NCBI GenBank assembly: GCA_963664815.2
Contig: CAXXHB010000003.1
Span: 2,560,001-2,624,000 of the forward strand
Source of the DNA: Spirochaetota bacterium
Lineage (GTDB): Bacteria > Spirochaetota > UBA4802 > UBA5550
DNA length: 64,000 nt
Direction: 5' to 3'
Made by a program: the position numbers and the translations under genes. Of this stretch, positions 1-64,000 are shown in pieces; positions within the stretch are counted from its first letter, which is position 1, and the number at the start of each line of letters is the position of its first letter. The notes beneath the pieces are model-generated. The model searched no databases, was not told the origin of the DNA, and saw nothing but the letters and a program-made list of their open reading frames with translations.

Positions 1-1
1 C

Positions 2-250
2 CTCCGTGGAGAAAAGACAGTACAGGAGTTGGCACAGAAGTATGAGATACACCCGAATCAGGTGACACTCTGGAAGAAGCAGTTAATTGAGAACGCAACT
101 ACCGCATTTGATAAACATGGTAATGACAAAGAATTAGATGATACTGAAAAGAAACAAGACGAACTTTACAGCCAGATAGGTCAGCTCAAAGTTGAGAATG
201 ATTTTTTAAAAAAAAAGTACAAGCAACTGTACGGGACAGAGCCGAAGTAG
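2..250 (+). CDS. IS3 transposase OrfA (5'-truncated by window edge)
   Basis: [31 protein letters not shown] and C-terminal [19 protein letters not shown], both typical of OrfA. Confidence 0.9.
202..217 (+). promoter_or_regulatory. -1 programmed ribosomal frameshift site
   Basis: TTTTTTAAAAAAAAAG (A AAA AAG) at the end of orfA; orfB lies in the -1 frame. Confidence 0.8.
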
Positions 251-264
251 TAGAGCCCGGACAT

Positions 265-1083
265 ATGAAACTATCAATTAAAGAACAATGTGCAATTCTC
301 GGCATAAGCCGTTCATCGTATTACTATAAGCCAGAATTGGCATTGAATGAAACCAATGTTGCAATATTGAAAGCTATCATGGAAGAATTAAAGCTTCATC
401 CGTTTTACGGATATAGGAAGATTACTATAGCCCTTAAGGACATGAGTGTCACAAGAAAGCAGATTAGGTTAATCATGAAAAAGGCCGGACTGCGGGCTAT
501 TTATCCCGGCAAACGCTTGTCAATACCAGTAAAGATGCATGAGAAATATCCATATCTCCTTCAAGATAAGAATATATGGCTTCCGAATCAGGTATGGGCG
601 ACAGACATTACGTACATTAAGCTTTCAGGAGGTCATGTATATCTAATTGCTATTCTTGATTTATTCAGCCGGAAGGTGCTTTCATGGAAACTGTCAAATA
701 CGCTGGATGCAGAATTTTGCGTATCGGCTCTTGAAGAAGCAATAATGACATATGGAACACCGGCGATTTTCAATACAGATCAGGGGAGCCAGTTTACATC
801 TGAGGCATTTACAGAAAAACTTAAGAGCCATGGGATAAGGATCAGTATGGATGGCAAAGGACGAGCTCTGGATAACATTTATATTGAACGGCTCTGGAGG
901 TCTCTCAAGTATGAAGAAATATATCTGAATGAATATCGCACCATGGAGAATTTAAAAGCAGCATTGAAAAGATATTTTGATTTTTATAATACTGAAAGAT
1001 TTCACCAGTCACTGGAGTATGCCACACCGGATAAAATATATTATTCGTCATTTAAAGAACAATGTCAGGAAGAAGCAGCTTGA
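265..1083 (+). CDS. IS3 transposase OrfB (rve integrase core)
   Basis: PNQVWATDITYI, IFNTDQGSQFTS and DNIYIERLWRSLKYE DDE motifs. Confidence 0.95.
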   Translation: MKLSIKEQCAILGISRSSYYYKPELALNETNVAILKAIMEELKLHPFYGYRKITIALKDMSVTRKQIRLIMKKAGLRAIYPGKRLSIPVKMHEKYPYLLQDKNIWLPNQVWATDITYIKLSGGHVYLIAILDLFSRKVLSWKLSNTLDAEFCVSALEEAIMTYGTPAIFNTDQGSQFTSEAFTEKLKSHGIRISMDGKGRALDNIYIERLWRSLKYEEIYLNEYRTMENLKAALKRYFDFYNTERFHQSLEYATPDKIYYSSFKEQCQEEAA

Positions 1084-1317
1084 AGGCCTGGAGAGATACA
1101 CCAAAACATTTTAAAATCATGTATTGACAAAAGGGCTCACCTTATAGTATTAAATTTTACATTTTCCATTATCAACCTTCGCTCTATTTTAATTTTAGTA
1201 TATTAAAAAATTTCATATTACTTTTGTAACTCTGACTCAGGTGATACAACATCTATTATCTTTAAAAATTCTAATCTTTTCCCGGCATGGAAGCCGGGTG
1301 TAAATTTTATGCGTCTA

Positions 1318-1702
1318 ATCTGTCAGGTCAGGGAGCCCGTACCCCCTTTTCCCATAAGAACCGTACGTGAAAGTTTTACCACAGGCACTTCCTCCGGTCG
1401 CCCTTCTTACGGCTCAAGCCGTCTAAAGATGATTATACAACCAGCCGCTGTTAGCTGTTTTTATTCCCGTTTTTCTATATCAGAAATAATCAGAATCTTC
1501 TTTAAAAATGGGTTTCTGTCAAGACTTATCATTCTGTGCCGTACAATTTTAATGTGTCCCGCAGTAAAGAGAATCTCCTCATCAGAGCTGAAATTTTAAG
1601 TCCCTGTTTCCTATGTGTTTTAAAGTACCTGTTTTTAAGCTATAAAGAATTTTTCATCGGGTGTCTGAATCTGCCCCATCTCCATAGAGCCTGAAAAGAA
1701 CA
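1318..1702 (-). pseudogene. Group II intron 3' fragment, copy 1 (decayed maturase C-terminus + domains V/VI)
   Basis: Minus strand translates as FQALWRWGRFRHPMKNSL*LKNRYF...HIKIVRHRMISLDRNPFLKEDSDYF*. DV GAGCCGTA...CACGTACGGTTC at 1358-1415 carries a loop insertion. DVI ends ...CCTGACAGAT. Confidence 0.85.
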
Positions 1703-1713
1703 TAGGGGATGGT

Positions 1714-1820
1714 GTTTAACTGAAATTTTAACTGTAAGTATGCAGCCGGTTCAGCTCTGCTGATTGGCGCGGCTCTTGCTCTTTACCGCAAGGGGCGTGA
1801 CAAAGGCGGAGCATTGAATT
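1714..1820 (-). repeat. Degenerate attC remnant
   Basis: Minus strand CCGCCTTTGTCACGCCCCTTGC...GCAAGAGCCGCGCCAA...GTTAAAC lies downstream of a cassette-like gene. The core is repeated at 2535-2580. No R'' box found. Confidence 0.55.
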
Positions 1821-1875
1821 ATTTTTTATTATCAAAACACTCTGATTTAAATGAGAAAATTATAAGAAGATTTAT

Positions 1876-2142
1876 CTAACTATCCATATCTTCCTCCTGA
1901 GTTCCGAAAAGAAGAACTATTCTTTCATCACATGATGTCAGTATCGGTTTAAATCCATCTGCCAGCGAAATGGCTTTCATGCGTGCATCTCTTATAATAT
2001 AATCAAAAGCCATAATTTCATCATTATGGATTGTATTTAAATCCCTTAATCCATTTAATGCAAATGATAGTACACAAAATGCCGACATTATATCATTCAG
2101 TTTTTTTTCAACATCATCGGTTTTAAATGCATGTATCTCCAT
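1876..2142 (-). CDS. Hypothetical protein
   Basis: 88-aa ORF divergent from an XRE regulator; no motif recognised. Confidence 0.5.
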   Translation of the reverse strand: MEIHAFKTDDVEKKLNDIMSAFCVLSFALNGLRDLNTIHNDEIMAFDYIIRDARMKAISLADGFKPILTSCDERIVLLFGTQEEDMDS

Positions 2143-2165
2143 TATTATAACCCCGTTATAAATAT

Positions 2166-2182
2166 TATCCTAATTTGGGATA
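2166..2182. promoter_or_regulatory. Palindromic operator candidate
   Basis: TATCCTAATTTGGGATA near-perfect palindrome between the divergent genes, just upstream of the XRE gene. Confidence 0.5.
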
Positions 2183-2209
2183 TTCTAAAACAGGATTTAT
2201 TATATACAA

Positions 2210-2431
2210 GTGAAAAATTCAATTTATACAAAAGAATATCAGGCTTTTTTACAGGTACTCAAGCAGGCCCGTATTGAAGCGGGGCTGACCCAGTCGGATG
2301 TTGCAAAGAAATTAAAACAGCACCAGTCATACGTTTCCAAATGCGAATCAGGAGAACGGCGTGTTGATGTTGTTGAACTTAAAAAATTTGCCTCTTTATA
2401 CGGGAAAAAGATCAGTGATTTTGTTGAATAA
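2210..2431 (+). CDS. XRE-family helix-turn-helix regulator
   Basis: LKQARIEAGLTQSDVAKKLKQHQSYVSKCESGERRVDVVEL, HTH_3 pattern. Confidence 0.9.
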   Translation: MKNSIYTKEYQAFLQVLKQARIEAGLTQSDVAKKLKQHQSYVSKCESGERRVDVVELKKFASLYGKKISDFVE

Positions 2432-2534
2432 ATGTCCTGAACAAAGCCTGAATATTGTGTAAGTTAAATAAAATTAAAGAAACCATAAAATAGAACTCTA
2501 CAAGTAAAGCTCTTTAAGCTTTGTTTATTGCATA

Positions 2535-2580
2535 GACCTTGCTCGTTTCCGCAAGGGGTGTGACAAAGGTGGAACTGTGA
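2535..2580 (-). repeat. Degenerate attC remnant
   Basis: CTTGCTCGTTTCCGCAAGGGGTGTGACAAAGGTGGA, a direct repeat of 1775-1810, lies just after the stop of the 2595 gene. Confidence 0.5.
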
Positions 2581-2594
2581 AAAAAATTGAAGAA

Positions 2595-3353
2595 TTACTT
2601 CAACAAAAATTCAAGAATCTTCTTACCACCTTCAGTATTTCTTGAAAGATGAGCACCCCGAGTTTCTGAACCGGAATAAACAACAATATTTTTATGTTTC
2701 GGTAGATTCCACATTGAAGCTTTTCGTGTTAATATAATACATGCTTCACCATTACGAACCTTTGGTACAAGATAGTCATTAACCCATTCAAGCATTATTT
2801 GAGATGTATAAAGTTGATTTAATTTTTTGTCAGATAATTTAAAAGATTTTGAATGATAAGGAACCAATTCTAATGCGGCAATATTCTTGGAAACAAAACT
2901 CAATGATTCAGCATAAGAAGGAAGATTTTTCTTTATTTTTACTTCGTCAATAATATCGTTCAATTTGCTTACCCAATATTTACCATGCCAGATAAACTTT
3001 GGATTTAATTTGAAAAAAGGATATGGATCATTTTCTAACTCTTGTTTTATGTTTTTAATCATATATTCTTTGAACAATTTATCATTTGATTCAGCATAGT
3101 AATCTAATATATTAAATCCCGGATTTAAAAGCAGTATAAATACTTTGGCATTTTTTAAATCACCGATATAGGGGACTGGTAACAGACCGAAATGAAATTT
3201 ATGATCTTTTGAACCAAAATCAGAACTATTTATAAATTCATCATAATTTGTATAATTAAAGAAATCTTCACTTCTTAATACATCGTCTTTTTGATGAAGA
3301 TAAGGTTTTCTGTTAAGATTAAAATTCTTCCAGCAACTCAGTAAATCTTCCAT
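2595..3353 (-). CDS. Uracil-DNA-glycosylase-superfamily protein (Brig1-like candidate)
   Basis: LLPVPYIGDLKNAKVFILLLNPG and LELVPYHS motifs. Likely true start is MEDLL at 3353, because the track's 3410 start lies inside the IS inverted repeat. Confidence 0.6.
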   Translation of the reverse strand: MEDLLSCWKNFNLNRKPYLHQKDDVLRSEDFFNYTNYDEFINSSDFGSKDHKFHFGLLPVPYIGDLKNAKVFILLLNPGFNILDYYAESNDKLFKEYMIKNIKQELENDPYPFFKLNPKFIWHGKYWVSKLNDIIDEVKIKKNLPSYAESLSFVSKNIAALELVPYHSKSFKLSDKKLNQLYTSQIMLEWVNDYLVPKVRNGEACIILTRKASMWNLPKHKNIVVYSGSETRGAHLSRNTEGGKKILEFLLK

Positions 3354-3384
3354 ACATTGCTCACTAAAATGAATTAAACTAATA

Positions 3385-4698
3385 ACTCGAGTTAGGCGTT
3401 TTTTGGACATAGCTACGCCATGAGTTTTAGTTTTTTATAAATGTCCCTCTTGGAGACACCCTTTTTATGCATTATAATCACTTGATCAACGTACTCCCGC
3501 TTCTTCATTATTTTGAAATACTGTCGAGATTTCCCAAGACTCTGTTCATTGTTAGCAACTCTCAATGATTCAAGTAAAGCATACGCAGCAAATACAAGAG
3601 CACAGTATTTTTCTATTGCCTTCAGTTTCCTCATCTGGTATTGACTCATACCAAGACGATCTTTACAATAAAGATATCCAACTTCAATATCCCAGCGAAA
3701 GCTGTAATATTTCAAGATGCCTTCATTATTCAAGTTCATATCCGTACTAAGGATGAACATTATAGATCCGTCCTTGACTCTCTTTGATATCAGTATAATT
3801 GCATTACCGATACCTTTCAGCCAGACTTCTATCCGTCTGACTTTGAAGGCTTCATCCTTTAATTTTACTTTCTCAAAGGATGAGTTTCTTAAGTTTTTCA
3901 CATAAGCTGACAGCTTATGTTTTTTACCATGCTCTTTAAACTGGAATACTCTATTGCTCTTAAGCGCTCCTATAAGTTCAAATTCCCGGTCTTTTACAGC
4001 TTTTACGACTTTCTCCGATGTGTACCAGCTATCTACTAAACAGTATATCTTATCTCCCGTAAAAGGTTCAAACTTATCTATCAATTCACATGCTATATCC
4101 GGTTTTGTTTTAAATACTTCTCCGGATTCAGTTGCCACTTTCTCATTTAGATAAAACCGGAAATCATATGGGAAAGATATATCCCCTGATCTATAATGAC
4201 TTGTCACCAAGCTGTGACCATATACCGTTCTGCCTTTTGAATGAGAATAATGCCACCCGAGACTTTCTATCTTCTTCGGTTTTCCCGGCTTCTCTATCAC
4301 AGTATCATCTATTATTAAAAAGCCTGTCCCGTTTTTCTTAGCGATACATTTTAAAAAATTCCTGTTAACTCTTAAAAGATCTTTACAGGTCCAAGCTGTA
4401 TCTCTTATAAACTTTATATCATTACTAACATCTCTTGTGTCAACCTGAATGGAGTTGATACTTGAGATTGTATGACGACCATCATATTCTATTATCCCTT
4501 TCAGCATCTTAGTAAAATGCCTCATTTGCGGTTTTGAAAAAATTTCTTTCGCCGCTGTAAAATACTTGTCTTCTGTAATCTGTTGTTTATTTTTTTATTC
4601 ATTAGAGTTTTTAAAATACTATTCATAATGGGGTAAAAAATTAATACTATTTTTTGCCCCATTATCTTTTTTCTTTTAAAAAAACGCCTAACTCAAGT
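3385..4698 (-). mobile_element. IS701-like insertion sequence
   Basis: 20-bp terminal IRs (ACTCGAGTTAGGCGTTTTTT / AAAAAACGCCTAACTCAAGT, 1 mismatch) flanked by an AATA duplication at 3381-3384 and 4699-4702. Confidence 0.85.
3413..4525 (-). CDS. IS701-like DDE transposase
   Basis: LIIDDTVIEKP, LVDSWY and YSFRWDIEVGYLYCKDRLG motifs. Confidence 0.9.
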   Translation of the reverse strand: MRHFTKMLKGIIEYDGRHTISSINSIQVDTRDVSNDIKFIRDTAWTCKDLLRVNRNFLKCIAKKNGTGFLIIDDTVIEKPGKPKKIESLGWHYSHSKGRTVYGHSLVTSHYRSGDISFPYDFRFYLNEKVATESGEVFKTKPDIACELIDKFEPFTGDKIYCLVDSWYTSEKVVKAVKDREFELIGALKSNRVFQFKEHGKKHKLSAYVKNLRNSSFEKVKLKDEAFKVRRIEVWLKGIGNAIILISKRVKDGSIMFILSTDMNLNNEGILKYYSFRWDIEVGYLYCKDRLGMSQYQMRKLKAIEKYCALVFAAYALLESLRVANNEQSLGKSRQYFKIMKKREYVDQVIIMHKKGVSKRDIYKKLKLMA

Positions 4699-4869
4699 AA
4701 TAATCTAAAAATTGTTTAAAGTATATCAATTAAAATAACTATAACACCTTTCAGATTTTTGAATAAATTGCAGATCAAAGTCAATAATTTATTCAAAAGC
4801 AATATTTTATATTTAACGTGCCTGCTGAGATATAAGCTGGCATGTTTTATTAAATATATCTGCAGCAGA

Positions 4870-5149
4870 AAAAATTATTTTACAGAATTATTATTTTCCC
4901 CGGTAAAATCACCGGATTTTTACTGTATGTTGTTTCAAAGAACGGAAGAAAACGGTATTCAAATTCCTGTTATGACTATTCTGAGTATAATCGAAGCATA
5001 TTCTGCCCGATTCCAGTGGTTTCGTACAACAAAAGTCTTAACATAGCCGCTGTCTGAAGATTAAAATTATCTGCTTAATATTTTTATACCGCTAATAAAG
5101 ACCAGCGGTTTTTTTGGGGCAGCTACGTTAAGACATCTATAAGTTATGT
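4870..5149 (+). repeat. attI-like region B1 (copy of 6390-6647)
   Basis: Ends GTTAAGACATCTATAA-GTTATGT (GTTRRRY core 5143-5149) with an internal inverted repeat GTCTTAACATAGC at ~5035. Similarity to copy B2 stops at the core. Confidence 0.55.
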
Positions 5150-5197
5150 GCAGTTCAACACGCTAACTAAAAAATATTTATTCAAACATTGAATGAA

Positions 5198-5866
5198 TTA
5201 ATTTTGAAATAATAATCTATTCTGAATTAATCTACCAAGTTCTGAACTCAACTTTTCAAAGTTTCTATCAAAATCTGATTTTGCAACATTATTTATAACT
5301 TCGTTATTACTAGTAATAATGAACCGATAAACAGTAAGAGTACTTTTTAAGAATTCTGAGATTTCATTGATTTTTAGATCTAAATTTTCAGGCAAGAAAA
5401 TTCTGTTATTATCATATGTATTAATAAAATCAAAACACGATTGTTGTAACACAAACATTCCGTTTGTTCTTGTAATATTTATATATTCTTGCATTTTATT
5501 TTCTGATTGAATAATCATATTTTTTTCAAACAAGCTAAAAGGAGTTTTTGCTAAAATATCACTAAGTTCTTCATCAGTAAGTGTGTCCATGTCTAATGCA
5601 AGGAAATAATTATTAGTATAGAATTGAAGATTTCTTTTATGAATTTGTAGCTTACTCCAGATAATGGGTAGAACTTCGAATTCGCGTTGATTTATTTTAG
5701 AAATACGATCAAATTCAAGGTTTATTTTTTGTTTATATTTCTCAATACTTTTGTTGAATTGCGATTCAATAAATTTATTTCCAAAATATTTAGATAATCC
5801 TATGAATAAAAGTATGGCCGAACCAACCGAAGTAGATGTTGTAATAAAAAATGTCTTTATATCCAT
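5198..5866 (-). CDS. Hypothetical cassette protein with N-terminal membrane helix
   Basis: 222-aa very AT-rich ORF with GGAG RBS, bounded by the inverted repeat TTCAACACGCT / AGCGTGTTGAA. Confidence 0.75.
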   Translation of the reverse strand: MDIKTFFITTSTSVGSAILLFIGLSKYFGNKFIESQFNKSIEKYKQKINLEFDRISKINQREFEVLPIIWSKLQIHKRNLQFYTNNYFLALDMDTLTDEELSDILAKTPFSLFEKNMIIQSENKMQEYINITRTNGMFVLQQSCFDFINTYDNNRIFLPENLDLKINEISEFLKSTLTVYRFIITSNNEVINNVAKSDFDRNFEKLSSELGRLIQNRLLFQN

Positions 5867-5931
5867 AGTTTCTCCTATTAAAAAGATTACTGTTTATATA
5901 AAACGTCGAACGAAAAGTCCAGCGTGTTGAA

Positions 5932-6292
5932 GTCTGGTAGGTCAGGAAGTTCACGCCCCCTTTCCCGTAAGAACCGTACGTGAATGTTCCCCTTCGTACG
6001 GCTCAAGCTGTCTTAAGCTTTCTATACAACCAGCTGCTGTTAGCTGTTTTTATTCCCGTTTTTCGATATCAGAAATAATCAGAATATTCTTTTAAAATGT
6101 GTTCCTGTCAAGACTTATCATTTTGTGCTTTACAATTTTAATGTGTCGCACAGTATTAAGAATCTCCTCATCAGAGCAGAAAGTTTAAGTCCCTGTTACC
6201 TATGTGTTTTAAAGTACCTGTTTTTAAGCTATAAAGAATTTTTCATCGGGTGTCTGAATCTGCCCCATCTCCATAGAGCCTGAAAAAGAACA
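5932..6292 (-). pseudogene. Group II intron 3' fragment, copy 2
   Basis: Intact 34-nt DV GAGCCGTACGAAGGGGAACATTCACGTACGGTTC (5971-6004, AGC triad), DVI ending CTACCAGAC, and decayed maturase VLFQALWRWGRFRHP... Confidence 0.9.
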
Positions 6293-6389
6293 GTATTGGA
6301 ATTTTTAAAAGGATTCCTTTTAAAACCATTCCCCGGAGCTTTTGAGACGTTGAATAAAATCGCCATTCACGGTCTATCCGTTGACTGGA

Positions 6390-6647
6390 GAAATAATTAT
6401 TTTATGTGATTTTTATTTTTTCCGGTAAAATCACCGGATTTTTACTGTATGTTATTTCAAAGACCGGTAGAAAACGGTATTCAAAATCCTATTCTATTTA
6501 TACTGTTCGATCCCCGTGGTTTCGTCCAACAGAGTCTTAACATAGTTGTTGTCTGAAGATTGAAATTATCTGTTTAATGTTTTTATACCGCTAATAAAGA
6601 TTAGCGGTTTTTTGAGGCAACTACGTTAAGACTTCTATAAGTTATAT
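6390..6647 (+). repeat. attI-like region B2 (copy of 4870-5149)
   Basis: Ends GTTAAGACTTCTATAA-GTTATAT (core 6641-6647) with internal IR AGTCTTAACATAGTTG / CAACTACGTTAAGACT. Confidence 0.55.
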
Positions 6648-6713
6648 GACGTTGCACCACCTTTTTATTCTCAAGCGAAACACGATGTTGAGCTTGAATC
6701 ATTTTTTTAAGTC

Positions 6714-7562
6714 CTACCGATATGTCGAATTTGAAAAAGTTATTTTCGTATTATTTAATCCATTTTTTCTTAGATACATTTCAAAATCATATTGCTCAAG
6801 CTTATATTTTGGTCCAAGAACAATCTCTGGTATAAGATTGCTATTAATAGGTTCATCAAATTTTAACTTAAAATAGGAAATAATATCATTATTACATGTC
6901 CTAAAAAAAATGTCAGAAATATTTACATGTAAAAAAATATTTAATAGTAATTCAAGAGTGGGGGTATGAATTATTCGCCATTCTTGTTCATCATAAAATG
7001 TATGATTTTTAAAAATGACAGAATACCGTCTTAATAATATAGCGCATTCTAAACTCGCTAAGTTTTCATCAATAGTTTGTTCATCTAACTGTAATAAATA
7101 ATGTTGCAGGATTCCTGATATAATATTTTTTTGTTCATCAATCTCATATAGTACTGGTTGAAGACCAATGTTATCTTTTTTTGTAATACTAGTCGTTGTT
7201 ATAGGTGACTTTACATCAACATTTAATGCTTCTGTTGAAAATCCTATAGCTACACCCAAACCATCATCAGCATAACTTTTCCATTGACTCAAAACATCAC
7301 CGTTTCCGGAAAAACATGCAATATATGGAATGGAATTATTTATATTGTATGTTTGAACCATTAATGAAATAAAATTTTTATATTTGTCATCAGAAATTTC
7401 TTTAATTTTATCATCTATTAAATGATTAATCCAAATAGTTTCATGATGGTCATTCATCTTTTTACTGTTTGATAACCAGATTTCTTTTGATTGAATGATC
7501 ATAAATAACTTTTCAATGCTACAATAATGATAAATTATTTTTGGTATTTCCATTTTAACCAT
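6714..7562 (-). CDS. DUF2971-domain cassette protein
   Basis: IYHYCS, LSNSKKMND, ACFSGNGDVLSQWKSYADDGLGVAIGF and KNHTFYDEQEWR motifs. Confidence 0.85.
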   Translation of the reverse strand: MVKMEIPKIIYHYCSIEKLFMIIQSKEIWLSNSKKMNDHHETIWINHLIDDKIKEISDDKYKNFISLMVQTYNINNSIPYIACFSGNGDVLSQWKSYADDGLGVAIGFSTEALNVDVKSPITTTSITKKDNIGLQPVLYEIDEQKNIISGILQHYLLQLDEQTIDENLASLECAILLRRYSVIFKNHTFYDEQEWRIIHTPTLELLLNIFLHVNISDIFFRTCNNDIISYFKLKFDEPINSNLIPEIVLGPKYKLEQYDFEMYLRKNGLNNTKITFSNSTYR

Positions 7563-7622
7563 CTGTTTTTTATAATCTATGAGCCCACGGATGGGCGATT
7601 AAAAAGTTTTCACGCTTTTTGC

Positions 7623-7721
7623 ATATAACGCCTTGCTTACACGACGTTGCGGCTGTCTTTTGCCGCAATGTGCCGAAGGCCAAGCCGGTACTCCGGCGCA
7701 GCGTTGTAAGCGTTGTTAGGT
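7623..7721 (-). other. Integron attC recombination site (99 bp)
   Basis: Minus strand R'' ACCTAAC, L'' TTACAACG, palindromic core, L' CGTGTAA, R' GTTATAT. Lies between a gene stop (7735) and the next gene start (7562). R'' matches the core at 9573-9579. Confidence 0.9.
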
Positions 7722-7734
7722 GTAGTGCTCGAAA

Positions 7735-8931
7735 TTACAACGAAAGAATTGCTTTTTCAAGTAATTCAATGCTGTTTATTATTTTATTACACATATCATA
7801 GAATTGTTTTACATGATTTGTATTTGTTATTGTTTCTTTTGAAATTTTGTGATCAGCCTCAGTACGGTAAGTTTTGATAGTATTAATATTTTCTACAAGG
7901 TTAATATTAAATTCCAATTTGTTCTCTAAAAGCTGTAACAATTGTATTGAACTTAATGGACGTTTTGTTTTAGAATGGATGAACTCATATTCTGAATAGT
8001 TAAATTTCTCTTTAAGAAATATTTTTAATGATTCACTATCAATATTATCTGGTCCAATAATTTTATATAATTCTGAACAACTATCACAAAAGGCTTTTTT
8101 TGTATTTTCAACAGGTGGTCGTAAATAAATGTTTTCAAATATTTTAAAAAGTGGTTTTATTGAAAAATATATATTTAAATTTTTTAATTTTTCTTTTAAT
8201 ATTTCAAAAATATCAGGAAAATCGACATATTCACCATCGTATGTTCTGGAGAGGAATAATTTAAAATTAGTATCATTTGGATCTAAAATAAAATCATTTA
8301 ACTCAAATGAACTCCAATATTTTTGCTCATCATGACTCATTGATTCTAAATCTTTTACAATTACTGATATGGCAGTATTACCATTATTTATTAATTTTTT
8401 CCCAAATCTTATATAAAGATAATTTGTATCTATAGAATCTCCAATGGATGCTATGGAACCACCTGCTAATGAATCATTAACTTCATATTTTTCCGGATGA
8501 TTATAATATCTTCTTAAAACTTCTTCCTTAAAAAATATTAATTCAATTTGATTTGCACCAAGATATAATCTTTTTGCATATTCAGGAATATTTTGTTTTA
8601 CTAAATCAGAGGAATAAAAGAATTGTTCTAAAACAGATTTTGAAGGGAAAAATATATGTGTTTTTATTTTTTTGCCTTGAGGAGATTTTCTTTTTGAACC
8701 AACTTTTATTGAAACAGAATATAATGTAACATTACTATTTATTTTGCCTTTACCTTCTGAAACAAATTTTTCAAATAATTTCATTGCTTCATTGTTGCTT
8801 ATCTTAAAGTATTTATCAAGTTCAATTGCTGATATACCACCGAAACGGTTAAACCAGATTTCTGCACATTTTTTAAGTATTTCATCTTCTGTAATATTAT
8901 AATCCAAAATGCTTTCCTTCAATTGTTGCAA
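7735..8931 (-). CDS. Hypothetical cassette protein with C-terminal RxxxxH (HEPN-like) motif
   Basis: 398 aa; helical C-terminus contains YRTEADH. Confidence 0.7.
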   Translation of the reverse strand: MQQLKESILDYNITEDEILKKCAEIWFNRFGGISAIELDKYFKISNNEAMKLFEKFVSEGKGKINSNVTLYSVSIKVGSKRKSPQGKKIKTHIFFPSKSVLEQFFYSSDLVKQNIPEYAKRLYLGANQIELIFFKEEVLRRYYNHPEKYEVNDSLAGGSIASIGDSIDTNYLYIRFGKKLINNGNTAISVIVKDLESMSHDEQKYWSSFELNDFILDPNDTNFKLFLSRTYDGEYVDFPDIFEILKEKLKNLNIYFSIKPLFKIFENIYLRPPVENTKKAFCDSCSELYKIIGPDNIDSESLKIFLKEKFNYSEYEFIHSKTKRPLSSIQLLQLLENKLEFNINLVENINTIKTYRTEADHKISKETITNTNHVKQFYDMCNKIINSIELLEKAILSL

Positions 8932-8946
8932 TTAACTTTTATAGTA

Positions 8947-9522
8947 TTAAATAAAGGTTAGAAACCTATCTATAAATGGCTGTAGGTATGCTTCTAATAT
9001 TCTTCTTGCGAAAAAATCATGCATCATTTTGAAATTATCAACATCCTTATCAAAATCATCTTGCTTCAAATCTTCAAGTTTTAAAGCTTTAAGAGCATCT
9101 TTATGATTTGCAATGGAACAAACGTTTCCGGAAACTAATTCCTTAAATAAATTATACATTATTTTGTGTTTTGAAATTTCGTCATTTTTAGTATCATTTC
9201 TGTTATCTTCTGGATTTATTAAATTTAATATATTTTCATAAAAAACGATTACCTTTAATACATCTAACCAGTCATAGTAAATCTCAATACCGTATCTATT
9301 CTTAATTTCAAATTTAAATAAAAATATAGAATATTTTCTAATATCATAATCTTTCCAGTATTTTTCTTTAGCAATCCTTATCTTTTCATCAAGTGTATCT
9401 TCAAATAATTGTTTGTATTCATAAGAGAAAAATTCTTTTAGTAAATCTATTAACTCCAGTTCATCCTTAATGTTTAGTAATTTTGTTGTAGCTTTTTTAG
9501 TTTCTTCGATAGATGTTATCAT
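8947..9522 (-). CDS. Hypothetical cassette protein
   Basis: 191 aa with AGGAG RBS; first gene after the attI-like site. Confidence 0.75.
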   Translation of the reverse strand: MITSIEETKKATTKLLNIKDELELIDLLKEFFSYEYKQLFEDTLDEKIRIAKEKYWKDYDIRKYSIFLFKFEIKNRYGIEIYYDWLDVLKVIVFYENILNLINPEDNRNDTKNDEISKHKIMYNLFKELVSGNVCSIANHKDALKALKLEDLKQDDFDKDVDNFKMMHDFFARRILEAYLQPFIDRFLTFI

Positions 9523-9572
9523 TTTCCACTCCTAGTAACATTACTATAATCAAAAAGTTTTTCGAGCATTAC

Positions 9573-9651
9573 ACCTAACTTGTACTATCCGAACAATCTT
9601 TCGCACAACACATGAAAAATCCGGAAAAAAGCGAAAGAAGTTACGTATAGT
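9573..9651 (-). other. attI-like site A (start of cassette array)
   Basis: Minus strand GTTCGGATAGTACAA-GTTAGGT core with an upstream inverted partner ACTATACGTAAC and no attC-style hairpin. The first ~20 bp after the core are complementary to 7715-7734. Confidence 0.65.
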
Positions 9652-10414
9652 AACCCCTATATATCCAGTGGACTCTTAATATTCCCGGGTTTCACCGTAC
9701 ATACATGTGTATAAATCATAATTGTATCAGGACTTTACCGTCCTGATAGTTCCTGTATTTTTCGTTACTCTTTTCAGGCAGTTGTGTAGAAAATTTATCA
9801 CTTGATGAGTCATCTTTAACCGTTTTCCGTCCCGGCATTTACAACATCCCGTTGAAACCAGTCCGCACAAACATCCCCTGTTGTTACTCCCCTTCTCCTG
9901 ATCTTTTAATAAACGGTTTCCATGATGCACTCTGCCGGATGGGTCTGTATGCATTTAATTTATTCACTCATTAAACAGCAGTTATTTCAATACTTTTTTT
10001 CAAATATTCAAATAAATATTAGGCTTGTTTCCAAACCAGTATTTGCAACACTCAGGAAACCTTGAGTGGTTTTTTTTAAGGGGCTCCTCCCCTTATACAC
10101 TGTAAAAAAGTTGTCTCTTTTTTATAAAGAACGGTAATTACTTTGTTGAATTGGCTGCTTTGCAATAAAAACATATGATGTGTTATTTGCACAAATCGTG
10201 CCGGAAACTGAAGTACACTTCAGTGATTATACCCCATCTGTCGCCATGTATATGCCTTTTATCCGCCACGAATCCGCCATCTATCCGGCGAAGTAACAGA
10301 AAAATTTTTTTGTTTTTTCAGTAAATTTTTTTAAATTCCCCTGTTTCAGGCGTATTAATGTCAAGCAGGGATGCCCGGTGGGGGCATTATAAGGCGCTCT
10401 CAGATAATTCACAC

Positions 10415-10850
10415 CAGTTTCGGAACCGCCTCTTCAGGTTTCTTTAACCACACCGCTCCCCGAGTGTTTCCAGTAAAACTGGAAATGTATCGAGGGGATC
10501 ACTACTGGAAAACTGTTTTCTTAAAATATATTAATAATATCATTCGTCTGAACACGATTACAGGATTAAAGGATTACAGGATTTTGGTTCATGTGCTCTT
10601 TGTTGAGCTCTTTGATGCTGTCCGTAATGTAATATTATCGATATGCCAAGGTCAACTCATGGACAGCTTCTCCCGGTATCTTAAACCACACCGTTCCCCG
10701 AGTGTTTCCAGTGAAACTGGAAATGTATCGAGGGGATCACTACTGGAAAACTTTTTTCTTAAAACTTATTAATATTATCAATATACCCGTGTCAGCTCCG
10801 GAACCACCTTTTCCGGTTTCTTTAGCCACACCACTCTCCTGGTTTTTTAA
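10415..10850. repeat. ~125-bp direct repeat (2 full + 1 partial) containing a REP-like hairpin
   Basis: CCCCGAGTGTTTCCAGT(A/G)AAACTGGAAATGTATCGAGGGG at ~10458 and ~10696 with shared flanks; partial copy from 10793. Confidence 0.85.
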
Positions 10851-11038
10851 GTGAAACCGTAAATGCTTTATCCTCCCCTCGCCATATGGTGAGGGTCCGG
10901 GGTGAGGTCTGCATCGTGCATCAACTGGTTCAGATTCAAATTCACTGCAGATTTATGACAAAATCCCGACTCTGTTTACAGAGTATTGAGTTTCGCTTAC
11001 ATTTCGTCTCAATTACGCCTCAAACACGTTACATACAG

Positions 11039-11578
11039 CTATAAACGCGCGTTTTTCTCTGTCGGTAACGGAGTTGAAACGGTATTGAAACGATTTTCAG
11101 CAGGGTCTACATACTGCTTAAATCCCGTTTTAATAGCTGTACCTCTGTCTTTTACTGCATTAATATTATTCTGCCCATCTGCTGATTTTCTGTTTTCTGA
11201 ATGATAACAGGTATATTCTGTAACTCTACTGGAAGAAGATACAACAACGGCATCCCCTGTTCCTCCGCTTCCCGATGGTGTTACAGGTGAACCTGGTGCA
11301 ATGCCGCGAAGGTATTCAGACATAAAAAGGTTGTACCCCGACTTTTTCTTCCTCTTTGCCCTGTTTCTGTAGAGAGCCTTCTCCTCCTCCGGAAGCACCT
11401 GCCAGGCCTTAACACCGCCGCCGAAATTACCCCTGCACTTCACCTGCGGTTCAGTTCGCGGATTAGCCGGGATTGTCCGTGCTTTAATGTAGATTTTACC
11501 ATAGCGCCTGTAAAACACAAGACCATCCAGACCTCCATGCGCAGTTCTTAAATAGGGATGAAGCTTAACTTTTGCCAT
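11039..11578 (-). CDS. Small basic protein, DUF6266-like N-terminus with low-complexity tail
   Basis: GGLDGLVFY...PANPRTEPQ...R.NF...WQVLPEEEKALY...SGYNLFMSEY; AGGAG RBS. Confidence 0.65.
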   Translation of the reverse strand: MAKVKLHPYLRTAHGGLDGLVFYRRYGKIYIKARTIPANPRTEPQVKCRGNFGGGVKAWQVLPEEEKALYRNRAKRKKKSGYNLFMSEYLRGIAPGSPVTPSGSGGTGDAVVVSSSSRVTEYTCYHSENRKSADGQNNINAVKDRGTAIKTGFKQYVDPAENRFNTVSTPLPTEKNARL

Positions 11579-11737
11579 GAATTTACACTCCTTTATTGCT
11601 GTTATATCTTATCATTATTTATATAGAAACTTATGTCTCTAATAACCAGTGCGGAAAAACAAATGACATGGCGCAAGCAGAATTTTTAAAAAATTTTATA
11701 TGTTAAAATATGTTTTGTTTTGCCCCCTTCGGGGGTA

Positions 11738-13441
11738 GCATGTTGAATAATAAAAATTCAAAACAGGAAGTATGAATTTTCTATAAATTTTTATTATACT
11801 TTCTAATTATTCAAATATTTTACTTCGACTTCATATACATCGCATAAACCATCCACGACATCTTCTCACGCTACTGCAGATTGAATTCCAACCCATCCTA
11901 TATCCGCTACTGCCTTCTGAAGTTTTTTCAGGTTATATGTAATGCCGGCCAGAATCGATATAGTATTACATTTCTTTCGTCCCCGCCAATTCAAACGGCT
12001 CAGACCATTGTTGAATTTCAAGTCAAAGAAATTGTGTTCTTTTCCAATACGCCTGTTATATTTATACTTCCATTCTTCGCTTTGCATTCGATCTCTATAT
12101 TTGAACCAGAGTTCTTTGTTATCAACATAGGTTTTTGATACCGTAAAGACTCTGCTCTTATTTCTATCCTTATCTTTCCAGCATGATGAATAATGCTCAC
12201 ATCCTACACAAAAATTACGGCTCAATGTGAATTTGTACTTATTGTCAGATTTTTCTAATCTCCCCTTTTTCTTACGTTTACCTTTGCAGAAAAAATATAC
12301 TCCATCTTCTTCTTGTTGTACATGATGTTCTCCCTTTATAAACCAGCTCTCTGTAAAATGTAATGGGGGTGCTATATATAAATCTTTACCTTCCTGAATT
12401 AATTCACTCATCTGTGTAATGTTGAAATAACCTTTGTCTAATAAATACTCACTTTCACATTTAACTGCATTGCTTTCTTTAGCAACTTCTACTTTTTCTA
12501 CCATATCTGAAAGCAGGCTTATATCGCTTTCTTTAGATGTGGCCTCTATTGAAAGAAGTATGTCGTTGCTGCAAAATGCCGCCTGCACGTTATATCCCTG
12601 AATATAGCTTTCATCCTTTTTAAGAAGCTTACTCTCACTATCGGTTAAGTTCACTTTTGTTTCAGGTGTGATTCTTTCCTCTTTGACCTCATCCTCATAT
12701 GACTTTATTTTCATCATGATCTGGTCATATTTATTTTTCTGCTTTTCTATCAGATCTTTCTCTTTATTTAATTCTTCTTCGCTTATTTCGTCCTTATCTT
12801 TTAACTCTGATATGTATTTTGCTCTCGCTAAAAGTTTCGCGGATAGGTTCTCATAATGTTTTAGCTTCTTATCGAAACCTTCCTTGTCTCGTGTAAATTC
12901 TTTACTGGCATTACTGCTTATCTTTGTACCGTCTATCATTATTCTGCGCCAGTCTATCAGATTTAATTCTTCAAGTATATATAATAAACGGGCAAAGATA
13001 ACTGGAATCTGATCTGGAAAATCGTTAAGAAAACGGCAAAGTGTCGAATAATCTATTGATCTGCCGCCGCTTAAAAATAAAAATCCGGGATGATTGCGAT
13101 TAAGCATTCTCTCGATCTTTCTCATCGACTCTATCCCCTGGCTTAATCCATATAAAATTACTTTCAATTTTGCCGAGGGCTCTATCGCCTTTTGCCCTAC
13201 CGTATCATTCTTATATTTTTTATCAAATGGTTTTGTATCAACATATTCATCTATGAATCTATCAATTACCTTCTCTATTGAATTATCATCAAATATTTCT
13301 TCCGGATATATTGTTAAAAAATATCCTTGCCCCCTCTCTATAGGTTTATACTTTGCCATGTATAATCTCCATACCTTTGATATTTTCATCATGGTTTATA
13401 ATTTCCTGCCTGTCAATTAATACTTTGATTAATCAACAGGC
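11738..13441 (-). mobile_element. IS1182-family insertion sequence
   Basis: Terminal IRs GCATGTTGAATAA (11738) and TTAATCAACAGGC (13441) enclose a single transposase. Confidence 0.8.
11866..13359 (-). CDS. IS1182-family transposase
   Basis: DUF772-like N-terminus (SMRKIER...DYSTLCRF), IDGTKISSNAS, TDSES, GYNVQ, LDKGY and EHNFFDLK motifs. Start MAKYK at 13359 is likely. Confidence 0.9.
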   Translation of the reverse strand: MAKYKPIERGQGYFLTIYPEEIFDDNSIEKVIDRFIDEYVDTKPFDKKYKNDTVGQKAIEPSAKLKVILYGLSQGIESMRKIERMLNRNHPGFLFLSGGRSIDYSTLCRFLNDFPDQIPVIFARLLYILEELNLIDWRRIMIDGTKISSNASKEFTRDKEGFDKKLKHYENLSAKLLARAKYISELKDKDEISEEELNKEKDLIEKQKNKYDQIMMKIKSYEDEVKEERITPETKVNLTDSESKLLKKDESYIQGYNVQAAFCSNDILLSIEATSKESDISLLSDMVEKVEVAKESNAVKCESEYLLDKGYFNITQMSELIQEGKDLYIAPPLHFTESWFIKGEHHVQQEEDGVYFFCKGKRKKKGRLEKSDNKYKFTLSRNFCVGCEHYSSCWKDKDRNKSRVFTVSKTYVDNKELWFKYRDRMQSEEWKYKYNRRIGKEHNFFDLKFNNGLSRLNWRGRKKCNTISILAGITYNLKKLQKAVADIGWVGIQSAVA

Positions 13442-13472
13442 AAGGGGTGCGGGGGCCGAGCCACGTCGAAGT

Positions 13473-13697
13473 GTGCGGGGTCTGATGAGTCCAGGTTGCT
13501 GAAAGTATACTTATACAAACAGCTCTTCTTTGCCCCTTCCGGGCGCCCGAGCGTAGCGACAAAGTACCCTTGGGGTAGGTGCGGGGTCAGAGAAGTCTAG
13601 GTTGCTGGAGGTATACTATACAAACAGCTCTGCCTTGCCCCTTCCGGGCGCCCGAGCGTAGCGACAAAGTACCCCCCCCCGGGGTAGGTGCGGGGGC
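13473..13697. repeat. ~106-bp tandem repeat (2 units + start of a third)
   Basis: Units start GTGCGGGG at 13473, 13579 and 13688 and share TTGCCCCTTCCGGGCGCCCGAGCGTAGCGACAAAGTACCC. Confidence 0.9.
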
Positions 13698-13747
13698 TTA
13701 GCTGCGTCGGATTCAGGGGGTTGGCCGTCAGGCCGGGGGAGTTAATA

Positions 13748-13865
13748 CCCCCCTATCCGCCCGATGGGCACCTTTCCCCATTAATGGGGCAAGGACTGTA
13801 AGAAATGTTTTCTGTTATTTCTCCACCCATTTATGGGGGGAGATGACCGGCGGCCAGAGGGGGCG
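13748..13865. repeat. Inverted pair of GC-rich REP-like palindromes
   Basis: CCCCCTATCCGCCCGATGGGCACCTTTCCCCATTAATGGGG and CTCCACCCATTTATGGGGGGAGATGACCGGCGGCCAGAGGGGG. Confidence 0.6.
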
Positions 13866-13969
13866 GTGCGGTGATTCCCGGTACTGTTTTTTCTTGACTT
13901 TATTTTATATCATAAAATCATAAGAATCTTCAGTTTTAATCTGAAGCAAATTCATGGCAGGCTGTATAA

Positions 13970-15256
13970 ATGACACTACAGAAAAACTCCGCAGAAACCA
14001 TAGACGACTCATTTGTCCGTAACACTATCGGTATATCTTCCGTTGAATTTTTCTGGGGCCTTGGTCTCCCTGTTATTTTTGAATCGGCCTTCCTGCAGAT
14101 TTTTCTGAAGCAGATCGGTGCATCCAACAAAACAGTCGGGTTAATACCCTCCATCCTTACAATGGGTGTAATGCTTTTCTCTCTCATCTCCGCATGGTTT
14201 ACATCGCACCTTGTCCATAAAAAACGGGCTGTGGTTCTGTCACATCTGTCAGCCGGAATCCCATTCCTTTTATTCGGAACATTTCTCCCCTATATTGATG
14301 AATCATGCCGTGTCATAATATTCCTTGCCTGTTACACAATATTTGCTCTGGCTCTCGGGCTTATAATGCCCTTATGGCAGAATTTTACAGTGAAAATTTT
14401 CCCGCCAGACAAAACCCTGAAGGCAAGTTCAATAATGATCACTACACAGGTAACTGCAAAGCTCCTGGGAAGCATACTTATTTTCAAAAGCGTGGAGCAG
14501 TATTCGTTTTCAATCAAAAGCGCATCACTTATATTTATCTCTGTAGGGCTTCTCTTTTTTACAGGTTCCTTCTTCTTTCTTATTGTTCATGAACAGCCGG
14601 GGAACAGCCTGCATACAAGATCCGGGCCTCATAACCTGAAATCATTCGCAGCTTCGGCAAAACATATATTTCGAAACAGAAATTATTTAAAATATCTTGC
14701 GGGCACAACAGAAGCCCATTCCACAATCGCGGTTTTATCTTTTTATGCCAACTATGCTGTGGAATTTAAAGGTATTGAAAAAAGCATCGCAGCAGGAATC
14801 TTTGTGGCATGCATTTACTCCTCAGGCGTGCTGACCAATATTCTGCTTGGATGGTTAAATCTTTTTTCTCTTAAAGCAAAATTTATTATAGCAAGAATCT
14901 CTGCAGTTACCGGGACTGTTATACTTATACTGGCAAATACTCTTCCGCTTTTTCTTCTGGTCAGTCTGCTGTTCGGTTTTTCAAGAGGGGTCAACCAGTC
15001 TGCGCATGCACCCGCAGTTAAACTCCTTTCCGGCCTTGATGACGCGACAGATTACTTCGCCATTTCGCCGGTTATTATTTTTCCTGTTTCTTTCAGCATA
15101 CCATTTATATCCGGTATTATTATTGATATGCTTTCCGGCTATGGTGCCGCCTCATATATAACTGTATTTATAATTCTTGCATCTTTGCAGGTTACCGGAC
15201 TTATCTTTACCATATATACAGACTTTAATCCGGGGTTAAAAAATGTTAAAGCTTGA
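13970..15256 (+). CDS. MFS transporter
   Basis: 428 aa with about 12 hydrophobic segments in two halves. Confidence 0.85.
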   Translation: MTLQKNSAETIDDSFVRNTIGISSVEFFWGLGLPVIFESAFLQIFLKQIGASNKTVGLIPSILTMGVMLFSLISAWFTSHLVHKKRAVVLSHLSAGIPFLLFGTFLPYIDESCRVIIFLACYTIFALALGLIMPLWQNFTVKIFPPDKTLKASSIMITTQVTAKLLGSILIFKSVEQYSFSIKSASLIFISVGLLFFTGSFFFLIVHEQPGNSLHTRSGPHNLKSFAASAKHIFRNRNYLKYLAGTTEAHSTIAVLSFYANYAVEFKGIEKSIAAGIFVACIYSSGVLTNILLGWLNLFSLKAKFIIARISAVTGTVILILANTLPLFLLVSLLFGFSRGVNQSAHAPAVKLLSGLDDATDYFAISPVIIFPVSFSIPFISGIIIDMLSGYGAASYITVFIILASLQVTGLIFTIYTDFNPGLKNVKA

Positions 15257-15617
15257 AGATCTGAGAGAATACTGCATGTCTAAGCAGAATGTTGAAGAGG
15301 ATTTCCCCTTTAATTCCGGCACTCTGACATTTAAAGTCTTCGGGAAAATATTTGCCCTTACCAATATTGACTCCGCAGAGTTCAGTGTAAATTTAAAATG
15401 CCGGCCGGAACATGCGCTGCAGCTTCGTTCAATGTATAAGCAGGTTACACCCGGTTACCATATGAATAAAAAACACTGGAATACCATTCTGATAGACGGG
15501 GCAATCCCCGACAGCGAAATCTGTCTTATGATTGATGAATCATATGAGCTTGTGCTTTCAGGGGTAAGCAGAATATTAAGAGACTCATTACATGGCAATA
15601 CAAATAATAATAAATGA
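15243..15617 (+). CDS. MmcQ/YjbR family DNA-binding protein
   Basis: FKVFGKIFAL, VNLKC and PGYHMNKKHWNT motifs. Confidence 0.92.
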   Translation: MLKLEDLREYCMSKQNVEEDFPFNSGTLTFKVFGKIFALTNIDSAEFSVNLKCRPEHALQLRSMYKQVTPGYHMNKKHWNTILIDGAIPDSEICLMIDESYELVLSGVSRILRDSLHGNTNNNK

Positions 15618-15633
15618 CACTGCAGACAGGCAT

Positions 15634-17379
15634 TTACCTCTCCATAACCCTTCTCACCACGGAAAGGAGATCCTCCAGAGAAAACGGTTTGGCTATAAAT
15701 GCATCAAACCCGTAATTCTTATAGTCTGATAAAACGGGATCATTACTGTATCCCGATATAACAATTGCCCTGAACGGCACACCCTGCTCTCTCATTATCC
15801 TCACAGCCTCCATCCCCCCCATTCCTCCGGGAATTGTCAAATCCGCTATTATCAGATCGACAGGTTTCCCTTCGGCCTCCATCTTTTCAAAAAGATCAAT
15901 TGCTTCACTACCCTCTGTGACAGTATAAATTTTTGCTCCTTCATCTTTCAGCAGTTCCTTCATTATATATCGTAACTGAGGTTCATCATCCATAATTAAA
16001 ACTGACAGATTTCTCAGATTTATAAAGTCATCCGGCGGGGCAATATTTTCGTTTTCTGATTCCGTTTCGCCGTATGATGGCAGATAAAGTATAAATTCCG
16101 AACCATGCCCGATCTCCGATCTTACATCTATACCGCCTCCATGCGTTTTAATGATTGTATGGCATATTGTAAGCCCAAGACCATTACCTCCGTTTTTTGT
16201 AGTAAAGTAGGGATCGAAAATCCTCTTAATGTTTTTGCTCTCTATACCATCCCCTTCATCCTTTATGCTTACAGCTACATAGTCACCTTCCGGAATGAAC
16301 ATTTCATTATTTTCATCCAGGCTGACATTCCGGATAGAAATTGTAATTACACCCCCCGACGGCATCGCCTGGGACGCATTGAGAATTATATTCTGTATAA
16401 CCTGACCAACCTGTCCCCTGTCTATATCCACCTTTGAAATATTATCTTCTGTTTTATATTCAAGCGCTGTTTTTGAACCGCTCATAATGAACTCCGCCGA
16501 TTCCTTTACGACTTCAGCTATATCCGTTATCTGTTTGACAGGCGTGCCGCCTTTGGAAAAAGCCAGCAGCTGTTCAGTCAGCTTTCTCGCCCTCATCCCC
16601 TCCTTTTCAGCTTTTTCAAGAAGAGTAAAAACCTTTTCTTTATTATTTATTTTTTTCCTGGCTAGTGATATATATCCGACTATGGCAGAAAGAATATTAT
16701 TAAAATCATGCGCTATACCCCCGGCAAAAATTCCGAGTGACTCCAGCTTGTGTGATCTTATTGTTTCATCATCTCTCTTTTTCCTGGCGGAAATATTCCT
16801 TATGATAATCAGTATTTTACCTTTGCCGAATTTTATTATTCGCGATTCATAAAACTGCTTCTCCCCCCCCTGATCAAGATCATATTCATAGGACTGCATT
16901 AAACCTGATTTGTTTAAAAGTTCAATTTTTCTTATTGTAAGTTCGGCCACATCAGCCGGAAGAACCTGGGTAATATTTTTCCCTATGAATTCAGATGGAC
17001 TGGCGTATAGTTCGCTTTCATTTTCGTATTTGTAGTCAACAAAGTTATAGCCGGAATCAAGAATAAAAAGCATATCAGGATTTGCATTTATCAGCTCACG
17101 GTTATTTTCTTCCGACTGTGCAAGTTTATCATTGGCAATTTTCAGTTTATTGGAATTCTTCTTTAGTTTTACTGACAGGTAAATTATTATTGAAATCATG
17201 GTTACTGCAGAAAGGAATATGAAGGTTAATACAGGTATTAAGTATCTCTCATTTTGAATAATTACCGGTAAGCCGCCGGGGTAAGCATATAATGGAGAAC
17301 AGAATATTGCATTACATAAAATTATCAAAACAACAACACTGTCTGCCCTGGCCTGATCTGTTATTTTAAATACCCGCAT
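15634..17379 (-). CDS. Hybrid PAS sensor histidine kinase/response regulator
   Basis: TM segments, PAS domain, H-box GIAHDFNN, G-boxes and receiver (MDDE, DLTIPGG, KPF). Confidence 0.95.
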   Translation of the reverse strand: MRVFKITDQARADSVVVLIILCNAIFCSPLYAYPGGLPVIIQNERYLIPVLTFIFLSAVTMISIIIYLSVKLKKNSNKLKIANDKLAQSEENNRELINANPDMLFILDSGYNFVDYKYENESELYASPSEFIGKNITQVLPADVAELTIRKIELLNKSGLMQSYEYDLDQGGEKQFYESRIIKFGKGKILIIIRNISARKKRDDETIRSHKLESLGIFAGGIAHDFNNILSAIVGYISLARKKINNKEKVFTLLEKAEKEGMRARKLTEQLLAFSKGGTPVKQITDIAEVVKESAEFIMSGSKTALEYKTEDNISKVDIDRGQVGQVIQNIILNASQAMPSGGVITISIRNVSLDENNEMFIPEGDYVAVSIKDEGDGIESKNIKRIFDPYFTTKNGGNGLGLTICHTIIKTHGGGIDVRSEIGHGSEFILYLPSYGETESENENIAPPDDFINLRNLSVLIMDDEPQLRYIMKELLKDEGAKIYTVTEGSEAIDLFEKMEAEGKPVDLIIADLTIPGGMGGMEAVRIMREQGVPFRAIVISGYSNDPVLSDYKNYGFDAFIAKPFSLEDLLSVVRRVMER

Positions 17380-17507
17380 ATTTATGTTTATCTTTATTCA
17401 GAGGATTTATAAATAATATAACTCAATAATAATACAAAGTCAAATCCTTACAGTCTTTATTAACCAGGAACATTACGATGTTTTTAAATTATAGCCTGAT
17501 TCACCAT

Positions 17508-17610
17508 TAATTCCTTAATATATATTTTAGTTAAAATAAACAATTATATCTCTCCGCCCCCTTCTCGATGGAGAATAGAGCATTTTCTGTTATATAAAAT
17601 TCAGGATTTA
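17508..17610 (+). mobile_element. ~105-bp MITE-like repeat, copy A
   Basis: TAATTCCT...AGGATTTA termini with a central degenerate hairpin; homologous to 23510, 37011, 39743 and 30518. Confidence 0.7.
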
Positions 17611-17758
17611 TTAGTGAATCCGTAATTATCTTCATTTAACTGAGTTTACTTAAAAAAATAATAGACTCTATATTTAAAATAATTATTATAAGCTCAGATT
17701 TATTGAACTATTAACAACTGTAGCAATCTGGCCAAATGTAAAATATCGGATATGAGAA

Positions 17759-19024
17759 ATGAAGGAAAAGTATGATGTAATAATAATCGGTTCAGGGCCC
17801 TCCGGGCTCGGGGCGGCTTTTCATATATGTGAAAATTCCGGTAAATCCATCCTCCTCCTGGAGAAATCGAAAATAAGTTCAGGGGGCTTAAGAAATGACT
17901 GTAAACAGAATTACACCTACCCTGTGGGATTTTCAACAGAGCACTGGGGGGAAGATGACGCTGACAAAATGCTTGAGATAGTGGCAGAGCATCTGAAACC
18001 GGACTATGTTCAGCAGAGAAATCTCGGTGTATACGTCAAAAGAGCTGAAAACCTCGGAGTAAAGCTTCTTAATATAAAACAGGCTCATGTAGGCACCGAC
18101 AAAGCGAAGGATCTTATTGCAGGTTTAATTTCACAACTCAGGCAGTCGGGTGTAACCGTTGCTCTTGAAACTGAAATGACCGATATTGATTACGGTGAAA
18201 GAACAATTTTTCTGGGCAACGGAGATGCCGTTCAGTTTAATGATCTTGTCCTGGCTCCCGGCAGGGCCGGTTACTCATGGCTTCAGAAAATTATCAGATC
18301 TCTTGATATTAATTACTCGGATAATATTGTTGATGTCGGCGTGCGTATAGAAGCGAAGGAGGAATATTATCCTATTGTTAAAGATTACTATGATCCGAAG
18401 TTTATCTTTCCGGACAATGTGAGGACCTTCTGCACTAACTCCGGTTCAGCTCATATTGTCAAAGAAAAATATGAAAAGTATTATTCGGTAAACGGCCATG
18501 CCTATTCCACTGATAAAACGCCGAACGGGCTCGTCAACTTTGCCCTTTTGAAAACAATAACCCTTACCGATCCTGTGGTAAGCGGCCACCAGTTCGCCGA
18601 AATACTCGGGCTTATGGCCATGCAGCTTTCGGGTGGTCAGCCGATGATGCAGAGAATCGGAGACTTCAGGCTTGGCAAAAGGTCAAAAAAAGAGACATTC
18701 AATGACGACCTTTACTCCTTCAGACCGACTCTTGTAAACGCAACGCCCGGCGACCTGACACTTGCAGTGCCGTCAAAAATACTGCGCGGCATCTGGAAAT
18801 CAATGAAACTTCTGGATACTATTATTCCCGGAATAATGCACCCGTCTACCATCATGTATTATCCTGAAATAAAAACCTACGCTATAAGACCTGACTTTAC
18901 AGACAGTTATTTCAGCGTTAAAAAAAACATCTACATGATCGGAGACGGCGCCGGGACAAGCAGAGGCATCACCGGCGCCTGGGCTTCAGGAATCAGGGCA
19001 GCCAATGGAATACTCCTCAGCTAA
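17759..19024 (+). CDS. FAD-dependent oxidoreductase
   Basis: DVIIIGSGPSG Rossmann motif, APGRAG, and C-terminal IGDGAGTSRGI. Confidence 0.88.
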   Translation: MKEKYDVIIIGSGPSGLGAAFHICENSGKSILLLEKSKISSGGLRNDCKQNYTYPVGFSTEHWGEDDADKMLEIVAEHLKPDYVQQRNLGVYVKRAENLGVKLLNIKQAHVGTDKAKDLIAGLISQLRQSGVTVALETEMTDIDYGERTIFLGNGDAVQFNDLVLAPGRAGYSWLQKIIRSLDINYSDNIVDVGVRIEAKEEYYPIVKDYYDPKFIFPDNVRTFCTNSGSAHIVKEKYEKYYSVNGHAYSTDKTPNGLVNFALLKTITLTDPVVSGHQFAEILGLMAMQLSGGQPMMQRIGDFRLGKRSKKETFNDDLYSFRPTLVNATPGDLTLAVPSKILRGIWKSMKLLDTIIPGIMHPSTIMYYPEIKTYAIRPDFTDSYFSVKKNIYMIGDGAGTSRGITGAWASGIRAANGILLS

Positions 19025-19053
19025 AAAATAAAAAATATATAAAGAGGTTCAAC

Positions 19054-19674
19054 ATGTATCACGAGATCAACCATCCTTTTCTTAAACATAAACTTACCGC
19101 ACTCAGGGATGAGAATACAAAACATAAGGAATTCAGGGAGCTTGCAAATGAAATCACCATGCTTATCTGTTACGAAGCATTAAAAAATATCGAGGTTGAA
19201 GACTGTGAAATCCAGACCCCTATGGGTAAAATGACAGGGAAGCGGATGAAAAACGATATTGTTGTAGTACCCATTCTCCGCGCCGGCGTAGGTATGCTTG
19301 ACGGGATTTTAACGCTGGTGCCCAATGCCCGTGTCGGTTTTGTCGGGATGTACAGGGACCATGATACAAAAAAACCTGTAGAATACTACTGCAAACTCCC
19401 TGAGGATGTAATTAACCCTCTTGTCTTTTTAATTGACCCCATGCTTGCCACAGGTGGTTCGGTTGTTGCCACTGTTGATCTTCTCAAGAGAAGGGGTTTT
19501 AACAACATTGTACTGGTTTCCATTATTTCAGCTCCTGAAGGGATTGAAGCGGTTGAAAAGGCTCATCCTGACGTTCAGATTTTCACCGGTAATATTGATG
19601 AATACCTTGATAACAACAAGTATATAATCCCCGGACTTGGAGATGCGGGGGACAGGCTTTTCGGAACAAAATAA
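19054..19674 (+). CDS. upp: Uracil phosphoribosyltransferase
   Basis: VPILRAG, DPMLATGGS and YIIPGLGDAGDRLFGTK motifs. Confidence 0.98.
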   Translation: MYHEINHPFLKHKLTALRDENTKHKEFRELANEITMLICYEALKNIEVEDCEIQTPMGKMTGKRMKNDIVVVPILRAGVGMLDGILTLVPNARVGFVGMYRDHDTKKPVEYYCKLPEDVINPLVFLIDPMLATGGSVVATVDLLKRRGFNNIVLVSIISAPEGIEAVEKAHPDVQIFTGNIDEYLDNNKYIIPGLGDAGDRLFGTK

Positions 19675-19688
19675 TTTCAGTTTTTTTT

Positions 19689-19710
19689 ACAAGGGGCTGC
19701 AGCCCCTTGT
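19689..19710. terminator. Intrinsic terminator hairpin between convergent genes
   Basis: ACAAGGGGCTGCAGCCCCTTGT perfect palindrome. Confidence 0.7.
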
Positions 19711-19727
19711 GTTGCCGCATAAGACAA

Positions 19728-19997
19728 TCATTTACTTCTGCTGTCCAGTATTCTGTTTGTTATTGAATCGCCGGATTTAAGGATTTTTGATCCACGTGTT
19801 ATTTTACATAAACTTATACCAAGCTCGGATGATATCGCTCTTTGAGGAGCCCCGTCATGGAGCATCTTCATTAAATCCCACCTGAGGGATAGATCTTTCC
19901 TTTCATTCTCTGTCAGAATCTCCATCAGAAATTTTTCTATATCATCCGGGGTGTCAATTCCGGCAAGTATATTGGTTAACTCTTTAAATGCTGTCAT
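19728..19997 (-). CDS. TrpR-family transcriptional regulator
   Basis: ILTENERKDLSLRW...QRAISSELGISLCKITRGS, Trp-repressor HTH pattern. Confidence 0.85.
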   Translation of the reverse strand: MTAFKELTNILAGIDTPDDIEKFLMEILTENERKDLSLRWDLMKMLHDGAPQRAISSELGISLCKITRGSKILKSGDSITNRILDSRSK

Positions 19998-20063
19998 ATT
20001 TATTCCTGAATTATTAATATATTAATTATAAAATATTGTGTTGATTTAAGTAAAGCAAAAAAC

Positions 20064-21419
20064 TCAGTTCTGAATTTCATATTTTTGAAGATAACCGGCC
20101 ATATCAAACTTCCTCTCTATTCCTCTGTCGTTCATATAGCGTACTTTTCCGAATACCGGGATTTCCCTCCACGGCCTGTCGTGTTTCCCGAGACACCATG
20201 CTATGCCGGAATAACTGTTAGGGTCATTGCCATCCAGTGCATACTTGTTATTGAGATAGATCATATATTCAAAAGCTGTATCCGGCCCCTCAGTCCACTG
20301 AATTATTTTTTTGCCCCAGTACATTCTCATATAATTGTGTATTTTCCCTGTTGTTACAAGTTCATTCTGGGCGGCATTCCAGTATACATCGTGAGTCTTC
20401 GCCTTTTCCAGCTCAGTTCTGGTGTAAAGAAACTCCCTGGGATCAGATTCATGTTTTATAAGCGATTCAAGAGCCCAGGATGGTAAAGATCTGATGCTGT
20501 CATAATCCTTGTTGTAATAGACAAAGTTGAAACTCAGCTCCCTCCTGATAATAAGCTCATCAAGATAAACATCACGTCCGGGTGAACCGGTTGATAAAAT
20601 CCTCTGTGCAATATAGACCGGAGAGATATGCCCGAAGTGAAGGTACGGACTCATATGCGAAGTGAAATCAAGCGACGGATCATTTCTCTTCAAAGGATAC
20701 CCGTCAAGCTTTCTACGTATAAAACTGTTCAGCAGCTTAACAGCATTTGATGTCCCCCCTTTAATCCTTCCGGATGAAGCGGCATGTTTATCAATCCCCA
20801 TCTCTTTTAAAACAGAGGCATGTGAACTCATATCAATCCCCTTTAATTTAAAATCAAGGGATGTTTTGTTTACGCGTACATCACTGACCCTGTTCAGATA
20901 CAGGTTTATCAGTTTCATCATTTTAGGCCTGAAGCCTGCTGCCGAGTATTCCTCTCCGGGTGAGGCCGATCTCACCGGAACAATGATATTTGATTCAACA
21001 GCAACAAGCTTTTTCCTGACGTTCACTGCAAGCCTGAATATCAGCTCCTCCTGCTCTTTAAGATACCCGAAATCAGTTACAACTGCAGCGGCATCTTCAG
21101 CAAGGTTTACAACACCATCAAAAGGATGTATCATCCATACAACCATTTTGATATTTCTTTTTTTAAGTTCCCGTGAGGTTTCCGAAAGACCTTCCAGCAT
21201 AAATAGCAGATTCCGCTGATTTACCTCCGGGTAATTTCCGGTAAAACCGAAAAAAACCAGCAGAGGGAGATCAAGCCTGTTTGCCAGGCCGCATGCATAA
21301 ACAAGAGAATGGTTGTGACTGGCCCTTTGAGATGCATGCATCCAGTAGAGAACATAATTACCTTTGACAGTATCAAAGTCATTTAAAACATGAATTCTCT
21401 GTTTCTCTATAGTATTCAT
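20064..21419 (-). CDS. phrB: Class II CPD DNA photolyase
   Basis: VLYWM...QR, SHMSPYLHFGHIS, THDVYWNAAQ, HNYMRMYWGKK and LDGNDPNSY motifs. Confidence 0.93.
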   Translation of the reverse strand: MNTIEKQRIHVLNDFDTVKGNYVLYWMHASQRASHNHSLVYACGLANRLDLPLLVFFGFTGNYPEVNQRNLLFMLEGLSETSRELKKRNIKMVVWMIHPFDGVVNLAEDAAAVVTDFGYLKEQEELIFRLAVNVRKKLVAVESNIIVPVRSASPGEEYSAAGFRPKMMKLINLYLNRVSDVRVNKTSLDFKLKGIDMSSHASVLKEMGIDKHAASSGRIKGGTSNAVKLLNSFIRRKLDGYPLKRNDPSLDFTSHMSPYLHFGHISPVYIAQRILSTGSPGRDVYLDELIIRRELSFNFVYYNKDYDSIRSLPSWALESLIKHESDPREFLYTRTELEKAKTHDVYWNAAQNELVTTGKIHNYMRMYWGKKIIQWTEGPDTAFEYMIYLNNKYALDGNDPNSYSGIAWCLGKHDRPWREIPVFGKVRYMNDRGIERKFDMAGYLQKYEIQN

Positions 21420-21546
21420 ATTAACATTATATAAAAAACGGGGGATATTTCAAGAATTATCAATCTTAAAGAAACAACAGATTTCAATCTTTCTGCTGTG
21501 GACGTATAAACATTCTTTCACAGACTCCTGTAATTCAGAGACTATA

Positions 21547-21592
21547 CATGACTGCCGGTCTTATATCTGATAAGCACAACCAGGCAGTCATG
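21547..21592 (-). terminator. Hairpin downstream of pfk
   Basis: CATGACTGCC...GGCAGTCATG inverted repeat. Confidence 0.5.
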
Positions 21593-21595
21593 CCG

Positions 21596-22906
21596 CTAAT
21601 TAATCATTTTTTCAGGCTGGCCTGTAGCATCAATAACCGAAAACCAGAACCTGCTGTTAGGATTGATGAATTTCTTTTTTGAAATTGCAAGATCAATCGG
21701 GACATGGGTGTAATTGTTGTTCCACTGCCCTATAACCAGATCAGTTTTGCCCGCCATGCCGGCATGAACAGCATATTGCCCCAGCTGCGCACAGAAGATC
21801 GAATCATTGGGAACGGCAGGGGCGCTTCTTATCATGTAACTTGGATCTATGTATTTAAGATTTACTTCAATTTTTCTGGATTTAAAATAATCTTCAATTT
21901 TCTCTTTCATGAAAACGCCTATATCTTTAAGCTTTAAATTTCCGGAGGCATCTTTTTCCTGGCTGGCAGAATCTTTTAAAATGAGGTCCTGTCCCGCCCC
22001 TTCGGCAACACATATTACAGCATGCTGTCTCTCCCTGAGCCTGTTCTCAAGATGCTTCAGAAGGCCGTTTTCCCCGTCCAGTTCAAATGGAATTTCAGGC
22101 ACAAAAACATAGTTTACGTCATTCATCGCCATAGTCGCATTTGCGGCAATAAAACCTGAATTCCTCCCCATTAATTTCACAAGGCCGATCCCGTTTGGAG
22201 CGCCCTTCGCCTCCACATGGGCTGACACAACAGCTTCAACGGCCTTTGAAAAGGCTGTTTCGAATCCAAATGAACGCTGAATGTAGCTGATATCATTATC
22301 TATAGTTTTGGGGATACCGACAACTGCAAGATCAAGCTTCCTTCTTTCGGCAATCTGCGCTATAGAATGCGCCCCCTTCAGGGTGCCATCGCCACCAATA
22401 GTATACAGTATATTGATCCTCAGCTTTTCCAGCGTATCCACAAGCTTCTCTATATCATCCGTACCTCCACGGGATGAACCGAGTATTGATCCGCCATCCA
22501 TATGGATTGACTGTACCAGATCAGGGGTAAGTATTATCGGTGCAAATTTTGAATCGGGGTGTAATCCGCTGTACCCGTATCTTATCCCCATTATATACTT
22601 TGCCCCGTACCTGTACCATGATTCCATAACAATGGATCTTATTACGTCGTTTAATCCGGGGCAAAGACCGCCGCATGTAACTACAGCAGATCTTACCTCG
22701 GAAGGCTGGAAATATAAATACTCTCTCGGGCCTGCCAGTTCAAATGTCCTCTCCACGTCTACAGTTGACGGACTGTCTGTTTCCAGCATTACATTATAAA
22801 GCATCCTTTTTGCATCCCGCACAAAATTCATATCGTTAAGCTTGAATTTCTCAAGCAGCGGGGATTTTACTTTAGCCTCTCCAAGTTTTTTAATTTTAAA
22901 AGGCAT
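21596..22906 (-). CDS. pfkA: ATP-dependent 6-phosphofructokinase (spirochaete/protist long type)
   Basis: TCGGLCPGLN, GGDGT (G indicates ATP use), PKTIDND, MGR and YIDPSY motifs. Confidence 0.93.
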   Translation of the reverse strand: MPFKIKKLGEAKVKSPLLEKFKLNDMNFVRDAKRMLYNVMLETDSPSTVDVERTFELAGPREYLYFQPSEVRSAVVTCGGLCPGLNDVIRSIVMESWYRYGAKYIMGIRYGYSGLHPDSKFAPIILTPDLVQSIHMDGGSILGSSRGGTDDIEKLVDTLEKLRINILYTIGGDGTLKGAHSIAQIAERRKLDLAVVGIPKTIDNDISYIQRSFGFETAFSKAVEAVVSAHVEAKGAPNGIGLVKLMGRNSGFIAANATMAMNDVNYVFVPEIPFELDGENGLLKHLENRLRERQHAVICVAEGAGQDLILKDSASQEKDASGNLKLKDIGVFMKEKIEDYFKSRKIEVNLKYIDPSYMIRSAPAVPNDSIFCAQLGQYAVHAGMAGKTDLVIGQWNNNYTHVPIDLAISKKKFINPNSRFWFSVIDATGQPEKMIN

Positions 22907-22924
22907 TGTTCTGCTCCTGAATGA

Positions 22925-23281
22925 TTATTTTATTAAAGTCTTAATATCAAAGTCCCATGAATCAGCCGCATATACTATAATGTCGATTTCATCACATTTA
23001 ATACATGCATCCGACCTTGAAAGCTGTATCGCATATTCAAGTATTTTCTTTTTATTGCCGCTTTTTTTCAGTTCATCTATTTTCGTCTGAAGTAATTCAA
23101 CTGAAGTAATCATCAAATCAGCTTTGTCAAATGCCTCACGATAATCATCAAATCCCATCTCCTCAGCAATCTGATCCATCGTATGAAGTTCAGATTCGGT
23201 AACGATACCATCCGAGTTGATTATATATTTACATATTCCGATTAAAACAATTTTTTCATCTTCAGATAATTTTTTTGGCAT
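22925..23281 (-). CDS. TerB-like protein
   Basis: INSDGIVTESE ... SRSDACIKCDE paired TerB-like motifs. Confidence 0.6.
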   Translation of the reverse strand: MPKKLSEDEKIVLIGICKYIINSDGIVTESELHTMDQIAEEMGFDDYREAFDKADLMITSVELLQTKIDELKKSGNKKKILEYAIQLSRSDACIKCDEIDIIVYAADSWDFDIKTLIK

Positions 23282-23509
23282 ATATTTCTCCTTATTTTTA
23301 TAATAAATTAACCTGAAAGAGGGAAATATTCAACAAAAAGAGATTCAGCAGCTGCATTTGTTTCATATATTTAATTTCCCGGGAATTGTCTAATTTAATT
23401 TGTAATATTCAAAGAAGATTTTGCAGAGAGTTTATGAGTCTAAAATACAGCCGTTACAGATCTATACAGTATAACTCAAATATGAATTATATTATATAGA
23501 TTTCAATGT

Positions 23510-23614
23510 TAATTCCCTAAAGTATATTTTAGCATAAAAAGCCGTTTATATCTCACGGCCCCCTTCGGCGGCCGGGAGAATAGAGTTTTTATATTAAAAT
23601 AAATTCAGGAATTA
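23510..23614 (+). mobile_element. MITE-like repeat, copy B
   Basis: TAATTCCC...AGGAATTA termini; central CTCACGGCC...GGCCGGGAG hairpin. Confidence 0.7.
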
Positions 23615-23643
23615 TCCTGCCGGTAATCATACTTTTATTGAAT

Positions 23644-23889
23644 CTATCCAAGCGCAGCTGAAAAATATTTTACCGGTTCCACGCCATACATTTTTTCAAA
23701 ATCCTTTTTGTTGGGACAAACTTTACATGATGCCCACATCGCGCCTTTTGCAGCCATTATAAGTTTATCATCCAGATTAAGAAAATGAGCGTAACCCTTC
23801 TCATCAACTTTGTAGTTTTGTACAAAGTTAAACCTGCAGGAATCACATTTAACAGAGTTTTCTTTTGATCTATAACTTACAAACGCCAT
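23644..23889 (-). CDS. Small protein with two CxxC motifs
   Basis: GGAGG RBS before MAFVSY; CDSC and CKVC motifs. Confidence 0.7.
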   Translation of the reverse strand: MAFVSYRSKENSVKCDSCRFNFVQNYKVDEKGYAHFLNLDDKLIMAAKGAMWASCKVCPNKKDFEKMYGVEPVKYFSAALG

Positions 23890-23965
23890 GTTGAACCTCC
23901 ATTTATTTTCTATTTTATACACTTAAAAGTGTTTGTAAACAATATAAGCTATTTGTACAGAAATG

Positions 23966-24424
23966 TCAAAGGTGTTTGTACAAAAAAAAATTGACCAATC
24001 TTGCAATGAAGTAGGAACCGGAGAGTAAAAAGAACGGAATTGTTCCGAAAAAAATTGCTATATCTACCCTGTTTACTACAGTAGAATGCAGTACCTTTTT
24101 ACCAAAAAAATTTACATGATAATTCTCCGGATCCTTTGACCTCTGGTATATTTTTACAAAAATCTTTATTTTTACTCCAAGAGTGATAAACATCAGAAAG
24201 CCGGACATAATCCAGACTAACTTCCTGACATCAACTTCAAATAACATATCCGGTTTTGATATAAATAAAACAATACATGCACCCGCGATAGTTATGTTAC
24301 TGATGGTTGTACTGATAAATGCCTGTAAAGATCTTTCAGACTTTCTGGTTACATAAGTGACCAGAGAAAAAATATGCCCCAGAAACGATAAAAATAACGC
24401 TATTAATAATACAGTTATTATCAT
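23966..24424 (-). CDS. Hypothetical membrane protein
   Basis: 152 aa with four hydrophobic segments. Confidence 0.75.
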   Translation of the reverse strand: MIITVLLIALFLSFLGHIFSLVTYVTRKSERSLQAFISTTISNITIAGACIVLFISKPDMLFEVDVRKLVWIMSGFLMFITLGVKIKIFVKIYQRSKDPENYHVNFFGKKVLHSTVVNRVDIAIFFGTIPFFLLSGSYFIARLVNFFLYKHL

Positions 24425-24601
24425 TCAATTATAATTTAGCTTCCTTTTTAATATATGTTTAACATATGACATTATATATAAGAAATGTTCAGATTTATTT
24501 AACAATAAGTATAAATTTAACATATATTTATAAGTTAGTCAAGAAAAATAATTACAGAAGCTTACGGAGGGTTTGTTTTTGTGAATATATTTTAATCTGT
24601 A

Positions 24602-25645
24602 TTAAGATTTATCGCTTTCAATAATATTCATTCTCGCACTTAATGATGCATATGCCTTTTTTGCTTCAAGTTTTACATTTGTATTGGCGTCGTTCATTGC
24701 ACTTTTAATTGAATTAAGTGCAACAAGAGAATTAAACCTGGATAGGGATCTGATCGCCTCAATTCTTACATCATAATACTTATCAGATAAAAGCTCAACC
24801 AGCGTAGTCATTGAGGAGCTATCCCTCAGGGAGCCTACGGACTTTATCGCTTCAATCCTGATATTTTTGTATTCATCAAAGCATGCCTTATGAAGCAGCT
24901 GCAGGCCAAACTCTTTTTTCTGTTTGCCTATATTTATTACAGTAGTCAGTCTCTTTGAAACGCTTTCATTCATATTCTTGACCATCAGCATAAATGGAGC
25001 ATCTTTCAAAGCGCTTAATGCCCTGTCCGAGCCAATGCTTTTTAATGATTCCTCAGCAACCTTTCTTACTTCAGAACTCGAATCAGTTAAAGAGCCTATA
25101 AGACTGTCCACCCCGATCGGGTTTTTGACGCGTCCAAGCGCATAAACTGTTTCAAGCCTGAATTTTGCGACTGGGTGATTCGCAAACTCCAGGAGATAAA
25201 ACGCCATTGTCTCCATTTCCATTTCACCGATAGATTTAATAGCTTCAACCTGTACAGCAGGTTTTTTATCCTTTAAAGCCAGCGCAAAAATCTGCGTTAT
25301 TTTTTCATTATCCTTGCTGTAGTAATGCGGTAGTATACGCAGAACTTCAATCTGTTCATTGATTGTTCCATGCGAAATTATTTCATTCAGATTATCAATT
25401 ACACCCGTATCACCCATCCTGGCGAAAATCAGAGCAGCTCTCTGTCTGACCTTTATATTCTTATCATCAAGCGCAACGCGCATCTTTTCTGTTATATCTT
25501 TATTGCCATGTGCAATTTCAAATAAAGCTGTTAAAGCCTCCTCCCGTGTCTGTGATCTTCTATGTTTTAAAAGCTGAACCAGTTTTTCCGTCTGACCTGC
25601 ATTTTTAATCTTCTCAATATTCGGTTTAATAAACATATGCACCAT
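24602..25645 (-). CDS. HEAT/PBS-lyase repeat protein
   Basis: Repeated L.D....VR..A...LG units. Confidence 0.88.
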   Translation of the reverse strand: MVHMFIKPNIEKIKNAGQTEKLVQLLKHRRSQTREEALTALFEIAHGNKDITEKMRVALDDKNIKVRQRAALIFARMGDTGVIDNLNEIISHGTINEQIEVLRILPHYYSKDNEKITQIFALALKDKKPAVQVEAIKSIGEMEMETMAFYLLEFANHPVAKFRLETVYALGRVKNPIGVDSLIGSLTDSSSEVRKVAEESLKSIGSDRALSALKDAPFMLMVKNMNESVSKRLTTVINIGKQKKEFGLQLLHKACFDEYKNIRIEAIKSVGSLRDSSSMTTLVELLSDKYYDVRIEAIRSLSRFNSLVALNSIKSAMNDANTNVKLEAKKAYASLSARMNIIESDKS

Positions 25646-26091
25646 CTTTAATATTAGATTTTTTTGAAAAACATAACAAAACTATCTATACACTTAATTA
25701 ATAAAAATTCAAATATTTTTACGTTTAATATAAATAATATTCAATGTTAATTTCTTAAAGTATATTATTGTTAATTACATCCTCTTTTGAATCGTAAAGT
25801 ATTTGTTCAACACTCTTTAAGTGTTTATACGGGTGATATCAGTTTTTTATAAAAAAAAGTTGAAATATAGATTGATTAATTAAATTGTCAAAAACAGATT
25901 AAAAAACAACTTTTTAAATATTATATATCAGGAATGCATTTAAATTCCTTAATATAGTTTTGAAGTATAATAAACAACTGTTTGTTCCTGTTGCCAATGG
26001 CGGCTGTGAAAACAGAATGTTTCATATTACGTATATTATATAAAGAAGATAGCAATTATTAGTGAAAAATTAAAGATAAAAAAGGTTTTTT

Positions 26092-26298
26092 ATGAATCAA
26101 TTTGGAATCAAAGAAGTGAAACTCTATAATGCCGATACGCTGGAATATGCCGGATCAATGGTCGTTGAAGGCAATTCATGGAACTACAACGATGTCAAGG
26201 ATGATTTTCTTGTCCAGGTGACAACAGGTATGCCCCTGAAGGCCGTTTTTCCATGCCTGATATCTTTTAATCTTGTATACGATATAATTGAAGTCTGA
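26092..26298 (+). CDS. Hypothetical protein
   Basis: 68 aa, AAGG RBS, first of three co-oriented ORFs. Confidence 0.65.
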   Translation: MNQFGIKEVKLYNADTLEYAGSMVVEGNSWNYNDVKDDFLVQVTTGMPLKAVFPCLISFNLVYDIIEV

Positions 26299-26309
26299 CA
26301 GAATTAACC

Positions 26310-27185
26310 ATGGGCGATTCAGATAAATTCGATTTTGATTCTCTGCTGGATGAAGACATCCCTGATTCAATCGATGATTTTTTTCCGCTCGATTCCGGGG
26401 CGGAGATAACAGGTGACAAAGAGAGTACAGAAAATTTCGAAAATGATATTGCTGGGATTGAAGAAGTTCCGAAAACAGACTCCTCAACACAAAAGAGATC
26501 CTCTGCTGATTTTTCTCCCGATATGGATGCCCTCCTCCTTACCGCGCAATCCTCAATGATCGTTGAAGCGATGAAACTCATCTCACTCCATGATTTCAAG
26601 TCCAAAAACATGTCAGTTTATTCAGAGGCGATCAAAGGGATTGATCTTTACATGAAAATACTCGAAAGGAACCCTGAAAATTTTAAAAAACTGACTTCAA
26701 TATTATCCACCGATCAGGATTGCATGGATGTCCAGAAAATTACATTTAATCTTTATAAAAATGTAACCGGAGAACTGCCTGAATCCGATACACAAAAGTT
26801 AAAAGCATTTGAACTGATTAATGATAGATTGAAAAATGCATACAACAAATCCTTAATATCGTCATCAATTATCAGCATAAAAAAATATTTCCTTCTGAGC
26901 GGCACTCTTGACCCGAGAAAAGTTGATGAAGAGTATAAAAACGATCCGGTTAAACTTAAAAACCAGTTAAATGTCTATATCCGCAACATTAATATAGGGC
27001 GTATGATGATAAAGTCCGGTAACTATGAAATTGTAAAAGGGATGAAGGGCAAAGAGCTGAATGTCTTTATTGTAAAGGCTGCCCAGTTGCTTGTCTACTA
27101 TTTCGGTTTAACGGGGGAAACCGTGCAGCAGTCATACTACATAAAGCTTTATGAAAACTTTAAAAAATATTTTATCGTCAGATGA
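26310..27185 (+). CDS. Hypothetical protein with acidic N-terminus
   Basis: 291-aa ORF overlapping the next start (ATGA). Confidence 0.75.
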   Translation: MGDSDKFDFDSLLDEDIPDSIDDFFPLDSGAEITGDKESTENFENDIAGIEEVPKTDSSTQKRSSADFSPDMDALLLTAQSSMIVEAMKLISLHDFKSKNMSVYSEAIKGIDLYMKILERNPENFKKLTSILSTDQDCMDVQKITFNLYKNVTGELPESDTQKLKAFELINDRLKNAYNKSLISSSIISIKKYFLLSGTLDPRKVDEEYKNDPVKLKNQLNVYIRNINIGRMMIKSGNYEIVKGMKGKELNVFIVKAAQLLVYYFGLTGETVQQSYYIKLYENFKKYFIVR

Positions 27186-27940
27186 AAAATAACAGCAATG
27201 ACTTTAAATGGTATTTCCTTGTAACGGTTATACTTATTTTTATCTCCCTGATCTCGTATTCCTTACAGATTTATCTGTTCCACCATAAAACTGACACGTT
27301 TTTCTATTTCCTCCAGGATCTTTCTTTTGTCCCGATTCAGGTTTTAATAGTCACATTTGTCATAGATCGCCTTCTTAAACGACAACAGAGAATAGACCTG
27401 CTCAAAAGGGTTTATGTATCAATAGGAATTTTTTATAATGAGCTGGGTAATGAATTGCTGAGAATTTTTTTTGATGTAACATCCGACAAAGAGGAACTGA
27501 CAAAAAGGCTTGGAATAACCGCATTATGGGATACCAGAGAATTTACAATGGCTGACAAATGGATTAACAGCAATCCTGTAGCAGTTGATGTTCCATGCGA
27601 CAGAGTACAGCAATTAAAAAATCTCCTCGATGATAAAAGAATATTCATACTTAACCTTCTTGAAAACACAAATCTTGCAGAACATGATACATTTACTGAC
27701 ACACTTCTGGCAGTCTGTCACCTGTCTGATGAACTGGCACTCAGAGAGAATATAATAAATATCCCGCCGTCAGACCTGGCGCACCTGGGTATTGACATTA
27801 AAAGAGCTTATAACGGTATCATCAGGGAATGGATTTTATATCTGGATCACATCAGAAAAGAGTATCCCTTTTTATACTCTCTGGCACTGAGATCAAACCC
27901 CTTTAACGGTAAATCTTCTGTTGTTATTGAAGAAAACTGA
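27182..27940 (+). CDS. Hypothetical membrane protein
   Basis: Two TM helices followed by LLENTNLAEHDTFTDTLLAVCHLSDEL and EYPFLYSLA. Confidence 0.8.
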   Translation: MKNNSNDFKWYFLVTVILIFISLISYSLQIYLFHHKTDTFFYFLQDLSFVPIQVLIVTFVIDRLLKRQQRIDLLKRVYVSIGIFYNELGNELLRIFFDVTSDKEELTKRLGITALWDTREFTMADKWINSNPVAVDVPCDRVQQLKNLLDDKRIFILNLLENTNLAEHDTFTDTLLAVCHLSDELALRENIINIPPSDLAHLGIDIKRAYNGIIREWILYLDHIRKEYPFLYSLALRSNPFNGKSSVVIEEN

Positions 27941-28057
27941 TCAGACATTCGACATTCCTTAAAATCTTTTTAAGTTGAAATAAATAATGATAATACTTAT
28001 TCTTAAAATGAACGAGTATAATACAAGATACAAAATATTCCGTAAACGGTTATCGAT

Positions 28058-29299
28058 ATGAAAATCATAAAAACATTCCGGCTTGTCTTCAGAAATAAAA
28101 TAATACGGTATTATTATTACAGGATTTCCTCAAGCATGCTTGTAAAACTCCTTGTAATTGGAATTGTTATACTCCTTTCATTTTCCACTTTTACCTACTA
28201 CGTTGAGAAAAAACATATTATTTATAAAGAAGTTGACGGCGTAAAGGTTGAAGACAGCAGCGGTTCAAGCAATATACGCAGTTTAAATGATTCTATCTGG
28301 TGGGCATTTGTTACATCAACAACTGTTGGTTATGGAGATTTCTACCCTGTCACTATTGCCGGACGTGTTTCAGGTGTACTCCTTATGTTTTTCGGAGTGT
28401 CGCTTGTCGGTGTTGTCACAGGTAATATAGCATCAATACTAGTCGAAAGACAATTTAAGGAGGAGAAAGGCTTGAAACCGGTAAAAATGAAAAATCATTT
28501 CATCATCTGCGGATGGAAAAGAGATATGGGGAAAATACTGAAAGATATCATCAGTAAAAACCAGGAGTTTATTCCGCAGGAGATTGTAATAATAAATACG
28601 GCTACTCCGGAAGAAATTGAACTGCTCCGGTCCGAGCCGGACCTTTCAGGAATAAGTTACATTCATGGAGATTATGTTGATGAGAGCGTACTGAATAAAG
28701 CAAATCTCAAATATGCAAAAAAAATTCTGGTTCTTGCTGACAGGCTTGTAACAGGTTCCGTACAGGAGGTTGATTCCAGAACAGTAATGACCATAATAAC
28801 TGTCAAATCCATGTCAAAAACTATATATGCAACCGCGGAATTGCTGGATAACAAGTTTGAAAGATACCTGGTTACAGCAAAGTGTGACGAGGTTATTTCA
28901 ACAACAGAATACAGCAGATCCCTGATAGCAAATGCCTCAACCGGAAGCGGTATTTCGCATGTAGTAAATGAACTGCTTAATGTGAATACACCTGTCGGGT
29001 TTAATACTGTTGTCCCTCCGAAAGATTTAATCGGAAAAAAATATTCAGAACTCGCTTCATTTTATAACAGGCAGAGTAATACTATACTCATAGGGATCCT
29101 TGAGAATACCGGTAATTTCCATTCAAGGAAAATGGAAGCTATTGAACAGGCCCAGAAAACTCCGGATATATCCGCGCTCGTTGACAGCCTTAAGTCCGTC
29201 AAGACAATGACCGCGAACAGACCGGTAATCAATCCATCACCGGATTATATTATCGGCAAACATAGTAAAGCTATAATTATTGAAGGGAGAGGCTGCTGA
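28058..29299 (+). CDS. Potassium channel with RCK/TrkA-N domain
   Basis: WWAFVTSTTVGYGDFYP selectivity filter; NHFIICGW Rossmann start. Confidence 0.92.
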   Translation: MKIIKTFRLVFRNKIIRYYYYRISSSMLVKLLVIGIVILLSFSTFTYYVEKKHIIYKEVDGVKVEDSSGSSNIRSLNDSIWWAFVTSTTVGYGDFYPVTIAGRVSGVLLMFFGVSLVGVVTGNIASILVERQFKEEKGLKPVKMKNHFIICGWKRDMGKILKDIISKNQEFIPQEIVIINTATPEEIELLRSEPDLSGISYIHGDYVDESVLNKANLKYAKKILVLADRLVTGSVQEVDSRTVMTIITVKSMSKTIYATAELLDNKFERYLVTAKCDEVISTTEYSRSLIANASTGSGISHVVNELLNVNTPVGFNTVVPPKDLIGKKYSELASFYNRQSNTILIGILENTGNFHSRKMEAIEQAQKTPDISALVDSLKSVKTMTANRPVINPSPDYIIGKHSKAIIIEGRGC

Positions 29300-29301
29300 T
29301 T

Positions 29302-29811
29302 ATGGGAGTTAAAGATTTTGCAGAGATTGAAAAAAAACTGGTTGAAATACCCTTTTTTAAAAAATATATCGAAAATGAAAAAATTATAAAAACCATAATA
29401 ACACTGTGCGAATTAAGAAGTTTTAAAAAGGGTTCAACAATAATCAATGAGGGGGAACAGGGGGACGAACTGTTTATAGTACTCGATGGTGAAATAGACA
29501 TTATAAAAAAGACAATGCAGAATGAAAAATATGTTGTCACCACCCTTAACGCAAATCTAGGGGGTGTATATGTCGGAGAGCTCGCTCTTATTGATAACGA
29601 TAAAAGATCTGCGACGGTTGAAGCAAAAACGGACTGTGAATGCCTTGTATTGAACAGGGATAACTTTATAAAATTCGGCGATAAATATCCGGAGATAGGG
29701 CTTAATATCACAAGATCAATTGCCATGCAGCTCAGCCAGAAACTCAGAAAAACCGGTTCCGATGTAATAACGCTCTTTTCAGCACTTGTCGAAGAAATTT
29801 CAGGTGACTGA
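29302..29811 (+). CDS. Stand-alone cyclic-nucleotide-binding domain protein
   Basis: IINEGEQGDELFIVLDG and GELALIDNDKRSATV phosphate-binding cassette; no HTH. Confidence 0.9.
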   Translation: MGVKDFAEIEKKLVEIPFFKKYIENEKIIKTIITLCELRSFKKGSTIINEGEQGDELFIVLDGEIDIIKKTMQNEKYVVTTLNANLGGVYVGELALIDNDKRSATVEAKTDCECLVLNRDNFIKFGDKYPEIGLNITRSIAMQLSQKLRKTGSDVITLFSALVEEISGD

Positions 29812-29816
29812 ATTAT

Positions 29817-30509
29817 ATGAAAAAGAGAGAACGCATAATGATAATCACTGACTCCCTTTCAATGCCGAGACGGGAAGTCGGATATGAAGAGACATGGATC
29901 TTTCATTTTAAAAACAGATTCAGGGAATTCGATATAATAGACAGACCGGCACGCGGAGCAACTTCAATGAGGCTTGTACAGGAAGGGGGTGGCGGACTTG
30001 ACCTGCTCGAGTTATATTCTCCGGACAGAGTCATACTTGAGCTGGGAATGGCCGAATGCGCGCCAAGGCTTTTTAAAAAAAACGGATTTGAACATAAGTT
30101 TATTAATAAATATCTCCCTGAAAAAATAAGAAATGACTACATTAAAGCGATAAGAGAGAGAAGAGGAAGAAAACCGGAATTTACCGACGTTTCACCGGAA
30201 CAGTTCAGGAGCAACATTTACAACTTTGCAGAAAGATGCAAAGCTCTGAATGTAAAACTTGTAATAATGAAAATAATGAGAGCTCCTGATATTTTTCTTA
30301 TGAAAAGCCCGTATGTACAGCAGAATATTGATCTGTACAACAGCATATACGATGAGGCTGCTGCCGCTTTCGAAAATATCACACTGCTCAGCCCCATAAG
30401 CGGGAATCTTGACATCAACACTTTATGCGTAGACGAAGTACATGTAACAGCGGAAGGGCAGAAACTTTATTTTAAAGCAGTTGAGGACTATTTTAAGAAG
30501 AACAAATAA
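29817..30509 (+). CDS. SGNH/GDSL-family hydrolase
   Basis: TDSLS block I and DEVH block V. Confidence 0.75.
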   Translation: MKKRERIMIITDSLSMPRREVGYEETWIFHFKNRFREFDIIDRPARGATSMRLVQEGGGGLDLLELYSPDRVILELGMAECAPRLFKKNGFEHKFINKYLPEKIRNDYIKAIRERRGRKPEFTDVSPEQFRSNIYNFAERCKALNVKLVIMKIMRAPDIFLMKSPYVQQNIDLYNSIYDEAAAAFENITLLSPISGNLDINTLCVDEVHVTAEGQKLYFKAVEDYFKKNK

Positions 30510-30517
30510 CGGGTATA

Positions 30518-30590
30518 TGTTCTATTCTCACCGCCGCCAAAGGCTACGGTGAGAATTAATCGTTTATTCTGCTTAATTTTTTATGGTTAA
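30518..30590 (-). mobile_element. MITE-like repeat, partial inverted copy E
   Basis: TCTATTCTCACCGCCGCCAAAGGCTACGGTGAGA is the reverse complement of the copy C core; lies between convergent genes. Confidence 0.6.
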
Positions 30591-30615
30591 CATATTTTCA
30601 CATATTGAAAATATA

Positions 30616-31605
30616 CTACTTAACTTTAACAGAATTGCTCATAAGACTTTCATCAAATTTAATCTTCAGTTTTTCTGCAATTGATGTATTAATGAAAAGT
30701 TTGCTCCTTTTACTCTTTTCAATCGGAATACTCTTCGGGGAAACTCCTGACATAATTTTTTCAGATGTTTTAACTGCCCATTCGCCATGTTCTTCCGCAA
30801 CTTTAATAAGACCTATCAGAGAGTATTTCATTACCCATTCATTGGTTGTTCCGGTAGGAATTCTGGTATTCTCCAGCATCCACTTCTTCATGGCGCCTTC
30901 ATCCCAGTCTTTTATTTCAACCGTATTGGAGATAATAAGCATATCTACTTTATTCTGTATCTTTAAGAACTCCTTCTTCCATTCATCTGCTGTTTTCACA
31001 TATACTTCTTCACGTAATTTAATTTTCAGCTGCTTTTTATAATTTTCCGCGCTCTTACGGTCGGACTCAAGATCTGATGAAATAAACCCCAGCCTGTCAC
31101 CTTTCGCGTGATCTCTCATGTATCCGATAATTCCATTAATATATTCAATTTCAAGAATTCCGGTAACATTGCTGCAGGGGAAGCCGTACACTGAAGCATC
31201 CCAGTTAACACCGCAAAAGACAAAGGGGAGAGCCGCATTTTTATAATATGGGACTATCAGGTATTTTGCAGCGATATCATCCGATGCTATAACAACATCC
31301 GGTCTATATTCCTCAATAGTTTTTTTCGCTTTTAGTGCTGCATCCTTAATATACTCTTCGGAGGGGTTTCTTTTGGCATCCATTTCAAATACTTTTAATT
31401 TTATATCCGCAGAATCAGCTTCAGCCTTTGCTCCTTTTAAAATACCATCAGACCAGTCATATCCTTTATGATAGGAATTGACGAAAAGAATTTTTTTCCC
31501 TGCGTATGGTTTATTTCCTGCAGACTTATTGCCTACGGTCTGACAATTAAATAAAACTGATATAAAGAGAAGAGCAATCATAAGTGTAATTATTTTATTT
31601 CTCAT
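30616..31605 (-). CDS. ABC-type substrate-binding lipoprotein
   Basis: Signal peptide/lipobox LFNC; VNSYHKGYDWSDGI, IASDD and PFVFCGVN motifs. Confidence 0.85.
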   Translation of the reverse strand: MRNKIITLMIALLFISVLFNCQTVGNKSAGNKPYAGKKILFVNSYHKGYDWSDGILKGAKAEADSADIKLKVFEMDAKRNPSEEYIKDAALKAKKTIEEYRPDVVIASDDIAAKYLIVPYYKNAALPFVFCGVNWDASVYGFPCSNVTGILEIEYINGIIGYMRDHAKGDRLGFISSDLESDRKSAENYKKQLKIKLREEVYVKTADEWKKEFLKIQNKVDMLIISNTVEIKDWDEGAMKKWMLENTRIPTGTTNEWVMKYSLIGLIKVAEEHGEWAVKTSEKIMSGVSPKSIPIEKSKRSKLFINTSIAEKLKIKFDESLMSNSVKVK

Positions 31606-31698
31606 ATTCCCCCTTTTTTAATTATATATAGATTCAATAAAACTATGTTATAATTATATGTTATACGAGATATACAGTCAATAATAATAACTGCTGAT

Positions 31699-32832
31699 TT
31701 ATTTCCCTGATGGGATTTCTCCCTGATATTGATATAAATATGTTTTAATTTTACCGTTGTAAAGCTTTCTGTTTTTATCTGCCTTTCTCCCGAAAGACTT
31801 TTCAAAGCCTTCATTTGAAGTCATAATAAAAAAAGACCACGAATCAAGCCGGGAAAAAACTTTACCCATCTCCCTGTACAGCTCCAGCACATCTTTTTCA
31901 TTCTGTAACCTCTCTCCATAAGGTGGATTACATACTATACATCCATATTTTTTACTGTTGCTGAATTCACTTAAAGGCTTTTTCTGAAAGACTATACTGT
32001 CGCCTACCCTTGCCTTTTCAGCATTACTTACAGCGGCATTAAAGACTCTTTTATCAATATCCGAGGCAAAAATTTCCAGTTTATTCCTGCTGATAAGATC
32101 CTCAGCCTCTTCACGATGTTTTCTCCACAGGGAGGGTGATATTTCAGGCCACTCTTCGGAAGAGAAACTGCGGATTAATCCGGGGGCAATATTTTTACCC
32201 TTCATAGCCGCCTCAATAGGAATTGTTCCCGAGCCGCACATGGGGTCTGCAAATATTCTGTCAGGTTTCCACCTGCTTATATCTACCAGGCCTGCGGCAA
32301 GTGTCTCTTTCAGCGGAGCTTCACCCTGCAATTCCCTGTATCCCCTTTTATGAAGTCCCGCTCCGGAGGTGTCAAGTGTCAGCGTTGCCTCATCCTTCTG
32401 CATTGATATTTCAATTCTGTATGTCGGGCCGGATTCATCAAACCATTCCTGCTTATACCTTCTCTTCATCGATTCAATAATCGCTTTTTTGACAATTGCC
32501 TGACAATCGGGAACACTATGCAGTCTGGAGTTAACCGCCTTGCCTATAACATGCATTTTGCCGTTGACCGGAATAAAGTTTTCCCACTCTACCGCAAGGG
32601 CTCCCTGGAACAGCTGTTCGAAGTCATACGCCCTGAAAGACGCCAGTTTTATAAGAACCCTGTCTGCACACCTGAGCCATAAATTTGATTTTACGACAGT
32701 GGAATAATCACCCTGGAAATTAATGCGGCCATTTTCAACTTCCGTTTTCTCTATCCCGATTTTCCTGAGTTCATGAACTACTATGGATTCCAGGCCGAAT
32801 GCCGAAGTAGCAATCAGGTTCAGATATGACAT
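31699..32832 (-). CDS. THUMP-domain SAM-dependent rRNA methyltransferase (RlmL/YpsC-like)
   Basis: LHKRGYR, APLKETLAA, DPMCGSGTIPIEAA and NPPYG motifs. Confidence 0.93.
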   Translation of the reverse strand: MSYLNLIATSAFGLESIVVHELRKIGIEKTEVENGRINFQGDYSTVVKSNLWLRCADRVLIKLASFRAYDFEQLFQGALAVEWENFIPVNGKMHVIGKAVNSRLHSVPDCQAIVKKAIIESMKRRYKQEWFDESGPTYRIEISMQKDEATLTLDTSGAGLHKRGYRELQGEAPLKETLAAGLVDISRWKPDRIFADPMCGSGTIPIEAAMKGKNIAPGLIRSFSSEEWPEISPSLWRKHREEAEDLISRNKLEIFASDIDKRVFNAAVSNAEKARVGDSIVFQKKPLSEFSNSKKYGCIVCNPPYGERLQNEKDVLELYREMGKVFSRLDSWSFFIMTSNEGFEKSFGRKADKNRKLYNGKIKTYLYQYQGEIPSGK

Positions 32833-32840
32833 TTATATGT

Positions 32841-33293
32841 TCAGCCGTTATGCTTTAAAGATTTTTTTGTTTCTTTTAATTCTTCAATTTCTCTCCGGAC
32901 ATCAACAAGCCTGTCCATAATATGTTTCTCGACGGACTGAACGCCTGCATCCTGAAATCCGTCATTAAGATATACATAAAGAACCAGTTCATTATAATCT
33001 ATATCGTCATCATCATCCGGATTGCATCTCAGTTCAACTTTGACTTCTGAAAGAAACTCCTCGTCACCCCTGCCGCTGAATTTAGATGGAAATGAATTTA
33101 TTATCAGATCTTTTCTGTCCAGTTTTAACAGGTTTATAAAGAAATCCATTATCAGTTTATCAACAGTTTCCGATTTTTCAGCTTTATCAAGAGATTTCAG
33201 ACGTCCCACCTCTCTCTCTTTAATCAGATCTCTTTCGAGGAACTTGAGTTCAGCAACCCTGTTTTCTATATCATAAATTTTTTCCTGATACAT
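32841..33293 (-). CDS. Hypothetical coiled-coil protein
   Basis: Open frame; start MYQEK at 33293 more plausible than 33407. Confidence 0.65.
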   Translation of the reverse strand: MYQEKIYDIENRVAELKFLERDLIKEREVGRLKSLDKAEKSETVDKLIMDFFINLLKLDRKDLIINSFPSKFSGRGDEEFLSEVKVELRCNPDDDDDIDYNELVLYVYLNDGFQDAGVQSVEKHIMDRLVDVRREIEELKETKKSLKHNG

Positions 33294-34115
33294 ATCACTA
33301 TTCACTCTTTTCCGGTTATTTTTTTTATTAATATAACATTCAATCTGCGGCATATCCGTTCTTCCATTCACACCATTATCTCTTTGAACTAATAATTTTA
33401 TAAGCATAAACGCATTTCTGGAAAGCTTTTATTTATTTTTAGTATTACTTTAACAAGCAACCATATACACTGACATTATTAAATTAAAATTACCATTCTC
33501 ACTATTCTATTAAAAACCATATTTCTGTGTTATTAATAAAAACTGATTATAGTAACGAAAAAAAAATTTCGTAAAAATAATTCCTGACGGCAAGTAAAAA
33601 ACTTAACCCCCACAGAAATTCCACAAAAATAATCATTGCATATAATTTACATTTCTTATAATTTTTGTTTGGAATGAAGCTGAATAAACATTCACATTAT
33701 AATATATAAAATACTACCCTGACATAACTATTATACAGGTATTAGTTGTTATATAATAGTGTTACGACAGTGTAATGAGTCACATAAAACCAAAGTTACT
33801 ATTCATAAGATTAACTGTGAAACCCCATTTTTTACTATGTTCGACATACCTTTATTAAAAGGTGGACCGACAAACCATGGGATTTCAGATATTGAGCCAC
33901 TTATTTTTTAATTAGAATTCATAAAGTCACAGCACTAGATTATAGTAAGATTTTAAAAGTAAGAATAGTTACAATAATTAAATTGCATATTTCATTTAAT
34001 CTTATTAAGAGTTTCAGCATATTTATGAATTCAATGCAATAATTTTTATTTTTTTCAACAATAAAAAACAGAAATATTCAGTTAAATTTTAAGGATTGGG
34101 GGTTAGTATTAAATA

Positions 34116-36998
34116 ATGGTATCTTTAAATTTTATTATCACTATTACAGCCGCCTTTATTGTGGGAAGTATAACATCCATTCTATTCTTAAGGTTTAAAT
34201 CTCAGACAATTGATAAATCATCTGAAGAAATTAATGAACTTTTTATATACATTACAGAAGCATTGCACGAATTTTTTTTTGTTATCAGTAATGACTGGAA
34301 AAAGGTTCATTATATAAGCCCCTCCTGGGAAAAAATATATGGCAAGAACAGGAAAAAACTGTATAAATCTCCATTTTACTGGCTTAAATTTATTCATCCT
34401 GAAGATATAGAGATAGTTAAATATAACTTAAATGAATTCGTCTCCGATGACACTAAAACAACATTTCCCGATTACCGGATAATCGATCAAAACGGTTCCG
34501 TGAGGTGGATTGCTACACGTATATTCCATGTAAAAATGAACTATAACAAAACAGAAAGAATACTTGGAATAGCTGAGGATATAACAGACCGTAAAATTTC
34601 TGAACTTGAACTTAAAAGCAGCGAAGACAATTACCGAAATATCATTAAAAATATCAGAGATGTTTTTTATCGCTGTGACAGTGAAGGCAATCTTATTATG
34701 GCCAGCCCCAGCTTCAGAAACACTTTCGGGTATGATCCTGAAGATGACTGCACAGGAATAAATATTGCAGCACAATTCTATAACAATCCGGAAGACCGGA
34801 ATAAATTTATGGAGATTCTCAAAGAAAAGGGTGAGATTCTGGATTATGAAACAACCCTCCGCAAGAAAGACGGCTCACCATTAATTGTATCCACAAGCAG
34901 CCATCTGTATTATGATGCCATGGGAAATATCGCAGGAGTTGAGGGTATTATCCGCGATATTACCGAAAGAAAAAGAATTGAGAATATGTTCAACAAAGCC
35001 TTTTTTGATAATCCCTGCTCCATGTCTATCTCTGATATTGAAACAGGTTTTTATATTGAGGTCAACAAGGCATGGCTTGAATCCCTTGAATTTGAAAAAA
35101 GTGAGGTTATCGGCCATACAGTACATGAACTGAAAATATACAGGGATCCTGTGGAAAGAAATAAAATTGTTGAGGCTATTAAAACAACCGGCCATGCTTA
35201 TAATCATGATATCGAATTCATTACAAAAAAAGGTAATTTAAGAAATGCTATTTTTTTTGGAGATGTTATTGATGTCGCAGGAAAAAAAATGCTTCTTTCG
35301 TCAGTACTGAATGTCACCAAACAGCGTGAAGCTGAAAAACTTTTAAAAGCCAGGAATGAAGAGCTTGCCAAAGCCAACGAAGAACTTATGGCGGTAAATG
35401 AAGAATTTGAGGCTTCCAATGAAGAATTACTCTCCACAAATTTCGAACTCACCCACGCAGAAGAAGAAACAGGAAGACTGAAAAATTATCTTAAGAACGT
35501 CATAGACTCAAACCCCGATATTCTTATTGTTCTTGACCATAAAATGAAAATTACTCTTGTAAACAGAACGGCCGAAATTGCTACCGGAATATCGATGAAT
35601 GATGCAACAGGTTTGCCGGTTAAGGATCTTCTCCCTGATTTCGCCCCTTCAATTGAATCGATTAGAACAGAAATCAACAGAGACGATCCCATAACAATCC
35701 ACGGCTTTCTTCTGGTAAAAAACGGCGAGAAGCGGTACTTTGACATTGTACTTTACCCATTAATCTCAAGTGACGGAGAAGGAGCTGTTGTCCGCATATC
35801 TGACATCACCGGTTTTATGAAAAACGAGGAACAGCTGAAACAGGCCCAGAAGATGGAAACAGTAGGTAATCTTGCCGGCGGACTTGCCCACGACTTCAAC
35901 AATGTATTAAGCGGAATTGTCGGCACTACAAGCCTGATAAAACATATCATTGAAAACGATACTGAATTCAGTTCAAGATTAAGGAATTACATTGAACTGA
36001 TAGACAAATCAGGCAAACGTGCAGCAGAGATGGTTCAGAGGTTGTTAACACTTACGCGAAGATCAGAGTTCACACCCGTTCCTTTTGACCTGAATAATGC
36101 AATAAAAAACATAATTCAGATATGCCTTAATACATTTGATAAGTCCGTTGAAATTAATACTCAATTCTGTAACTCCCCGGCAATGATTAAGGGTGATCAG
36201 TCCCAGATTGAACAGGTTCTTCTCAACCTCTGCATCAACGCTTCACATGCCATGACTATAATGAGAGATAAAAACAGCAGACAGGGTGGCACGCTCACCC
36301 TTTCAATAAAAAACGTCATTGCAGATAAGAACCTGTGTACAGTACATCCCGAGGCTACATCGGATAAATACTGGGTTGTATCACACACCGACACCGGTGT
36401 CGGAATCTCCTCCGCAAACCTGAACAGGATTTTTGATCCGTTCTTTACCACAAAAGAAAAAAACAATGGTACAGGTCTCGGTCTTGCGATGGTATATAAT
36501 ATTGTTCACCAGCATGGAGGATTCATTGAGGTTTATTCCGAGACCGGCACAGGATCAACATTCAACATCTATCTTCCTGAATTTTCAGAGGAAAATAACT
36601 ACGCAATTTCTTCAGACCATAATAAAATTGAAAAAGGTGACGGTCTGGTTCTTGTCATAGATGATGAAGAAATTGTCAGGATTATGGCCGAAAATTTTCT
36701 TATGGAATGCGGTTATGATGTAATTTCTGCCGGCAGCGGAAGAGAGGGTATAAATATTTATAAAATGAGAAAAGATGAAATCAGATGCATACTGCTAGAT
36801 ATGGCCATGCCGGGCATGTCAGGCATTGACGTATACACTGAACTGAAAAAAATTAATCCCGGAGTAAAGGTACTTCTCACATCCGGATTCAGGCAGGATT
36901 CAAGAGTACAGGATGCACACCTTCAGGGAATAAACGGTTTTATACAGAAACCTTATTCAATAACCGAACTCTCCAGGCAGATAAAAAAAATAATATAA
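34116..36998 (+). CDS. Multi-PAS hybrid histidine kinase/response regulator
   Basis: Four PAS/PAC repeats, coiled coil, GLAHDFNN H-box, G-boxes and receiver domain. Confidence 0.95.
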
Positions 36999-37010
36999 AT
37001 ATATCAATGT

Positions 37011-37117
37011 TAATTCCTTAACATATATTTTAGTGTAAAATAAACAATTATATCTCCCCGCCGCCTTTGGCGGCGGGGAGAATAGAGCATTTTCTATTAT
37101 ACAAAGTTCAGGAATTA
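37011..37117 (+). mobile_element. MITE-like repeat, copy C (best preserved)
   Basis: Perfect TIR TAATTCCT / AGGAATTA; perfect hairpin TCTCCCCGCCGCC-TTT-GGCGGCGGGGAGA. Confidence 0.8.
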
Positions 37118-37155
37118 TTATTGTAAATATACTGAAATTCAGATTTGATATTCCG

Positions 37156-37689
37156 TTAACTGCCGAAGCTGTTTATAAAACTACCGTAATCAACAGGTTG
37201 ATTTGATATATAGACATTTGACTGCCCCTTGGCAATTATTGCATCACCCTTCCATATTTCACCGACAACATGCATTAAAGAATTTCCCTCGCGATATACG
37301 GAGGCTTTTACTGTAACGGTGTCTCCGGCCTTTGCAGTGCCAAGGTAATCGATGTTAAGATTAGTGGAAAAAAAAGCTGTCTTATAACCGAGGGTTGCAC
37401 AGGCATGCCCCATTGAATCATCAAGCATTGCTCCCTGCGTACCTCCATGCAGAAAACCGGCCGGATTTGTCATATCCGGTCTTACGATTACAGACATTGC
37501 AAATACTCCTCTCTCAGCCTCAAGAAGTGTTCCATCCATCCATCTGGTGAGACATGGTACAGGAAAATTCCCGAGCTTTTTACCGATAAAAAGTTTCATC
37601 ATTGAAACTACCTGCTGAGAGAGTTCCTCCGAATAAACTCTTCCGGAATGTCCATTTTCATTTCCCATAAATTTAAACCCGCCATGCAT
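37156..37689 (-). CDS. PaaI-family thioesterase
   Basis: NPAGFLHGG...LDDSMG hot-dog motif. Confidence 0.9.
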   Translation of the reverse strand: MHGGFKFMGNENGHSGRVYSEELSQQVVSMMKLFIGKKLGNFPVPCLTRWMDGTLLEAERGVFAMSVIVRPDMTNPAGFLHGGTQGAMLDDSMGHACATLGYKTAFFSTNLNIDYLGTAKAGDTVTVKASVYREGNSLMHVVGEIWKGDAIIAKGQSNVYISNQPVDYGSFINSFGS

Positions 37690-37751
37690 CAGATTAATAT
37701 GCAGAATAATGAATTAACGGATCAGTTGGCAAGCTAATTTTTCTGTTGCTC

Positions 37752-38684
37752 TTAGTGGTGTTGCGTAGTATAACGTTCTTCGACTTCTTCTATGTTCAGC
37801 CTTTTAAGTTTATTTCTAAAATTAGTGCTTTCGTCATCAATAATTGTTTTTAAATAATCCATCTGTTTTTCTATTGCATTCATATAAAGATTCTCTTTTA
37901 TACCGAATCTTTCTGAAAAATGGAAGGGGGCAAAATCATAACTTTTCAGCAATGTTATATTAAGGCGCTCCATTGTTGATTCATAAAATGAAAAAGTTCT
38001 CTTTAAAATATCAAATGCAGTATTAAAACCATCCAGCCCTGCTTCACTGAACTCATAATAAAGGAAAAGGAGTTTCTCCAGATATGCGCGGTCTGACATC
38101 TGACCTATCAAATCTGCAGTGCCAAGAATGCCTCCTCCTGTTTGTATATCACCTGTAAGCATGGAGACATAATCGGATTTGATACCTGTACAGGCAATAT
38201 ATGAAGAAATTTCTGAAACATCACTTTCTGATAACTGCAGTATATCGGCATTTTTTTCAGTAAATTGTATACTTCTTCTTACATGAATAATAGTATATTT
38301 AGCGCCTGTTCCCTCTGTATCACTCTCTTCCTGAATATATCCGGTATCGTGAAGCAGTGCTGCTATAAGAAGATTAACTGTTCTTTCTTCACTCAGTTTT
38401 CCGGTTGATATATTTTTACCGTCAATCAGCCTTGCAGTTGCGAGAAACACATCACAGGTATGCCTGAGATCATGATATTCCGTATTACACTTTCTGTAGC
38501 CCTTATAATCACCGTTAAAGAGTGAATATACATTATTAAAAGCTCTTTCAACCTTATCAAATGATCCAAGGCCGTAGTTCTGGAAGTATATTGTCTGAAC
38601 CTCATTAATTACAGCTCTGGTATTACCACTATCCAGAATCAGCGCAATCTGATTTCTTCCACTGTCTGTCATCTGAAACTCCAT
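37752..38684 (-). CDS. HD-domain metal-dependent phosphohydrolase
   Basis: YHDLRHT, AALLHDTGY and TADL motifs. Confidence 0.88.
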   Translation of the reverse strand: MEFQMTDSGRNQIALILDSGNTRAVINEVQTIYFQNYGLGSFDKVERAFNNVYSLFNGDYKGYRKCNTEYHDLRHTCDVFLATARLIDGKNISTGKLSEERTVNLLIAALLHDTGYIQEESDTEGTGAKYTIIHVRRSIQFTEKNADILQLSESDVSEISSYIACTGIKSDYVSMLTGDIQTGGGILGTADLIGQMSDRAYLEKLLFLYYEFSEAGLDGFNTAFDILKRTFSFYESTMERLNITLLKSYDFAPFHFSERFGIKENLYMNAIEKQMDYLKTIIDDESTNFRNKLKRLNIEEVEERYTTQHH

Positions 38685-38929
38685 AAAATAACGACATATT
38701 CATCAGACCTGCTGCAATACCAGGATAAACACTCACAAATAAGCCCACTTTAAAAAGGTTTTTTCACAGCCACGCCCGGTGAAAAATATGGAGCACTGAA
38801 TGGGGATTTTTAAAGAACTTTACCCCGGTTATCCATGCAAACAATATTTAAAGCAAGTCTGATAATAAAAAGTATTATAAAACCGAAATTCAGCAACAAT
38901 AGCAAGCACTTTTTTAGTAATATAAACAA

Positions 38930-39727
38930 TTACACAGGTTTTAATAACCGGTTTATCTCGTCAATAATTATTGCTGCTGATTCATCAGGCTTCTCCAGCG
39001 GAAACAGGTGCCCCCCCGGAGATACCCTCAGGCTGAATTCATGCCGTTCGATAAATTTCAGAAGCGATCTTTTATGTACCGCATGGCTTTTTTCGCCATA
39101 TGTGATTGAGCCGGGGACTTTAAGTTTACTTCCGTATGAACTTATGTTGTCGGGCATTGTCTGGAATATTTTTACCTCTTTATGCACATCATAATAAAGA
39201 GAGAATCCTCCATTGCACTCCCTTAATCCATGTTTTATGTAATATTCAAGAGATCTCGGATCAAATGTGCGGAAAAGTTCCCTGCTGTAAAAATAATTAT
39301 TTACATCATCCATATTTTTCCAGAAATTTCTGCGTTTTATTGATTTTCCTGCAGGAGTTATCTTATCTGCAAGACCTGTTTTTTTCAGGACATAAAATAC
39401 TTTACCGGCATACCCCCAGAAAAATGGCGGATCAAGCATGATTATACATTTAAAAATATCCGGTCTTTTGTAAGCAGCTATAAAAGTCACTATGCTTCCA
39501 AGAGAATGACCAACACCTATAACAGGAGAATCTGCCATCTCTTCAATATTGAAAATCAATTCATCAGCAAGATTTGACCAGTTATCATTAACAGGAAATT
39601 TTTCATTGTGCCCAAGCCGGTCAATGGCCATTACCCTGTAATTTCCCGTAAAATTTGAAAGAAAAGCATTATAGCTCCCCCCGGGAAAGCCGTTTGCATG
39701 TGCAAAATATATAATTTCTTTTTCCAT
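38930..39727 (-). CDS. Alpha/beta hydrolase
   Basis: HANGF, GHSLG nucleophile and GGHLFPLE motifs. Confidence 0.92.
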   Translation of the reverse strand: MEKEIIYFAHANGFPGGSYNAFLSNFTGNYRVMAIDRLGHNEKFPVNDNWSNLADELIFNIEEMADSPVIGVGHSLGSIVTFIAAYKRPDIFKCIIMLDPPFFWGYAGKVFYVLKKTGLADKITPAGKSIKRRNFWKNMDDVNNYFYSRELFRTFDPRSLEYYIKHGLRECNGGFSLYYDVHKEVKIFQTMPDNISSYGSKLKVPGSITYGEKSHAVHKRSLLKFIERHEFSLRVSPGGHLFPLEKPDESAAIIIDEINRLLKPV

Positions 39728-39742
39728 ATTAATTCTCTTTGT

Positions 39743-39850
39743 TAATTTCTTAGTTTAAAGATCAGTGCACAATAAATGATAATATCTCCAGGTCATATTC
39801 GGCTGCGGGGAGAATAGGGCATTTTCTGCTGTTAAAATGTTCAGGAATTT
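39743..39850 (+). mobile_element. MITE-like repeat, degenerate copy D
   Basis: GCGGGGAGAATAGGGCATTTTCT...GTTCAGGAATT matches the right half of copy C. Confidence 0.6.
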
Positions 39851-39935
39851 TTATTGGTTAATTTTTGTTATTTTTTCAGACTTTTAAACATCATAGTCAA
39901 GTTTTTTATTATATTTACCGGTTTAACCGGGCAGA

Positions 39936-39992
39936 ATCCGGCTTCAGAAGTGTTTCAGAATTTTAATGCCCGAAACACTTCTGAAGCCGGAT
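39936..39992. terminator. Long inverted repeat downstream of amylase gene
   Basis: ATCCGGCTTCAGAAGTGTTTC...GAAACACTTCTGAAGCCGGAT, 21-bp perfect stem. Confidence 0.7.
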
Positions 39993-39999
39993 AACAATC

Positions 40000-41241
40000 T
40001 CATTTTTTCACCCAGACTGTATATTCCCCCTCTTTTTCAAAACCTTTATCCCAACCAGGACCGGGACCTTTATAATTCGAACCGATAGATATTGCCAGTG
40101 TTTCTTCATTTTTATCATTTTTAACTATACCTGCAAATCCCGTATAGCTGCCGCAGAGATCAATCCATTCGGATGATGCGGATATCCTGCAATTTTTCCT
40201 CAGGGATGCAAGTTGTGAAATTTCGTTTCCAAGTCCCCAGTCAAAAAAATCCGGCCAGTAAATGCAGGGAGTTCCAGGCATAGTCATAATAAAAGCATAT
40301 GCTTTCGATTTATAAAACGGGGGACATGGCCAGCACTCCTGCCCCCAGCCATTTGCAGTGGAATAAGGTGACGCTCCCATATCATGGTTATCAACAAAAG
40401 TAACAACCGAGCTCCGTTCTGCGGCATTTCCCATTGAGTTCAGGCCGTATTTCAGCCTTGAGGGATCTGCTGTCTGAATCTGTCTTTTCAGTATTATATC
40501 AAAAGCGCAGCCTTCGCTCTCTTTCGCCCAACCGAGTATTCTCGATGCTTCATCTGCGCCATACCTGTTCACCATGGGGTCATTTTTCATGTAGGGAGAA
40601 TCCTGCCAGTACTCTCCAATTGAGATGTATTCGTCCCTGTCAGTACTCTTTATCCAGCTTACAACCTCATGCACTTCATACCCCCAGACATAATCCCATC
40701 GCCAGCCGTCAATGCCGTAGTCATCCATAAGTTCATCCATTGCATCCCTGATTCTTTTATGCACAACCGGATCAGAAAGGTTAAGATCAAATTTACCATC
40801 CATAAAAGATCCCCCTTCATCCTTTCCTCCGACAGCCCAGCATGGGCCCGGATATTCCCAGATATCTTTCTCCATTCTGTTTCCATCTCTGTGGTTTGTC
40901 ACCAGGTCGGCAATCACCCTGATATTTTTTGAGTGAAGCGCAGAGACAAGGTTTTTAAGCTCATTTTTAGTCCCGTACCTTGAATCAAGATCAAAATCAT
41001 GCCAGAAATAACCCTCTCCCCCTCCCCGTTTTCCATCTTTTTCCCAGAATGAATCATCGCGCCATAAGGGGGGAAGATATACTACAGTAAACCCCGCATC
41101 AGCAATATCTGCGGTCATATCTGTCAGGATATGGAACCATGATTTTTCCGATTTATTCAGAGTTCCCTCTCCGCTGGTCTTGACTAAATTCCAGTGAAAA
41201 GCCTGAAGGATTATGTCATAGCCGCTGCCTCTAGTTGCCAT
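40000..41241 (-). CDS. GH13 alpha-amylase (cytoplasmic)
   Basis: LQAFHW, ADLVTNH, GWRWDYV, GEYW and FVDNHD conserved regions; no signal peptide. Confidence 0.9.
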   Translation of the reverse strand: MATRGSGYDIILQAFHWNLVKTSGEGTLNKSEKSWFHILTDMTADIADAGFTVVYLPPLWRDDSFWEKDGKRGGGEGYFWHDFDLDSRYGTKNELKNLVSALHSKNIRVIADLVTNHRDGNRMEKDIWEYPGPCWAVGGKDEGGSFMDGKFDLNLSDPVVHKRIRDAMDELMDDYGIDGWRWDYVWGYEVHEVVSWIKSTDRDEYISIGEYWQDSPYMKNDPMVNRYGADEASRILGWAKESEGCAFDIILKRQIQTADPSRLKYGLNSMGNAAERSSVVTFVDNHDMGASPYSTANGWGQECWPCPPFYKSKAYAFIMTMPGTPCIYWPDFFDWGLGNEISQLASLRKNCRISASSEWIDLCGSYTGFAGIVKNDKNEETLAISIGSNYKGPGPGWDKGFEKEGEYTVWVKK

Positions 41242-41996
41242 ATTATCCCCCTTTATTTATTGTATCAGATTTTTTATTCATGTGCCTGTATTTTCTATAT
41301 AATAAAATGATTAAATATTTTCAAAAAAATAATTGATTTAATACAGTCGCTACCAATAATTGCTATTTATATATAATGGCGGAGAATTTTTTTCATATAC
41401 ACCCTGCGATGCGCTGATTTTATTGATCTGTTAAATCAATCCTGTTTTTTCTATATTCTTTTTTTTTATTGACATCACGGTTATAAATAAACCTTTTGTA
41501 ATTAAAAAAGCAGTACTATTTTACATATATTTGGAATAGAGCAGGACAGAGAATGACCTCTGGATACTCAAGTCACCGACAGCCTGCCGAATTAAAATTT
41601 AACTATGTTCATGCTATAACGTGTTTATACTATAATGAAAGAATTTTTAAATATTAAAAGAATCGATTATTCCGGTTATTTTATAATTATAGTTAATGTT
41701 ATGTTCGCTCATTATCTGACCTGCGTCGCATCAAATAATAAATGAAATCTTAATCTCCTTTCTTGTACCCGGGGAATTATCGATTTCATATTATTCAAGA
41801 CCGGTCAGTTATATTATAAGTAATGAAGAGAAATCTCTTTATTCAAATTTTTAAAACTGGCTTTTAATTTATATGCTTTATACCGGACGTTTAATTTCAG
41901 TACGGTTGATCCCAGCCGTTAATGTTTATTACTCCCTGTTGAAGCAATAAAGCAGCCGGATCTACATTTAAAAAAAAAGGTTAGAGGTTAACCAGT

Positions 41997-44456
41997 ATGA
42001 AAATTTTCAAAAAAGTTTCTTTCATGGCGGGAATGTTGCTGTTCACAGCAGCCGCGTTTGCCAGCGAAGCGGATTTAAAAATCCCGGATCTCCACCATGG
42101 TATGCCTTACAATAAACTTGGCGGCATAACACCCTTTTATCTTCTTCTCTACGGTTCAATAGTAATTGCAGGAACTCTCGGAATAAGCTTATTCCTTCGT
42201 CACCAGGTAAGAGTTCTGGAAGCACACAAATCAATGCTTGATGTTGCAGATACTATTTACAAAACATGTAAGACATATCTTGTCCAGCAGGGTAAATTCC
42301 TTCTCATGCTCTTTGCATTTATAGCTGCTGCAATGGCATTCTATTTTCTTGCTCTTAAAGGACAGTCAGTAGGAACACTCGCTCTTGTTCTTATCTTCTC
42401 TGTAGTTGGTATGCTCGGCTCTTACACCGTTGCATGGTATGGAATCAGAATAAATACATATGCCAATGCACGTACAGCCTTCGCATCGCTTAGAGGAAAA
42501 CCATGGGATGTTGTAAATATTCCGCTCCGTGCAGGAATGAGCGTCGGTTTATTCCTTATTTCTCTTGAACTTATAATGATGGTTTTTATACTTCTTGCCG
42601 TCCCAAGAGATATAGTCGGATATTGTTTCCTCGGATTTGCCATTGGCGAATCTCTTGCAGCTTCAGCTCTCAGAATCGCCGGCGGTATATTCACAAAAAT
42701 TGCTGATATAGGATCTGACCTGATGAAAATCGTTTTCAACGTAAAAGAAGACGATCCCCGCAACCCTGGCGTTATTGCAGACTGTACAGGTGACAATGCA
42801 GGCGACAGTGTAGGACCTACAGCTGACGGTTTTGAAACATACGGAGTAACAGGTGTTGCTCTTATATCTTTTATAACACTTGCTGTTGTAAATAACGATG
42901 CTCTGATGAGAGAAGCTATACAGGGCAAACTGATAGTATGGATATTCGGAATGAGATTTCTCATGGACTTCATGTCCGGTATTTCATACTTTGTAAACCA
43001 GTTTATTTCAGAAAGAAAATATAAAGATCTTAAGGAATTTGACTTTGAAGAGCCACTTATGAGGCTTATATGGATTGCAGCTCTACTGTGCCTGTCAACA
43101 TCATTTGTTATGAGCTACCTCCTTATCAGTGACATATCCGTAACTGTAGACGGCGTTGTAAAGACAGCCCCTCACCTGTGGTGGCAGCTTGCGGTAATTA
43201 TCGGCTGCGGTAACCTTGCAGCGGTTCTTATCCCTGAATTTACAAAAGCATTCACAAGTTCCAAGTCTAAACACGTACATGAAATTGTTACAGCATCAAG
43301 GGAAGGCGGAGCATCTCTTACCATTCTTTCGGGTCTTGTTGCAGGCAACTTCAGTGCATTCTATACAGGTACTCTGATTGCAGGACTCATGTCTGTTGCA
43401 GCAGTTGTAAGCTCTTTCATTCCCGAATTTATAATTACATACCCGACAATTTTTGCTTTCGGTCTTGTTGCATTCGGTTTCCTCTGTATGGGTCCCGTTA
43501 ACATAGCTGTTGACAGTTATGGTCCTGTTACAGACAATGCCCAGTCCGTATTTGAGCTTGCACAGACTGAGTCTATTAAGGGCATCAGCGCAGAGATCAA
43601 AAAAGATTTCGGTTTTGAACCTGATTTTGAAATGGGTAAACATTACCTTGAAGCAAACGACTCCGCGGGTAATACTTTTAAAGCTACTGCAAAACCAGTT
43701 CTTATCGGTACAGCGGTGGTTGGTTCTACAACAATGATTTTCTCAATTATCCTTATGCTTAAAGCACAGAACATGTTTCATGCCGACCTTACACAGCCTA
43801 CCACACTTATAGGTCTCATTATGGGTGGCGCAATCATTTTCTGGTTCAGCGGAGCTTCCATGCAGGCTGTAACAACAGGAGCATACAGTGCTGTTGATTT
43901 TATCAAGAAGAACCTGGATCTCAACAAGAAAGAGGCGGATATTGCTGATTCAATCGCAGTTGTTAAGATATGCACACAGTATGCACAGAAAGGTATGTGG
44001 AATATATTCATAGCCCTTATGTCCGTAACTCTGGCATTTGCATTCGTTAACCCGAACTTCTTTGTTGCTTACCTTGTGTCTATTGCATGCTTCGGTCTTT
44101 TCCAGGCTATCTACATGGCAAATGCAGGGGGATCATGGGATAATGCGAAGAAGCTTGTTGAAGTTGACCTTAAAGAGAAAAACACAGCTCTTCATGCGGC
44201 AGCTGTTATAGGCGACACAGTCGGTGACCCGTTCAAGGACACAACATCTGTTTCCCTTAACCCTATAATCAAGTTCTCAACTCTTTTCGGAATGCTTGCA
44301 ACTGAGATTGCCATAGAAATGGCAATTCATGCAAGAGACAGCCACTCCACGAATTACGGGCCGTATATTGCAATACCTCTTTTCCTTATTGCGCTTGTAT
44401 TTATCTGGAGATCATTCTATTCTATGAGAATACCTGCTGATGCAGTAAACAAGTAA
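41997..44456 (+). CDS. hppA: Membrane-integral ion-translocating pyrophosphatase
   Basis: GGIFTKIADIGSDL, EDDPRNPGVIADCTGDNAGD, GNTFKA and GDTVGDPFKDT motifs. Confidence 0.97.
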   Translation: MKIFKKVSFMAGMLLFTAAAFASEADLKIPDLHHGMPYNKLGGITPFYLLLYGSIVIAGTLGISLFLRHQVRVLEAHKSMLDVADTIYKTCKTYLVQQGKFLLMLFAFIAAAMAFYFLALKGQSVGTLALVLIFSVVGMLGSYTVAWYGIRINTYANARTAFASLRGKPWDVVNIPLRAGMSVGLFLISLELIMMVFILLAVPRDIVGYCFLGFAIGESLAASALRIAGGIFTKIADIGSDLMKIVFNVKEDDPRNPGVIADCTGDNAGDSVGPTADGFETYGVTGVALISFITLAVVNNDALMREAIQGKLIVWIFGMRFLMDFMSGISYFVNQFISERKYKDLKEFDFEEPLMRLIWIAALLCLSTSFVMSYLLISDISVTVDGVVKTAPHLWWQLAVIIGCGNLAAVLIPEFTKAFTSSKSKHVHEIVTASREGGASLTILSGLVAGNFSAFYTGTLIAGLMSVAAVVSSFIPEFIITYPTIFAFGLVAFGFLCMGPVNIAVDSYGPVTDNAQSVFELAQTESIKGISAEIKKDFGFEPDFEMGKHYLEANDSAGNTFKATAKPVLIGTAVVGSTTMIFSIILMLKAQNMFHADLTQPTTLIGLIMGGAIIFWFSGASMQAVTTGAYSAVDFIKKNLDLNKKEADIADSIAVVKICTQYAQKGMWNIFIALMSVTLAFAFVNPNFFVAYLVSIACFGLFQAIYMANAGGSWDNAKKLVEVDLKEKNTALHAAAVIGDTVGDPFKDTTSVSLNPIIKFSTLFGMLATEIAIEMAIHARDSHSTNYGPYIAIPLFLIALVFIWRSFYSMRIPADAVNK

Positions 44457-44476
44457 TAGTTTTTTTAATTGATCAG

Positions 44477-44511
44477 TGAAAAAAAGCCCCCTCCGGAGGG
44501 CTTTTTTTTCA
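44477..44511 (+). terminator. Rho-independent terminator
   Basis: AAAAAAAGCCCC-TCCGGA-GGGCTTTTTTTT after hppA. Confidence 0.85.
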
Positions 44512-44660
44512 GCGTTTTCTATTAATTATTTCCCCGGTTACTCTTCTGTACCGACGATTCTCTTTACAAAATATTCATATTAACTAAAATTCCTTGCAAT
44601 TATTTAACCGGCATTGACACTGTCCGCGTAAAAGAGACTACCCGGAGGTAATTCCCGACA

Positions 44661-45290
44661 GTGGATTTCATCAAAAACCTGATAAGCCTTTATATGGGAA
44701 ATATCAATTATCCCATGATACTTTTTCTGATGACTCTTGAAAGTACATTTATTCCGGTTCCCTCCGAACTTGTAGTTCCCCCTGCCGCATGGAAAGCAGC
44801 ACAGAGTGAAATGAATGTTTTCCTTGTAGTATGTATTTCAACACTTGGTTGCATCTTCGGCGCTCTCATAAACTATTTCCTGGCTAAATACCTCGGACGA
44901 AAGCTGATCTACTCGCTTGTTGACACTAAAATTGCACACATGCTGTTTATAAACAGAGAAAACATGGAAAAATCTGAGACTTTTTTTATTAAATACGGCA
45001 GAAGTTCAACATTTATCGGCAGGCTTGTCCCCGGAATCAGACATCTTATATCAATTCCGGCCGGTATAGCTCAAATGAATCTTGCTGATTTTATTTTTTT
45101 TACAGCGATGGGTTCAGCCCTTTGGAACAGTATACTTGCCGCGCTTGGATATTTTCTCTACACCCAGCAGGAATTGCTGAAGAAGTATTATAAAGATCTA
45201 TCCATATTTTTTCTCATAGTGTTTATTATTTTTGTAATTTACCTGATTTATAAATTCTTTATAAAAAAACAGGCATCTGCAAAATCATAA
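44661..45290 (+). CDS. DedA family membrane protein
   Basis: LESTFIPVPSE and FIGRLVPGIRHLISIPAG motifs. Confidence 0.93.
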   Translation: MDFIKNLISLYMGNINYPMILFLMTLESTFIPVPSELVVPPAAWKAAQSEMNVFLVVCISTLGCIFGALINYFLAKYLGRKLIYSLVDTKIAHMLFINRENMEKSETFFIKYGRSSTFIGRLVPGIRHLISIPAGIAQMNLADFIFFTAMGSALWNSILAALGYFLYTQQELLKKYYKDLSIFFLIVFIIFVIYLIYKFFIKKQASAKS

Positions 45291-45333
45291 AATCCCGGAA
45301 AATTAAATGAAAACCCCATAAAGGAGTATTGAA

Positions 45334-45951
45334 ATGCTTATACAAAAAGAAATGAAATTCTTCAAACTATTTAATCAGCAGAGCGATAACATGCTTACTG
45401 CCGCAAAATATTTTAATGAACTTGTCACAACAGGAAATTTTAACGATGATACCATTGCAACAATGCACAGAATAGAGCATGAGGGAGATATAATAAGCAG
45501 GGAAGTATCAGTAACTCTTAATAAAACATTCATTACGCCATTCGACAGAGAAGATATCTTTGATCTCTCAAATGCAATCGATAATGTTGTAGATTCCATA
45601 AATGCCATTACCAAAAGAATGAAGCTCTACAAACTGACAAAACCTGATGCTATATTGAAACAGTTTGCTGTTCTTATTGAACAATCTGCATTATCATTAA
45701 GCGATGCCTTAAAAAATCTCGACAACATGAAAAATGCATCACGCGTACAGATTTACTGCAGCGATGTCAACAGGCTTGAAAACCTTGGAGATCAGCTGAG
45801 AGATACTGCTATAAGTGATCTCTTTGAAAAACAGACAGACCCTATACATATTCTTAAGTGGAAAGAGATATATGAAACTTCTGAGCATACAATTGATCTG
45901 TGCGATCATGTTGGAAAAACAATCTATTCAATTATAGTAAAACAGGGCTGA
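45334..45951 (+). CDS. DUF47 / PhoU-like phosphate transport regulator
   Basis: EHEGD, FITPFDREDI and ENLGD motifs; adjacent to PiT. Confidence 0.92.
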   Translation: MLIQKEMKFFKLFNQQSDNMLTAAKYFNELVTTGNFNDDTIATMHRIEHEGDIISREVSVTLNKTFITPFDREDIFDLSNAIDNVVDSINAITKRMKLYKLTKPDAILKQFAVLIEQSALSLSDALKNLDNMKNASRVQIYCSDVNRLENLGDQLRDTAISDLFEKQTDPIHILKWKEIYETSEHTIDLCDHVGKTIYSIIVKQG

Positions 45952-45982
45952 TATAAATCCAGTTTGAAAAGAGGAAAAAATT

Positions 45983-46975
45983 GTGACAACCAGTATAATA
46001 TTATTGATTTTACTCGCTCTGTTTTTTGATTTTTTAAACGGTTTTCATGATGCAGCGAATTCAATTGCAACCGTAGTTGCAACAAGGGTTTTATCGCCAA
46101 ATCTCGCTGTTATATGGGCAGCCTCATTCAGTTTTATAGCCTTCCTTATTTTCGGTCTTCATGTTGCAGGCACAATAGGAAAAGGAATTATACAGCCGGG
46201 AGTCATGGACACTCATATAATATTTGCAACATTGACCGGTGCCTGTTTATGGAATCTGATTACATGGTGGTTCGGACTTCCTACAAGCTCGTCTCATGCG
46301 CTCATGGGGGGCCTCGTAGGTTCAGCATTCGTGAAGGGCGGGTTTGATACAATAGTCCCCTCAGGAATTATTAAAATTCTCGCTTTTATTGTTGTATCCC
46401 CTCTTCTTGGAATGCTTTTAGGAACCACTCTGGGTGTAATTGTTTACAGAATTTTCCGGAAAAGCACACCGCGTAATATAGATTCATACTTCAGAAAAGG
46501 TCAGCTTCTTTCAGCGGCTGCTTATAGTCTGGGTCATGGAGGAAATGATGCCCAAAAAACAATGGGAATAATAGCCGGCCTTCTTTTCAGCCAGGGGCTG
46601 ATAGGACCTACCTTCCATGTTCCGTTCTGGGTTATAATAGCATGTCAGGCGGCTCTCTCATCAGGAACACTGATGGGGGGATGGAGAATTGTAAAAACAA
46701 TGGGTAACAAGATCACAAAGCTCAGACCTGTTGACGGATTCTGCGCGGAAACAGGCGCTGCAATCACTCTATATATAGCCTCTTTTTTCGGTATCCCGGT
46801 AAGTACAACTCATACTATAACCGGTTCAATTGTAGGTGTAGGCTCCCTTAAACGTCTGTCTGCTGTTAAATGGGGAGTTGCCGGAAAAATTGTCTGGGCA
46901 TGGATCATTACAATTCCTGCCGCAGCAACAATGGCAATGATCACTTATTACATCAGCACATTCTTTTCTTTTTAA
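45983..46975 (+). CDS. pit: Inorganic phosphate transporter (PiT family)
   Basis: NGFHDAANSIAT, HGGNDAQK and PVSTTH motifs. Confidence 0.95.
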   Translation: MTTSIILLILLALFFDFLNGFHDAANSIATVVATRVLSPNLAVIWAASFSFIAFLIFGLHVAGTIGKGIIQPGVMDTHIIFATLTGACLWNLITWWFGLPTSSSHALMGGLVGSAFVKGGFDTIVPSGIIKILAFIVVSPLLGMLLGTTLGVIVYRIFRKSTPRNIDSYFRKGQLLSAAAYSLGHGGNDAQKTMGIIAGLLFSQGLIGPTFHVPFWVIIACQAALSSGTLMGGWRIVKTMGNKITKLRPVDGFCAETGAAITLYIASFFGIPVSTTHTITGSIVGVGSLKRLSAVKWGVAGKIVWAWIITIPAAATMAMITYYISTFFSF

Positions 46976-47226
46976 GTTAATCACGAATATACCGGTGAGT
47001 AATATCTCTCACCGGAAATGTGAAAAAATTCCTTTCTGCTAAAAAATTTATTTTATTTTTTTCTGCTCCTGATTACACTACTTTCATCAATATAAGGGCC
47101 TGAATGCTGTCTGTTGAGAAATAAGTCATGATCCGGGAAATAGTGTATTTTATTACCGCTCCAAAAACTTATTGTATTTTAAAGCTGTTATATTCACATG
47201 GATATATAATAGAACAGGAAGGATAG

Positions 47227-48975
47227 ATGAACTTAGAAAAATTTAAAGATCTCGGATTATCAGAAGAAATTCTCAAAGAACTTAAAAAAAAGGGTTTTGA
47301 AGAACCCACAGAAATTCAGGAAAAAATTATTCCTATACTGCTGAAGGAAGAAGTAGATATAGTTGGACAGGCTCAGACTGGAACTGGTAAAACAGCCGCA
47401 TTCGGACTCCCCATACTTGAACGTATCAGTAAAAACTCAAAACACGTACAGGCATTGATACTGGTTCCCACACGGGAACTGGCAATTCAGGTATCTGAAG
47501 AACTTAATTCGTTTAAAGGCAAAAAAAAGCTCCAGATAATTCCTGTCTACGGCGGACAATCCATAACAGACCAGATAAGAAAACTTGAGAATGGTGTTGA
47601 TATTGTTGTCGGAACACCCGGCAGAATAAATGATCACCTGAAAAGAAGAAGCATCTCTCTTTCATCTGTAACATATGTAGTTCTTGATGAAGCCGATGAG
47701 ATGCTGAACATGGGTTTCATTGACGAGGTTGAGGATATTCTTAAACATACAAATCCCGAAAGAAAAACACTCCTTTTCTCCGCCACAATGCATGAAAGCA
47801 TACTGCAGATTGCTAAAAAACATATGAAAGAGTTCAAGACAGTTATTACAAAAAATCTTCAACTCACAGCCGATCTTACAGACCAGATATATTTTGAAGT
47901 ATCAAACTCCGACAAGTTTGAAGCTCTCTGCCGTATCATAGACATGGAAATTGATTTTTACGGACTTATTTTCTGCCGGACAAAAGTTGCTGTTGATGAA
48001 CTTACCAATAAGCTTGTTGACCGCGGATATGATGCCGAGGGTATTCATGGAGACCTGTCACAGTTTCAGAGAGAAAGAACTCTTGATAAATTTAAAAAGA
48101 GAAGAACCAGTATTCTTGTTGCAACCGATGTTGCTGCCCGCGGTATTGATGTAGTAAACCTCTCTCATGTAATAAACTATTCTCTCCCGCAGGATCCTGA
48201 AGCCTATGTTCACAGAATAGGCCGAACAGGGCGTGCCGGTAAAAAGGGGATTGCAATTACATTTATAAGCTCTGATGAATACAGAAAGCTGATGTTTATA
48301 CAGAAAATCGCAAAGACAACTATCAGGAAAGAAAAAATTCCCGGAGCTTCTGAAATAATAAATATAAAGAAATCAAGAATAGAAGCTGAAGTGATAAAAA
48401 TTATTGATAACAAATCTCACACTGAATACCTTAAAACCGCTGAAAACATACTTAAAGAAAATGATCCGGTAGAAGTGCTGGCTGCTATTCTTAAATATTC
48501 ATTCCAGGACCAGTTGAATGAAAAACAATACAAGGAGATCAACGAGGTCTCTATTGATAAAAAGGGGACCTCAAGGCTTTTTGTTTCACTTGGCAGAAAA
48601 GACGGACTTTCCCCCAGGTCTCTTATTAAAATGATTACAAACCAGACAAAGGTAAGAGCCGGAAGCATCGATGATGTTAAAGTAATGGAAAGCTTTTCAT
48701 TTCTGACAGTGCCATTCGAAGACGCCGAGATTATACTGAAAAGCTTTAACAGCAAAGATGGTGAAAATAAAGCGGTTATACAAAGGGCAAACGATTCCAA
48801 AGATAAACCGGCAAGAGAAAGGCCGGACAGAGAAAGACCTTATCAAACCCGGCCCATCAAGGAAAATCAGGACAGGGAACGACCTTATAAAGCAAAATCT
48901 GACAAAGACAAACCGGATAGAAGTAAAAAATTTACCGGTAAGTCAAACAATGAGACACGAAGAAAAAATAAATAA
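47227..48975 (+). CDS. deaD: DEAD-box RNA helicase with DbpA RNA-binding domain
   Basis: AQTGTGKT, PTRELA, DEAD, SAT and HRIGRTGR motifs plus C-terminal RBD. Confidence 0.93.
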   Translation: MNLEKFKDLGLSEEILKELKKKGFEEPTEIQEKIIPILLKEEVDIVGQAQTGTGKTAAFGLPILERISKNSKHVQALILVPTRELAIQVSEELNSFKGKKKLQIIPVYGGQSITDQIRKLENGVDIVVGTPGRINDHLKRRSISLSSVTYVVLDEADEMLNMGFIDEVEDILKHTNPERKTLLFSATMHESILQIAKKHMKEFKTVITKNLQLTADLTDQIYFEVSNSDKFEALCRIIDMEIDFYGLIFCRTKVAVDELTNKLVDRGYDAEGIHGDLSQFQRERTLDKFKKRRTSILVATDVAARGIDVVNLSHVINYSLPQDPEAYVHRIGRTGRAGKKGIAITFISSDEYRKLMFIQKIAKTTIRKEKIPGASEIINIKKSRIEAEVIKIIDNKSHTEYLKTAENILKENDPVEVLAAILKYSFQDQLNEKQYKEINEVSIDKKGTSRLFVSLGRKDGLSPRSLIKMITNQTKVRAGSIDDVKVMESFSFLTVPFEDAEIILKSFNSKDGENKAVIQRANDSKDKPARERPDRERPYQTRPIKENQDRERPYKAKSDKDKPDRSKKFTGKSNNETRRKNK

Positions 48976-49040
48976 GAATATACCTTTGAGACTGAAAAAA
49001 CATTTATAAGTCTTAGCCGGGAAATTTATCGATTCTTTAA

Positions 49041-49832
49041 TTAATAATTATGCATGTGAAAATGAGAATGTTCTTTCCCGGCATGTCTGTGATAGTGTTC
49101 ATCAACCAGATTAACCTTTTTTAATAAACCAGAATCCTCAAGTAATTTCTCAGTGGGCATGTCGGCAACAATAGTATGATTTTCATCAAACAGTATTACC
49201 CTTTCGGCAATCTCCTGAACCAGTTCAAGGTTATGTGTAGACGAAATTATAGTTTTACCGGCCTTTTTCATCTCAATAATAAACTCCACAAGCCAGATTT
49301 GTGTCCTCGGGTCAAGGCCGTTCATCGGTTCATCTAAAACAAGGACATCAGGATTCAATGAAAGTACACTGGCTATCGCAACTTTTCTTTTCTCTCCGCC
49401 ACTAAGATGGTACGGCTGCCTTTTTTTTAATTTCTGTATATTGAGAAGATTCAGGCAATCATCAACTCTTGCATCCACTTCATTTTCATCCATTCCCATC
49501 TGCCTTGGACCAAATGCAATTTCATCATAGACATCAGAACAGAAAAGCTGAACTTCTGAATTCTGAAAAATAAATCCTATTTTTTTATGGAAAAGTTTTG
49601 AAAAACTGATATCCTTAAGTCTGTCTGCTGTAATCTCTTCACCATTGAATTTATAAACACCTTTATCCGGCAGTATTATCCCGTTTATCATTTTCAGGAG
49701 TGTTGATTTCCCGCATCCATTGGGTCCTATCAATGCTATTGATTCACCTTTTGTTATTTTAAGAGTAACGTCTTTTAAGGCCGCAGCTTCCTCGTAGGAA
49801 TAAAATGCATTCTCAATACTAATCATATTCAT
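49041..49832 (-). CDS. cbiO: Ni/Co ECF transporter ATPase (CbiO/NikO)
   Basis: GPNGCGKS, LSGGEK and LDEP motifs; His-rich C-terminus. Confidence 0.88.
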   Translation of the reverse strand: MNMISIENAFYSYEEAAALKDVTLKITKGESIALIGPNGCGKSTLLKMINGIILPDKGVYKFNGEEITADRLKDISFSKLFHKKIGFIFQNSEVQLFCSDVYDEIAFGPRQMGMDENEVDARVDDCLNLLNIQKLKKRQPYHLSGGEKRKVAIASVLSLNPDVLVLDEPMNGLDPRTQIWLVEFIIEMKKAGKTIISSTHNLELVQEIAERVILFDENHTIVADMPTEKLLEDSGLLKKVNLVDEHYHRHAGKEHSHFHMHNY

Positions 49833-50638
49833 ACCACTTTAAAATAGAAAAAAATTATAATCATCAGAACATTTGCCACAATATATAAAAGATCGGCAAT
49901 TGTGAACTGTATTTTTCTGGGAGCTTTATACTCACCTGTGAATCCCCGGCATTCCATTGCCGAATACATTTCAGCTGCCATTTCTGTAGATTTGATAAAC
50001 ATTGTTCCGGCTATCCCGGAAAGGGAAGCATATTTTTTATTGTTCTTCCCTACTGACCTTAATTTTAATGCATAAAGCATATTAAGTGAATATTCACCCA
50101 GCAGAAAAATATATTTTATAGTTATATCAAGTACAAAGATAAACAGATCCGGGATAAAAACTGTTTTCAGGGAAGCAGTTATTAAATTCCATGGTGTGGA
50201 ATATGAGAGTATATTTACCGCAATTACAGTTGCAAAAACTTTTGGTGTAATCATAAAAATACTGTAATAATTACCGAAATATACCGCCGGCAGCAGAACT
50301 ATCATTGTAAATACAGAAACAACAAAGCATATCTTCAAAATTCTGATAATTTCATCCCCCTTCATAAGGCTTAAAAGAAAAAGAAGATAAACATTAGCTA
50401 TAACAATAAATATAAAGCTTCGTGTCAGAGAAATGAGAATAACGAGAATCAGAGTAAATAATACTTTAAGTATGGCATTTACCTTAAACTTTTTATCCCT
50501 ATGACCGCTGTAGATTTTGATTTTTGAAAGAATGCTCAATAAAGAAAGGATACTCTTGTCTAAAAAAGTATCCTTATCTGATTGTGGGATATAATCATCA
50601 TTTCCTGAAAGCCATTCAGGTATACTTGAGTTTTTCAA
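49829..50638 (-). CDS. cbiQ: ECF transporter T component (CbiQ/NikQ)
   Basis: Hydrophobic; ALKLRS and AMECRGF Arg motifs. Confidence 0.88.
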   Translation of the reverse strand: MKNSSIPEWLSGNDDYIPQSDKDTFLDKSILSLLSILSKIKIYSGHRDKKFKVNAILKVLFTLILVILISLTRSFIFIVIANVYLLFLLSLMKGDEIIRILKICFVVSVFTMIVLLPAVYFGNYYSIFMITPKVFATVIAVNILSYSTPWNLITASLKTVFIPDLFIFVLDITIKYIFLLGEYSLNMLYALKLRSVGKNNKKYASLSGIAGTMFIKSTEMAAEMYSAMECRGFTGEYKAPRKIQFTIADLLYIVANVLMIIIFFYFKVV

Positions 50639-50650
50639 ATTGTCTTCTCA

Positions 50651-51649
50651 TCAGGCGGCAGCTTTGTCCGCATCTTTTTTCAAACTGCTGACAATTTTAA
50701 AAATGATCAGCAATATCGCTACACCCGCAATAGCAGATATAATATAACCGGCTTTTTCAGGCAATCCTTTTACTGCATAGTCAGGTATTAATACCTTAAA
50801 ATCAAATCCATTTGCCATTCCTTCAGGTACAAAACCGAGAGCATTACCCCCTGCAGTGACATCTTTAATCTCATCCATACCCCATTCGCCCCATGCAGTA
50901 CCGGTTGCAAGCAGGCCAATAGGCGAGAGGCATATTAAGCCAACTATTAATGCATAAACTGACTTTATCGATTCCTTTGAGCCTTCATATATTGTTCCGG
51001 GAGATACTTTCTTTATAAATGAAAAGATAGCAACTGTGAAAACTGCTTCAACGATACCCGCTATAACCATATGTGGTATCACCATTGCCGGAATTGAAAT
51101 AGAAAGTGGATATGGACAATACAATGGTTGTCCTGCTGTATTTTTAAACAGTATCGGCTGAATACCAAATTCAACAGCAGCCATTAAAGAAGCTGTCACT
51201 ATCCCGAAATATGATCCAAGAACAATTCCGGTGTATTCCCCTTTTTCAGAGGTAAATTTATCTTTTATGTATTTATATATAGTATAGCCTATAAATGGAA
51301 GAACAAATGCCATGTTAAAACAGTTCGCAGCAAATGCCAGAATACCACCATCTCCAAAAAGAAGGGCCTGAATAAGTAAAGCTATTGAAACTGAAATACA
51401 TGCCGACCATGGTCCCAATAATATTGCAATCAGCGTCCCACCCACGGCATGTCCTGTTGTACCTCCCGGAAGTGGAACATTAAACATCATAAGTAAAAAT
51501 GAAAAAGCGGCCCCTATTCCCAGCATAGGCATTCTGCTTTTTATAACTTCGCCTTTGACTTTTTTAACAGCGATTGCCCATGCTGGGATCATTACAGTAC
51601 CCATAACGGCGCATGTTGACGGGCTTAAATAATTATCCGGAATATGCAT
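50651..51649 (-). CDS. cbiM: ECF S component with fused N domain (CbiM/NikMN)
   Basis: MHIPDNYL N-terminus, GGTTGH, and C-terminal WGEW...PDY domain. Confidence 0.9.
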   Translation of the reverse strand: MHIPDNYLSPSTCAVMGTVMIPAWAIAVKKVKGEVIKSRMPMLGIGAAFSFLLMMFNVPLPGGTTGHAVGGTLIAILLGPWSACISVSIALLIQALLFGDGGILAFAANCFNMAFVLPFIGYTIYKYIKDKFTSEKGEYTGIVLGSYFGIVTASLMAAVEFGIQPILFKNTAGQPLYCPYPLSISIPAMVIPHMVIAGIVEAVFTVAIFSFIKKVSPGTIYEGSKESIKSVYALIVGLICLSPIGLLATGTAWGEWGMDEIKDVTAGGNALGFVPEGMANGFDFKVLIPDYAVKGLPEKAGYIISAIAGVAILLIIFKIVSSLKKDADKAAA

Positions 51650-51999
51650 AATAAAACCTCTTTTTAATATTAATATAATTACACCAGATTCTATATTACG
51701 AAATTAAAAGAGGTGGCACATGTCAACACATTTTTATTTTTTGTGTTACCAAATAATAAATACAGGAATAAATATGCCCGAAACTAAAGTATCACTTAAG
51801 CGCAGCTTCAATAACATTAATCAGCTGAAATTTTTCAACAGGTTTAATAAGCATCCGGTATGTTCAGAATGTTTACAAAATGATTACAAAGTTTTTAAGG
51901 ATTTTTAAATATTCATCTTCCAATATAAAAAAGTTATTATGTAAAAATTTTAACTGCCGATAAACTAGATGTGACATAACTTACATCGGAGTAATAATA

Positions 52000-52224
52000 A
52001 TGAAAGAAACAAAAATTAAGAGCAAATCATTCAGGGAATTACTTGAGAAATACCTTGAAATTAAAGGGCTTGATATTGTAGTTATTTTAAATGATGGAAA
52101 AGAAGTTGAACTTTATAAAAACCGGGAAATTATCGATGATATGATAGTAACGATGGACAACTATCACAACCGTCAGAGAATCCCGATTTCCGAGGTTAAA
52201 TCTGTAGATATGTTTGCCGCATAA
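52000..52224 (+). CDS. Hypothetical protein
   Basis: 74 aa, GGAG RBS, followed by a terminator. Confidence 0.7.
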   Translation: MKETKIKSKSFRELLEKYLEIKGLDIVVILNDGKEVELYKNREIIDDMIVTMDNYHNRQRIPISEVKSVDMFAA

Positions 52225-52237
52225 AACCGATATTTTA

Positions 52238-52282
52238 TTGTAAATTAAAAAATCCCGTATAGCGGGATTTTTTAATTTACAA
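52238..52282. terminator. Bidirectional intrinsic terminator
   Basis: TTGTAAATTAAAAAATCCCG-TATAG-CGGGATTTTTTAATTTACAA between convergent genes. Confidence 0.85.
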
Positions 52283-52293
52283 TAATCAATATT

Positions 52294-52887
52294 TTATTCA
52301 ACCACATCGCCTGTTTTATACTTAATCGTACGAAGAAGAGCTCTGACAGTTTCATTTGCCGCATCATTGAATGTATAGGATGACCGCGTAAATGAACCCG
52401 ACCACACCATCTCACCGGTTTGACATGAAATCATTCTTGCAGTAATCCCCACAGTCGACGTGCTCTCCATCCATGAAAAAATATACAGGAATGAAGTAAG
52501 ATTTTCATACGTCCGGTAATCGTGTATCGAACCAAATATAACATAATCAGCTCCAATTGCTTTCCCGGTTTCAATAATCCAGTTAGCCGGATATTCATGT
52601 TTGTTTAAAACGGCATAATCTATATTGGATGCGGTTTTCTCAATTTCAATTACTTTAATTCCTTTCAAAATTAGTCTTGATTCAAAAATACTTCTGACAA
52701 GCTCTCCTGAATTATTATTATTACCCTGCGTATTATTATAATCACGAAAAGGAAGCACTGCAATTTTAGTATTTTTTTTATCAATCGCGGTTTTATTTAA
52801 ATAAGAAGGATTGCTTACACATGAAAAAAATGTCAGCAATAAGATCACTGATATTATAGAACAACATTTCATATTCATATTCACCAC
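52294..52887 (-). CDS. Lipoprotein, CsgG/GNA1162(TolB-N)-like fold
   Basis: Lipobox FFSC; KIAVLPF, GADYVIFGSI and ARMI...TGEMVWS motifs. Confidence 0.75.
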   Translation of the reverse strand: MVNMNMKCCSIISVILLLTFFSCVSNPSYLNKTAIDKKNTKIAVLPFRDYNNTQGNNNNSGELVRSIFESRLILKGIKVIEIEKTASNIDYAVLNKHEYPANWIIETGKAIGADYVIFGSIHDYRTYENLTSFLYIFSWMESTSTVGITARMISCQTGEMVWSGSFTRSSYTFNDAANETVRALLRTIKYKTGDVVE

Positions 52888-52905
52888 TTGATTTATTTTT
52901 TTACT

Positions 52906-53547
52906 CTAAAAGGATCTTCCCACGCCAATTTTTAAAAATATTACAATACCGCTGCTGGAAAATCCACTGCCGGTAGGAACATCTATTACCACATTCTGCC
53001 CCTTGGCACTGCTTATTATTTTCGCCCCAATTCCCCCCATAAGTTCGGGGCAGAAAAATGTATCATCACTAACTTCATAATCAAAGCCCACTGACAGTAC
53101 AGCATGAATAATGTATGAATCAACATCATCAATTGTTGCAAACTGAAGAAATGGGCCAGCTCCGAACCATGGGTTAATTCCATCCAGATTAAAATGTCTT
53201 AACACTGAAAAACCAACTTCATGCAGAGGTATCTGGCCATTTGTATCTTTAAAATCTCTCAGGTCATGATTTAATGAAGTAGGATAAAAAAACCAGTTAG
53301 TTCTGATTGCAATATAAGGGGTCAGCAGATAATCAAAAAACCATCCCGGAGCAGTAGCATAATTCCATGATACATTATTCTGCACAGTAATTGATCCGGA
53401 TTGAATAGCAAGGTAGGATGAAGCCCAGGATGATGTAACATTAAATCCAAGCATTCTTCGTTCAGCCGCATAAGAAACGTCAACAAAAGAAAAAATTGAG
53501 ATTAATATGAAAACACAGCAGATATATATCCACAAAAATTTCTTCAT
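52906..53547 (-). CDS. Outer-membrane beta-barrel protein (predicted)
   Basis: Signal peptide, alternating beta-strand pattern, C-terminal IGVGRSF. Confidence 0.7.
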   Translation of the reverse strand: MKKFLWIYICCVFILISIFSFVDVSYAAERRMLGFNVTSSWASSYLAIQSGSITVQNNVSWNYATAPGWFFDYLLTPYIAIRTNWFFYPTSLNHDLRDFKDTNGQIPLHEVGFSVLRHFNLDGINPWFGAGPFLQFATIDDVDSYIIHAVLSVGFDYEVSDDTFFCPELMGGIGAKIISSAKGQNVVIDVPTGSGFSSSGIVIFLKIGVGRSF

Positions 53548-53569
53548 ATCAAAAGGCGCCGGCCATAAA

Positions 53570-53911
53570 TTAATACTTTTTTCTTTCCCGGTTATGATTA
53601 AGCCGGTTCATCACATATAAGGCAGCATAAGCCCCTATAAAACCGGTAATCAGATTTACTCCAATACCTTCTGATAAATATAATAAAACTGCAACTGTTT
53701 TATCATAAAAGATACGATCCAGAACATATCCGCCAATTACTGCACCAATTACGCCAACAGCAAGGCCTCCTATATAACCACCAAAGAGATCCCGTTTTTT
53801 AAAATTATAAAAGATAAAAGCAACCATTGCTCCAAGTCCGATATATAAAACAATTATTTTTACTACTCTTAGAAAGCCAAGCAATCCCTCAGACATTTGC
53901 CACCTCACCAT
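53570..53911 (-). CDS. Small Gly-rich membrane protein (GlsB/YeaQ-like)
   Basis: GVIGAVIGG hydrophobic helices. Confidence 0.65.
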   Translation of the reverse strand: MVRWQMSEGLLGFLRVVKIIVLYIGLGAMVAFIFYNFKKRDLFGGYIGGLAVGVIGAVIGGYVLDRIFYDKTVAVLLYLSEGIGVNLITGFIGAYAALYVMNRLNHNRERKKY

Positions 53912-53948
53912 TATTTAATCATATATACAGATAAACTCAGCACGTAAT

Positions 53949-54557
53949 TCATGTAAAGAAAATTTCTCCTTTCCCTTCTCTTATTATTCTGAATGTATCT
54001 TCAGTCATATCTATTATAGTTGATGGGGATGATTCTTTCGGTCCGCAGTCAATTACAAGGTCTACCTCATTTCTGTATATTTTTTCAAGATCTTTAGGTT
54101 CAACTATATATTCTCCACTTATGTTACTGACACTTGTTGCGAGAAGTGGTCTTCCCAGCTCTTTAACAATTTCAATAGCTATATTATTATCCGGTATCCT
54201 CACTCCGACTGTTTTCTGATTAGTTTGCACTATTCTTGGAACAAGTTTTGATGCCTTGAATATAAATGTATAGGGACCAGGGAGAGCTTTTTTCATAATC
54301 TTATAAGCATCATCTGAAATATTTCGGGCATAATCGTTCATCTCCGATATTTCTGTAAAAATAAAACTTAGTGGTTTATGTTTTTCCATTTTTTTTAACC
54401 GGTAAATTCTCTCAATTGCTCTTTTATCTTTATAGTCACACCCGTAGGCATAAACAGTATCCGTAGGAAAAACAATAACGCCCCCTTCTTCCAGTATTTC
54501 TATTGTCTTTTTTATAAGCCTTGATTGAGGATTTTTCTCATTTATCACAAAAATCAT
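53949..54557 (-). CDS. Sua5/YciO/YrdC family protein
   Basis: FPTDTVYA, PGPYTFI, VGVRIP and STIID motifs. Confidence 0.93.
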   Translation of the reverse strand: MIFVINEKNPQSRLIKKTIEILEEGGVIVFPTDTVYAYGCDYKDKRAIERIYRLKKMEKHKPLSFIFTEISEMNDYARNISDDAYKIMKKALPGPYTFIFKASKLVPRIVQTNQKTVGVRIPDNNIAIEIVKELGRPLLATSVSNISGEYIVEPKDLEKIYRNEVDLVIDCGPKESSPSTIIDMTEDTFRIIREGKGEIFFT

Positions 54558-54679
54558 ATTAAACCACTTATTAATAACATAAACAGATTATGTAACATTT
54601 ATCAACAATAATATTACTGAGCTACCTTTAAAACACATTTTTTCAGGGAGGATAAAGAATAATAATCTCCGTAAATTAA

Positions 54680-54717
54680 AAAGGCTTTTGCGGATAGCGC
54701 AATCCGCAAAAGCCTTT
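54680..54717. repeat. Perfect hairpin in divergent intergenic region
   Basis: AAAGGCTTTTGCGGAT-AGCGCA-ATCCGCAAAAGCCTTT. Confidence 0.6.
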
Positions 54718-54913
54718 AACCTGGTAAAATTACATGTAGGAGTGTAATTTATTATCAATCACTTATTTTATCGACACATATGCCGGATGCATTAATATTT
54801 TTTTTAAATTTATGAAAAATAAATGGATTCCGATTAAAATATTTGACTAAAAGAAATATCACAATATCTCTAATTATATCTGTATTTAATATCGTTATAT
54901 CAGGATTTCAATA

Positions 54914-55294
54914 ATGAACAAATATCTTATAAACATAATGCTTCTGTTTTTATTATCCCTTTTATCCTGCGAACCGAGATCTTTAATTATCTTTGAGGAT
55001 ACAATCCATGATTTTGGCAGGATAAAAACAGAAACATCTGTTAAGCATACTTTCAATTTTAAAAATGCCGGTAATGGAATTCTCTATATTGAAAGAATTA
55101 AAACGAGTTGAGGCTGCACTGGAACTCTCCTTTCTGATAAGGAGATCCCTGCCGGCGGCAGCGGACAACTTGAAATTGAATTTCATTCTGATATGAAAAC
55201 CGGAGACATGTCACGATCAATATATGTTTACACTAATGATCCGGATCACCAGATGATTAAAATAATTATTAAAGCTACTGTGGTAAATGATTAA
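54914..55294 (+). CDS. DUF1573-domain lipoprotein with in-frame UGA (probable selenocysteine)
   Basis: HDFG...HTFNFKNAG...IKTS-TGA-GCT... then IPAGGSGQLEIEF...IYVYTNDP. TGA at 55109 occupies the first Cys of the family's CGC motif. The frame stays open to 55294. Confidence 0.8.
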
Positions 55295-57419
55295 ATATGA
55301 AAATCTGAGAACAGTGCCAGGGCTCCCCTATCCCTTCGGCGCCAACATAATGAATGACGGAGTTCAGTTTGCCATATTCAGCAGACATGCAACATCAGTA
55401 AAACTTCTTTTATTCCATTCCCCGGATCAATTTGCGGAATATACCCCCTTTGACCTTGATCCCGTATTTAATAAAACTGGTGATATCTGGCATATATGGA
55501 TTGAAGGAATTGGATCAGGACAGGTTTACGGATATATAATAGACGGTGAATATAGCACATCAAAAGGTCACAGATTTAATAAACATAAACTGCTGATAGA
55601 TCCTTACACCCGCGCCCTGACAGGCAATTACAAATGGGATTTAACAAAAGCACGCGGTATTATGCTCGATTCTGAAAATGAAGCAGATTCTTTTTCGACT
55701 GAAGAAAGTATTCATTATGCTCCCAGGTGCATGGTTTTAAATGGAAGAAGTGAAATCCGCAGAAATCCTATCAGAATCCCGGAAAATGACCTTGTAATTT
55801 ATGAACTGCATGTCAGAGGATTCACGGCGGATAAATCATCCGGCGTATCGGCGGCAGGCACTTTTAAAGGACTTACTGAAAAAATACCATACCTTGTTGA
55901 ACTCGGCATAAATACTGTTGAACTGCTCCCTATTCATGAATTTGATGAATTTGAAAATATAAACATAAATCCACTAACAGGTGAAAGACTTAAAAACTTC
56001 TGGGGATACAGCACTATTGCTTTTTTTGCACCTAAAGCAAATTATTCAGCAAGCGGAAAAACAGGGGAACAGGTTCAGGAATTCCGCGACATGGTCAGAC
56101 AGTTCAACGATGCTGGTATCGAGGTTATTCTCGATGTTGTATTTAATCATACTCACGAAGGAGACCACAAGGGACCGACTCTTTCATTCCGTGGTATAGA
56201 TAATTCAATCTACTACATTCTTGATTCGGATAAATCGAAATATAAAAACTTTTCAGGATGCGGCAATACCGTAAACTGCAACCATCCCCATGTGAGACAG
56301 CTGATTGTGGATTCACTTCGCTACTGGTTTATTGAAATGGATGTAGATGGTTTCCGGTTTGACCTGGCTTCAATTCTCGGAAGAGACCAGAATGGCGAAA
56401 TGCTCAGCAACCCTCCGCTCATAGAATGGATTGAAGAAGACCCTATTCTGAGAAACGCCAAAATAATTGCCGAGGCATGGGATGCAGGTGGAGCCTATCA
56501 GGTTGGAAAATTTCCCGGAAGATGGGCTGAATGGAACGGCAGGTTCAGGGATGACGTAAGAAAATTCTGGAGAGGAGATAAAAATTCGAAGGGAGCTTTT
56601 GCAACACGGATAACCGGAAGTTCAGATCTGTACTCAACGACCACTCCATGCAGAAGTATCAACTTTATCACATGTCATGATGGATTCACCCTTAACGATC
56701 TCGTGAGTTTTAACAATAAAAACAATATAGAAAATGGCGAAAATAACTGTGACGGAGAAAATAACAATTACAGTTTTAACTGCGGCGTAGAGGGACTCTA
56801 TGCACCTCCGGATATTGAGAGATTAAGAATCAAAATGATTAAAAACCTTATTGCCACTCTTTTCCTTTCTCTTGGAGTTCCAATGATCCTGTCGGGAGAT
56901 GAATTCAGAAGAACACAGAAAGGCAATAATAACTCATATTGTCAGGATAATGAAATATCATGGATAAACTGGGACTTACTGGATATTAACAGAGAGATTT
57001 TTGAATTCACAAAAAATATGATTGAATTCCGTAAAAAACATCCTGTTCTGAGATCTACCATATTTTTTACCGGTGAAAAATGTGAAAATTATCTCACTGA
57101 GGACATTTCCTGGCATGGAACAGAGATTTTAAAACCCGGGTGGGATGATGATGAACCGGTTATTGCTGCTCTGATAAATGGACAGTTTGCTGAAGAATCG
57201 TCATACAGCAGGGATTCAGATTTTTACCTGATTTTTAATGCTTCTGAAAATGACCTGACATTCACTCTGCCGGAATCTCCATCAGGCAGAGTATGGAGAA
57301 TTTCCATTGATACAAACGGGATAAATGGATGCGATATTTACGGCGATGATGAGGAAAACTATATAACATCTGATTCGCTTGTCGTAATAAAAAAAACAGC
57401 GATAGTTCTTACCGCTTGA
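55287..57419 (+). CDS. glgX: Glycogen debranching enzyme (isoamylase)
   Basis: IYELHVRGF, NFWGY, DVVFNH, DGFRFDLA, IAEAWD and HDGFTL motifs. Confidence 0.96.
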   Translation: MIKYENLRTVPGLPYPFGANIMNDGVQFAIFSRHATSVKLLLFHSPDQFAEYTPFDLDPVFNKTGDIWHIWIEGIGSGQVYGYIIDGEYSTSKGHRFNKHKLLIDPYTRALTGNYKWDLTKARGIMLDSENEADSFSTEESIHYAPRCMVLNGRSEIRRNPIRIPENDLVIYELHVRGFTADKSSGVSAAGTFKGLTEKIPYLVELGINTVELLPIHEFDEFENININPLTGERLKNFWGYSTIAFFAPKANYSASGKTGEQVQEFRDMVRQFNDAGIEVILDVVFNHTHEGDHKGPTLSFRGIDNSIYYILDSDKSKYKNFSGCGNTVNCNHPHVRQLIVDSLRYWFIEMDVDGFRFDLASILGRDQNGEMLSNPPLIEWIEEDPILRNAKIIAEAWDAGGAYQVGKFPGRWAEWNGRFRDDVRKFWRGDKNSKGAFATRITGSSDLYSTTTPCRSINFITCHDGFTLNDLVSFNNKNNIENGENNCDGENNNYSFNCGVEGLYAPPDIERLRIKMIKNLIATLFLSLGVPMILSGDEFRRTQKGNNNSYCQDNEISWINWDLLDINREIFEFTKNMIEFRKKHPVLRSTIFFTGEKCENYLTEDISWHGTEILKPGWDDDEPVIAALINGQFAEESSYSRDSDFYLIFNASENDLTFTLPESPSGRVWRISIDTNGINGCDIYGDDEENYITSDSLVVIKKTAIVLTA

Positions 57420-57626
57420 CATTAAAATTTTTCACAATACTCTAGTTATTTATTTATCTTTACCACAGGATGATTATAACTATTTCTGTATCAACAATAA
57501 TTAATTGCCTTTTGTGGCCCCGCTTGGGAGAAAACCTCTATATGCCCGTTTTAAATGCTTAAATTATGTTTTCAATAAAAGAAACAGAAATCAAAAAGAA
57601 TCATTTAACAAACATCTTTTTTTTAC

Positions 57627-57839
57627 TTATACTCCCGCTTTCTGATTCAATTCTTCAACAAGCTTTTTTACAGCTGTGTTATCCATTCCATGAGCTTTCA
57701 TTCCCTGCTCTATTGTCTCTGTAACACTTAGATGACAACCAATACAATGCAGCCCATAGTTGCCAAGAACGGGAGCTGTATCCGGATATAAATTAATCAG
57801 TTCACCAAATGTCATATCTTTTGTTATTTTCTGTCCCAT
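57627..57839 (-). CDS. DUF1858 (hybrid-cluster-associated redox disulfide) protein
   Basis: ITKDMT...YP...GLHCIGC...ETIEQG...HG pattern. Confidence 0.88.
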   Translation of the reverse strand: MGQKITKDMTFGELINLYPDTAPVLGNYGLHCIGCHLSVTETIEQGMKAHGMDNTAVKKLVEELNQKAGV

Positions 57840-58366
57840 CTTATTTATCCTCTCAATATCATTTTATTAATTATTCCGTTACATCGTTGAATTAAATATA
57901 AAACACTTAATTTCACCTCAATAATACGGCAACAGGCAAATTACTGTTTTTATAGTTAATAAATTCCGGTGTTCTATATTTCACCTTTCATTTCAAGAGA
58001 TACATCTTAAATAGCTTTATGGTAATGTAAAAAATTTGTCTTTGCAAAATTTGATAATATAATCTATCATGTCTATAATTTTTTTAATTTAATAATTTTT
58101 TTTAATACGATAACTAAAACCTGATTTCTGTTAAAAAGCAGCGATATATTATTATTTATAATCAGCTTCATTTAATGCTTTCCCAGGTTTTGTTTTTCAT
58201 TATAACGTCTTTTTACATCAACTGCGTGAGTTGATTTACAATGATAATCATTAATATAAATTATCGATGAAATCAGATTGAGTCTATCAATAGGTATTAT
58301 TATTGAATACAAAATCAAGGATTATACCGAAAATATCATTATACAAAAAGGCAAATAACTGAAAAA

Positions 58367-60967
58367 ATGAATATAATACTTATAATAATACTTATCACTA
58401 TATTGATGATTCTTTCATGGGCTATTTTCAGTAACAAAACCGATACATCCATTGCGATTAAACCAGAGCCTGAAAAACCTTTAACTGAAGAGCCCGAAAA
58501 GATACTCAGAAGACGTTCGGCTGACAGGGAAATTGAAAAAGAATTTCCTGCGGGGAAAATCAGCCCCGACTCTTCAATAGAAACCTCACATGACAGAGAT
58601 GAAGTATCCGGACAGATTCAGCTACCTTTCCCTACCAGTGAAATTATTCCTGACGGTTCAAGATTCAAATTATATAAACGAGCCCTTATTAACTCTGAAA
58701 TTTATGCCCGCAGAGGCGATATTGAAACCGCAGTTTCTCTTTTTAAGGGAGTTAAAGATCGTATCCTCGATAGTGATATCAGAAGTAAAATTGAAAGTAA
58801 TATTAATTACCTGAATCATTACAGACAGAGAAGAGATGAGGATTTCAAAAAAAGAGTCGACTCTGCCTATTCAGGACAGCAACCATCAGAATTACGTCTT
58901 AAAATAGACGGTCCTGTCCCTCAAACTATAAACATTGGGCTCCCGGAAAAAAGCATAATAAATACCGACGAAATAATACAAAAGCTTTCCGAACAGATCT
59001 CCAGGGAACTTGGCACAATTAAAAATGAAATCGAAACACTTAAATCAAGGCCTGAAGAAAGGTTTAATCTTGATAATTATGCCGAATTCTCAAACCTTCA
59101 ACACAAGTTTAACACACTGAAAGAACGGTTTGATGAGGTTACGAATGACCGTATTAATACACTTAATGAGATAAACAAATTTCACCGTTTAAATGCAGAG
59201 GAACTTGAAAAAAACAGGGAAAGTGATCATACGCCAGAAACCCGGCAGATACTGAAAGAAATTAAAAAAGAGATAGATAATCTTTCAGATTTAAGGCATT
59301 CCCTGAACAGTCTGCATAATAAAATTGAAGATATGTCAAACTTCAATATTCCTGAATCAAAAACTCAGCCAACAATCATCCAGGCAAAATATGATTCACC
59401 TATACCGATACATTTTGATCCGAAACCGGTTCTTGAACTTCTCGACCGCATAAATCAGCAGAAAAAAGAGGAAAAACCCGAAACACCACCTCCGAAACCG
59501 GAAAAGTCATTTTTTAAAGAACCTGAACCGTTTGAAGAAGTAAAAACTGATGAGCTTACTTACGATGAACTTGATGAAATTCACGAGGAAATCCCCATTG
59601 ACGATGAGATTCATGAAGAGGAATTAATTTTTGATGTTCCTGCTCAGGAGGAAATGCCGGGAACTGAAATCGTTGAAGATATACCTGAAAAAGAAGCTCC
59701 GGCTGAAAATGTAACAATAGACGATTTTACTTATGATGAACTTGATGAAATTCGCGAGGAAATCCCCATTGACGATGAGATTCATGAAGAGGAATTAATT
59801 TTTGATGTTCCTGTTCAGGAGGAGATGCCTGAAGCTGAAATCATTGAAGATATACCTGATGAAGAAACTCCGGCTGAAAATGTAACAATAGACGATCTCA
59901 CATACGAAGAACTTGATGATATCCATGAGGAATTTCCTTCTGAAGAAGTACCTGAATCTGCTGAAGAACTTTTTCCTATAGAGAAAATACCCATAGAAGA
60001 AACAGCCGAAGTCGATGAAGAACCTGAAAAGGGAGCTGAAGACTTAACCGTAAATGCCGATCTGACAGATGATGACATATCAATCGATGATCTCACAACC
60101 CTTGAAGCGGAAGAATTGATAAATGAAATTTCTCCAGAAACTGAAGATCATATAGTACCTGAAGCCCCTCTGTTTGAAGAACCGGTTGAAACTGCTGAAA
60201 ATGAAAATTATCCGGATATAGAACATGAAATAGAAAGTGAAGATGATTTAATTAATGATTTATCCGACGATGAAATAAATAAATTTTCCAGGGAAGATGA
60301 AGCGGGAATACCGGAAACCATTACTGAACCCAAAAAACCGGTTCCCGAAGAAAAAACAAAAGACAAGACTACGGCTGATGAAATTCTTAAAACTGAAAAA
60401 GAAAAAGAGATCGAAAAGCATACAGACGCCGAGGAAGATCCCAATGATTTTGATCTGTTGAGCGATATCGGAAAAATTAAAGACGACAGCACGCTAACCG
60501 ATGAAGACATATTTGAAAAAATTCTGAAGGATGATAAAAATAAAAACGACGACTCCGCTTTCGAAATTTTAGGGGATATGCATAAAGATGACCAGGAAAT
60601 AAGCTTTAACGATTCAATCCTGGATGGTAAAATGAAAGCCGAACAGGACTTCTATAAAAAATTCATTAAAGCAGACAGAATAAAAAAGAAAGAACTACCA
60701 ATTTTAAAAGTAAGCTATGATTTTAAAAAACTTCCCGATCAGTTCAGTCTTTCACGGGAAAAAAATATTCTGGAGTATTCCTTTTATAAATATAAGCCAA
60801 TGCTTCAGAAAGCCGACGAATATATTAAACACAGACATGTAAAAGATGCCATTAACTACTATAAAGTTGTGCTTGACCAGAATATCCCGATTGAGTTTAA
60901 AGCAATGATAAAAAAGAATATACGGGACCTTACAGAATACCTTGAAAAATATTTAAGCTCTGATTAA
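58367..60967 (+). CDS. Membrane-anchored acidic protein with internal repeats
   Basis: N-terminal TM helix, coiled coil, D/E-rich linker with 57-aa repeats, and a basic helical C-terminal domain. Confidence 0.85.
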   Translation: MNIILIIILITILMILSWAIFSNKTDTSIAIKPEPEKPLTEEPEKILRRRSADREIEKEFPAGKISPDSSIETSHDRDEVSGQIQLPFPTSEIIPDGSRFKLYKRALINSEIYARRGDIETAVSLFKGVKDRILDSDIRSKIESNINYLNHYRQRRDEDFKKRVDSAYSGQQPSELRLKIDGPVPQTINIGLPEKSIINTDEIIQKLSEQISRELGTIKNEIETLKSRPEERFNLDNYAEFSNLQHKFNTLKERFDEVTNDRINTLNEINKFHRLNAEELEKNRESDHTPETRQILKEIKKEIDNLSDLRHSLNSLHNKIEDMSNFNIPESKTQPTIIQAKYDSPIPIHFDPKPVLELLDRINQQKKEEKPETPPPKPEKSFFKEPEPFEEVKTDELTYDELDEIHEEIPIDDEIHEEELIFDVPAQEEMPGTEIVEDIPEKEAPAENVTIDDFTYDELDEIREEIPIDDEIHEEELIFDVPVQEEMPEAEIIEDIPDEETPAENVTIDDLTYEELDDIHEEFPSEEVPESAEELFPIEKIPIEETAEVDEEPEKGAEDLTVNADLTDDDISIDDLTTLEAEELINEISPETEDHIVPEAPLFEEPVETAENENYPDIEHEIESEDDLINDLSDDEINKFSREDEAGIPETITEPKKPVPEEKTKDKTTADEILKTEKEKEIEKHTDAEEDPNDFDLLSDIGKIKDDSTLTDEDIFEKILKDDKNKNDDSAFEILGDMHKDDQEISFNDSILDGKMKAEQDFYKKFIKADRIKKKELPILKVSYDFKKLPDQFSLSREKNILEYSFYKYKPMLQKADEYIKHRHVKDAINYYKVVLDQNIPIEFKAMIKKNIRDLTEYLEKYLSSD
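59558..59930 (+). repeat. 171-bp in-frame tandem repeat (2 units + partial)
   Basis: TY(D/E)ELD(E/D)I units start at 59558, 59729 and 59900. Confidence 0.9.
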
Positions 60968-61068
60968 TTTTTTTTGTAACATTGTTAAAAAAAAATAAGC
61001 TTATACAGGTTAGTTAAGTTTTTTTAATTTTATTTACATCTACAAATACTAAAAAACAAAGGAAATAC

Positions 61069-62292
61069 ATGAACATTTTTGATTTAATAATATTTTTTGC
61101 TATATATTCTTTTACAGGATGGATTATCGAGGTAATTTACAGATCCTATACCATGAAAAAACTTATTAATCCCGGTTTCCTTTTTGGCCCGTTTATACCG
61201 GTGTATGGTATTGGAGGTGTTTTTGTTATGTTCCTGCAGATGTATATCTCACCTTTTAATCTGATTGTACAGTTTATTATTTATACAATTGTTCTATCAG
61301 CTATTGAATATACTACTGGTGAAGTTTTTGAACATTTTTTTAAACTTAAACTCTGGGATTATTCAGATACCAGATTTAACCTGAACGGGAAAATAAGCCT
61401 TATATTTTCTCTCGGCTGGGGTACTCTTGCAGTCGGATTTTCACATTTTATTCATCCCTTTCTATCTTCAATTGTTCATAAAATGAATTTTCATCAAACT
61501 ATGATTATCTCCTCATGCTTTACGGCATATTTTATTACCGATACTGTTTATTCAGTTGCATCACTCAACAGATTCCGGAGAGATATCGCTTATTTATATG
61601 AAAAGTATTCCACCCTGAGTAATCTTGAAGTTCAGAAAATAATATCCTCATTTAAAAGAATCCTTAATGCTTTCCCTCATTTGAATGAGCATCTGAACAG
61701 AAATCTAAGTGAAAATCTCAAATTAAAGGTCAGCAATATGAAATTAAAACTTTCTGATACAATAGATACTATTATAAATAACAGAAAACCGGCCGAGCAG
61801 GAGTATATCAATATTGTATCTGACATACTTGAGCACGATGTGTTCAGGGAACTTCAGAACTTCTTTCATCACAATTCATCAATATATGATCATGCGAAAA
61901 TTGTTTCTTATGTTTCATACAGGATCTGCAAATTTCTCAATCTCGATTACAGATCTGCTGCACGGGGAGGTCTGCTCCACGATTTTTTTCTCTATGACTG
62001 GAGAGATCACCATGAACCGGATCTTGCAAAAGAAAAATACCACGGAATGGAGCACCCGAAAATTGCGCTTAACAACTCTCTAAAACACTTCCCCCTTAAT
62101 GATATTGAGAAGGATATTATAGTAAAACATATGTGGCCTCTGACGCTTGTGCCTCCGAAATACCAGGAATCCTTTGTTGTAACTTTCACTGATAAATATA
62201 TCTCTTCAAGAGAGTTTATTGAAGAATTCAGGAAAAAACAGAGTGCAAAAATTGAAAAAATTAAAAAGAAAAACAGATTAGAAAGAGCCTGA
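61069..62292 (+). CDS. Putative ABC-permease (CmpB/DUF1113-like) fused to HD domain
   Basis: YSFTGWIIE...GFLFGPFIPVYG...LWDYS membrane domain, then HH...H...GGLLHDFFLYDW...HP...HMWP...DK. Confidence 0.85.
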   Translation: MNIFDLIIFFAIYSFTGWIIEVIYRSYTMKKLINPGFLFGPFIPVYGIGGVFVMFLQMYISPFNLIVQFIIYTIVLSAIEYTTGEVFEHFFKLKLWDYSDTRFNLNGKISLIFSLGWGTLAVGFSHFIHPFLSSIVHKMNFHQTMIISSCFTAYFITDTVYSVASLNRFRRDIAYLYEKYSTLSNLEVQKIISSFKRILNAFPHLNEHLNRNLSENLKLKVSNMKLKLSDTIDTIINNRKPAEQEYINIVSDILEHDVFRELQNFFHHNSSIYDHAKIVSYVSYRICKFLNLDYRSAARGGLLHDFFLYDWRDHHEPDLAKEKYHGMEHPKIALNNSLKHFPLNDIEKDIIVKHMWPLTLVPPKYQESFVVTFTDKYISSREFIEEFRKKQSAKIEKIKKKNRLERA

Positions 62293-62404
62293 ATTTAAGG
62301 TGTCAGTTCAGATTCCATCATTAATCGGATATTATTTCTCTCTTCTGCATGAAGAGAGAAATAATATTTATTAACCAATCCGGAATCCCCGCAAAGATGA
62401 GGTT

Positions 62405-63286
62405 TTACATCACACCAGTCCTCTGGACATCCTTAGCCTGAACAGTAACCACACCACTGGGTGTAAGTATCTGCAGGAAAGCGCCACGGGACATGATAAC
62501 ACCTTTAATGACTCTTCCATTGTACATAGTAATTACATCTATTCTCTGATATTTTGTTTTCATCTCTTCATATGACATTCCGGAAAGCTTTTCTATCTCT
62601 TTATTTATCTCTTCATCGCTCTTGATTGTATCTTCATATTTTTTATTGAGATCTTCCGTAGTCATTTTTTCAATATCTTTTACGGCAGGAGTTGCTTCAA
62701 GCTTCTTGAGTTCAAGTGTTTCAACCTGGTTTACATTTCTCATCTCTATTTTTTCAGATACAACCACACTTTTCCCCGGATCAGCAAGCTTCTCTTCTTT
62801 TGTGTCACTTTTAACTACGCTTACAGACCCCTTTCCTACGGCAACAACGGTTTTACCATTTGAATAATCTGTTAAGAATTCCGTACCCCTTACAGACGCA
62901 ACCGCAGTAGGTGTTTTTACAAAATAATCATTTCCTTTTTTCAATTTAGAAACATTTGACAGGACTTTACCTTTATCAAGATTGATCTCTCTCTTGGCTA
63001 TATTGGTTATTGATGCAACAACAACCTTTGTATTCGCCTCAAACCTTACAATAAGTTCATTCCCGACCTGAACTATTACCGAAGATTTATCCCCTGTTTC
63101 AATTACATCTCCATCTTTAACTATATCCTGTATTTTTACAGGACGAGGCAATGCATTTGCCGTTTGAATTGTTGCAGTCCCGGAAAAGAACGAGACAACT
63201 GCATCTGCTGATTTACCCTTTCCACATGAAGCCGGTATAAGGGAAATGAGTATCATTGCTAAAGCCGCCGCATAAAAATTTTTCAT
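62405..63286 (-). CDS. FecR-domain lipoprotein (LipL45-like)
   Basis: Lipobox PASC; VKTPTAVASVRGTEF motif. Confidence 0.85.
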   Translation of the reverse strand: MKNFYAAALAMILISLIPASCGKGKSADAVVSFFSGTATIQTANALPRPVKIQDIVKDGDVIETGDKSSVIVQVGNELIVRFEANTKVVVASITNIAKREINLDKGKVLSNVSKLKKGNDYFVKTPTAVASVRGTEFLTDYSNGKTVVAVGKGSVSVVKSDTKEEKLADPGKSVVVSEKIEMRNVNQVETLELKKLEATPAVKDIEKMTTEDLNKKYEDTIKSDEEINKEIEKLSGMSYEEMKTKYQRIDVITMYNGRVIKGVIMSRGAFLQILTPSGVVTVQAKDVQRTGVM

Positions 63287-63415
63287 GTTTAACTCCTTTT
63301 ATTCATTATTTAGCAGATAAAACTGCGTTCTCTTGAAAATAAATTTCTTAATATATAATCGCAGAAATTACTGCGAATATTCAATGTTAGTCAGTCCGGT
63401 ATAACATGCAACATA

Positions 63416-64000
63416 TTATTGAATTATCCTTGATCCTTTTACTTCCTTTGCAGGAATCGATACAGTTCCGCCAGGAGTCAGAATTCTGTAAAATTCTCCC
63501 CGAGAAACTATAACACCTGTATATCTTCTTCCGCTGTAGAGAACCAACTCATCTATTTTGCCATACTTTTCCTTCAATGCTTCAAGAGTCGGTTTTACAG
63601 TTACAGCTGCAGCCTCCGGGCCAGTAAGTCTGTCCTTTATAAACTGTAGTTCTTCAGGTTTCTTTGAATCAATAGATTCAACATAAATCAATTCAGAAAA
63701 CGCCTTCATCATTATTAACTCATTTTCTTTTATGGGAGATACTACATTCGCCCCGTCAACCTCAGTTGAGTACCCTTTTGAGAGATTATATTCAATACCG
63801 CCCGGGACATGCTTTATTTTAACTGTTCCATCTGATACAAAAACAACTGTTTTGCCAGCTTCATGTAAAACTCCAAATTCCGTTCCCTTAACAGAGACTG
63901 CAGCCTCCGGAGTGTAAATTTCATAACTCAATCCATCTGCCAGATGAGGGACACGCGTGAGTATTCCACCGTTTTTAATATCAAGACGCAATCCGGCGCC
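63416..64000 (-). CDS. FecR-domain protein, paralog (5' part outside window)
   Basis: YTPEAAVSVKGTEF; C-terminal domain similar to the adjacent paralog (KYGKIDELVLYSGR vs KYQRIDVITMYNGR). Confidence 0.8.
   Translation of the reverse strand, partial: GAGLRLDIKNGGILTRVPHLADGLSYEIYTPEAAVSVKGTEFGVLHEAGKTVVFVSDGTVKIKHVPGGIEYNLSKGYSTEVDGANVVSPIKENELIMMKAFSELIYVESIDSKKPEELQFIKDRLTGPEAAAVTVKPTLEALKEKYGKIDELVLYSGRRYTGVIVSRGEFYRILTPGGTVSIPAKEVKGSRIIQ

Follow-up and report, generated by a model that had tools for sequence, protein, structure and literature searches.

The window, the whole 64,000-nucleotide stretch of contig CAXXHB010000003.1 from a Spirochaetota bacterium that was analysed, carries a cassette array whose ORFs lie on the minus strand. 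The head of this array is an attI-like junction (9552..9640, −; caaG|TTAGGTG, with the G opposite 9569), which is followed by a platform common to other arrays (9576-11706) and shares a 17-bp inverted repeat with 7722-7738. A GC-rich G-type attC in cassette orientation lies at 7619..7730 (−) and has fold z-scores of −2.10 and −3.38; sites of this type are too diverse for counting by BLAST. No match to the integron-integrase model TIGR02249 above its cut-off was found in the genome, and the nearest integrase candidate, a protein of 357 aa, is without the stretch matching IntI4 residues 182-240.

The attC position between two cassettes is occupied at 5932-6641 by a composite that we call unit B. 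The first-pass annotation had described here a repeated unit standing in place of attC sites, and the repeat is real: 1401-1697 matches 5990-6286 with 92% identity, and the right-half matches have 85% (4867-4983 with 6389-6505) and 87-90% identity (5034-5155 with 6533-6653). Unit B and the split copy A, to which these matches belong, are part of a family of 54 BLAST pieces in ~8 cassette arrays of the genome. Contiguous copies with both halves linked number 10 and lie in 5 arrays spread over 2.3 Mb; the fusion takes the attC position at ~10 cassette junctions, and further broken forms are present elsewhere in the genome. Promoter-like matches in the unit stayed at chance level (8 found, 8.3 expected).

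When positions are given in the 1370-nt long form of the unit (LONG coordinates), unit B aligns to LONG 1-414 and 1065-1370, and the halves of copy A align to LONG 3-387 and 1122-1370. The left half of copy A is an intron 3' fragment (1318..1702, −; domains V-VI at 1417..1322) with an attC-like core, cttacaGTTAAAAT, ~29 nt upstream of it in the intron sense, and the right half (4867..5143, +) is a remnant of the IS91-2 3' untranslated region with a U-type site, whose G5143|TT is joined to the R'' of the cassette at 5198-5866. The DNA between them (1703..4866) has small ORFs, of 88 aa and, for an HTH_3 protein, 73 aa; an ORF of 271 aa that is split by a DDE insertion sequence (~3385-4700, with its transposase at 3413-4525); and two occurrences of a 40-nt motif (1766-1812 and 2537-2575). 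Copy A had been taken for a second copy of the unit, and its halves are indeed homologous with an IS between them, but the end points of the halves differ from those of unit B and it is not simply the unit plus an insertion.

The left half of unit B is a group II intron remnant in cassette orientation. Domains V-VI lie at 6006..5932 (−), with an RF00029 score of 41.5 bits (gathering 40), and the intron part ends with the 3' splice site, the last intron base pairing with G5932; in copy A the corresponding match (1417..1322, −) scores 33 bits, under gathering. The earlier reading of the left edge as the exact intron 3' end is borne out by these matches. Next to domains V-VI, 6007..6331 (−) holds the 3' side of domain IV and a degenerate remnant of the intron-encoded protein (C-terminal ~95 aa, residues at least 389 of 484, with stop codons). 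What is kept of the intron is its last ~420 nt, truncated in unit B on the 5' side at about residue 389 of a full-length relative, and tblastn with the protein of this relative found residues 395-468 only in unit B and residues from 389 onward in every genome copy. There was no match to the D1-D4 families of the intron at E ≤ 5 in 1-11000 and no RF02012 match in the genome, and the 5' part of the relative had no BLAST match in the genome, domains I-III being absent from all copies. The unit is non-coding and lacks the ribozyme core, so that it cannot splice or move by itself. The sole full-length intron found here (C3:3194618-~3196452) was rejected as the source, since it has no similarity to the unit and is located in the middle of an attC. 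We also rejected the possibility that 5932-6649 is a complete ORF-less intron, because it has no 5' GUGYG and no D1-D4, and its right half belongs to an IS91 element.

The full-length relative (G084, another genus) has 72% nucleotide identity to the remnant over 418 nt and 74% amino acid identity to the protein remnant, with an RF00029 score of 65.3 bits, an RF02012 score of 59.3 bits and a 484-aa intron-encoded protein. The best match of this protein is PDB 6me0_C (E 1.1e-150), which we take to be a group IIB intron entry, and the chain named GsI-IIC RT follows at 7.6e-30; the assignment of the intron half to the group IIB type is supported only indirectly. The intron sits cassette-sense 11 nt after the G|TT of an attC, its 5' exon ending GTTGTACACCA|GTGCGAC, and the R'' of the downstream cassette is GTACAAC. 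A search of the phylum (401 genomes) found two more full-length relatives with 48-53% identity, in which this homing site was not seen; one has a different 5' exon and the second has no GUGYG within the stretch examined.

The same spacing is found at the left edge of unit B. The segment 5921..5931 (−), which reads TTCAACACGCT on the minus strand and corresponds to the intron 3' exon, is the first 11 nt retained of the downstream cassette, and the first 10 nt of that cassette (TTATGTGCAG) are absent. It forms an 11/11 inverted repeat with 5154-5164, which adjoins GTTATGTGCAG at 5143-5153. Among the left ends in the genome, an inverted-repeat partner exactly 11 nt past a GTTRNRY core was found in 5 of 19, the rule being testable in those 5 only, while control offsets gave none at 5-10 and 13-17 and one at 12. 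The left edge of the unit thus reads as a genuine intron homing junction, 11 nt past the expected G|TT of the next cassette, although the intact homing site at +11 is known from one close full-length relative.

The right half of the unit lies on the opposite strand. It comprises a decayed IS91-2 3' untranslated region (6332..6523, +), from which the Y2 transposase fragment of the long form is deleted, and a U-type terminal site (6524..6641, +). In the long form, the untranslated region is contiguous with a Y2_Tnp fragment on the strand opposite to the intron (PF04986, E 4.7e-24), which covers the C-terminal 190 aa only (profile positions 77-180 of 183). The Y2 transposase gene is absent from unit B, and relatives have full genes. 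Full-length IS91-2 relatives (G016:C418, whose 381-aa Y2 has 68% identity, and a MAG contig of 2.6 kb) start with TTGAAC and a hairpin and end with the same palindrome followed by G|TTRNRY. Their U site stands after the Y2 gene on the Y2 strand, and in addition to the Y2 transposase they encode a tyrosine recombinase of the IntI/Xer-like type. ISfinder lists an IS91 subgroup that has a recombinase gene. The right half of the unit is the 3' end of an IS91-family element with Y1 and Y2, opposite to the cassettes, and the term attI-like given to it in the first-pass annotation is not supported, since it ends in the terminal palindrome of this element and has no similarity to the array-head site. 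This outcome counts against an attI by the annotation's own check. The GTT spacing it was said to share with the site at 9573 is literally present, as GTT-N13-GTTATAT in the unit and GTT-N12-GTTAGGT on the minus strand at ~9569-9590, but no sequence similarity accompanies it: the local score between the right half and 9540-9760 was 12 against a shuffle mean of 10.9, and was reached in 86 of 300 shuffles.

The U site is an attC-like imperfect palindrome. Its boxes are GTCCAAC at 6524-6530, GTCTTAAC at 6534-6541 and GTTAAGAC at 6625-6632, with a terminator-like hairpin inside (6587-6608), the spacer ttctataa and G6641 of the G|TT. In 32 unique copies 85.1% of the cells were paired, compared with 23-43% for slid partners; 4 of 24 pairs were changed on both sides, and the fold z-scores were −4.27 (+ strand) and −4.91 (− strand). 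The U site points the opposite way from the cassette ORFs and from the G- and S-type sites, and U sites are dispersed within the arrays, uniformly inverted with respect to the cassettes and in some places alone between them. That such sites point against the array, with cassettes between convergent sites, was correctly noted; the TA cassette, for example, has a U site on one side and an S site on the other.

The right edge had been described as a GTT core fused to the R'' of the DUF2971 cassette, and this holds, with the G a little to the left of the positions first given: 6641 rather than 6647 in unit B, and 5143 rather than 5149 in copy A. The R'' box of the upstream DUF2971 cassette is joined directly to the unit (6641..6651, −; CATATAAC plus 3 nt). 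The flank 6641-6648, GTTATATG, which is the reverse complement of CATATAAC, is this R'', since it can pair with 7622-7629, where the DUF2971 cassette starts. Other genomic copies likewise end at GTT cores: among 27 right ends found by motif in the genome, with differing flanks, TTRNRY follows in 25, and GTTA or GTTG stands beside the palindrome in 25-26. There are no direct repeats at the unit flanks. In 9 of the 27, the 4 kb to the right contain an exact reverse-complement 8-mer (control mean 1.6, maximum 5 in 200 permutations), and the pairing of the right flank with the upstream cassette's start extends over 13/14 nt at 1967925 and over 21 bp at the TA cassette. With these pairings, the right edge is a crossover-type junction at G|TT, formed with the R'' of the cassette upstream, and the proposal that the two ends are junctions of different kinds, intron homing at +11 on the left and crossover-type on the right, agrees with both analyses. 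An inversion model, with proper-strand recombination between the U site and the attC, was discarded on the same pairing, which links the right flank to the upstream cassette and not to the lost first nucleotides of the downstream cassette.

Comparison of the copies suggests a common origin and recombination among them. A short copy at 3691790 is 97% identical to a long copy in both halves but only 88% identical to another short copy (S2545) and 88-93% to unit B; left-half and right-half identities among copies correlate only with r = 0.52. Further fusions were formed by microhomology. Most variant partners have the same junction as the long form together with its 4-nt deletion and are therefore derived from the long form rather than independent, and a recurrent breakpoint in the intron was rejected on this ground. 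Since all copies share one 5' truncation, a single ancestral fusion is indicated. The fusion was never seen in 40 relatives, which have the ~130-nt U site only; this site alone also occurs in related genera. Neither empty sites nor insertion polymorphism turned up, whether within the genome itself, among 63 relatives from the family or in four public sequencing runs. The four runs did contain contig joints with short sides (e.g., 5080 to 6581, side 27, one contig), which may be repeat artefacts. The genome has no full-length copy of either element, that is, an intron of the unit's lineage or IS91-2, and no site doubly occupied by a full-length intron and a full-length inverted IS91-2.

Our main interpretation, to which we give a probability of roughly 0.5, is that two mobile elements, each of which targets the recombination sites of the cassette arrays in this genome, make up the unit as a decayed composite. 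It takes as established the composition, the orientations, both junction rules and the single shared 5' truncation of the intron. A group II intron would have inserted in the sense of the cassettes, at a point 11 nt past the G of an attC G|TT on its downstream side, and an IS91-family element with Y1 and Y2 would have inserted opposite to the cassettes, the G|TT of its U site becoming joined to the upstream R''. A deletion between the two would have removed both 5' parts and the inner attC, and with them 10 nt from the start of the next cassette, giving one ancestral fusion that later came to lie at the attC position of ~10 junctions in five arrays. The right flank may have been shuffled by site-specific exchange at the G|TT of the U site, and homologous recombination and gene conversion could have carried the fusion into other attC sites already holding both elements. 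We favour, as an inference, spread by recombination and gene conversion among doubly occupied attC sites, without mobility of the fusion's own. This requires that many attC sites were once doubly occupied, whereas no such site and no full-length element is left, no empty site was found for any copy, the +11 rule could be tested in few left ends, the intact homing site comes from a single close full-length relative, and the genome encodes no integrase that passes TIGR02249.

Constant ends with variable flanks at ≥10 sites are also what a non-autonomous element mobilised in trans would produce. A lesser but real possibility is that the unit is a non-autonomous chimeric intron, with IS91-2 antisense in domain IV, that retrohomed in trans to many +11 sites; in a second step, recombination of the U site G|TT with the neighbouring R'' would have deleted the intron's domains on the 5' side as well as the inner attC and the 10 nt. 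One mechanism would then cover the +11 left junction and the R'' right junction, along with the uniform inversion of all U sites and the shared internal junctions, and the family does include an intact relative of the intron. However, domains I-III remain in no copy, a helper intron protein of this lineage is missing from the genome, and the attC would have to be used on the "wrong" strand at each of at least 10 sites; moreover, U sites and U-S composites without an intron piece exist in the genome, and relatives have U sites without an intron. Somewhat less probable still is a hybrid element that is mobile now or was so recently, with the intron end and the inverted attC-like site each handled by different machinery: the intron 3' end would be set by reverse splicing at +11, or be read as a Y2 termination end, and the inverted site would be joined to an R'' box by a tyrosine recombinase. 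We consider improbable a miniature IS91-type element moved by rolling circle, with the U site as oriIS and the domain VI hairpin plus GTCT as a surrogate terIS, which a Y2 transposase supplied in trans would insert beside 5'-GTTR. The ends do resemble those described for the family in PMC13181058 (subterminal palindromes, T at tetranucleotide position 2, no target duplication). The palindrome does adjoin GTTA or GTTG in nearly every copy, the left end of the unit is GTCT plus a hairpin in a family in which left ends are variable and the right end constant, and the genome has a full IS91 transposase gene (418 aa, NF033538 429.5 bits). Nevertheless, this sole intact transposase is only 24% identical to the fragment of the unit, all insertions are at full R'' boxes and not at a bare tetranucleotide, and the left junction is the intron's own homing position. 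A simple IS91 insertion, which would keep the flanks contiguous, is disfavoured by the replacement at +11, where the unit takes the place of the inner attC together with precisely 10 nt at the start of the next cassette.

Slightly more doubtful again is the idea that the U palindrome is the ordinary attC of the upstream cassette and the other ~600 nt the 5' leader of the next one. A minus-strand reading does give a variable R'' paired with the cassette start, an L''/L' pair and GTTGGAC as R', and U-type sites stand alone between cassettes. Yet every putative next cassette would then have identical first nucleotides (≥25 nt), the variability lies on the other side, the U spacers (3 versus 8 nt) have an asymmetry opposite to that of G (3 versus 5) and S (2 versus 5), and full-length elements have the site after the Y2 gene on the Y2 strand. 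It is very hard to believe that the halves are linked merely by local segmental duplication. Some copies do lie within larger duplications (e.g., 1378896-1379894/1383740-1384736 and 3686956-3687941/3692362-3693348), and the halves also occur independently in the genome, which limits the linkage proposed at the outset, but the 10 linked copies in five arrays over 2.3 Mb have differing flanks: when exact duplicates had been filtered out, the 250-nt flanks of 9 of 10 units had no other BLAST match.

The unit consists of known parts in a new combination. Integron arrays and CALINs contain group IIB introns and 5'-truncated intron fragments (UHB.I2, H.ha.F1 and H.ha.F2), as described in PMC7923331. 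In that account, as with our intron, which is probably also non-IIC, a non-IIC intron stands just after an attC in cassette sense, fragments are reduced to domains V-VI with a part of the gene for the intron protein, and ssDNA-dependent mobile elements cluster in arrays. The fragments described there differ from ours, which is fused to an IS91-family end, has ≥16 copies with one truncation, follows a defined +11 rule and replaces the attC together with the IS end. Group IIC-attC introns such as S.ma.I2 also home to the attC of cassette arrays, but those presented in PMC3001079 are class C, use the bottom strand and are antisense to the cassettes, whereas the intron of the unit is in the sense orientation, 11 nt past the crossover. 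In relation to IS91 and ISCR elements as characterised in PMC13181058, the relatives share the Y2 (HUH) transposase, the subterminal palindromes and the absence of target duplication; a tetranucleotide whose second base is T also adjoins the end that follows the transposase gene. They differ from that description by adding an IntI/Xer-like tyrosine recombinase, by sitting inside cassette arrays, and by starting with G|TTGAAC and ending with GTYCAAC-palindrome-G|TT, which is the form of an integron cassette (PMC13181058). The unit itself keeps the 3' remnant only. As in the attC of sedentary chromosomal integrons, the U site is an imperfect palindrome with inner and outer boxes, has variable sequence after G|TT and is a repeat conserved family-wide; unlike them it is inverted, ~130 nt long, has a terminator-like hairpin inside and a constant R''-like box GTYCAAC, and no integrase of the genome passes the integron-integrase model. 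Delta-attI-type cassettes (cf. PMC12901181) also have a non-attC sequence at the attC position, but these are attI remnants in mobile integrons, while the U site is unrelated to the attI-like region of the array.

If the units are debris only, the finding is mainly descriptive, illustrating the decay of sedentary arrays and advising caution with automatic attC and integron callers. If our main interpretation is true, a single attC would offer separate landing points to two unrelated elements, the intron at +11 and the IS91-type element at R'', with a defined homing rule for an attC-associated intron probably outside class C, and the wreckage of both could occupy the attC position at ~10 cassette junctions. 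This raises the questions of how mobile cassettes are when deprived of a correctly oriented attC, which enzyme acts on G|TT cores where the genome has no canonical integron integrase, and whether IS91-family elements that have an IntI/Xer-like recombinase travel as cassettes, through rolling-circle transposition, or in both ways. Should the hybrid element prove to be the right one, inverted sites replacing a proper attC would fix cassettes or make them invertible, and the IS91-family element with its recombinase partner would be a cassette-shaped bridge from HUH transposons to integrons.

A cassette array ends in the first ~9.6 kb of the window (C3:2560001–2624000), its remaining ~26 kb lying further left, outside the window. 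Because the array head lies at ~9569 (− strand, caaG|TTAGGTG) with a ~2-kb platform beyond it (9576–11706), the array reads leftward on the − strand. Four cassette ORFs on the − strand were recognised at 8947–9522, 7735–8931, 6714–7562 (DUF2971, E 2.6e-11) and 5198–5866, and an ordinary GC-rich attC (G-type) lies at 7619–7730. The cassettes have extended inverted repeats, in which the bases after the starting G|TT pair with the R'' box and a few bases past it, as seen over 17 bp for 9552–9569 with 7722–7738 and over 21 bp around a toxin-antitoxin-like cassette at C3:3692521–3693275 (C3, the contig of the window). The platform adjoins the head of this array and recurs beside six other arrays of the genome; this conserved platform contains a 179–181-aa ORF (11039–11578 here) with no Pfam match, and its 118-nt repeats (10425–10542 and 10663–10780) have a longer counterpart in a 141-nt tandem run at C3:1361056–1361997. 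An IS3-type element (orfA/orfB with an rve domain, 2–1083) bounds the region on the left, and a gene for a 508-aa DDE transposase (11866–13392) lies between the platform and the housekeeping genes on the right.

The first-pass annotation had described a repeated chimeric unit standing in place of an attC, composed of the 3' end of a dead group II intron and an inverted attI-like site. The repeated unit is real: unit B spans 5932 to G6641, and its split relative, copy A, consists of 1318–1702 and 4867–5143. Across the genome, 54 BLAST pieces of the unit fall into about eight clusters, with uniform orientation within each. The middle region of copy A contains a DDE insertion sequence (~3385–4700, transposase 3413–4525) with terminal inverted repeats around 3389–3405 and 4681–4697, which splits a 271-aa ORF at 2595–3410; two further copies of it, partial or complete, lie in the same array (C3:2535183–2535939 and 2547418–2548192). 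The same middle region has two copies (1766–1812 and 2537–2575) of a GC-rich hairpin motif of ~40 nt (..ccgcaagggg.gtgacaaagg.gga..), both following a small ORF; the Rfam match of this motif is weak and sub-threshold only.

The left edge of the unit is, as had been proposed, the 3' end of a group II intron on the − strand, with RF00029 scoring 41.5 bits at 6006..5932 and 33 bits in copy A at 1417..1322 (gathering score 40). Upstream of domain V, a 103-aa frame corresponds to the C-terminal part of an intron-encoded protein. All copies of this intron in the genome retain only protein residues numbered at least 389, and no domain I–III of it was found in the genome. A relative of the frame, 74% identical, lies in a complete intron of a related genome, G084 (484-aa protein; RF00029 65.3 bits, RF02012 59.3 bits), whose nucleotide similarity to the unit is limited to the last 418 nt (72%). 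The closest PDB entry to its protein is 6me0_C (E 1.1e-150), which we take to be a group IIB intron complex. The G084 intron is in cassette orientation; its 5' exon ends ...GCCAGGaacGTTGTACACCA|GTGCGAC, 11 nt past the G of an attC-like core, and the cassette behind it bears the matching R'' GTACAAC. In unit B, the left flank read on the − strand, TTCAACACGCT (5931..5921), pairs with 5154–5164, directly after GTTATGTGCAG (5143–5153), indicating that the first 10 nt of the cassette are gone and that the intron end sits at +11. When all 19 left ends were scanned, partners were found at offset 11 from a GTTRNRY core in five, at offset 12 in one, and at offsets 5–10 and 13–17 in none. The left junctions of the unit thus follow the rule seen for the G084 intron, with homing at +11 from the attC crossover. 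Outside the window, at C3:3194618–~3196452, another group II intron, full-length and distinct from this one, lies in cassette orientation in the middle of a GC-rich attC whose halves match window 7619–7730; its 413-aa protein scores 436.9 bits with TIGR04416 and its RNA 51.6 bits with RF00029.

The right half of the unit is not an attI; it represents the tail of an element of the IS91 family (IS91-2). The attI-like reading failed on direct comparison: the ~130-nt attC-like palindrome that ends the element (the U site) reached a local score of 12 against the array-head region, where shuffles averaged 10.9 and 86/300 of them reached 12. In longer, 1370-nt copies of the unit (reference C3:1966556–1967925), of which there are four, the 650 nt between the halves code, on the strand opposite to the intron, for the last 190 aa of a Y2 transposase, matching PF04986 at profile positions 77–180 of 183 (E 4.7e-24). 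In a full-length relative from the genome G016 (contig C418), a broken tyrosine recombinase gene stands before the gene of a 381-aa Y2 with 68% identity, and a 2.6-kb MAG contig carries a Y2 69.6% identical to that of G016. Both full-length relatives begin with TTGAAC followed by a hairpin, and their 3' end runs from a ~270-nt untranslated region through GT(C/T)CAAC, GTCTTAAC, a terminator-like hairpin, GTTAAGAC and a short spacer to G|TTRNRY. A second element of the same build is intact in the genome at C3:~3695085–3697540, encoding a 287-aa tyrosine recombinase and a 418-aa IS91 transposase (NF033538, 429.5 bits) and ending in a shorter terminal hairpin (S-type). Since it begins G|TTGAAC directly after an attC and ends GTCCAAC-hairpin-ttaacG|TTAGAC, this element is built like an integron cassette. 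The short S-type hairpin also occurs solo between other cassettes.

The U palindrome is conserved: in 32 unique copies from the genome and its relatives, 85.1% of cells paired versus 23–43% with slid partners, and 4/24 pairs were changed on both sides. Its folding was much stronger than that of shuffles, with z of −4.27 and −4.91. It points against the array, because it lies downstream of the Y2 gene on the + strand, because the constant box (GTCCAAC) stands at its left and the variable side at its right, and because its spacers (3 and 8 nt) show the asymmetry of G- and S-type sites only when read on the + strand. Among 40 relatives examined, 11 genomes matched the unit, nine of them with a U site; G034 had two short matches to the domain V–VI part and one further genome a 22-nt match only. 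The intron–IS91 fusion was absent from all 40; these short matches aside, only the ~130-nt U site was seen there.

The unit's right edge reads ...GTTAAGACTTCTATAAG|TT. Among 27 right ends found by a motif scan of the genome, TT came next in 26/27 and TTRNRY fitted in 25/27, and the flanks differed beyond. The 8 bases past the right junction are the reverse complement of the starting box of a cassette that lies to the right, which for unit B is CATATAAC at 7622–7629. Exact reverse-complement 8-mers were present within 4 kb for 9/27 right ends, versus 1.6 on average and at most 5 over 200 permutations in which the core of another copy was used. Behind 7/9 of these partner boxes, a site of the G-type, S-type or array-head kind could be recognised. 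Because the bases after the junction mirror the start box of the upstream cassette, the right edge is a junction with the R'' of that cassette, in agreement with the first-pass annotation.

Within unit B, a promoter-like TTGACA-17-AATATT on the − strand (6111..6083) faces the downstream cassette; its TTGACA is kept in five aligned copies, and such matches occur here at chance frequency. Three terminator-like hairpins lie on the opposite, + strand (6587–6608, 6421–6438 and 6031–6046); four were counted in the region versus 0.6 expected.

In coordinates of the 1370-nt form (LONG), the genome contains four long copies (LONG 1–1370, one without the last 55 nt), five short copies including unit B (LONG 1–414 + 1065–1370), one mini copy (LONG 3–201 + 1236–1370), four composites in which LONG 805–1370 is fused back to back with an S-type element tail, and about eight solo sites (LONG 1236–1370). 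There are also left parts, as in copy A, that 0.7–4 kb of other DNA separates from the U site behind them. Exact duplicates aside, the flanks of ten units occur nowhere else in the genome. The copies do not form clean lineages. The short copy 3691790 is 97% identical to the long copy 1966556 in both halves, versus 88% to another short copy, S2545, and 88–93% to unit B, and left-half and right-half identities among copies correlate with r = 0.52. Microhomology was found at other junctions, namely those of the S–U hybrid, of the mini copy, and of an IS91 untranslated region that meets the intron at nt 181. The unclean lineages and the microhomology junctions together indicate that the copies have often recombined, both homologously and illegitimately. 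In the last of these fusions, at C3:3201280–3201460, a 9-nt microhomology (ATTCTGAT.A) marks the switch from the S-type IS91 3' untranslated region (in intron sense) to the terminal 181 nt of the intron. Two arrays share a 1266-nt segment (98% identity; C3:2542329–2543594 and C3:3688024–3689289) beside the same S–U composite, but in opposite orientations; a ~75-nt motif containing GTTATATG lies at its boundary, and it looks like a site-associated inversion.

Composition, orientations, both junction rules and the single truncation of the intron are direct observations, and descent of all copies from one ancestral fusion is the most likely origin, given the shared intron truncation at residues of at least 389. 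The intron would once have resided at +11 of many cassettes, and the IS91-2 element would have been inverted at R'' boxes. In one attC holding both, a deletion may have connected the Y2 gene, cut in its middle, with the terminal part of the intron protein gene, taking out the inner attC and the 10 nt of the cassette. Exchange at the G|TT of the U site would have shuffled the right flank, and homologous recombination or conversion could have brought the fusion to further attC sites that held both elements. No doubly occupied attC or empty site survives to prove this history. Contigs of two wastewater metagenome runs (X6 and X7) carry the DUF2971 cassette (6684–7609) at about 99% identity, and because they differ left of 6684, 43 nt right of the edge of unit B, the cassette occurs in another context; the different DNA there spans 26 letters, too little flank to count as an empty site.

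If a crippled intron bearing the U site had retrohomed and a U-to-R'' deletion had followed at each site, the uniform inverted orientation of the U site would be elegantly accounted for, but this model requires a wrong-strand event at every copy, and not one copy has kept domain I–III. Rolling-circle movement using the intron end as a surrogate termination end fits the IS91-family end rules as given in PMC13181058; it predicts simple insertion, however, which conflicts with the replacement seen at +11. Spread of a single ancestral fusion by recombination and conversion is the reading we prefer. As for enzymes, no protein of the genome passes the integron-integrase model. Between its platform and its cassettes, the array at 1.97 Mb carries an IntI-like recombinase of 357 aa. 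The best solved relative of this protein is IntI4 (2a3v, E 1e-44), but it lacks the stretch matching IntI4 residues 182–240; among its paralogues the IS91 recombinase is the nearest, with 36.5% identity over 274 aa.

We rate the intron–IS91 fusion as known parts in a new combination. PMC7923331 already describes both a IIB intron in cassette orientation directly after an attC and 5'-truncated IIB fragments in an integrase-less array, and the IS91 end structure is likewise known from PMC13181058. Class C introns in attC sites are antisense according to PMC3001079, whereas the G084 relative of the unit's intron is in cassette orientation. In the literature searched, no report was found of a repeated intron-tail and IS91-tail fusion replacing attC, or of IS91-family elements bounded by integron-type cores.

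For the cassettes, the fusion may have two consequences. The R'' of the DUF2971 cassette is joined to the inverted site and a properly oriented attC is lacking, so that cassettes of this type should resist the usual excision. The convergent sites could also invert the DNA between them, as the 1266-nt segment present in both orientations in two arrays may illustrate.
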